Assembly: GCA_000934665.2 (NCBI GenBank)
Contig: KZ538947.1
Coordinates: 1 to 39,158, forward strand
Direction of reading: 5' to 3'
Length of the DNA: 39,158 nucleotides
Source of the DNA: Catajapyx aquilonaris
Taxonomy: Eukaryota
Position 1 is the first letter of the stretch, and each line of letters begins with the position of its first letter. Below, one piece after another: positions 1-39,158 of this stretch. The translations under genes were made by a program, and so were the position numbers. Under the pieces are notes generated by a model. The model saw only the letters and a program-made list of their open reading frames with translations, did not search any database and was not told where the DNA came from.

Positions 1-301
1 GGGGGCGATTCATGGCCTTGGGCATTCAGAGTAGGAATGGGACGTTGCCCAGGAAACCCAAGACAGGTGATGTTTACAGCCAATTGCTCATTATTAGAAT
101 AGTGTTTCAAAGTACTTTCCGCCTCCTGTGGCCAAGGATGACCTCGGAGGTCAAGTCCAATGCGCTAAGAACCTTCCCGGTAAAAAACTACCCCTAGTGA
201 TACCTCTGGGGCATATGTGGAGGCCTCCGTATGGATCTGTTGAGGTCACAGACAGACAGACAGACAGACAGACAGATATACGTCGAGAAATATGTATTAG
301 A
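1..301 (-). mobile_element. Helitron-like non-autonomous element, 5' end with (CTGT)n microsatellite; the other end is not seen in the window
   Basis: The minus strand reads A|TCTAATACATATTTCTCGACGTATATCTGTCTGTCTG..., i.e. a TC start after A with a (CTGT)n tract at 248-276. This layout is known from insect Lep1-type Helitrons. No 3' CTRR end was seen. Confidence 0.35.
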
Positions 302-1141
302 TGTGTGGGGCTCATGTGGGGCTGGCTGAGTTGGGAGATGGATGGGGTCCTGGGGGAAATGGGGTTTTGATGGGCAGGTAGTGTGGGATTGTTCGGGTTA
401 GGTGAGGTTACAAGGGGGTGTGGAGATGACCTGCACATATGCAGATATGGGTCCAGGTTTTGGTCAGGTGTGGGACATTTCATGGTTTGAATATTAATTT
501 ACAGTGGGCAATCCTGCATCTCTGGTCTTAACTGAGAAGTAAATATGTAGGTGCCAAATTGGCAGCCCAGTGTTGCACGATCTTGCAATAATGTTGAGGT
601 TTGGCGTGTGAGTACCAAGCCACTTTTGAAATAATTGCAGTGTTCATTGAAAACTTGCCATCTCCAATAATAATCAAATAGATTGTCTGTGGGTCAAGTC
701 ATAATATGCAGCATGTGCCATCTTATACGCTATATGACGCAAGTGATAAACTTTCAGTCTAGAACCAGAAGTCCTCGAAATGCAGGTAGTGTGCTAGTGG
801 ACCACAAGAGCCTCGATGTTGGCTTCAAATGGATCCTTATTTGATGGTTTTGCCTGCAATTATTTCTTAAAAGCTAGTTGATTTACAAAAAAAGCCCATA
901 TTGCAGCTGTTTAGTGTCAGGCTTCAGGAGTGTGCAAAGTATTCTTTTGTGGTGAAAAACTGCTATAAAGCTGAACTCACCCCTTAATTTCTGAGAATGT
1001 TTCACTAATCAGCAATTTTTCAGATATTTGACAAACAGGAGTAATTTATTGAAGGAAGTAGAGAGTGACTGATGGTTCATGACAGGAGTATTAATATGGT
1101 CATACATTACTCTGTACAGCCTGGAGAAATGTGTCAATTAG

Positions 1142-1290
1142 ATTTTGGTATATAAGGAAAGGAAGGTTGTAAAAATTCATCGCCTGGGAGCAAGAGGTCA
1201 TACATTATGACATAAACATGATAGCCTTGCCCTAGATTCACTTGTGGCCAACCATTTGGGTTTCCCAGAAGGGAGCTTTGTGCGTTGCAG
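1142..1290 (+). pseudogene. PEX1: Degenerate exon resembling the PEX1 N-terminal domain (piece 1)
   Basis: AG acceptor at 1140-1141 and GTAAAA donor at 1291. With a frameshift it reads KFIAWEQEVIHYD / HDSLALDSLVANHLGFPEGSFVRC, similar to the PEX1 segment recalled as FLSW...INRQVGQKLGL. Contains stops and frameshifts. Confidence 0.4.
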
Positions 1291-1667
1291 GTAAAATGTC
1301 ACTTTATAATGAATTGGCATTATACCTGGCGAACCTTTAGGGCTCTATGCTATATTGGAGATTAAGTTTCTTGCAGTGCTGGTTATTATTGCAGGCAAAG
1401 GAATTGTCAAATATTTTAATTCTAGGAGCTATACTGGCGACCAGTAATTGGCCCATGGGGGAGGTGACAGAGGTACTTTCTGGTACTCTCCCTGAAGAGG
1501 GTCACTGTCATAAGTTATTTGAGAAACATTGTTAGAGGATGTACTAAATAAGTTTCTTTTGCCCTATTCCCAATTAAAAATTCTTATGGCTCCAATAAGT
1601 GTATGGGCGCCATCATTAATTTTTCAATCAGTTCAGGCATGTTAGGTGTAGCTGTTAAGCTAATATA

Positions 1668-2689
1668 CAGGGTGGACGGAAAGTTTCGGACCCCCCCCCC
1701 CTCCCCAGGGTTTTTAACCCTACTTTTCACAGCGTCTTTTCACATCTTTTTAAAGTCCACAAGCAGTTCTAATGTACACTATCTTTTGAAGCATAATCTT
1801 GAGAACATATGAACATCTTCGCTCTCGCAATTCCATTAAAACTTCGCCTCTGTGACTCATCTAAACATCCTATCTGTTTTGCGTTATTTTGCTTGTTGCC
1901 TTGGAGGACCCCTGGTCATATTCTGCGTCAGATAAGGTTTTTATGACCCTTTCCCATGAGTTCCCCTTCATGCAAATGTTGTGAACTCACTCCTGACCTT
2001 ATTTTTCGCATTGGTCCATAACCTGGTCCAATAAAAATTTGAAAAGGAATGCATTAAATGGCGGACCCGAATGCATTACTTTCGAATTCTCACATTGGTA
2101 CCATCACATTTGTCTCCATTTTTACTTTATAATAATTTTTTGGTGCGAAAGGACGTGAACGAAAGGATGTGTCATGTGGATTAATTTACCAAGGTAGGAC
2201 TGTTTACTGTCCTTTCCCACCAAAAAATTATTTCAAAGTAAAAATGGAGACAAATGTGATGGTACCAATTCGAAAGTAATGCATCCGGGTCCGCCATTTC
2301 ATGGATTCCTTTTCAAATTTTTATTGGACCAGGTTATGGACCAATGCGAAAAATAAGGTCAGGAGTGAGTTCACAACATTTGCGTGAAGGGGAACTGATG
2401 GAAAAGGGTCATAAAAACCTTATCTGACGCAGAATATGACCAGGTGTCCTCCAAGGCAACAAGCAAAATAAACGCAAAACAGATAGGATGTTTAGATGAG
2501 TCACAGAGGCGAAGTTATTAATGGAATTGCTAGAGCGAAGGTGCTCAGATGTTCTCAAGATTATGCTTCAAAAGATAGTGTACATTAGAACAGCTTGTGG
2601 ACTTTTAAAAGATGTAAAAAGACGCTGTGAAAAGTAGGGTTTAAAAACCTGGGGAGGGGGGGGGGGTCCGAAACTTTCCGTCCACCCTG
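1668..2689. mobile_element. Palindromic Tc1/mariner-type MITE (~1.0 kb)
   Basis: TA|CAGGGTGGACGGAAAGTTTCGGACCCC...GGGGTCCGAAACTTTCCGTCCACCCTG|TA. Near-identical arms of about 480 bp surround a ~55-bp spacer (~2154-2209). TA TSD. Confidence 0.9.
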
Positions 2690-4015
2690 TAGTATAAATA
2701 TGGGGGAAGGGGAATTCTGCACCTTCCAATATTGTCATGAATATCAAACCCTGATTTTCACTACTTAGGCAAGAGATAGGATATAAAGTTTTCACGCTGA
2801 TGTTATTAGCTACAATCTTCCCTGAAAGTTTTTGGGAGCAGCAGCAAAATCGAGCCTTAAAGGGATCCCTTGTGCTTTGAATTTAAGTGTAGGAAATGCA
2901 AAGGAGCCTGTCTGTTGCCATAAGATTAATACATATTTACCATGAGGGACCACTGTGCAAATTACACTGACAAGGGTACATTTTCTCGGGTTATGATATG
3001 AGTTTCAATAAGTATTTTCGCCGCCGATTCCAGATATGTAATTAGAATATTTTGCTGTCAGGCACAGTTTTTGAGATATATCATTTTAAAGTTTGGTACG
3101 GTTTACTAGGGGACTTTCCGAATCAAGTGGGCCTAAATGTTGCTAGACCGGCTCGGATCATGGTGAAAATAATCGCAGATGTACTCAGCCATATTGCGAA
3201 ATACCACGACGAGGAAAAAAAAGCGTAAAAATCTGGAAATGGCTGAAAATGAGGCGGTTTTGGGGAATTTGTTTCTGTTAGTGGAAGTGGTCAAAACCCA
3301 ATGAACAAATATATATCAAAAGATGCGCCGATGGAATATTGGGTTTCCTCTCAAATGTAAAAAGAAATTATTATAGCATTTCATTGGTCACTTGCTCAGT
3401 CACATGCCCAAGAATTTCGACCTCAACAATTAGTGATGTATTTGCGTTATACATCAGTAATGTTGTATTTGGTGACACGAGTTCTGACGGACATAAGGTT
3501 CAGTATGTTAATAAGTTTGAGGCGTGGGTCATGCATGGTTCGCGAGAAAGTAACAGATGTGTTTTGCAGATATACCGTTAATTTCACTCTTCTACAAAAA
3601 AAAAACCCCCTTTTTGGTCTTTCTGAAGATGTGAATAGTAGAATTGTGCTGTCAGGCACAGTTTTTTTTTTTGTTTTGTTTTTAGATATACTGCATTTAT
3701 ATATAGGTATGTGAAACCCACATCGAATTGAACTCTTATGGAACAATCAGTTTTACCAGATTAAATTTAGTTATCGAGTTATTAATATTTCTTTGAAGGG
3801 GTACCAAAATCACAATCACGCGAAGAGGCACTTTTTCCCGCTTTTTCCATTGCTTTCAATGAGGATATCTCGGGAACTGTTCAGAGAACCAACATGAAAT
3901 TTTTAACTCATGCTTTTGGAATGACACGCTGTTATGTCATGCATAAATTTACCTCATTTAATGGTACAGTCACCTGCAAAAAAATCTCCAACATTGCATA
4001 TTTTGGTCAAAATTC

Positions 4016-6061
4016 GCATATTTCGCAATTTATTACGGCGTTATGGTAAACGTGACGGTTATGCCGATTATATTTTGTGATATACTCGGTGACCCCCTCC
4101 AGGCTATGAAATAAAATCTTCGTTAGCTCCGCGTGTAGTTGAGATATGAGAGGTGAAAATATGGCAACAAGCGAAAACATGCATATTTCAAAAATTATTT
4201 TCTCAAAAAAGCCATTTTTTAAAATTTATTTTTATTTTTTATTTTACAAGGAAAGGCATGGCATAAAATTACCTGGTGTCAAAACCCCGTACATGTTTTT
4301 TATACGTGAGATACAAATTTTTGAAAAGTCAACTTTTGTAATTGTGCTACAAAATGCACAACTCAAATAAATATTTTCTCGAAGAAGCCATTTTAAATAT
4401 TTTATTTTTATTTTTTTTATTTTATAAGGTCGGACATGTTATAAAATTAAGTAGTGTCAAAACCCGGTATATATTTCTTATACGTGAGATATAAATTTTT
4501 GTAAAGTAACAACATTCGAAATTGGGCTACAATATGCACACTTAAAATAAATATTTTCTCGAAGAAGCCATTTTGAAAATTTAATCGTTATTTTTTGTAT
4601 AACAAAGTAGCATGAGTTCGATTATAAAATTATATCAAAATTCGGTATATATTTGTATTCAGTGAGACACGATTTTTTTACAGTGATGGTTTTTGTTTCT
4701 ATGCAACAACGTGCACATTTCAAAAATTAATATATGGAAAACGCCATTTTTAATATGCAATATTCTTTTATACTTCATAAAGGAAAGACCGGTTCTGTCA
4801 TATAAAATAATATAAAAACCTGGTATAGATTCTTAATGATACAAATTTATGAAAAGTGGAAGCATACCGGAAGCAAAAAAAAATATGAATGGGCAGCCAT
4901 TCCAGCAGCGAAAGGGATTCAAAGTTGCCATCATTGGTTCGTGGACAATGGATGTACAATAATGACACGGACATATACTTCTCCTGACAAGAGGAAGTTC
5001 CCTACTATATAGACTAATGAAATTCACAACAAAAGTTAGACTATATCAGTTCACGCATATTAATATGCGAACAACTGTACCCAAGTCTATGAGATAGGAT
5101 ACGGAGTATTGCAACTGACGAAATATAAATAAATTTCACTATTGTTATAATTCATTATGAGTTTATAACTTTAGAAGTAACTGCAAGGGTGTTGAAAGAC
5201 ACTAAACGAAAGCAAAAATACCACTTTTCATTTTGTACCATCAAGAATCTATACCAGGTTTTTATATTATTGTATGACAGAACTGGTCTTTCCTTTATGA
5301 AATATAAAAGAATATTGCATATTTAAAATGGCGTTTTCCATATATTAATTTTTGAAATGTGCATGTTGTTGCATAGAAACAAAAATCATCACTGTAAAAA
5401 AAATCGTGTCTCACTGAATACAAATATATACCGAATTTTGATATAATTTTATAATCGAACTCATGCTACTTTGTTATACAAAAAATAACGATTAAATTTT
5501 CAAAATGGCTTCTTCGAGAAAATATTTATTTTAAGTGTGCATATTGTAGCCCAATTTCGAATGTTGTTACTTTACAAAAATTTATATCTCACGTATAAGA
5601 AATATATACCGGGTTTTGACACTACTTAATTTTATAACATGTCCGACCTTATAAAATAAAAAATAAAAATAAAATATTTAAAATGGCTTCTTCGAGAAAA
5701 TATTTATTTGAGTTGTGCATTTTGTAGCACAATTGCAAAAGTTGTGACTTTTCAAAAAATTTGTATCTCACGTATAAAAAACATATACGGGGTTTTGACA
5801 CCAGGTAATTTTATGCCATGCCTTTCCTTGTAAAATAAAAAATAAAAATAAATTTTAAAAAATGGCTTTTTTGAGAAAATAATTTTTGAAATATGCATGT
5901 TTTCGCTTGTTGCCATATTTTCACCTCTCATATCTCAACTACACGCGGAGCTAACGAAGATTTTATTTCATAGCCTGGAGGGGGTCACCGAGTATATCAC
6001 AAAATATAATCGGCATAACCGTCACGTTTACCATAACGCCGTAATAAATTGCGAAATATGC
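4016..6061. mobile_element. Foldback-like element: ~840-bp near-perfect inverted arms built from ~180-bp subrepeats
   Basis: Arms 4016-4859 and 5221-6061 are reverse complements around a 361-bp spacer. The motif TTTTCTCGAAGAAGCCATTTT recurs at about 4198, 4374 and 4554, and degenerately at ~4735. No TSD was identified. Confidence 0.85.
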
Positions 6062-6777
6062 CTTTTTTCACTCACTGGCTGATCTGAAATGGAACCACCC
6101 TGTAGACTATTGGTGTACACTTCAGAGCAGAACTTCATATGGCAGGAGCAATAATCGACAAAAGACCTGCCAAAAAACTTACTTTTGAGTATGCAAAAAC
6201 ACCTCAGCCACTCACTACCTCCAAAATGGCTACCTGCTACTGTCTGCTTCCAACTAGGGGACATATGCATTCTTTGATTCAGGAAGTAGCCGCTACATGT
6301 CAACACGAACTGTGGTACATTGAGTGTTCCAATATACATTGTACTCAAGGTACAACACTCTCCCCTATTAGTAAATGCAGTACATCTCAAAAACTGCCTG
6401 ACAGCACAATTCTAAGTGCCGATTTGGAATCAGGGCGAAATGTACTATAAGAAACACTATTCACATATTCAGAAAGAGCAAAAGGGTTTTTTTGTTGTTG
6501 TTTTTATTTGTAGACGAGTCTGCAAAACATATTTTCTCGCGAACCATGCATGACCCAAGCCTCAAACTTAACATACTGAACCTTATGTCCGTCACAACTG
6601 GTGTCACCAAATATGACTGATGTAACGCAAATACATCACTAATGGTTGAGGTCACAATTCTTGGGCATGTGACTGAGCAAGTGACCAATGAAATGCTATA
6701 AAACTTTATTTTTACATTTGAGAGGAAAACCAATTCCAAAGGCGCATTTTCCTATTGTTTCTCTTTCTATTGATATA

Positions 6778-6987
6778 CAGGGTGTCTCAACTTTTTTGTC
6801 CGAACAGTTATCGGAAATATTGCACTAAGCTGCTTATTTGTTAGCAGTGACTTGCAACCAGTGATGCTTCCGTGGCTTTATCAGTTGAGGGATGGACCAG
6901 GAATGTTGGGGCATATTCTGGCTACATAGCTATAAGCTACATAGGCTTTCCCGATAACTGTTCGGGCAAAAAAGTTGAGACACCCTG
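6778..6987. mobile_element. Tc1/mariner-type MITE (210 bp)
   Basis: TA|CAGGGTGTCTCAACTTTTTTG(T/C)CCGAACAGTTATCGG TIRs with a TA TSD. It interrupts the right copy of the 3279/7020 inverted repeat, whose left copy lacks it. Confidence 0.9.
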
Positions 6988-7279
6988 TATATGTTAATTG
7001 GCTTTTGACCACTTCCACTACCTTTAAAAATTGTACAAAAATCCCGAGGTAATCCGAATGTACCGAATTTCAAGAAAACCGGTGAGACCTTGGAAAGTGT
7101 CCCTTGTGAGTTCGAGAGGTCATAACTTTTTACCTTGTGGGCATCCGCCAATTTTTTTTGTATTTTCATTAATAACTTATCATTACTATGTCATTGTGCC
7201 AAGTTTGATTCAGAAACGCCATTGACAACACTTACACTTCCCTTGTAAGATACGTAGCCTACGTCTTGAGCACTTTTAG

Positions 7280-7366
7280 AGTTGAGAAGGACCTTTCTGC
7301 AGTACAAGTTGTAACTGGCAGTGTTGCCATTACTTGGAGAAGCTTACTGATGACTGGGAACAATAT
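7280..7366 (+). pseudogene. PEX1: Degenerate exon resembling the PEX1 N-terminal domain (piece 2, DDWE motif)
   Basis: The TTTTAG acceptor is in the right phase to join piece 1 (C-R-VEKDLSAVQVV). Frameshifted continuation gives VLPL and TDDWE (GATGACTGGGAA at 7349-7360), matching the PEX1 motif V.VEPLSADDWE. Confidence 0.45.
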
Positions 7367-7672
7367 TATTTATTGTTGCATATATTGGAATATCTTAATG
7401 TGGCACTCTACCTCTCTATGGCTTAACTGCAGCTGAAGCCTTGAAGCCTTGAAGTTTTAGTTCATCCTCAATTCTGGCACTCAGGCTTTAAAAATCTGCA
7501 AGTTTTTTTGACAGAATCAAAAACATCCCCTCTTCTGCCAGCTTCATCAGAAAGGAGATATTGAAATGGCCCTAAGTGTCTAAGACATTTTGATATTATT
7601 AGTAAATTTGGGCTGAAAAGAGGAAATAGAATCATTGAGAAAAGTAATACACTGTATACTGATCTACTGTAG

Positions 7673-7835
7673 TATTCCTGTATGCTGTCTGACTACCAGG
7701 TTTGACTACCAGGTTCAGGTCCAAATAATGGATCGCTTGCAGATATTTTGGTAATGAACGCACGTCTTGTCATTGGCCTGGACAATACGCAACAGGGGGG
7801 ATAGTATGGAAGCTTACTGCAAGAGAACATGAAGA
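7673..7835 (+). pseudogene. PEX1: Degenerate exon resembling the PEX1 N-terminal domain (piece 3)
   Basis: After a CTGTAG acceptor it reads LYAV, then QVQVQIMDRLQIFW*, then YGSLLQENMKI. These are colinear with PEX1 LHAVSLEQHLLDQIRIVF...YGRLETDTKLLI. A 13-bp tandem duplication (TGACTACCAGGTT) and stops disrupt the frame. Confidence 0.4.
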
Positions 7836-7979
7836 TTAATAACAATTTCAGATCTGCATATCGCACTTGAAAGGAGTTCTGTTTAGGTGGCTGGAGTTTT
7901 GTCGTTGCAAGTTCACAAGCAATAATTCCACTGTGTTGCCAACATTAGCGGTTTTTCGATTATTCTAGACTATCTAGAG

Positions 7980-8050
7980 CAGTGCTTCCCAATCTTTTTC
8001 GTTGGCGATCCCAGAAAATAGATGTGTAAAAGTAAAATTCGCGACCCCCA
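7980..8050 (+). mobile_element. Orphan hAT (Charlie-like) terminus
   Basis: CAGTGCTTCCCAATCTTTTT is directly preceded by ATCTAGAG, the NTCTAGAN-type target preferred by Charlie hATs. No partner end was found. Confidence 0.45.
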
Positions 8051-8773
8051 CTTCTAATTCATTCCCTAGGTGGTAGTCAATTACAATAATCGTTTACGGG
8101 CAAGTTTTTCCAGAGTGATAGGATCAATTTGTTAAAATAACTAGTTACTCTCCCTCGCGATCCAAAAACGGAAAAACCCCCTTCAGAACAGTGCAATTTT
8201 GCTATTTTATAGAAATCTAGAGGTTTTTTTGTCGTTTTTTTTTCTCTGTGGGGGGGGGGAGGGGGTTAACCCGTAACGCGGAAATAGCCATGAATTCCCA
8301 TGCACAAAAAACTTGTTACATAGCGTAATTTAATGAAAGTTGTTTATAATGAAGATTTTTCACTCCATCTACAGGTGTATTTTACCGTCCTTGAGTACCA
8401 TGTGCATTTAAAGCAGCGCCCGCGTGGTTACGTCATGCGAAAAGACGAGCCATTTCTCCGCGTCCTGCTGGAGGACGGAAAACGAACGGTCAGTATTACC
8501 TCGAAATATTGGTTATGCCCTGCAAATTATGTTTTGTTGATGGCGAAAATGTGCTCCGTGGGTAATACTGGCATAAATACCAGTGAAATCCACTTTTTTG
8601 TTATTTGTTTTTGTTTTTTGTTTTTGTTTGTTTTTAAAGGTTTGGAGATGAACGAAGGCGAAGATTTGACCATGCACTTGTTTACATGCTATTGAAGACG
8701 GAGACACTTGGCCTCCTGGCTCATTGTGAATCTATAGGACTAAATGGACTTCACTTGGCAAGAGTAAAAAATA

Positions 8774-9178
8774 CAGGGTGGACCAACTCCAAGTGTCGTT
8801 TTATAACGGCTATTAATAGAAGCGCTTTACGATTGACGTAGCAGCGACGTGTAAAATGGCCCACTTCGGCGCCATCGAAAATATTAGCTGCCAATAGCAG
8901 CACACATGTAATGAACCCTGTCCAACCACATGCGGCATCAATGCCAATCTGATGCCTTGTGCGTCACCCATTTCACTCAGACGCATCGCAGGTCATGTGT
9001 GCACCTCCTTTTTTCCAGGTCAACCCAGCAGCAGTGCTGATTACATGTGTGCTGCTATTGGCAGCTAATATTTTCGATGGCGCCGAAGTGGGACATTTTA
9101 CATGTCGCTGCTACGTCATCGCAAAATCACTGCTATTAATCGCCGTTATAAAACGACACTTGAAGTTGGTCCACCCTG
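8774..9178. mobile_element. Tc1/mariner-type MITE (405 bp)
   Basis: TA|CAGGGTGGACCAACT...AGTTGGTCCACCCTG|TA with ~140-bp inverted arms and a TA TSD. Confidence 0.9.
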
Positions 9179-9367
9179 TATAACTTATCAGATGAGCGCC
9201 TAATAGCTTCAGCAGCGCGCCATTTTCATGAGTGATTTAATTTTTGCGGCCAAAGTCAGATATTCGACACTAGATGGCTACACATATTGAGGCCAGATAG
9301 TAATCATGGGATACCAACAGATTACAGTTCTGCTGGAATCACTAGTTGGCTCCACAATATTTTTTTT

Positions 9368-10364
9368 CCTGATGTCGACATAATGGGGAAGTAGCCTTGG
9401 TCTGGGATTTGGGATTTTTGTTCATAACTAGCTAGCCCATGCCTGTAAACATACATTCCATCACTCTGTTGCATCAAAATGACATTACTGGATAAATTAC
9501 GGCACATTTAAAAGTGCCTTCAAAATTGGCGGGAAAAACGGGCAGCCGGGTGGTGCCAATCGAAAGAGTACACTGAAATGCCTGGTTGACTGCGAGATAT
9601 GAGGAATTTGACTTTGAATTGAGTGGGTCAGGACAATAACGGCATATCCCAATCGCAATTGATTTTGAGATAATCGAGGTTACAGGAATGTGAATCATAC
9701 ACAGGTTATAGGAATGTGAATCATACACAGGTTATAGGAATGTGAATCATACACAGGGGTATAGAAACGCAATGGCCCATCCCAACTCTCTCAAAACTTA
9801 TGGAACAGATTCATATATGTCTCTAGCATGCACATCTACCAATAACTCAAATTCGACCCTTGGTTGGGATATGCCGTTATTGTCCTGACCCACTCAATTA
9901 ACCGCGGACACGACGGAAAGCATTCGCAAGGCGGCTGTAGGCCATCGAGGTGGAGAAAAGGGGCCTTCATGTGCCGAATTCGGGTGACAGATAATTCCTA
10001 CCAGTTGGCACCACTGTCAGCCCAGAAGCGGTTTGAGCGGCCTGGAATAAATACGCGCCCCGGCCGCTATCTTGCTCACGGAATGCAAGCGGAATGGGAC
10101 GGTTGCTAACAACAGCGAAGCATTTTACAACAATGACGGGGCGCGTTCTATAACACCATTTTTGCGTTCATTTCACTTCGCGTGACGTCAACATTTTCGA
10201 GGCAAACAGTGACGTCACCATTTGCCTACGAAAAAACGCCAATATCTCCGGAACTGAAACTGATTTCTTAAAACGGAATACGCCAAAAAAATCCAAAAAA
10301 TATGGGCGAATTTATTATGTAGTTTCCAAAATGAAGGCTACTTCCCCATTATGACAACATCAGG
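9368..10364. repeat. Nested inverted repeats with an internal 26-bp tandem array; probable decayed DNA transposon
   Basis: 31-bp IR at 9368-9398 / 10334-10364 (2 mismatches). Perfect 36-bp IR at 9617-9652 / 9864-9899. About 3 copies of AGGAATGTGAATCATACACAGGTTAT at 9684-9757. Confidence 0.7.
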
Positions 10365-10867
10365 TCTCATGAGGATATAGTGACGTTCACTCACTTTCTG
10401 TGCCAAAGAATCACTTTTTTTTCTCATCCTACGCGGTACAGTACAGTATCTTGGAAAAATCTGGTTCAGGAGCAATGCACTGGTATATACGGTACGTATA
10501 TCATTACACTCTGCCTAAAGCCCTAAACGATACTCGCCCAACGACATCTCGTTCAATGTGTGTACAGTATATAGTTACAGGATGATGCACTGCCCAAGGA
10601 ACCCATCCAGCATGGCAAAAAAATATATTAATGTCCGCGATGATAGATCGGTTTCCCTTCGAGATGCACATTAGTGTGAAAAAGTAAATAAATAAAAATA
10701 TTTCAAGCCTAAGACTACCGTAAACAGAGAATCTGGACTGCCTTACGTAGACTTTGTTTACATGACCATGGGATACAAATATCATACATCATATAAATGT
10801 ACATACTGTAGTCGTGCAATAGCATATGTTACAGACCATGGGAAAAACAAACTCCAATAGTTGTTCG

Positions 10868-11473
10868 TTTGGACTGATACAGTTTGGACAAGTTGCAGTT
10901 TGGACGAACAATCCGTGGCGGACGAAAATCCTGTCGGTCGCATGTTTTTGGACGAATATTGTTTGGGTGAAGTGTTGTGTTCCCAAGTGCATCATTATAA
11001 CGTCTGCTCCTCATTCGTTGGTTCCAAAAAGAGTACTGCGAGTGTGTTCTCAGAATCTCCCCCTCCCCCTCTGCCACACTTTCGACCCGGGTATCAATCA
11101 TGGTATCAATCATACCAATTCGCCCGAAGCAAACTCGCCCGAAGCAAACTCACCCGAGCTAGAGACGTTCGGGTTACTCACTCCTGGTATCGCGCAGTCC
11201 TTCGGAAGAAAATTCACCCTGGATGTATTATTGGTAATTAAAGACATGTCACTCTGATATCTGTTAGATGAAGGATGGATCTCACTCGGCGTGGCGTCGA
11301 AAGCGTCGTTAGCCGTCGCCACTGACGAAGACTGACGTCGACGAGGAGCGCTCTCGCATGGTCGAGTTAATATTGATGTGTCGAGAATGTAATCATAGGC
11401 AAGGGGCACGGTTCTGAACTGTAACCTAACCAACCTTAGGGTGAGTTTGCATCGGGCGAAGTGTGACGGAACC
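10868..11473. repeat. 15-bp-period tandem arrays in opposite orientations (foldback/MULE-like termini)
   Basis: Degenerate TGGACGAA-type units at 10868-10975. TCGCCCGAAGCAAAC occurs about 2.7 times at 11120-11158, with an inverted counterpart GGGTGAGTTTGCATCGGGCGAA at ~11439-11460. Confidence 0.55.
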
Positions 11474-11957
11474 CTCGACCAGCACCTGCAGTTCTGCTTA
11501 TTCACTTCCCCAATCTCGTACACAGCCTCCTTTGGCTGCAGACTTTTTGCATGAGCATGTTGGAGTAGAATTTAGCCTTCTCGACGCTGCATTTTGATGG
11601 AATGCAAATGATTTTCAACATAATATATAATGAACTTATGTCATGAATTTCCAGGGGACGGATTGGACGAAGCGCCATTTGGTGTATAAAGGTAGATTCA
11701 TTAAGCCTACTGACACTCCGACGACACTCAAAATTCCTGAAGAGGGGGCGTTAATCGACGTTTTTCCCAAGGCAAAACACGTCTACATATGGTAAGCACT
11801 CCTCTTCCTTTTTTTTTTTTCTATATCCATGATTGGGGGACAAATTTTCCCCTTTTAGAGTAAAATGGTACTAACTTACTAGCTGAATATCTTCTGCATA
11901 CAAGTGAAACACATTAAATCCAATTTTGTCGGGTTTGAGGAATTTTCATCATAACTA

Positions 11958-12084
11958 AGGGCTGGTTTCACCGAGCTTGGTATATGATAAAACCAGGTTT
12001 CTTTAGGAAAATCCATACAAATAGATAGGGATTTTGAGAAATACCCTGGTTTTATCATATACTGAGCTCGGTGAAACCGGCCCT
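11958..12084. mobile_element. Small MITE, PIF/Harbinger (Tourist)-like
   Basis: AGGGC(T/C)GGTTTCACCGAGCT...TATATGATAAAACCAGG TIRs of about 40 bp. Flanks are CTAA/TTAG, so the TSD is ambiguous (TA, or a mismatched TWA). Confidence 0.75.
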
Positions 12085-14461
12085 TAGTAGCATTTTTTGG
12101 CTAAACAACTTATGCCACCTGAAAGTGCATCACGCCTGCTCGGCACCTCCCGGACGTGTCTTGGGCTAACACCGTCATGCGTTTCTGGGGGACTCATAAA
12201 CACGTTTAATTCGGCGATCCAAATGTGACGACTAATTCGAAATTCGGCGAGGTTAGGCTTGGTCAGGGTAAAGTGGATTAAAATAACTTCCGGTAAGTTG
12301 TTATACACTCATTAGCAGCAGGAGATGAGATATTGGCAGGTTAAAAAGGTTGGGCGTAATTATTTTGATTCGATAGTCTGCGCCAACCTCGGATTTGGCG
12401 CTGCCGTCTCTCCACGGTCACCTACTACCAAGTCGGATTCGGGCGGAAGCCTTCTGAATCAACCCAAACCATCCTTTCCATATAGTCCTTCCCTGCCTAG
12501 ATATAAATGGGGCAAAAATGCCTCGCCGTAATGATATGTGAGTAGTGGGGCGTTTGCCGCGTTTCCATATTAATTTAACTCACGAAAATGTTATTGCTAA
12601 GTTACTCTATCAAAAGTTTAATTTAATGGCGTGTGAGACGGAATTTTGGTTCAGGCTGAGAATAGTTGTTCATTTGAGCTGAGATTGGGCCATAATTAAA
12701 TTACGGCATTTCTTTTTCAGATGACAGTGCACTGCATTAGCCTGGACGGCGGAGCAGCCTTGCTGATGATCTGTGCCTGTAGTTTTTAGTAGTTTCTTCA
12801 CGCACACAATCATGAAAGTGTGTGCTAAGTAGTCGGATGTGGGTGTGTCGTGTGCGTTCTGACTGTAGGTTTATTTCTTCTTTGGATTAAATCAGTTCCA
12901 CACAAACGTTTACTTTCCTCTGTTGTGAAGTGGGATAAAGGGGATTGGGACTAGGCCTCTCTCTCTCTAATTGAAGGTCGAGGCGAAGGGGACGATGTTG
13001 GCGCAAATTATCGAGTCAAGTGAAGATATACCAGAATCTGACGCCTTTTAAAAAGGCCTAGGAAGAGTACAATGATATTGTTGCGAGAAGTCGTTTTTGA
13101 ACTTTCAGATTAGCTTTTCTCCGGGAGAAGGCCATCAGGATCACTGCTGACAATGAGACTTTTCTTACATGGTAAGGTAAAATAATGACGTTTATGGATA
13201 TGCGTGAGCTGATGGGAGGAATGGGAGGAGTGGTTTGCAAATAAAGGTTCAGACCTGAATATGTGGCACACGTAACAAATGAATTTATCGACAACGTTAC
13301 AATCTATTCCTCACAAGATTTATCACCAGACACTTAAACAATCAACCGCCACTTTCATTTACTTGGACAGCAGCATTTGCGATGACATCTATAGCTAAAC
13401 ACTATGGCGGTTGCTCATCAAAATCAGTCTGTCAACACCTGCAAACCGATACCAACAAACGTATACGCGATGATTCTCGGTAGCAACTGGTAGCAATATA
13501 ACCAGGGTGGGTGCCGGGTGGCTAGCATCTCGTTTCGGTTGCTAAACTCAGCGGTGGTATCCGCCCGACGACAGCCTGATGAATTTTCGCCCGATGCGAT
13601 ATTCAGAACGAATCATGACATTATTCAGATCGTCATACCTCTAGTCTACCTGCGGAGCTGATAAGAGTGATAACAGTACTTGCTTGAAAACCCGGGCTGC
13701 TATTTTTATTGCTGATCGATGTCGAACCTATAACTGAAATACAGTATAATGGCCATTCAGATGTAAACGAGCCACGGACCCACGGTCATATTAGTAATTA
13801 CACTAATTACTCATAATTATAGCAAATCCGAATTTGCTTGTCGCGACATCTCATACAGAATACGAAGGCTGTACCGGTGTGGTATTTCCATATATACCCT
13901 ACTGTGATGGCGATTCCTCCCGCTGTGTATACGGCCTACAGCATTGGAAGTGATGCTAAAATTTAGCCCGCGTGTCCTACGATTGTATCAGAGAACACTT
14001 GTCCCTAAACTTTCCGTGATGATCACATATGACAACTGAATACTCTTCCTGCAAGAACATCAATAAATCATGTTTTATGTTTTATACATTTGAGGAAAGT
14101 TTCATTCTTATCAGTATTATAAGGTAAACAATCAACGACAATGCAATACAGGTCTATCAATCTGGTCCCAAGTTAAGGAATCATCTGTCCAGTCTTCCGT
14201 ATAGAGACCAATATTGTAGTATTGGCTTGTTCTGATGCAATTCATCGATTATTCTTTATACGCTCTGATTCCTGTACGGGAGGAATCACTTTAATCAAGA
14301 GCACTCAGATGTTATGTACGTACCGTAATCAGAATGTGCCTCGTCAAAAAAATATTCATGAGTATATATGGATGGGTGGAGGTCTACTAGACACTGCAGT
14401 AAGAAAGTGTTGAGTTAAAGCTTGCTATGAACCTCTTTATTGCGTGTATTATCTTTGCGAA

Positions 14462-14745
14462 GGGGGGCTGGTAGTCTAGTGGCTATGCTACTGGCTAGCC
14501 AAGCGGGAGGTCTGGGGTTCAAATCCCTTCCCTGTATCCTCTGTTTGGTCGGGTATTTTTCCATTTTTCACCCGACATGTCCGGGCAGATTTGCACTCCC
14601 TTCTCTGCCCAGGGCCAAGAGAAAAGGTCTGGTGTTTATGAGGGTCTGCAATGACTAGAAACTTTAAGAGCGCTCTCCCTTCAGTCCCTTGGGAACCTCC
14701 CCTTTCCCACACGCCCATGGACCAGGGCGTCGCGACGAAACATAC
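14462..14745 (+). mobile_element. tRNA-derived SINE
   Basis: A box TAGTCTAGTGG (14472-14482) and B box GGTTCAAATCC (14516-14526). The body (CTCCCTTCTCT.CCCAGGGC.AAGAGAAAA...CCCTTGGGAACCTCCCC) recurs inverted at 28095-28215. Confidence 0.7.
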
Positions 14746-16819
14746 TGTATGTATAAATATTGCAAAGTTAAATGAAGGTCCATGTAATACCTCGAAAGAG
14801 GTCCGCACTACATAATTATGATCTTTGCGGTCGCTTAAGTCGTGACTCTGACCCAGACCAAGACTGAGGGTCACCTCTGGCGAAAGCAGTGTCCAGGATG
14901 ATGATGGAGAATAATCAATTGTCCAAAACCTCCCTGGCCCTTCTCCACGACAACCCAGTGCTGAGCACAGGCTTGAACCGACTCTCAACAATGGCCGTGG
15001 TGTAAAAGGTCATCGTGATGTCCACCCACGGCAACATGGCAGGAGTGGACCAAACCTCATTAGTGCTTCAGACGTATAGTGTGGCAGGGGCTGGTGCTTC
15101 ATAGTCCTCGGACTCCTCGCCTTCTCCAGGCTGCAAGAAAGCATCGAACTGATTTGAAAATTCGCGATGGCAAAGGTAGGTTACTTAAAAATTTATCGTG
15201 ATTACACCTTGTTCCACGTGACGGAGACACACCTTCCCAAAGTAGCAGTATGGGAAGAGTACTATCATTTGAGGTACAGGCTCGTCATCAGGCATCTTAG
15301 CAGTCAAAAGAAGACAGCCAACTGAAGTTCAACCCTGCTACTTTTGCGATCATGAAAACTACTCTGTGACCGAGGTGGTCAACGCGACCCGATTTGACCT
15401 GTTTCGAGATACGACCGAAGACTGCTGGGGCGGAAGGGCCATCGAGGTGTGCCACAGTTTGTTACATTTGATCGAAGCTCATCAGAAGCTTTTGCAACGA
15501 GGCAGAGGATACCACGGATGAGTCGAATCGCCAACCGTATCCTCGCTTTGCACATTGTCACATGTACTTCTGCAATCAAGGTTGCACTACACTCAACCGT
15601 AGTACCGTTGGTACCGTACCACACAGAGAAGACGGTTATGGTGACCAGATATAAGTCCTGGAAGTTCTGGGACTACCTGCACCTCGACCTGCACGCACCA
15701 TTTTCAGGACAAGTCTGGCTGGGACTGGCAAAGTCCGCGTCTGTCCGTTTGCCTGTCAGCTCTCGTGGTCTTCGTATTATCAGGACGGAGGTCATCGTGG
15801 AAGGTGCTGCCTCCTATATTCGGGCAAGGAATCGGCCTGACGCCTGACCTCTCTGAGCCCTCCAGCAAAGTCGCTATTCAAACTTGCTATTCAAACTGGT
15901 CATGGCCACTGCCTACACTTCCAAAGTAAGCTTATGACCCATCCACCTGTCAAAACAGTCAAGTCCTCCTGGACATACCTGCTGGACAACGGCTACGGAT
16001 GGGGCTTCCAGAACAGTCCGTACTTCAGTCACGCCTACACCACGGGTAACCCACTGATGTCCGTCATTGCTGAAAGGGGAGACGAATACGACGGTGACAA
16101 CCAGGAAGTTTCTTGCCAAGTGTGTCGGTAAGCTTCTTGCGCGGAAAGTACGCACGCCTTCTTCCGGCTTGTTCAAGACCTCGTGGGACCTCCACTGGGA
16201 CGTGGACATCATTTCTCACGAGGACCAAGCTTTACTCGATGGACACAGAATATCCGGCGCTGTACGTGGCCATGTCGACCAAAATGTACAGAACCGGTAC
16301 GTGGTTACGTACGAGACGCTGAACCGAGCTGTGCTTATGTATTCCTGAACTTTGAACTGTACTCCCACCTTCTAAGCACGATAGGCCTACCTGAACAACG
16401 GGATAAAATTTTTTGTCGTCCATGTACGGACAGGCTGTCCACCCTGTCGGTCCTAAAGCTGCGAAACTGAAGTACTTAACATCACCTTTCCTCCGTACAG
16501 TACCTGCTGATCACGGGATCTTGCTTATGTATATATCATATGTGTGTGTGTCTTGCATCACAAATTGTCGTGGACATATTGGACTGTTGCTGGACTACTG
16601 GTGGTGACAGGACTTAGCGATACGGTACGGCTTAACGATCATTCTACAACATGTTATAACGAAATATCCTGACCTACAGTATATGCAGACTCAGCTTACA
16701 TATAACCCCCACAATCATGTTTGACCTGGAGGTCAGCGAATCAATCATTTCATGATATTTCAGATAGTGTGTGTACAGTAAGTCTTGTGCACTGAACGTT
16801 GCCTGGTCTCTAGTCACAC

Positions 16820-18295
16820 ATGTCTGTGGTAAGAATAATTCCCGTTATTGTTGAATGTGGAGGAAATTTTTACACTGCGGTAATGTTTGGTCTTATGTTT
16901 TTTCTCCTGAAGACTCTGTGCTTGGTTCTGATTGTGGCTGGGTGTGAGGCTTCATCTCTGCGTACAGCAGCATCCAATGGTCGTCTGGAAGATGTTAAAG
17001 TGATTATTATTGAGCAAGAACATGGTCAAAGGACCGGTATGGGTAAGGAGGCAGCGATTTTTGCTGCTCGGAGTGGTCACTGGCATATAGTGCGCTGGAC
17101 ACTGGAGAATTATCCGGGCATCATCAAGGACTATTACACCAGCTTCTTGTTGCTAAGTTCAGCAGTGTCGTTAGGTCACTGGGATTCAATTAAAATGCTG
17201 ATCAACTCTGGAGGGTTACGCAGTTACTCGGATTCAACCCTGATCGACACTGCGACCAACAATGGTCACCTGGAAGTGGCCAAGTTCTTATCAAGTTTGC
17301 TTACAACCACTGTGACATGCAACCAGGAGAGAATGGTAGTGACAGGCTACTATGTCCATTTGCGTGACATAATAAAGCTGTGTCCGAACTTGACCCAACT
17401 GGTCATCTTCGCATGCGACACCGTGTTCATAGACACAGATTTGGCTCAAGCTGGCCTTAATCTGGCGATTGTTGCGCCAAGATGGCACGTTTTGGGACAC
17501 AGAAAACTAGTCCTGGATGGTGCGCCAGGACGCCATCAGACGAAGGGTACATCAGGGCAGAATCCAGGTACACCAGGCCACAACGGACAGGCTGGTCTGC
17601 CTGGAAGACCGGCCGGAAACATGCTGGGAATAGGAGTCGACTTTGTGGATAGCCAGCTGTTAACAATCACTGCCAATGGTGGTAGAGGTGGAAGAGGACA
17701 GGACGGAGGGGACGGAGCGAAAGGACAGGATGGTGTGACGGACCTGAACACTAAATGCATTGTTGATCCCGTACATCTTACGGGGGTAAGGAAAGAAGTG
17801 ATTGAGAGCAAGTGCTGGTTCCTGTGGGGTTGCACTGTCCAGTACGGATTTACCGGATCGGACGGACAAATCGGGGGGAATGGAGGGGACGGCGGGAGGG
17901 GCGGGAAAGGGGGTTATCCGGGACAGATCAACATTGTTGGCTTGGGGACAGAATATCCGGAGATCACCGTCCGGGCTGAGAGTGGAGCTGAAGGCGGCCC
18001 GGGTAGAGGCGGACTTGGAGGAATCGGCGGACTGAACGGGGACATGGTCGAGGGACGACTGACTGTCCGACTCTGGCTGTCCCCATGGAGGGACATGAGA
18101 TTCGGACAACGACATCCGAGGGGAAGAGCAAGGTCAGGTCGTCGCGGAAACCCCAGATACAACATGGAGGTGAAGCAGCCGGAAAAGCCTCTACCTCTAA
18201 TTACAGCAGAAGTAATTAACACGTATACAGGCCAACTGGTACAACATCTGGATGACACTACCTGGAAGACCTGTCCGAATTTTACACTTGTTTGA
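16820..18295 (+). CDS. Single-exon putative secreted protein with ~4 ankyrin repeats and a collagen/PGRS-like glycine-rich region
   Basis: Uninterrupted 491-aa ORF; the likely start is ATG 16883 (MFGLMFFLLKTLCLVLIVAGCEA, signal-peptide-like). Ankyrin motifs: LRTAASNGRLEDVK, AIFAARSGHWHIVRW, LSSAVSLGHWDSIKML, IDTATNNGHLEVAKFL. These are followed by a VFIDTDL...LAIVAPRW domain and four GXX-periodic tracts. AATAAA lies downstream. Confidence 0.85.
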   Translation: MSVVRIIPVIVECGGNFYTAVMFGLMFFLLKTLCLVLIVAGCEASSLRTAASNGRLEDVKVIIIEQEHGQRTGMGKEAAIFAARSGHWHIVRWTLENYPGIIKDYYTSFLLLSSAVSLGHWDSIKMLINSGGLRSYSDSTLIDTATNNGHLEVAKFLSSLLTTTVTCNQERMVVTGYYVHLRDIIKLCPNLTQLVIFACDTVFIDTDLAQAGLNLAIVAPRWHVLGHRKLVLDGAPGRHQTKGTSGQNPGTPGHNGQAGLPGRPAGNMLGIGVDFVDSQLLTITANGGRGGRGQDGGDGAKGQDGVTDLNTKCIVDPVHLTGVRKEVIESKCWFLWGCTVQYGFTGSDGQIGGNGGDGGRGGKGGYPGQINIVGLGTEYPEITVRAESGAEGGPGRGGLGGIGGLNGDMVEGRLTVRLWLSPWRDMRFGQRHPRGRARSGRRGNPRYNMEVKQPEKPLPLITAEVINTYTGQLVQHLDDTTWKTCPNFTLV

Positions 18296-18469
18296 CCAGG
18301 GATGAGCGAGTTTTAAACGGCTTAATCAGGACACCTATTGGGTCTGTGCCTCGGTTTGTTCGCTGTGAGTCATCAGTAATGTTCCGAGTGAGCCATTTAC
18401 GTGAGGGGCCTGTTAGGCTATACACTATACTACACCCATAGTTGGGGAGGCCATTTAAAATTCTAATTC

Positions 18470-18480
18470 AATAAAATAAA
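18470..18480 (+). promoter_or_regulatory. Candidate polyadenylation signal of the ankyrin/Gly-rich gene
   Basis: Overlapping AATAAAATAAA 175 nt after the stop codon. Confidence 0.45.
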
Positions 18481-18553
18481 ATTGAGAACTTTTTAATTAA
18501 TTACTAATGTAAAACTATGGTAGTAATATCATGACCATGAGTAAACTGCAAGT

Positions 18554-19225
18554 GAGGGGGTGAAAATCAAAAACCGACAGCTCCGTCATAAACGTAACGG
18601 AGAAAAACGAGAAAAACCTACAGTTTCGCCGTATGTCAACGTAGACACCTGAATGTAGCGGCTATAGATTCCTTTACTAGCAACTCAACCATTGGTAAGT
18701 TATTATGAAATCATCCGCCATTACCCAAGGAGCTGTGGACCGTCCATTCCGCCACTGGCCGGTTTTTGATTTGCAACAGGCTGGAGTTGGCGCTTTTTGA
18801 TGCAAAATTGAGTGAGGGAAACATGAAACACAGGTTTATCCGGTGTGTAAATGTTTAAGTTTATTCCACGCTTACATACCAACGTTCCATTGCATTACGC
18901 AAGGTGTTCTGTTAAAATTCTGTAAATTCTGTAAAATTCGCACCGTCGTTATCCATACGAGCTTCGCAGTATGTACTGTCTCCCATAGCTTTAGTTTCGT
19001 GATGGAGCTGGCGGTTTTTGATCTGTAATTTTCTGCGAGTGGGGATGGAGCTGGCGGTTTTTGTTACGGAGGTCACTTTTCACCCCTGCATTTGACGGCT
19101 TTGTTGTAGGATTTTAAATACCATATTAAGGTATTATGTACTCCATGGCATGAGGAATGCATTGCCGGCGCTAACTCATTTTTTTTGGATTTTTGGAGCT
19201 GTCGGTTTTTGATTTTCACCCCTTC
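18554..19225. mobile_element. Sola2-like non-autonomous DNA transposon (672 bp)
   Basis: 31-bp TIR GA(G/A)GGGGTGAAAATCAAAAACCGACAGCTCC with an exact 4-bp TSD AAGT (18550-18553, 19226-19229). Internal copies of GGAGCTGGCGGTTTTTG. GRG ends with a 4-bp TSD are Sola2 hallmarks. Confidence 0.75.
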
Positions 19226-19573
19226 AAGTATGAGTAGTACGAGAAATTTTGAAGACGAAAAGCAACAAGCAGCATTGGCAGCTTTACTGTTATAAGCAAC
19301 ATCAGTCATATTTGGTGACACTAGCTGTGACCGACATAGGCTACTCGTCACTGCTTCTCTTCAGCTTCTTTCAATCACTTACACTTGACTTTTACACCAC
19401 TTCCGATGAAAGTGCTACTTTCGAAGAGCTGGGAGCAATTTGTCCCCTTTTTTGCACATCCTTTCGTAGCTAATTTTTCCTGATCGCGGTAAATGCTCTT
19501 AAAATTCAAACTAAATGCCAGTATGCATATGTTGTAACACATAAATAATTATATGTAACATACAGTATATACA

Positions 19574-20235
19574 CACTGTAATACCGATTATCCGGGTGCG
19601 GATTATTCGTGCATCGCCAAAAATGAAATTAAAAAGAAAAGTCTAACGTCAGACAATGTCAATATGTCTCGCAAACTAAGAAATACCGTATAAGACTTTT
19701 TCTAGAAGATAAATTTAAAACATGTGTTAAGTTTCATTATTTTGATTAAACCTGAGTTAAAACAGCCTACACTATGACGAACAGTAGCACATTAAAAACC
19801 TGCGAATAGCTGAATTTTTTAGTGTTTATGACTATTTTTCCGATTATCCGGCAACAGCGTAACACCCTTGCAGTCATCCAAGTCATCCAAGGGGGGGGGG
19901 NNNNNNNNNNNNNNNNNNNNNNNNNNNNNNNNNNNNNNNNNNNNNNNNNNNNNNNNNNNNNNNNNNNNNNNNNNNNNNNNNNNNNNNNNNNNNNNNNNNN
20001 NNNNNNNNNNNNNNNNNNNNNNNNNNNNNNNNNNNNNNNNNNNNNNNNNNNNNNNNNNNNNNNNNNNNNNNNNNNNNNNNNNNNNNNNNNNNNNNNNNNN
20101 NNNNNNNNNNNNNNNNNNNNNNNNNNNNNNNNNNNNNNNNNNNNNNNNNNNNNNNNNNNNNNCCCCCCCCCCCCCAAATCGCGAAAGTCTGGATCCGCCC
20201 CTGAGTCATTAGCCCGGATAATCTGGAGTACAGTG
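19574..20235. mobile_element. pogo/Tigger-like MITE spanning the assembly gap, with a hAT-type end nested inside
   Basis: Imperfect TIR CACTGTA.T.C.GATTATCCGGG at both ends, followed by TA on the right. CTGGATCCGCCCCTG (hAT-type CAGGGGCGGATCCAG end) terminates at 20203. The gap is flanked by G and C runs. Confidence 0.5.
19901..20162. other. Assembly gap (262 N)
   Basis: Run of N flanked by poly-G and poly-C. Confidence 1.
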
Positions 20236-20958
20236 TATAATACCATATTAAAAGGGTAGCGTGATATTTGCCTGTCGATAAGTCATGAATTCCATCATTG
20301 AATATCATTGAATGCCCCAAGGCAATCGATGGGGGGGATGCTTTTATTACCGTATAATTTAAAATTGTTTATTTCATAGAATAACAAACGAAAAGTAGTT
20401 TTCCCAATTCCCGATCGCCATAGGTTCATTAAAAATATATACGATAAATCTGTAGTTAAAGGTGGGCATTAGCTCCTCTAATCAGCTAACAGCTAATATC
20501 TGAACCAACTTTTCATTAGCCGATTAGCTGTTTTCTCTACCTTTTCAGGCCACTAGCTGACTAATTAGCTCCCACTAAATTAGTGCCGCACTGCAGCTAA
20601 ATAAATTCAGCTAACAAAATTCATTCGTGTTCCTGTCTCGCTGTCTGTTCCTTTTTAAAGTTGCATTGTTTCCACTCCAGGCAGGGATTAAAATAGTCCA
20701 GTTTTACAGGGCTAGGTGCCGGATTGTAAACTCTCTGTCTACCTGGCCAAAACTTATTTTCCGATCACTTCGGTGCGCGGATTATATTATAGGCTAGCTA
20801 CCAGTTTTTTTAAATATAAATTTTGCCTTGCCTGTCTTGTAGCTTTCTTCAGAGACAAATAAACTTTTTTCCTCTGGATTTGTTTATTACTTTCTGTACG
20901 GAACAGTAGCCTAAATAACTAAATAAGGCGTATGTGTAGCAATTCCCTCTAGGCTTTA

Positions 20959-21330
20959 GGGGCCGTCCATAATCCTAGCGGACAAGTGCAGGGGGGAGGG
21001 GGGTTGCACTTTGTCCGCTTTTGTCCGTACAGGGGGGTGGGGGTAGAAGTCAGTTGTACGCGCGGACAATAAACGTCAAATGAATATTAAGGACTCGGCC
21101 GTTTTTTTACTCAGACCTCTCAAATATACCGTAATGCCTCTGAAAAAAGGAATTTTGTGTAGATATCAATAAATAAAAAATACAAATATATTGAAAATAA
21201 CACTTTCAGTGTGGCGAAGCGGGGGCAGGGGGGGGGGGGGGAAGGAGGCCATNTCCGCTTCTGTCCGCAAAGGGGAGGGGGGGAGGTAAAAAAGTGAAAA
21301 AATCTGTCCGCGCGGATTATGGACGGCCCC
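20959..21330. mobile_element. PIF/Harbinger (Tourist)-like MITE
   Basis: TTA|GGGGCCGTCCATAATCC..GCGGACA...TGTCCGCGCGGATTATGGACGGCCCC with G-rich subterminal tracts. The right flank is CAA, so the TSD is degenerate. Confidence 0.75.
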
Positions 21331-21519
21331 CAATGCCAAGTGCTGAATATCCAGTCCTCATGATTTTGAATAATTCAATCCTAATTAAACGTTACTTATG
21401 AGCAGGCAGTAATGGGGAGCACATTATTAAAAACTGACTGTCTCATCCTCTGGCCATGCTTTGTTTAAATTTGATGTGATTGTGTGATGCTCAGTACAAT
21501 GCAGTTAACACATTTGCAC

Positions 21520-21931
21520 ATTTTTTTCCAGAGGTCTTCCAATTCAGAGCTGACCTGAACGAGCACAACTTGTGCTTCCCCCTGATTGTGTCCAAATTCC
21601 CCAGCAACTTTGAGAGGTGTTATAGATGGGTCAATAAACGATCGCAACCGCTTTTGGACGTCCATTCGCGCAGGACACACCCCCTTCCCACAACGTTGCC
21701 AAGTTTCCGGCGGGAAATGCAATCGCGTCCATTTACACCCGTGGCCTCAGCTGTTCTTTCGGTAGCTCTGGCAACGTCGCAGAGGGGCTCACCTGCCTCT
21801 TTTTCTCTCTTGAAGTAAGTGTACACCCGATGGACGACTTCTCGTGTTTGGCTTCTCAACGTCCTCCTCTTCCGAGGGTCATCGCCTACTTCCTCAGGAG
21901 GGTCCAAGCCAACTTTGCGACACGCCGCCAT
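21520..21931 (-). pseudogene. Internally deleted Tc1/IS630-like transposase relic
   Basis: TLRSQTREVVHRVYTYFKREKEAGEPLCDVARATERTAEATGV resembles the N-terminus of an insect Tc1-like transposase group. It joins via a frameshift to PETWQRC..., which resembles the C-terminal helix. No DDE core is present. Confidence 0.55.
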
Positions 21932-22604
21932 GGTAAAGTGCAGATATCTGCCTCGAAATCATCCAAAAGCTCTACTTGGAGGCGGCCATACTTCCTGGAT
22001 CTTGGCCAGTGTTAGAAATAAGGGCCACGTGTTTTCAGTTCATATCCTGCCTAAGCACAAATCCCGCTTCATTCCAGGATTGCATCCACTGCGGCACGTG
22101 ATCTGCGCGATGGTTGCGATCGTATAACGACCCATCTATAGATCTGCTTTGGGAGGATCCAACATCGAGTCATCAATGAAGAGCTGCCTCGCAATGGTAT
22201 GGAAGGAGCATAACTGTCAATGATGGCAATTAACTCACTGGTTGCAAAAACAAGTGTAAGCACCCATCGCATTCTTTTCTGCTAAGTACAGTGCTGGACA
22301 AATTAGCTGTCGCTGAATGTTTTTTTTCCGTCGGCGACAGCGCTGCGTTGCCTGGCAACCCCGTCCGTCTGGCCAATTCAAACATCAGCATGTGGAGAGT
22401 GCTTCCATTGTTGCCACTGTTTACAAATCGAGTGAGTGACGCGGACGACCCAGCGACGGGTCTCTTCTGCCTGCTTACACAGTATCGGCAGGGATGCGCA
22501 GGAGAAAACGGAAAAATAATGATGTTAGAAGCAAACCACGTTGGAAAAATATTATCCCTGGACTCAAAGAAAGGTTTTCGTCCACAGCACACGAAATACA
22601 ATAT

Positions 22605-22895
22605 AATAATAATTCATAATTCATACCCCGTTATCAGCCTATCGGCTCTTTAGGGGGGAAGTTTTTGTTTTGGCTGGAACTCTTTGCTTTCATTTTACTA
22701 CGCTTTTTGGGATAGGATAGGGACGGAAGGAAGCGGCTGTGGCCTATTAATTACGGAAGCAACTCCGGAATTTTCCTGGAAGGACCGTGGGAAACCACAG
22801 AAAACCACGGTCAGAGTTGCCGGCACCGGGATTTGATCCCAGGACCTCCCGATTAGCAGTCGGACGCCTTATCCACTATGCCAACCTGCTTCGGT
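22605..22895 (-). mobile_element. tRNA-derived SINE with 15-bp TSD
   Basis: TSD CACGAAATACAATAT at 22590-22604 and 22896-22910. A box TGGCATAGTGG, B-box-like GGATCAAATCC and an (ATT)n tail. The opposite arm of the host palindrome shows the empty site. Confidence 0.9.
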
Positions 22896-23628
22896 CACGA
22901 AATACAATATTCCACCCCTGAGGAGGGGTTGTCAATGATTAAGATCAGGGGAGTGCTAATTGAAAGTGCTTCAACTGACGTACGGATTCTTTCGGTTTTT
23001 GTGTCTTTTCCGCGTACTTTGACACCTCTAAGACGAATGGAGACCATGCCCCATATGTCACACCACGCCCGTCTCGTAATTTGTCCCCAAAGACGTCATA
23101 TCTCAAAATGGCTTCCGCTGTTCCGCATATACGAGTACGTGTCGTTCGCATCATATTCGCACCAGGAAGAGTACACGACTAACATGACACGTACAGGGGT
23201 TGGACACAATAATATGAACACCTGCAACAAGCATTAGTCGTGTATCTCTTCCTGGCGCGAATATGACGCGAACGACATGTACTCGTATATGCGGAACAGC
23301 GGAAGCCATTTTGAGATATGACGTCTTTGGGGACAAATTACGAGACTGACGTGGTGTCTGACATACGGGGCATGGTCTCCATTCGTCTTAGAGGTGTCGA
23401 AGTACGCGGAAAAGACACAAAAACCGAAAGAACCCGTACGTCAGTTGACACACTTTGAATTAGCACACCCCTGATCTTAATCATTGACACCCCCTCCTCA
23501 GGGGTGGAATATTGTATTTCGTGTGCTGTGGACAAAAACTTTCTTTGAGTCCATGGATAATTTTCCCAACGTGGTTTGCTTCTAACATAATTATTTTCCC
23601 GTTTTTCCCTGCTTATCCCTGCAGATAC

Positions 23629-23842
23629 TGAGTACGTTTACATGGGACTAAAAATCGGCCTGACCCAGGCTTCCTAAGCAAGGCCATCGCCTTAGGTAGA
23701 CCACCCGATCCAAAAGGCTTGGGCTGCGCCCGACAACGGCGCAGATAAGGCCGGTCTATCGTAGGCCCAGTGGCTACATGGGAGTAAACCGGTTCGCCTA
23801 GCACAGGCTAGGCCGATTTTTAGTCCCATGTAAACGCACTCA
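23629..23842. mobile_element. PIF/Harbinger-like MITE
   Basis: TIR TGAGT(A/G)CGTTTACATGGGACTAAAAATCGGCCT at both ends. It is absent from the left arm of the host palindrome. The TSD is not cleanly resolved. Confidence 0.75.
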
Positions 23843-23923
23843 ATGTTTGAGCAGCCGAGCAGGCAGAAGAGACCCGTCGCTGGGTCGTCCGTGTCACTCA
23901 CTCGATTTGTAAACAGTGACAAC

Positions 23924-24033
23924 CAGGGATGGAAAAAGAACCGCTTCCTTCCAAGAAGCGCTTCTTTTTTCCATGTGCAGGGATGGAAAAAGAACCGCTT
24001 CCTCCCAAAGAAGCGGTTCTTTTTCCATCCCTG
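23924..24033. mobile_element. 110-bp hAT-type MITE (tandem dimer of a ~55-bp hairpin unit)
   Basis: CAGGGATGGAAAAAGAACCGCTTC TIRs with an exact 8-bp TSD GTGACAAC (23916-23923, 24034-24041). The opposite arm of the host palindrome has a single GTGGCAAC. Confidence 0.9.
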
Positions 24034-24339
24034 GTGACAACAATGGAAGCACTCTCCACATGCTGATGCTTGAATTGGCCCGCCGGACGGGGTTGCCAGG
24101 TAACGCAGCGCCGTCGCCGACGGAAAAAAAACATTCGGTGACGGCTAATATGTCCGATTATGCTCGATTATTGGACCAAAGATCTCAATATTTAATGTAT
24201 TCTTTAAAGGGACACTCCACTCAAAATACAAGTTGGGTTCTAAAAATCGGGCAAAAAATCCTGATTCCGAGGGTATAAGCAGTTTTTCTTAGAGACGAAC
24301 GGTAAGGCCAGTGTGAAAGCTGGAAGTGTGCACAGAGAT

Positions 24340-24429
<90 letters not shown>

Positions 24430-25319
24430 AGAGACGACACAGCGATGGAATCGGGCCGTCCTGGGTGCGTGTGCAGGTCCGCCATGACAGTCAGGTCAAC
24501 TAGCCCGCTACTCCCTGTATATCATATGGAGTTTTACCTTCCCTTTAGAGGCTGTAGCTTCCCTAGAGACTAAAATGTCCAAATCGGAATTTGTCAAATA
24601 CTGATGCACATTTCTGTCTACCCATCGGCCATTTCGTCGTTTAAATCAGGTCTGTATTGATGGTTTGGTTTGGTTGTGATATATTACTTTGCTTGCAAGT
24701 CGAGATTTTCCAAAGTTACGACTAAAATAAGCTGAAAAGGTACTCGTTCTTGTAGTAACATATATTTGAAAAAAAATTATACAACTTTGCAAAATGTCAT
24801 TTTCCTTAAATTTATGGTGGCAAGATGTCCTGCTGCAACTAATTTAACATATTTTAAATGAGTAAATGAGATTTTTTTCAAAGGCCATAGTAACTTATGC
24901 TGGGGCAAAGCAGCTAAAGGCTGACAAGGTAATAATATGCCACTTTCAGGACATAAAATATGCATGTAAATTTTTCATGATTCTTACACTAAATTGCGTC
25001 ACATACCAAAACAGCAGAAATAAGTTTGGGTATCACAGTTTTATTCAGTTTATTTCTGCTGACTAGCATACACTGCTGACTAGCATAAAAATCAATTGCT
25101 ACTGACTACAGCAGTCTTAAGTACAACTTAAGTAAAAACAACTGAAAATTATTGCTCAAAATGGCATTCTTGTTTCGGACCATCTTGTTTATATTTTGCA
25201 CAGTGCAACAAAGTTTGGTAACAAGAAATCATACATATTGTAGTAATAATAATACAGATGATACAAAATAATACAAAATGAATGGAATCATTCTGTTCAT
25301 ATTCAAACACCAGTAGACT

Positions 25320-28300
25320 CTACTGGTGTTTGAATATGACAGTACGATTCAATTTTTTACGTAGGCCTACATCAGGACCCTTGTTCTCAAAGTTAAATGA
25401 CCTTACAATGTGATGTCGTCTGGCTTCAAGAAAAAACCGTATAATGTATCTAAGGAGGGAAAACACATGATTGTCTACATTAAACGCTGTTTCCATAGCA
25501 TGCTGGGACAAAGAAGCAAACACACCTCGGGATGCTACTCTTTCAAACAGAGAAGTCTCAAACTTCTTATTAAAAACAGAGATGGGCAGATTTCCGTAGG
25601 TAACTATGGCAGCGCGTACAGCCTTCTCACATTCCCTCACAACCTGCACCACGTCATCACTTGGGTAGCATAACTCTCCATTTGTTTTGATCTGAATTAA
25701 ATAGGAATTCTCTAGAAGCTGTGGAGTTGAGGAATCCTGAATGAGACTTGTACGGCACAAAGTACAGTTTACAATAGGCAGCAGTCGCTTGACAACGTAG
25801 CCTGAAATATAGACCAGGACATTCTCGTCAAAAGGGGTAAACAACTTAACTTGCGACAGGTCCAACTCCACGACTTCCTCCTCATCCTCTTCAACAGGCC
25901 TTATCCTATTTACACATAACTGTGAAACATCAGTGTCATCTAGTACCATAACATTTGCACCCTTAACACCTGCTCTGCATAGGATAGTACGATATGCGGA
26001 TTTGAATTGTGAAGCATTTGGATTGTTATTTGCTCCACCAGATTGACGAAAACAGCAAAACAAGAGCTCAGCATGATCTTGTGAGCACTTGTAAGTTAAT
26101 ACGTATCTCATGCGGGGTGAGAGCAAGTCATCAAAAAGTAGGAACTTAAAAATGGCAAGGAAGCTGGTAATGGTCGCCACAAACCCCACAATAACATGAT
26201 GCCTTCTTGAACAGGATATCAGATTGTCTTTGGTGTCACACAAATTGAGCAAAACGGATTGTGCATGGAGAAGAAAGGAATGCACACGAGCATAATTGGA
26301 GGCAGAAATAGGAGCTTTGTATCCTTTTCCAAATGGACTGCGGCTATTGAGAATGTCAAATAATCTGTCCATCACAAAGAAAAAGTCTGCTGTTGCTTGC
26401 ACATCAACAAAATCTGGTTCACCCAATGCCTTCATGAAAAGGAATGAATTTGCAACAGATGCACTTAGCACCTGAACAGCCAGTTTCACTTTCATAACCA
26501 TAGATTTGAATTCAGTGTGATCTCTAGTAAGTTTATTGGCTGCTTTCAGGCCTTCTGATACTTGTCTCTGCTGAACCAGCTCAACATACTTCCACCGAAC
26601 AACACCAAATTCTGGAGATTTAACCTCTTTCATAGCATGTAGCATATTCCGGACAAGTTTCATATATACGGCACTCTGATTTTCTAGTGAGCCATCACAC
26701 ACAATTGAAAGAGTACGCACACCAACTTTGTACAGTTTTTCCAGGCACAATTTAGTCAGATGTGCAACGACTTCTGCAGGGGGTTTACTGACTAGAAAAT
26801 ATGCGACTGGAATTTTCCAATGTCCACGCAATCCAACTACAACAAACACCAAAGCATCTGTTGCTAGTGGTGCGGTTTCGTTGGCACCACTGCCATAGTC
26901 AACGTGACCCTTCAACTTACCATCATTGTTCAAAACAGCGCCTTTCCTTATGCTCATTCCATCAAACATAAACACAATGTCTCGATACTTGAGGGGGTCT
27001 TCTTGCACATATGCAGCGAGTGAAGTGAAGGCCATTTCAGTAAATCCTGGTTCGGCTTCCACAGCTGATAACCATCTGAAACGACAATTCTAATGTACTG
27101 TACAGGGTGACCTGGTACGGTGACCCAAAAGTCTGGACACATATAGGTACCCTAATTGCATTGCATTGTTGGCTGTCAGTTACGCCAACTGGAGTTAACT
27201 ACTGTTGACAGTCAGTAAATGATTAGTTCTTGGAGTTGGCACAACTGGCAAACAACAATACAATTACTGATGTGTCCAGACTTTTGGGTCACCCTGTATT
27301 CTAATATTGTCAAGTTCCAGCTCACCTGATAGGCACTCTGGTGCAGCTCAGAGGGAGCAGGTTTTCCAAACTCAATCACAACACAAGGAATTGATTATAA
27401 AATAACAACTACATTTATTTGTATTAAACATCTGAAACTCCATTACATCAAACATCCTGTCCTTCTCATGAACCACAACAATAATGTCCCAATATTATAC
27501 TTAACCCCAAATGCACATACTGGATCCTATATATCATAATGAATCATAACCATTATCTCAAGTGAAATTGATATAATGGTTATGATTCATTATGATATAC
27601 AGGATACAGTATGTGCATTCCCAAGCTTCCCAATCTGATGAATGAATCACCACTCGTTGTTAACCTTCTTCTTCTTTTCCTTCTTCTTCTGAAAAAAATC
27701 CTAAACAAATATGCCAAATAAGTAATGACATCATCCCCACCATACCTAAACATTTCTGCAGAAATGGCATCAACCCCACCGGATTTGCCTAGTTGAAATT
27801 CTAAAACAGCAGTTGCAACTTACCATCCTTACCCAGCACATCATCCCCAATCACACTTACAAAAACATCAACAATGGCCTTATCACTATATCAAGTCTAT
27901 TTTTAACCTTCAATTTAACACCTACCTGTGAACTTCGAACATCCATAAAACCTGGAAGGGAAACTAAACAAAAATTAACTTGTGGTTCTCCCCAACATCT
28001 CCTATGACCAAAGGGAAAAATATCTGGAGCACTGGTAAACTGCTCGGAGATGGATTCCAGGCGTAACCATGGATTTCTTAGTACATCTTATAAACATCCT
28101 GGCCCAAGAGTGTGGGGTGGGGAGGTTCCCAAGGGAGGGTGCTGTAACTAGTTTTGGACCCTCTGTAACCCGACATTTTCTCTTAGCCCTGGGGAGAGAA
28201 GGGAGCAATACTTCCAACTATAACCATGACTGATTCTGCTAAAAACTCATAACATAACCCAAAAGGTCAGAATTGTCCATTACTTACCGCTGAACAGTCC

Positions 28301-29251
28301 TTATGCTCGGAAGAGGGACATGCTTCCGCAGAAACTCATAGGCCTTCGCTGAGTAAAATCTCAGAGTGATAGCAAAGTGCTTCATTTCGTCTGTGTATTC
28401 GTGCACAGGTTTCTTGAACAGCTCCAAGTCCAAGTCTATAATTAATAGTGGTACAAGTATTTTAAAATAAACACACACCACACAGAAACACAGACACACC
28501 AACATACCAACACAAAGTGAGACATACACACCTTCATACGCTGCTAGCTCATCCTCAGCTTGCTTGTGTAACAGCTTTTCCTTCTTCAACTCCTCTAACG
28601 CATCAAAAAGGCGGCGGCGTAACTGAACGTCTCTGTCTTGCACGTTTCTTGCTATCTATTTTGCACATAATCCAAAATGTATGAAACAGAAATTGCTAAT
28701 TAAACTAGTTAACAGTCATTACCTTCTTAAAATTTTCCAACCTCTGTTCACAATCTTCTAACTTCCTTTTCCACTTGGTTGGAGAAGTCACTGCGTAGGG
28801 CTGTTCCATGTAGACCGCATCTTGTGCCACATTTTTAGGAACCTTATCTTCATTCTGGTGTGTACCTGTTGGGATTGCTGGGAGGTGGTTGGCATCTATT
28901 GCTGCCTTGAGAGATGTACCAGATGTACGACGTACCAGAATTTTCTGCAACAAAACAAATGTTTAAAGCAGTATGGAAAATTTAACTACATGTGACATGT
29001 CACTGACAAAAGTGAATGAGGCACTTAGTTGCATGAGTGATTTTGTCACCTGCTTTAATTTACCTTTGCTGCGCCCACAATTTTGAGGCCAACTGGTCCA
29101 GGAGTTGTTGTTCCAAGTATCGAAACACCAATACTTTCAACATTTGCTCCTGAAATATTAATGCGATGCAGAATTGAGAAATATATAGAAATGCATATTA
29201 TAAAATATCAACAGTCACTAGCAAACCTTGCACATCTTGTACTCAGACTGG

Positions 29252-29317
<66 letters not shown>

Positions 29318-29770
29318 CTTCAAATTTACTACTGAAGATGGGTGTGGGGTCTGTCGGAAGGAGAATTCCGTTGGTATGGCATCCTTCTTCAGACAGTGAT
29401 GAGATCCTGGACCACCAACTTCGAAGCAACATGGCTTGAAGTGGACGGAGCAGAGATAGACATACTGTGATTTGGGTTGCCACTCTTTTTTACTGCCATC
29501 ATCTTCCACTCGACGAACATTGTGGAGCCACACTTTACGAATGTCCCGTCTCCCAGGGACATCTTTTGGAAACCTGTACAAAAGTAATGCATAGTGATGA
29601 TAGTCAACGTGTCGTCAGATTTTGCACATAGTAATTAAAAGTGCAGAGAGCATTGCTTTTTTAAAACCCACATTTCTATACAGTACTTACATATGAAAAG
29701 TAATGCCCCGCTGCTTGTTACCTAAGGTGTCACGGTTATTGCACCCAAATGCAGAGCAGGCGCGTACCAT
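25320..29770 (-). CDS. Spliced THAP9-like P-element transposase (predicted 857 aa, 6 exons)
   Basis: Phase-consistent GT-AG exons: 29770-29691, 29573-29330, 28944-28723, 28655-28532, 28435-28288, 27075-25320 (sum 2574 nt). THAP motifs CSAFGC..FP..W..LCSVHF..AIPT, then a coiled coil and FYSAKAYEFLR..LPSIRTVQRWL. Catalytic motifs FDGMSIRK, CDG, SQDHAELLF. AATAAA on the minus strand at 25054-25049 and 25045-25040. Confidence 0.9.
27103..27296. mobile_element. Tc1/mariner-type MITE in the last transposase intron
   Basis: TA|CAGGGTGACC...GGTGACCCAAAAGTCTGGACACA and TGTGTCCAGACTTTTGGGTCACCCTG|TA. The left TIR has a small duplication. Confidence 0.8.
27510..27619. repeat. Intronic AT-rich palindrome (~50-bp arms)
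   Basis: AATGCACATACTG.ATCCT.TATATCATAATGAATCATAACCATTAT is reverse-complemented at ~27573-27619 with a short loop. CCCAA occurs on both flanks. Confidence 0.8.
28095..28215 (-). mobile_element. Truncated SINE body related to the SINE at 14462
   Basis: The reverse complement aligns by eye with ~14590-14730. Confidence 0.6.
29254..29315. repeat. (GA)n microsatellite in transposase intron 2
   Basis: Uninterrupted AG run. Confidence 0.95.
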
Positions 29771-30099
29771 AGCTAAGCCTAAGTCGTGGTAGTGCCAGCG
29801 GTAGCCAGTACGGCACCTCAATGCTGCAACACAATGCAATGACAGTCGACCGCCGACACAAACACTGAAACACGGCGTGAATCTACATGCCAGGCAGGGC
29901 AGCCGCCATGACGGACGACCTTACTGTCATGGCCGCCCTATTTACGTGTCTCTCGCCGCTGCGCGTCGCTTCTAGAGTATTATATATATAACGATACTAC
30001 GATTTCTGTGGAAGTGTGTCGTTCGAAAACCGCGCGCGGGGCGGTGGGCAACGCCACCAGAGTGGAACCGGGCGGAACTAGAGAAAGTGATGGCGCGGC

Positions 30100-30180
30100 C
30101 AGGGTCCCCTACATGGTTGCCTCCCCCACCCTAACTGTCTAACTGTCTAGGTGGGGGAGGCACTCATGTAGGTGACCCTG
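30100..30180. mobile_element. 81-bp CAGGG...CCCTG mini-element with a near-perfect 8-bp TSD (hAT- or P-type)
   Basis: Imperfect ~31-bp arms. Flanks GGCGCGGC (30092-30099) and GGCGCGTC (30181-30188) match at 7 of 8 positions. Confidence 0.65.
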
Positions 30181-30377
30181 GGCGCGTCTCCTTCCCTACT
30201 TCTCCGGTTTGCCGCGAGATGCTGTTGTATCGCCCTTCTTAGCAGACGACGTGTGTAGATATATTATTTTCCGTGTTACCGTTGGGCGTAGGAAAAAACC
30301 GATTGCACATTCGGAATCAGGATTTTTTGCCCGATTTTTGGGGGCCAACTTGTATTTTGAGTGGAGTGTCCCTTTAA

Positions 30378-30878
30378 AGGGACACTCCACTCAAAATACA
30401 AGTTGATCTGTAAAAATCAGGCCAAAAATCCTGATTCCGGTGATACCATCCGTTTATCTCTGAGACGAACGGTAATGACAGGGGAAGAGACGAAAGTCGG
30501 AAAAAATTCGAGAGTGGCTCCGCCTGGCCACCTGGCCAAGTTAGGCGACGTTGGATAGAGCGCCGCCCTTCCCAACGGGCACGAGGGGAAGTTGGCTTCG
30601 GACACAACCAGATCCCCACGTGTCCCCACGGATCCCCATACCCGCAGGAAACTTATCAAAGTCGCCGTTGGGAAGGGCGGCGCTACTATCCAACGTCACC
30701 CTCAGAGGGTGGCGTCGCCACCTGCGCCGGGCGTTTGAGCGCGGTTTTCGAACGACACACTTCCAGCTTTCGCCCTGGCCTTACCGTTCGTCTCTCAGAA
30801 AAACTGCTTATACCTTCGGAGTCAGGATTTTTTGCCAGATTTTTAGAGCCCAACTTGTATTTTGAGTGGAGTGTCCCT
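30378..30878. mobile_element. Kolobok-type MITE (501 bp), inverted relative to its neighbour and sharing its TTAA
   Basis: Same 27-bp terminal sequence, with TTAA at 30374-30377 and 30879-30882. Internal IR GACGTTGGATAG...GCGCCGCCCTTCCCAACGG at ~30547-30697. Confidence 0.85.
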
Positions 30879-31110
30879 TTAAGTCAAATCACATGGTGAT
30901 GCCTTACCTTTCAACTTCTATCACTATGGCTGCTTAGGTGTCAGAATTACCTCGAAGGTGTTATGCTCGTACATGCTGTTTCCCTTTGACTTTTTCATAT
31001 TTCTGTAGTTTCTGTTTTGAGGAGTAAATATTTGGTGCTTGCATTTTAGCACATAATCATTCAGATAAATAGCCATGAATATTTGAACGACATCATGGCA
31101 TTGGTACATA

Positions 31111-31743
31111 CGAGGTGTGATCAAAAAGTTCCCGGATTTTCGGTATACCGTGCAAACCAGTGGAGATACGACCTTGTGACGCTACGGGGAGCTAGGAGCA
31201 CCTTTCAGCTATTAGTCTGAGAAATATCGTCTTCATAGGTGCACATGTTTCCGAGTTTCGGCAGTTTTCTTGACACCGTGTTCTTGTGCTTCTGCGATTT
31301 TTCGAAATGGCTGATGTTAGGGAGGAAAGGATTTGTATTAAATTTTGCTTCCAGCTCAACAAAATTTCGGCTGCAACCCACCGAATGCTGAACAAGGCTT
31401 TTGATGAGTAATGTGTAAGACAAGCAATAACGTATGGGTGGGTTAACAGCTTCAAAAGTGACGCGCCAAGTTCGCAGAAAAATCAATTCAATGCTGATAA
31501 TTTTCTTTGACATTATAGGAATTGTGCATATGGAGTTTCTCCCTCCTGGTAAAACTGTCAACGGCAAGTATTAGGGCCTACTGGGATGGTTTGAGACGAT
31601 TTAGGCTCAAATGGCCGGAGATGTGGAAGAACATATAGACTGGTTGCTGCACCATGACAATGCCGCCTGCACACACCTCACGCGTAGTCAGGGACTTCCT
31701 GATAAAAAATAACATGACCACTGTTCCCCACCCTGCATATTCG
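31111..31743 (+). pseudogene. Truncated, internally deleted mariner element with a dead transposase
   Basis: TA|CGAGGTGTGATCAAAAAGT left TIR. From ATG 31307: MADVREERICIKFCFQL..FDE*, then MLIIFFDIIGIVHMEFLPPGKTVNGKY*, WLLHHDNA and HTSRVVRDFLIKNNMTTVPHPAYS, truncated within YSPDL. Confidence 0.9.
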
Positions 31744-31758
31744 TTTGTCCTGGCCAAG

Positions 31759-31856
31759 GGGGTACTCACTTCGGTACTCCGGTGTACACCTGCAGTGGTA
31801 CACTTTGGTACTCTTCGGTACTCCTTAGGTACTCCTAGGTACTCCCTGGTGCTCCC
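31759..31856. repeat. Degenerate GGTACTC-based ~10-12-bp tandem array
   Basis: About 9 variants of GGTACTCC starting just after the point where the mariner sequence breaks off. Confidence 0.7.
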
Positions 31857-31935
31857 AGACAATAAACAAATATGCCTCTAACTTCGGGAGCTTTTCCCTC
31901 TCGTGTCGTGCTTCCAATCCCAAGGGGCTAAAAAA

Positions 31936-32004
31936 TGGTGCCGGGGATCGAACCCGGGATCTTTCACATGCAAAGCGAACGCTCTACCACTGAGATACAC
32001 CCCC
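31936..32004 (-). tRNA. tRNA-Ala(TGC), probable pseudogene
   Basis: GGGGGTGTATCTCAGTGGTAGAGCGTTCGCTTTGCATGTGAAAGATCCCGGGTTCGATCCCCGGCACCA followed by T6. Anticodon TGC and an intact B box. There is a G10>T change in the D stem/A box, and the 3' acceptor strand is 3 nt short. Confidence 0.85.
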
Positions 32005-33355
32005 ACTTCGTAGGAGTTATTGCTTCATTACATTATAGAGGAGACCTATGAACATGTTCATAACACATAATATTGAACATAATTTCATGTATGGTGACAC
32101 CATGTCCAAATCTCCAAAAGAAGGGCGTAGATGCTCTGTATAGGCTGTGTACAATATACACTATTATACTAATAAATACGCCTTTTTTACTTCAGCATAA
32201 CCGAATCTACGATTTCAAACGTCCTATTTAATGTCTCTGTCTCTATAAAGTGAGTGATGACCAATAGTTTCACAACTATCTGTTCTCTTCCTCAGATGCA
32301 GGACAGAGCTCCTGTTCACATAAACCCCCTGGAGGAGGAGGAGCAAGAAATGCAGAGAGGAACGCTCGAAGGAATATTGAAGCACCGTCATCACCGTCAT
32401 ACCTAGCAGAATCTACATCGATACGTATGTGCGATTAAACAGATTCACTTTTTTCATATAATGCGTGTTGTGCCCATATCTGTGGATCGGAAAAAACAAA
32501 AACAAGCTTGCTAATAAAGAACCTTAATTATCCCTCAATAAATTCTTCCTCGTTGAGATTCCAGGTTAATTACGAGTAATTTCGGTGTGCCATGTCTTCG
32601 GGTGCCAGGTCCTCAGGGAGGCAAGTACAGTATATTACTAAGGAAATTTAGAATCAAAAAGCCTTCAATGTTATAGCATGTCATTGCATCTAAACATTAC
32701 AATCCGTTACTCAAGTATTCGTTCGAGTTAAACATTGGCCTGTATTACAGTACTAGCTAATTACCCGCATATGCAGTAGATATTTGTCATGTGTTGCACT
32801 GGTCTAGTGGCTAATATGGAGCTAATAATGGCAAAAAAATTGAATCTAGATAATGTGCGTCATACCTGATTTTCAGACAACCCAGTTCACAACTGCATCA
32901 GGTACTATCAATCTCGTTGAACCATTCCCAATGCTTAAAGGGACACTCCACTCAAAATACAAGTTTGCCTCTAAAAATCAGGCAAATAATCCTGATTCCG
33001 AGAATGCGATCCGTTTATCTCTGAGGCGAATGGTAATGACAGGGGAAGAGACGAAAGTCGGAATAAATTCGACTTCTGATCGAGCGTGGAGCCGCCCTCC
33101 TCACCCGCGGCCACGGGAGGAAGTTGGATACTCGCCACCTGGCGGCTGCCTGAGGAAGTTGCATAACCGAAACCAGCAGCGCGAGTTTGGAATGCAGTTC
33201 GGGGTCGGATATTTCTGGCTGCTGCCAATGCATATATGTTGTCACCGAGGTGTTACTTTCCGGACCTCGCCTTTGCTTGGTCCCTAATTGTTTACGGGTG
33301 GACTACATCTGTTGCTCCCGCATCAGATCCCCATGACTAAACGCCCGGAGGGAAC

Positions 33356-33408
33356 CACGGAGCCTTGAGTCATCCAAGTACTGTGCTTGGATGACTCAAG
33401 GCTCCGTG
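33356..33408. mobile_element. 53-bp P-like mini-element
   Basis: Perfect 23-bp TIR CACGGAGCCTTGAGTCATCCAAG, a 7-nt spacer, and an exact 8-bp TSD GAGGGAAC (33348-33355, 33409-33416). Confidence 0.8.
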
Positions 33409-33522
33409 GAGGGAACGACTGGAAGGTGACACATGTTTATGTTTAGCACTTCGGCAGGGGGGTTTATCATTTCTGGCCTTCCAGTCCGGCATATCGAGGC
33501 CGGCTTGGAAGCAAGTAGCATC

Positions 33523-33792
33523 ATGGGCAAGAAAGGCAAGGGTGGTGGCCCGTTCTGTGTAATTTGTAAGCGCCATAAGAAACTATTCGAGCGAGTGACG
33601 TATTTCGCATTTCCTTGCAAACATCCGGATTTGATGCGGCAATGGCGAGAAGCCTTGAATTTGCCACCAACGTATACACCCAAGTCACATCATCAGGTTT
33701 GCATGGGTCACTTTCACAGGCAGTCGCTATTTCCCTTCAGACCGGAACAGAAGAGACGGAAACTAAAGCCTAATGCTGCACCAACACTGGAG
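33523..33792 (+). CDS. THAP zinc-finger domain exon (probable first exon of a Kolobok-associated protein)
   Basis: MGKKGKGGGPFCVIC..YFAFP..W..VCMGHF..LKPNAAPTLE gives the C2CH THAP signature with an AVPT-like box. Candidate donor GAG|GTAGGA at 33793. No downstream exons were recognised. Confidence 0.75.
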
Positions 33793-33815
33793 GTAGGAAT
33801 AATTTGGCACAGCGT

Positions 33816-33816
33816 C

Positions 33817-33850
<34 letters not shown>

Positions 33851-34655
33851 TCACGACATTTCCCTATGAGGGGTAGTCAGCGATGAAGGGAGACGCAAGC
33901 TAACCCTACATATGAACTAATAAAACTCATGAGAATAAACCTAAAAACAACCTGTCCCACCCCCCACCCCTGCCCACCTCAGACATCACCTTATCCTCAG
34001 ACATATTTACCTATTTACCCATTAATTAACCTACGCCATTTACACCTATCCAAACAAACAACCCTAGCCTCAGCCACGTCCATGGTCCTATTGACACAAG
34101 AACGTCTCGGCTTAACACTAGCAACACCCTTAAGACACTGGCCCACCTGGTCCAACCATGTCTTCCTAGGCCTACCCTTGCCCCTCTTACCAACTACTCC
34201 ACCCAAATAAACCTTCTTCACAATCTCCTCCTCCTTCATCCTCTCCACATGGCCAAACCACCTTAGAGTAGACCGACACACCTTATCTTTAACAGTCTCC
34301 TTAACATTACACCTCTCCAAAATCTCCTCATTCCTAATCCTATCGAACTTGGTAACCGCACAAACAGCCCGAAGATAACGCATCTCTGTAGCCAACACCC
34401 TACTCTTATGCCTATCTGACCAAACCCACGCTTCACTACCATACATAAGTGAAGGAACAATAACGTGAGAATAGACAGACAACCTACATGCAGAAGATAA
34501 GTCCTTATTTCTAGAAAACTTACTTGTGGCACCTATTACTTTCAACCCAGATCTAACTCTCCTGTCTATTTCCCCATCAATTCTACCATTACTCTCAAGG
34601 ACACTACCCAGGTATACAAACTGGCTGACCTGCTCAACCAGTTTTCCATCGATGC
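33816..34655 (-). mobile_element. 5'-truncated RTE-clade LINE
   Basis: An open frame to 34015 contains FVYLGS, LMYGSEAW, LRWFGHVERM and GKRGKGRPRKTW (RT thumb and C-terminal region). Short 3' UTR and a (GTT)n tail at 33816-33850. No TSD was seen. Confidence 0.92.
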
Positions 34656-35264
34656 AAAAAAAAGTCAAAATGGCGCTATTGCTTTTTGATGTTAACCTAA
34701 ACCATGACCGAAACCGTGGTGTCATATGAGGAGATAGAAATTGATAGAAAAATCATAATATATTTCTCGTAAAATGTGCAATAATGATTAAACATGTCAG
34801 GGCTATTATAAATGTGGAGAGCCATTCATCTGAACATCAGCAGCTTATCTATGGTTGTAAGTGAAATTCGAATGACAAGTCTTGACCTTGTGATGACGTT
34901 TTTAGGACGCCACTTATACTCGTACCTTGAGTATTATAAGGCTCCGGACACATTGGACCGAATCTTCTCACCGAAATTGAGGCCGTAATGGTTACGGTCT
35001 GTTTTTTTCCTCCCGGAAAATTGAACCAATAGCACAGAATGCAGCCTTGAGGAATTTGCGGAGTGCTAAAAATTGTAATGGAAAATAATGGAAATGATGC
35101 AAAACAGGCAATAAGTAGTACAAGTGTGGATATTTTCGGTAGCCAAATTCTGTCGATGTGGCAGGGACACAACACACTCTGAATAGTAATCTTATTTAAC
35201 AACTTGAATGAGGGTTTGTGAGGACGAGTGGAGGCCCAATCGGTTATCGGTCTATTTATCCAAT

Positions 35265-35337
35265 CGAAGATCGAACTCGGAACCTCCGAGGATGAAAGCT
35301 GTGACGTTATGGCCAAAACACCACTGTGCTACCTCCT
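35265..35337 (-). mobile_element. Degenerate tRNA-derived SINE head
   Basis: A box TAGCACAGTGG (35331-35321) and B-box-like GAGTTCGATC (35278-35269). Confidence 0.4.
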
Positions 35338-35882
35338 TTTCCTGAGGGTACTCACCACCTTGTTTTAATAATTGCACATTAAGCTAATAATCTAAATATT
35401 ATCGAAATTTCCTGGACAGTATTCCGAATTGGCCATTGCTGGCATGGGCTCAGTGTCAGGACAGCGTGTCCCGTTCGGGCTCCTTTGGTCAAAATACGTG
35501 AATAGTTTAAATACGTAGAAATTATATGGGAAAACTGGGAATCTTTGGACTCCTATATTTTGGACAGTAAGAGTTTTGGTAATGTACACAGGATGCATTT
35601 GTCATGCATGCTATTATGACACGACATAAATAGTCTGCTTACGATTATTATTATTAATGCTGGATTTATGCAGAGGTTATTAATGATACGCAAAAGAAAG
35701 TATGAGTCATATGATGGACCACATTTATTAATCCAACAAATGACAGAATAGAATTCACGCGATAGAACACATTAGCTGTCCTTTTTTTATTACCTCGAGG
35801 AGACGGGAAACGTAAATATGCCAGAGCCCACTGAGGGAGGCATTGCGAGCATGTTGGATTACCATGGAATACGGGTGGAAAG

Positions 35883-35969
35883 TATAAAAACCCTAGGGGA
35901 TAACGAGAATCAGAAGCAGTACGTAGTGAACCTCTGTTGAATCATCTTGATACCAGCAACCAGGTAAGC
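35883..35969 (+). promoter_or_regulatory. Candidate Pol II core promoter and short first exon
   Basis: TATAAAA at 35883, an Inr-like TCAGA with its A 29 nt downstream (35912), and a strong donor CAG|GTAAGC at 35963/35964. Confidence 0.3.
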
Positions 35970-36845
35970 CATGTATCTCAATTCAAATTTCCATCTGCAA
36001 AGATTTTTCTTTATGCCGCAGTAGGAGTAAGCATGTACTAATAACAGAGGAGATAATGTGAGCTTTAAGATGTGAACTATTATTGTTTGTAGTATGTTAC
36101 ATGTAATAGACGTAACGATGACAGTGTGACGCCTAACATTATTGTATGTCTTTGAATCTATATATTATCCCGTTGTTGGGGACAGAGATGCCAATGAAAG
36201 GTGGGAATAAAATAGTATAAACATGAATTTAGTCAGATATTACGGAGTACCAAATAAAGAAGTAAATGAAATCTTTCCCCGACTGATATTATTTCCAACC
36301 TCTACATAATCTCATTTAACTTTAGTTCAGCCACTACCTGCGGTGGTATGACACATTATACAGTATTATGGAAGAAAAAAAAAATCTCAAAATAGCGATA
36401 AATATTGGAGAACTAGTGATCGACATTTTACAAATGTGAATTTTTTACGGGATTGTCTATTAATCTGGGGGCCACGGAAAGGTATAGGAACATTCATCCT
36501 AATTCTTATTTATAAAGTGGTGGGTGTCACCCAATTTATTTAGCCACATATTACTCGTACTATTAATTTGGGGATTTGTTTGCATTGAGCTCCTTATTTT
36601 GTGGCAGTTACTTTTGCGTAGTGACTTGTAATGGTTATAAAAAATATTCCCTGCTAATATTAAGTTAACTTGTTCCTATCATTTTTCAAGCCTGAAAGGG
36701 GGTCTGGCATGCACAAAGTAGGTTCTGTCATTTACATGACATGCCAATTGTTCCCATGGACCATTCCTAATTGGAAATACTTGCAGCACAGAGACTGAAT
36801 GGATGATTCAGTATATGGTGTAATATTATTAGTGCCTACTATTTT

Positions 36846-37287
36846 TTTTATAGTTTTACCCCATTAGAGGGAACAGAGCCCTTTTAGGGGGGTGGATGAC
36901 CACCATTTTTCTTACGAAATTTTCAACTCATTTTCTCTCCGGTGTAGGGGTCAGGATAGGGATTTGTGAGGGGGGGGGGGTACGGGTGCAAGTGCGATGT
37001 CCGAAATTTGAGGGTCGCGTGCAGTCCCCCAGGGGGCCAAGCTTCAAGACATCCCCTAGGTGCGGGTCAGAAATCCCCCACCGCACCTCCTCAAGGACAG
37101 GACAAGGATAGGAAAGGAAGGAAGCGGCTGTGGCCTATTTTACGGTACGATCCCGGAAATTTTTCCTGGGCCGACCTGGGAAAACCACAGAAAACCAAGG
37201 TCAGGACCGCCGGCCTCCGGGACTCGAACCCAGGACCTCCCGATTAGCAGCCGGTTACCATATACACTCCACCACTACTGCTTCGGT
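36846..37287 (-). mobile_element. tRNA-derived SINE
   Basis: Head ACCGAAGCAG...GGGTTCGAGTCCC and the core are shared with the 22605 SINE. TSD GTG(C/T)CTACTATTTT at 36832-36845 and 37288-37301. Confidence 0.85.
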
Positions 37288-38247
37288 GTGTCTACTATTT
37301 TATAGTGATTAAAAGTGACCGCAAAAGTAATTATTTAAAAACAGCTTAGTTAGATATTGGTTTGTCAGTTGTTATCTTTATAAAACACTGAATTTTATGC
37401 AATTTCAATTTGGCAATAATATTGTATTTCCTATTTTACAGTATTATTGTATTAAGAATAAGAAGGTAACAGTACGTTTAAAATGCGAATATCTTGTAGG
37501 TCGTGAAGTCTACTATAATACTGTAATTTTGCTACCTCTTAGACTTAGAGAGTGGAGTTATGTTGGTTGCACCAATAGCAAATCTTCACACCTATATTGA
37601 ACTGTGAAACAACAGTATGTCGTTGTATGCTGTTCCAGTACAATACAACATAACTTAAATGCTTTTGGAATGGTATTTCTAGTCCCGCGTTAATAGGGCA
37701 CGGTTATTCTGGATGATGATTGCAAGCAAGGGTTTTAAAGGGCAGCACAGTGGGAACTAAAACCAGATGCAGCACTGGTACTGCCCATGTGTTCAGCCAC
37801 TTCAGTGTGGCAGATCCCATTCCTGTTTGTGGTATTTTTTTAAAATCATGGTAAAAAAAACATTTCCGAAGATCCAGCATGACAATGTGTTTAGTCTCTG
37901 TAGTGGCTATCAGTTGAATAATTAAGGTACAGTGTCCAAATAAGGTCACCATAAGAAGAAACCATTTTCATGTAAGTTACTTACTTCTTATTACTCGTTT
38001 ACCATAGACAGCCCAAGAAAAGACGGCACACTGTAATGTGAGTTTTTCCTAATTTTCTGCTTCCCCCCCCCCCCCACCTCGTCCTCTTGTTTACCCAGAC
38101 TGTGGTTTACCCTGAAGAAATGTTCAGATGCCAGGTGGGATTTTTTTTCAACGTGGGTATGCCGTATGCCGGGTTCCAGTTGCATCTGGCAACTCTACTC
38201 AAAACCCCACCAGAAATCCCATGCAGTCTTTCCTAGGCAGACTATAC

Positions 38248-38253
<6 letters not shown>

Positions 38254-38326
<73 letters not shown>

Positions 38327-38671
38327 CCGGTAGTAGGTTTTTTTACCCCATTAGAGGGAACAAAGCCCTTCTAGGGGTGTGGATTACCACCATCAGGATT
38401 GATTTTCTGTTTTTCTTCAGTCACCGTGCAAGGACATTTAGGATGTAGGGTAAGGATGGGGGTAGTTGGGAGGGGACACAGGTGCAAGTGAAATGTCTGA
38501 AAATGGTTATGCGCAGTCCCCCAGGACGCCGGTTGCCAAGACGCCTCCTTAAGGCGCGGGCCAGAGACCCACTGACGCAGGCGAAAGGTAACTACCGGGC
38601 GGGGATTAGAACCAGGGACCTTTCACACAGCAAGCCGAGACGTTACCATCTCGGCCACCACACCTTCCCCT
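38254..38671 (-). mobile_element. tRNA-derived SINE with a (CTA)n tail
   Basis: TSD GACTATACAGTAGT at 38240-38253 and 38672-38685. A box TGGCCGAGATGG and B-box-like GGTTCTAATCC. The 3' half is shared with the 36846 SINE. Confidence 0.85.
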
Positions 38672-39064
38672 GACTATACAGTAGTTTACTTCATGGTTTG
38701 CAATTTCGAACCTTTCCCTTAAGGTAGGCATACTAGGGAAGCAATGTTATTACTGTATTCACGTAGGCCTATATGTATTTTGAAATTGGCATCATTAGGA
38801 ATCTGGTGTCTATAATAATAATGCCCTTAAATTTGGATGTGTCATAAATGAATTTTGTGTGTTCTGATTGTTGGCAAGATTGATCATTTTTTAAATCTTC
38901 AAACACTGACGAACTTTATTTACTCACCTGATGAGGCTACTGTAATACAGTACACAATCTCTTATCGAAAGCTGTTCGGACCAGGAATTTTTCAGATTGC
39001 AGAATAATAGTACCGGCAGCTCTTGGTACCAGTATATAGCTACATACCATCATATATTATCTAA

Positions 39065-39158
39065 TCTAATATATATAAAGCCCCACGCCGAGGAGGAGGA
39101 TATAGGATGAAAAAGATTTCGCACTTCCCGGGGTCGGAGAGACGTCGGACTTACGCCG
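39065..39158 (+). mobile_element. Helitron-like 5' end (runs off the window)
   Basis: A|TCTAATATATATAAAGCCCC, a typical Helitron 5' start. Confidence 0.35.

What the first reader, a model, noticed from the sequence alone, without database searches (positions are those of the whole stretch)
16820..18295. Intronless, apparently secreted ankyrin plus Gly-rich (collagen/PGRS-like) protein: candidate horizontally acquired effector or toxin
Seen: an intact 491-aa single-exon ORF among TE debris. It has a hydrophobic leader ending in CEA, about 4 ankyrin repeats, a compact domain (VVTGYYVHLRDI...LVIFACDTVFIDTDL...LAIVAPRWHVLGHRKLVLDG), and four GXX-periodic tracts each preceded or followed by a short beta-like spacer (LTITANGG, GQINIVG, EITVRA). 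Knowledge: ankyrin repeats are overwhelmingly intracellular in animals; secreted examples include latrotoxins and symbiont effectors. GGX tracts can form polyglycine-II bundles. Inference: a lineage-specific fusion, possibly of endosymbiont origin, domesticated with a signal peptide and a poly(A) site. This is the best candidate for a new functional gene in the window.
Basis: partly seen in the sequence, partly recalled or inferred. Interest (0 to 1): 0.8.

Follow-up and report, generated by a model that had tools for sequence, protein, structure and literature searches.

The report
Ankyrin plus glycine-helix module gene
An intact, single-copy animal gene joins ankyrin repeats to a complete copy of an unnamed protein module, predicted to fold around rare glycine-built helices, that arthropods share with their intracellular bacteria; its function is still unknown.

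Summary
An intact 491-aa ORF lies at 16820-18295(+). It has a hydrophobic leader, about 3.5 ankyrin repeats and a Gly-rich C-terminal part.

The "compact domain" and the four GXX tracts are one conserved module of about 330 aa with no Pfam model. It defines a large unnamed family: 3384 cluster representatives at E<=1e-3. Named members come from spiders, hemipterans, thrips, wasps and a cockroach, from Cardinium, Amoebophilaceae and Rickettsia, and from mycorrhizal fungi.

In relatives the module usually follows a P-loop GTPase. The ankyrin fusion seen here is rare.

AlphaFold models the module at pLDDT mostly above 90. Its Gly tracts superpose on snow-flea antifreeze protein, a polyproline-II helix bundle (Z 11.2, rmsd 1.8 Å).

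Only five strongly conserved residues are neither glycine nor aliphatic (D205, P220, W222, P261, Q294). I therefore read it as a rigid binding scaffold, not a toxin.

Family-level exchange with endosymbionts is plausible. Recent transfer of this copy is not supported: GC3 is 0.50, identity is at most 47%, and read depth matches the flanks. Secretion and expression are untested.

Earlier scan notes describe similar beta-helix plus polyglycine modules on bacterial surface proteins in other genomes. Kinship with those was not tested.

The parts
16820..18295 (+). Intact ORF of 491 aa (ATG to TGA)
   Evidence: an in-frame TAG at 16811-16813 closes the frame upstream
16820..16951 (+). Leader, residues 1-44. 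The hydrophobic stretch covers about residues 17-41 and ends in VAGC-EA, a pattern that fits both a (-3,-1) signal-peptide cleavage site and a bacterial lipobox
   Evidence: Hydropathy scan. Modelled as a helix at pLDDT about 80 in the N-terminal model. Lipobox-like pattern. No signal-peptide predictor was available
16829..16912 (+). Candidate 84-nt in-frame mini-intron (GTAAGA ... TTTTTTCTCCTGAAG). If spliced, the leader would read MSV|TLCLVLIVAGCEA
   Evidence: Sequence inspection and translation. Untested, because no RNA data were available
16952..17299 (+). About 3.5 ankyrin repeats, residues 45-160
   Evidence: Pfam Ank_2 E 3.8e-7, above the cut-off. PDB phmmer 4qfv_A E 4e-17. The repeats are divergent: the single-sequence AlphaFold model has low confidence here
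17306..18259 (+). Complete copy of the unnamed beta-sheet plus Gly-rich polyproline-II-bundle module, residues 163-480
   Evidence: Family hits over the full length. pLDDT mostly above 90. Snow-flea antifreeze protein (sfAFP) Z 11.2 and leucine-rich-repeat or beta-helix chains Z 6-7.4
17306..17518 (+). N-terminal beta-strand part of the module, residues 163-233, with the conserved D205, P220 and W222
   Evidence: Strands in the model. Conservation 0.97, 0.94 and 0.92
17519..17629 (+). Gly tract 1, residues 234-270 (G-x-x with Pro)
   Evidence: Conserved Gly at 234, 253, 256, 259, 262, 266 and 270. pLDDT about 97 with no helix or strand assigned
17672..17734 (+). Gly tract 2, residues 285-305 (ANGGRGGRGQDGGDGAKGQDG), the most conserved stretch; Q294 is 91% conserved
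17735..17854 (+). Variable insert A, residues 306-345
   Evidence: Family length range 0-116 aa and mean top-residue frequency 0.17. The lowest pLDDT within the module falls here
17855..17926 (+). Gly tract 3, residues 346-369
17981..18043 (+). Gly tract 4, residues 388-408
18044..18136 (+). Variable insert C, residues 409-439, modelled as a beta hairpin followed by a basic stretch
   Evidence: Family length range 6-78 aa and top-residue frequency 0.21. Strands 409-417 and 423-432
18203..18250 (+). C-terminal helix, residues 462-477. It corresponds to the first helix after the module in relatives. Short-form relatives (P0010, P0013) end soon after this point too
18470..18475 (+). AATAAA, 175 nt after the stop codon
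   Evidence: motif only, usage untested
18553..19226 (.). High-copy MITE-like element with 32-nt inverted ends. It bounds the unique DNA that holds the gene
   Evidence: Inverted repeat I1. Word depth in the thousands against about 24 over the gene

Best explanation
This is a real, single-copy nuclear gene of an animal genome. Other notes of this scan call the genome an arthropod; I did not check that.

**What it encodes.** A hydrophobic leader, about 3.5 divergent ankyrin repeats, and one complete copy of an uncurated module of about 330 residues. The module belongs to a large family shared by arthropods, their intracellular bacteria (Cardinium, Amoebophilaceae, Rickettsia), mycorrhizal fungi and free-living bacteria. 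In that family it normally sits between an N-terminal P-loop GTPase and, in the long forms, a coiled-coil plus C-terminal domain. The window gene has neither of these. It is a stripped, lineage-specific ankyrin fusion.

**How the module is built (shown by model and conservation).** A beta-sheet packs against a bundle of glycine-rich polyproline-II helices of the snow-flea-antifreeze type. Two hypervariable inserts sit between the conserved glycine tracts.

**How it most likely works (inferred).** It is a non-enzymatic, rigid binding scaffold. Its variable inserts, together with the ankyrin repeats, hold a partner. The leader sends it into the secretory pathway, so it ends up secreted or membrane-anchored.

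**Origin (inferred).** The family has probably moved between symbionts and arthropods. This copy has been resident long enough to match host base composition.
For: **Gene reality and residence.**
- The ORF is intact.
- One 3.5-kb unitig (15030-18577) has word depth 23.8/18.3/30.3 in three runs. A neighbouring unique contig (14634-15055) has 28.7/22.1/37.8, and the bin at 19836-20000 has 21.1/12.9/22.5. Repeats with depths in the thousands bound it.
- It sits among eukaryotic transposons.
- ORF GC3 is 0.50 and the upstream flank GC is 0.49.

**Family.**
- 3384, 862 and 47 representatives at E<=1e-3, 1e-10 and 1e-30.
- 142 of the best 150 carry the module by a local HMM; the other 8 are ankyrin-only hits.
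- Named members lie on chromosome-scale arthropod scaffolds and on bacterial contigs.
- GTPase-type Pfam hits are weak but recurrent: RsgA_GTPase in 14 of 42 and MMR_HSR1 in 14 of 42.

**Completeness.** The query has the majority residue at 50 of 52 conserved columns.

**Fold.**
- pLDDT is mostly 84-98 over residues 161-470, with dips to 60 and 82 in two 10-residue blocks.
- sfAFP 2pne_A gives Z 11.2, rmsd 1.8 Å, with 79 of 81 residues aligned. It was the only chain of 48161 with Z>=8 on the whole model. GrAFP 7jjv gives Z 9.8, and a second look agrees.
- 39 conserved Gly columns have a three-residue period.

**Scaffold rather than enzyme.** The only positions at least 80% conserved that are neither Gly nor aliphatic within the module are D205, P220, W222, P261 and Q294. 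Inserts A and C vary from 0-116 and 6-78 residues.

**Leader.** Hydrophobic N-terminal leaders occur in 35 of 177 stored proteins that start with M. That count includes the query, two internal false hits (P0061, P0147) and three members of one cluster.
Against: - No expression data exist; no RNA run was listed.
- No signal-peptide predictor was available. The hydrophobic stretch is 25 residues long if translation starts at M1, which fits a membrane anchor as well as a cleaved signal.
- Secreted ankyrin proteins are rare (general knowledge).
- The ankyrin part folds poorly in both models.
- The query is a long branch (1.08-1.24 changes per column) with unusual amino-acid make-up. No close relative was found: best identity is 47% over part of the module and 37-39% over the whole. 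Purifying selection therefore cannot be measured.
- The binding role rests only on analogy and on the lack of catalytic-looking residues.
- Sequence-level kinship to any solved polyproline-II bundle was not detected.
Confidence: 0.5

Rival explanations
1. The whole ORF (leader, ankyrin repeats, module) was taken in one piece from an intracellular bacterium, as a lipoprotein-type ankyrin effector. It now acts as a domesticated effector or toxin.
For: - The best hit overall is Cardinium hertigii (E 2.5e-46).
- An Amoebophilaceae protein also combines ankyrin repeats with the module and shows 47% identity over 146 residues.
- The pattern [LVI][ASTVI][GAS]C within the first 45 residues occurs in only 4 of the 177 stored proteins that start with M: the query and the three members of that Amoebophilaceae cluster.
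- The ORF has no obligatory intron.
- In metagenomic relatives the module sits with RickCE/Ulp1-type peptidase and SecA-like domains. The passages I read of PMC3482391 list the OTU, Ulp1-like, GIMAP-GTPase and SecA-like domains of Amoebophilus and related endosymbiont effectors.
- Among named hits only, the log E-value difference favours a bacterium by about 20 natural-log units (my arithmetic).
Against: - GC3 of 0.50 equals the flank. That is unlike the AT-rich genomes of such symbionts (their AT-richness is recalled, not tested).
- The ankyrin parts of the query and P0020 do not align.
- In the careful tree the query sits, at 92/90 support, in a group of mostly arthropod sequences plus Cardinium.
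- Holding the three bacterial rows as one clade is not rejected (p-AU 0.0875), so no donor can be named.
- No toxin or enzyme domain was found in the ORF.
Confidence: 0.2
2. The ORF is an unexpressed relic. It could be a decaying or recently stranded copy, for example a retrocopy or transposon-captured piece of a longer family member, left open by chance of youth.
For: - It lies alone between high-copy repeats and transposon remains.
- It lacks the GTPase and the C-terminal partner domain that most relatives have. A tblastn of all 182 stored proteins gave 191 matches, none outside the ORF.
- Its branch is long and its composition odd.
- No RNA evidence could be obtained.
Against: - 491 codons without a stop is very unlikely for old neutral DNA, about 6e-11 at 3 stops per 64 codons (my arithmetic).
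- 50 of 52 family-conserved positions are kept.
- The module is complete at both ends and stops where the short-form relatives stop.
- Its composition matches the flank, so it is not young.
Confidence: 0.2
3. The protein is functional but not secreted. The leader is an uncleaved membrane anchor, which leaves the ankyrin repeats and the module in the cytosol on an organelle or plasma membrane.
For: - The hydrophobic stretch is about 25 residues long and is modelled as one long helix.
- Ankyrin repeats are usually cytosolic (general knowledge).
- The charges flanking the stretch are balanced, so topology is open (sequence).
Against: - Many relatives have short, classical-looking cleavable leaders.
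- A small-residue site (C-E-A) follows the hydrophobic core.
- If the candidate mini-intron is spliced, the leader shortens to a typical signal-peptide length.
Confidence: 0.25
4. The ORF is symbiont or contaminant DNA wrongly joined to host sequence.
For: The closest named relative is bacterial. The runs that hold the stretch may be the ones the window was assembled from, so they are not independent.
Against: - Word depth equals that of neighbouring unique host DNA in three runs.
- The 1.8 kb upstream lies on the same unitig; Pfam found no family in the one upstream ORF there that I scanned (15398-15847).
- GC3 is 0.50.
- The flanks are eukaryotic transposons.
Confidence: 0.03

Closest known systems
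Springtail antifreeze proteins (snow-flea sfAFP, PDB 2PNE/3BOG; Granisotoma GrAFP, 7JJV): glycine-rich polyproline-II helical bundles
   Same: The four Gly tracts of the model superpose on the whole sfAFP chain: Z 11.2, rmsd 1.7-1.8 Å, 79 of 81 residues. Both show the same G-x-x period.
   Different: There is no detectable sequence kinship; the module profile found no antifreeze protein at E<=10. The 42-43% identity in the superposition is glycine composition. Here the bundle is welded to a beta-sheet and interrupted by long variable inserts. Its exposed positions are charged (R, D, K, Q). Nothing suggests ice binding.
Other natural Gly-rich polyproline-II bundle domains: Obg N-terminal domain, phage S16/PP01 gp38 adhesin tip, ALK/LTK glycine-rich domain, acetophenone carboxylase. 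Listed in the Introduction of bioRxiv 10.1101/2023.11.25.568672, which I read; its Table 1 is an image I could not see
   Same: Both have conserved glycine motifs that alternate with variable segments. In gp38 the variable segments are the receptor-binding loops (recalled). That is the working analogy for inserts A and C.
   Different: gp38 of PP01 gives only Z 5.5 and Obg only E 4.3 by profile. ALK/LTK did not appear in the lists, which does not exclude them. The family here is not among those listed in that paper.
Modular effectors of intracellular bacteria (Amoebophilus, Rickettsia, Wolbachia) with ankyrin, GIMAP-type GTPase, OTU/Ulp1 peptidase and SecA-like domains. Source: Zhang et al. 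2012, PMC3482391, passages read
   Same: Relatives of the module occur in Cardinium, Amoebophilaceae and Rickettsia proteins. In metagenomic proteins they sit with RickCE_cat, Peptidase_C48 and SecA_DEAD domains and with divergent P-loop GTPases.
   Different: The passages read do not describe the module itself. The window protein is host-encoded and lacks every enzymatic domain.
Beta-helix plus polyglycine-II 'head' modules on bacterial and archaeal surface proteins, noted earlier in this scan (e1-3333907, e1-2783236)
   Same: The predicted building style is the same: a short beta-solenoid-like sheet joined to glycine helices, on secreted proteins, read as a rigid binding tip.
   Different: Look-ups by sequence found no look-alike windows.

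Membership tests
Ankyrin repeat (Pfam PF12796 Ank_2) | Profile score above the curated cut-off | tested here: met
   31.0 bits against a cut-off of 27.3, E 3.8e-7, residues 49-131. PDB phmmer 4qfv_A E 4e-17
Ankyrin repeat (Pfam PF12796 Ank_2) | Stacked helix-loop-helix repeat fold | tested here: inconclusive
   pLDDT is below 60 in this part of both models. Helices are present but not confidently packed
Unnamed GTPase-linked beta/polyproline-II module family (no Pfam or NCBIfam model) | Full-length match to the module, with the conserved Gly pattern and D205, P220, W222 and Q294 | tested here: met
   Relatives align over about residues 163-480. 50 of 52 conserved columns are kept
Unnamed GTPase-linked beta/polyproline-II module family (no Pfam or NCBIfam model) | N-terminal P-loop GTPase before the module (usual architecture) | tested here: not met
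   The ORF holds no P-loop domain. No family-like coding piece lies elsewhere in the window: 0 of 191 tblastn matches fall outside the ORF
Unnamed GTPase-linked beta/polyproline-II module family (no Pfam or NCBIfam model) | Coiled-coil plus C-terminal partner domain, fused or encoded next door | tested here: not met
   76 of 182 stored family proteins have it, and in L007 it is the next gene. It is absent from the ORF and the window
Gly-rich polyproline-II helical bundle (fold class) | Gly at every third position, or two of three, in several short tracts | tested here: met
   39 conserved Gly columns with a three-residue period in four tracts
Gly-rich polyproline-II helical bundle (fold class) | Three-dimensional bundle of left-handed extended helices | tested here: met
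   In the predicted model only: sfAFP Z 11.2, rmsd 1.8 Å, 79 of 81 residues. pLDDT is about 97 in the tracts, with no helix or strand assigned. An experimental structure is not available
Collagen triple helix (Pfam PF01391) | Profile match; uninterrupted G-X-Y runs without GG doublets | tested here: not met
   No Collagen hit at E<=1. The tracts are short and full of GG doublets
PE_PGRS (mycobacterial) | N-terminal PE domain before the Gly-rich region | tested here: not met
   No PE-family hit at E<=1. The N-terminal part is ankyrin
RTX calcium-binding beta-roll | Tandem GGXGXDXUX nonapeptides with a profile match | tested here: not met
   No RTX-type Pfam hit at E<=1. The conserved Gly period is 3, not 9
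Eukaryotic cleavable signal peptide | Short hydrophobic core followed by small residues at -3 and -1 | tested here: inconclusive
   C-E-A follows the core. The core is about 25 residues long from M1 and shorter from M22 or after the candidate splice. No predictor was available
Known anti-phage defence systems (PADLOC) | Profile match to a catalogued system protein | tested here: not met
   No hit for the query at E<=0.01. A relative gave only weak P-loop matches (mad8 5.4e-5, Avs2 6.2e-4)

The most novel reading that the evidence does not exclude
The beta-sheet plus polyproline-II module may be the recognition head of an undescribed GTPase-driven conflict system. That system would comprise GTPase, module, and a coiled-coil plus C-terminal effector, either fused or as a two-gene pair. 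It would be shared by free-living bacteria, intracellular symbionts, mycorrhizal fungi and arthropods. On this reading the window gene is a secreted, GTPase-less derivative in which ankyrin repeats replace the motor, and it works as a soluble receptor or decoy in host-symbiont or host-parasite conflict.
Probability: 0.15. Interest if true: 0.8.

Novelty: new variant of a known kind. Interest (0 to 1): 0.55.

Why it matters
Glycine-rich polyproline-II bundles are among the rarest protein building styles. The review text I read lists only about half a dozen natural families.

This module would add a large family with hundreds of sequence clusters. It has no Pfam or NCBIfam model, and I found no paper on it. 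It spans arthropods, their endosymbionts, fungi and bacteria. It is wired to GTPases, to deubiquitinase-like peptidases and, in one bacterial contig, to neighbours typical of conflict systems.

The window gene is a natural minimal version: module plus ankyrin repeats, 491 residues. That makes it a convenient handle for solving the fold and finding what the module binds.

It is also a clean case for asking how genes shared by symbionts and hosts are rebuilt after they settle in an animal genome.

Tried and rejected
**Searches that gave nothing or little**
- The window's own genome is not held, so I could not look for paralogues or a partner gene.
- No RNA holder was listed for the stretch, so expression and the candidate mini-intron are untested.
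- A genome-contig scan with the single protein found no relative. Alignment A1 had no stretch conserved enough to search with. With A2, only 1 of 551 pattern matches was a relative, a small secreted Pseudomonas laurentiana protein (hhalign probability 94.5).
- A viral-contig scan found 0 relatives among 225 pattern matches.
- NCBIfam gave no hit for 7 proteins. PADLOC gave nothing for the query.
- The protein Atlas gave only unnamed clusters at 0.85-0.90, which are leads only.

**Fold searches**
- Foldseek against PDB gave 0 matches at E<=1e-3.
- BFVD gave a Mimivirus LCMiAC02 protein (E 1.8e-10) and a Terrestrivirus protein labelled DUF7932 (E 1.6e-3).
- No DUF model matched the query or the 42 members of A1 by sequence. 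No paper holds 'DUF7932'.
- The module profile against PDB gave only glycine linkers; Obg scored E 4.3. Homology to known polyproline-II bundles is therefore not shown.
- A single-sequence fold of residues 1-170 had mean pLDDT 46.8 and was useless for the ankyrin part.

**Self-association**
- The homodimer prediction for the module never ran. Four hand-ins met a full queue (and one between 101 and 110). Six repeats inside the 120-second wait were not sent on.

**Trees**
- The AU test on the 85-row tree did not finish, and the repeat gave no answer. I replaced it with an 18-row test (p 0.0875).
- Rickettsia grouped with spider sequences at 99* in the quick trees. The careful tree leaves this unresolved.
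- The pairing of the query with Thrips palmi had support of 88-92 in the quick trees. In the careful tree it is not recovered at 80 or more.

**Literature**
- Six searches on family terms and accessions found no description of the module; a seventh, on polyproline-II bundles, led to the papers cited.
- One accession (LOC100680511) appears in a planthopper saliva proteome table with 1 unique peptide and no predicted signal (PMC5935387, one passage read). Its S3 Table was not opened. This is a weak lead only.

**Readings rejected**
- Collagen, PE_PGRS and RTX membership.
- An ice-binding role: the exposed positions are charged and the family occurs in endosymbionts.
- Contamination.
Full report
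**1. The observation**

The frame from 16820 to 18295 on the + strand is open for 491 codons, from an ATG to a TGA. A TAG two codons before the ATG closes it upstream.

The first 44 residues hold a hydrophobic stretch at about positions 17-41 that ends in IVAGCEA.

Residues 45-160 are ankyrin repeats. Pfam Ank_2 scores 31.0 bits against a cut-off of 27.3 (E 3.8e-7). Four other ankyrin models score just under their cut-offs. A search of all PDB sequences returned 167 sequences at E<=1. Every one of the 60 shown matched only within residues 25-164, and nearly all are ankyrin-repeat proteins. The best, 4qfv_A, has E 4e-17. The span equals about 3.5 repeats rather than 4.

Nothing in Pfam matched residues 163-491 at E<=1. 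AATAAA lies 175 nt after the stop.

**2. The surroundings**

They are eukaryotic and rich in repeats.
- A MITE-like element with 32-nt inverted ends lies at 18553-19226.
- A P-element-type transposase, broken by introns, lies at 25320-29614 on the minus strand (THAP, Tnp_P_element and TNP-like domains).
- Another THAP frame lies at 33430-33876. An ORF at 34015-34752 that looks like a reverse-transcriptase fragment has no Pfam hit.

I laid the contigs of four DNA runs on 14500-20000. Three of the runs may be the source of the assembly.
- A single unitig covers 15030-18577 at word depth 23.8/18.3/30.3.
- The neighbouring unique contig at 14634-15055 has 28.7/22.1/37.8, and the bin at 19836-20000 has 21.1/12.9/22.5.
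- The stretches on either side of the unitig reach depths in the thousands.

The ORF is therefore single-copy at the depth of the surrounding genome. ORF GC3 is 0.50, the 1.8-kb upstream flank has GC 0.49, and the window as a whole has 0.43. Contamination by a symbiont is very unlikely.

No RNA run was listed. Other notes of this scan call the genome an arthropod; I did not verify that.

**3. The 'compact domain' and the Gly tracts are one module of a large unnamed family**

An exhaustive HMMER search of 1.84 billion cluster representatives gave 3384 proteins at E<=1e-3, 862 at E<=1e-10 and 47 at E<=1e-30. Most of the 150 best-listed rows are one continuous match beginning at about residues 160-200 and ending between about 400 and 480.

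I built a local HMM from eight short relatives. It finds the module in 174 of the 182 proteins stored at that point. The 8 without it are ankyrin-only hits.

Named members:
- Spiders: Araneus, Larinioides, Argiope.
- Hemipterans: Halyomorpha, Planococcus, Laodelphax, Lycorma, Kerria.
- Thrips palmi, the wasps Nasonia and Trichomalopsis, and the cockroach Periplaneta. Many of these are on scaffolds of 18-218 Mb.
- Bacteria: Candidatus Cardinium hertigii (the best hit of all, E 2.5e-46), an Amoebophilaceae MAG, a Rickettsia helvetica MAG (1.37-Mb contig) and a proteobacterial MAG.
- The mycorrhizal fungi Gigaspora and Dentiscutata, and the nematode Panagrolaimus.

Of 32 top hits, 29 had no Pfam family at E<=1e-4. 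Among 42 members scanned at E<=1, the only recurrent signals were weak P-loop GTPase models: RsgA_GTPase in 14 and MMR_HSR1 in 14. NCBIfam has nothing.

**4. Usual architecture of the family**

The usual order, sometimes preceded by a hydrophobic leader, is a P-loop GTPase, a helical region and then the module. In the long forms a coiled coil and a conserved C-terminal domain follow. 76 of 182 stored family proteins have this last part.

On a 409-kb metagenomic contig (L007) the two halves are adjacent genes of 876 and 870 residues. They lie beside a Uma2 nuclease-like gene and an EAD4-STAND NTPase gene.

Some metagenomic relatives carry other domains.
- RickCE-type or Ulp1-type peptidase domains occur in P0173, P0175 and P0181.
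- SecA-like helicase domains occur with two or three copies of the module in P0081 and P0124.

The passages I read of Zhang et al. 2012 (PMC3482391) list domain sets for Amoebophilus and other endosymbiont effectors. These include OTU- and Ulp1-like peptidases, GIMAP-type GTPases, ankyrin repeats and SecA-like domains. The passages do not mention this module.

The window protein has none of these additions. A tblastn of all 182 stored proteins against the window gave 191 matches, none outside the ORF.

Ankyrin repeats together with the module were confirmed in the query, the Amoebophilaceae cluster (Pfam on P0020) and P0025. Only 42 of the other module proteins got a Pfam scan. The ankyrin parts of the query and of the Amoebophilaceae protein do not align with each other. 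The module is complete: the query ends where the short forms P0010 and P0013 end.

**5. Fold**

I ran AlphaFold2 with a 42-sequence alignment. Over residues 161-470, pLDDT by blocks of ten is mostly 84-98, with dips to 60 and 82 in two blocks; blocks 441-470 score 88-94. The N-terminal 160 residues are poor, because the alignment rows carry GTPases there.

The four Gly tracts are modelled at pLDDT about 97 with neither helix nor strand assigned.

Foldseek found nothing in PDB at E<=1e-3. An alignment of the model to 48161 representative chains gave these results.
- Only one chain scored Z>=8 on the whole model: snow-flea antifreeze protein 2pne_A, with Z 11.2, rmsd 1.8 Å and 79 of its 81 residues aligned to model residues 238-448.
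- The nine-helix springtail protein 7jjv scored Z 9.8 after re-alignment.
- Leucine-rich-repeat and beta-helix chains followed at Z 6-7.4 on residues 163-390. A second look agreed.

Independent of the model, an alignment of 158 module sequences has 52 columns at least 80% conserved. Of these, 39 are Gly, spaced by three (253, 256, 259, 262; 287/288, 290/291, 293, 296, 299, 302, 305; 352/353 to 368; 389 to 407). That is the signature of packed polyproline-II helices.

The module profile finds no solved polyproline-II protein by sequence; Obg scores E 4.3. The likeness is therefore one of fold class, and homology is not shown.

Collagen, PE_PGRS and RTX readings fail their defining tests.

Among predicted viral structures, a Mimivirus LCMiAC02 protein (E 1.8e-10, probability 1.00) and a Terrestrivirus protein labelled DUF7932 (E 1.6e-3, probability 0.98) resemble the model. 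No DUF model matched by sequence, and no paper mentions DUF7932.

**6. How it probably works**

The only positions at least 80% conserved that are neither Gly nor aliphatic within the module are D205, P220, W222, P261 and Q294. There is no set of residues that looks catalytic.

The conserved tracts keep fixed lengths (medians 17, 21 and 17 residues). The segments between them vary widely.
- Insert A (306-345 here) ranges from 0 to 116 residues, with a mean top-residue frequency of 0.17.
- Insert C (409-439) ranges from 6 to 78 residues, with a frequency of 0.21.

A rigid glycine core presenting variable segments is the plan of the phage gp38 adhesin tip (recalled; the PP01 gp38 chain gives only Z 5.5). 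I therefore commit to a non-enzymatic binding scaffold, with the ankyrin repeats as a second binding surface. This step is inferred, not shown.

**7. The leader**

A crude filter asked for a 12-residue window with mean hydropathy at or above 2.2 within about the first 55 residues. It flags 35 of the 177 stored proteins that start with M. That count includes the query, two internal false hits and three members of one cluster. Among them are Planococcus, Lycorma and Thrips proteins with classical-looking leaders. So a secretory route is a family trait, not an oddity of this ORF.

For this ORF the route stays open.
- From M1 the hydrophobic stretch is long enough to be a membrane anchor, and it is modelled as one helix.
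- From M22 it looks like a signal peptide with C-E-A before the cut. The same holds if the 84-nt in-frame candidate intron at 16829-16912 is spliced.
- The pattern VAGC also fits a bacterial lipobox. Within the first 45 residues that pattern occurs only in the query and in the ankyrin-bearing Amoebophilaceae cluster, 4 of 177 proteins. This is a lead for a bacterial past, nothing more.

**8. Origin**

In an 85-row quick tree the four bacterial rows need four changes of label. The query is a long branch (1.08) with no well-supported sister.

In a careful site-heterogeneous tree of 27 rows, the query lies at 92/90 support in a group of 11 with Thrips, Kerria, Halyomorpha, Planococcus, Nasonia and Cardinium. 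The three bacterial rows form one clade in 0 of 200 bootstrap trees.

An AU test on 18 named rows does not reject holding the three bacterial rows together (p 0.0875). The Rickettsia-spider grouping seen in the quick trees dissolves in the careful one.

So exchange between symbionts and arthropods is plausible for the family. The number and direction of transfers are open, and no donor can be named for this copy. Its host-like composition and its low identity to everything (47% at most, over part of the module) argue against a recent arrival.

**9. Literature**

Seven searches and the passages read found no description of the module (PMC3482391, PMC7159879, PMC13243192; the Introduction of bioRxiv 10.1101/2023.11.25.568672).

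One accession of a relative appears in a planthopper saliva proteome, with one peptide and no predicted signal (PMC5935387, one passage). Its supplement was not opened.

Earlier notes of this scan describe beta-helix plus polyglycine-II heads on bacterial surface proteins. Whether they are kin is untested. Look-ups by sequence found no look-alike window.

**10. Verdict**

What stands:
- a lineage-specific ankyrin fusion;
- a polyglycine-II type fold;
- a family shared with endosymbionts;
- a plausible secretory leader.

What does not stand:
- a toxin or effector function;
- collagen or PGRS likeness;
- recent horizontal acquisition of this copy.

Expression, secretion and binding partners remain to be tested.

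Noticed in passing
L007:3408-8727 (metagenome contig, 409 kb): The family occurs as a two-gene pair. The first gene (876 aa) encodes GTPase, helical region and module. The second (870 aa) encodes the coiled coil and the conserved C-terminal domain that is fused on in the long forms. Neighbours are a Uma2 nuclease-like gene and an EAD4-STAND NTPase gene, which hints at a conflict or defence setting. PADLOC gave only weak P-loop hits.
   Followed up: partly
window 16829-16912: There is a candidate 84-nt in-frame mini-intron inside the leader (GTAAGA donor, pyrimidine tract, CTGAAG acceptor). Both the spliced and the retained form keep the frame and give a hydrophobic leader.
   Followed up: partly
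window 16934-16945 (residues 39-42, VAGC): A lipobox-like pattern ends the leader. Among the 177 stored proteins that start with M, only the query and the three members of the ankyrin-bearing Amoebophilaceae cluster have such a pattern in the first 45 residues.
   Followed up: partly
window 18553-19226: A MITE-like element with 32-nt inverted ends (97% complementary) lies here. Its word depth in the DNA runs is in the thousands.
   Followed up: partly
window 25320-29614 (- strand): A P-element/THAP9-type transposase gene is split into several pieces. They carry THAP, Tnp_P_element HTH, TNP-like RNase H, GTP-binding insertion and THAP9_C domains. The largest frame is open for 589 codons.
   Followed up: partly
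window 33430-33876 (+) and 34015-34752 (-): A second THAP-domain frame ends in a poly-Asn run. Beside it lies a 245-codon open frame that resembles the end of a reverse transcriptase but has no Pfam hit.
   Followed up: no
window 19901-20162: An assembly gap of 262 N lies 1.6 kb downstream of the gene. The contigs of the runs show several alternative joints around 19622-19836.
   Followed up: no
L001:5608-6462 (Pseudomonas laurentiana): A small (284 aa) secreted protein is a distant relative of the module (hhalign probability 94.5). The building plan therefore also exists in free-living bacteria as a stand-alone exported protein.
   Followed up: partly
stored proteins P0081, P0124, P0131, P0150: Some relatives carry two or three tandem copies of the module. 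P0081 and P0124 also have SecA-like helicase domains.
   Followed up: no
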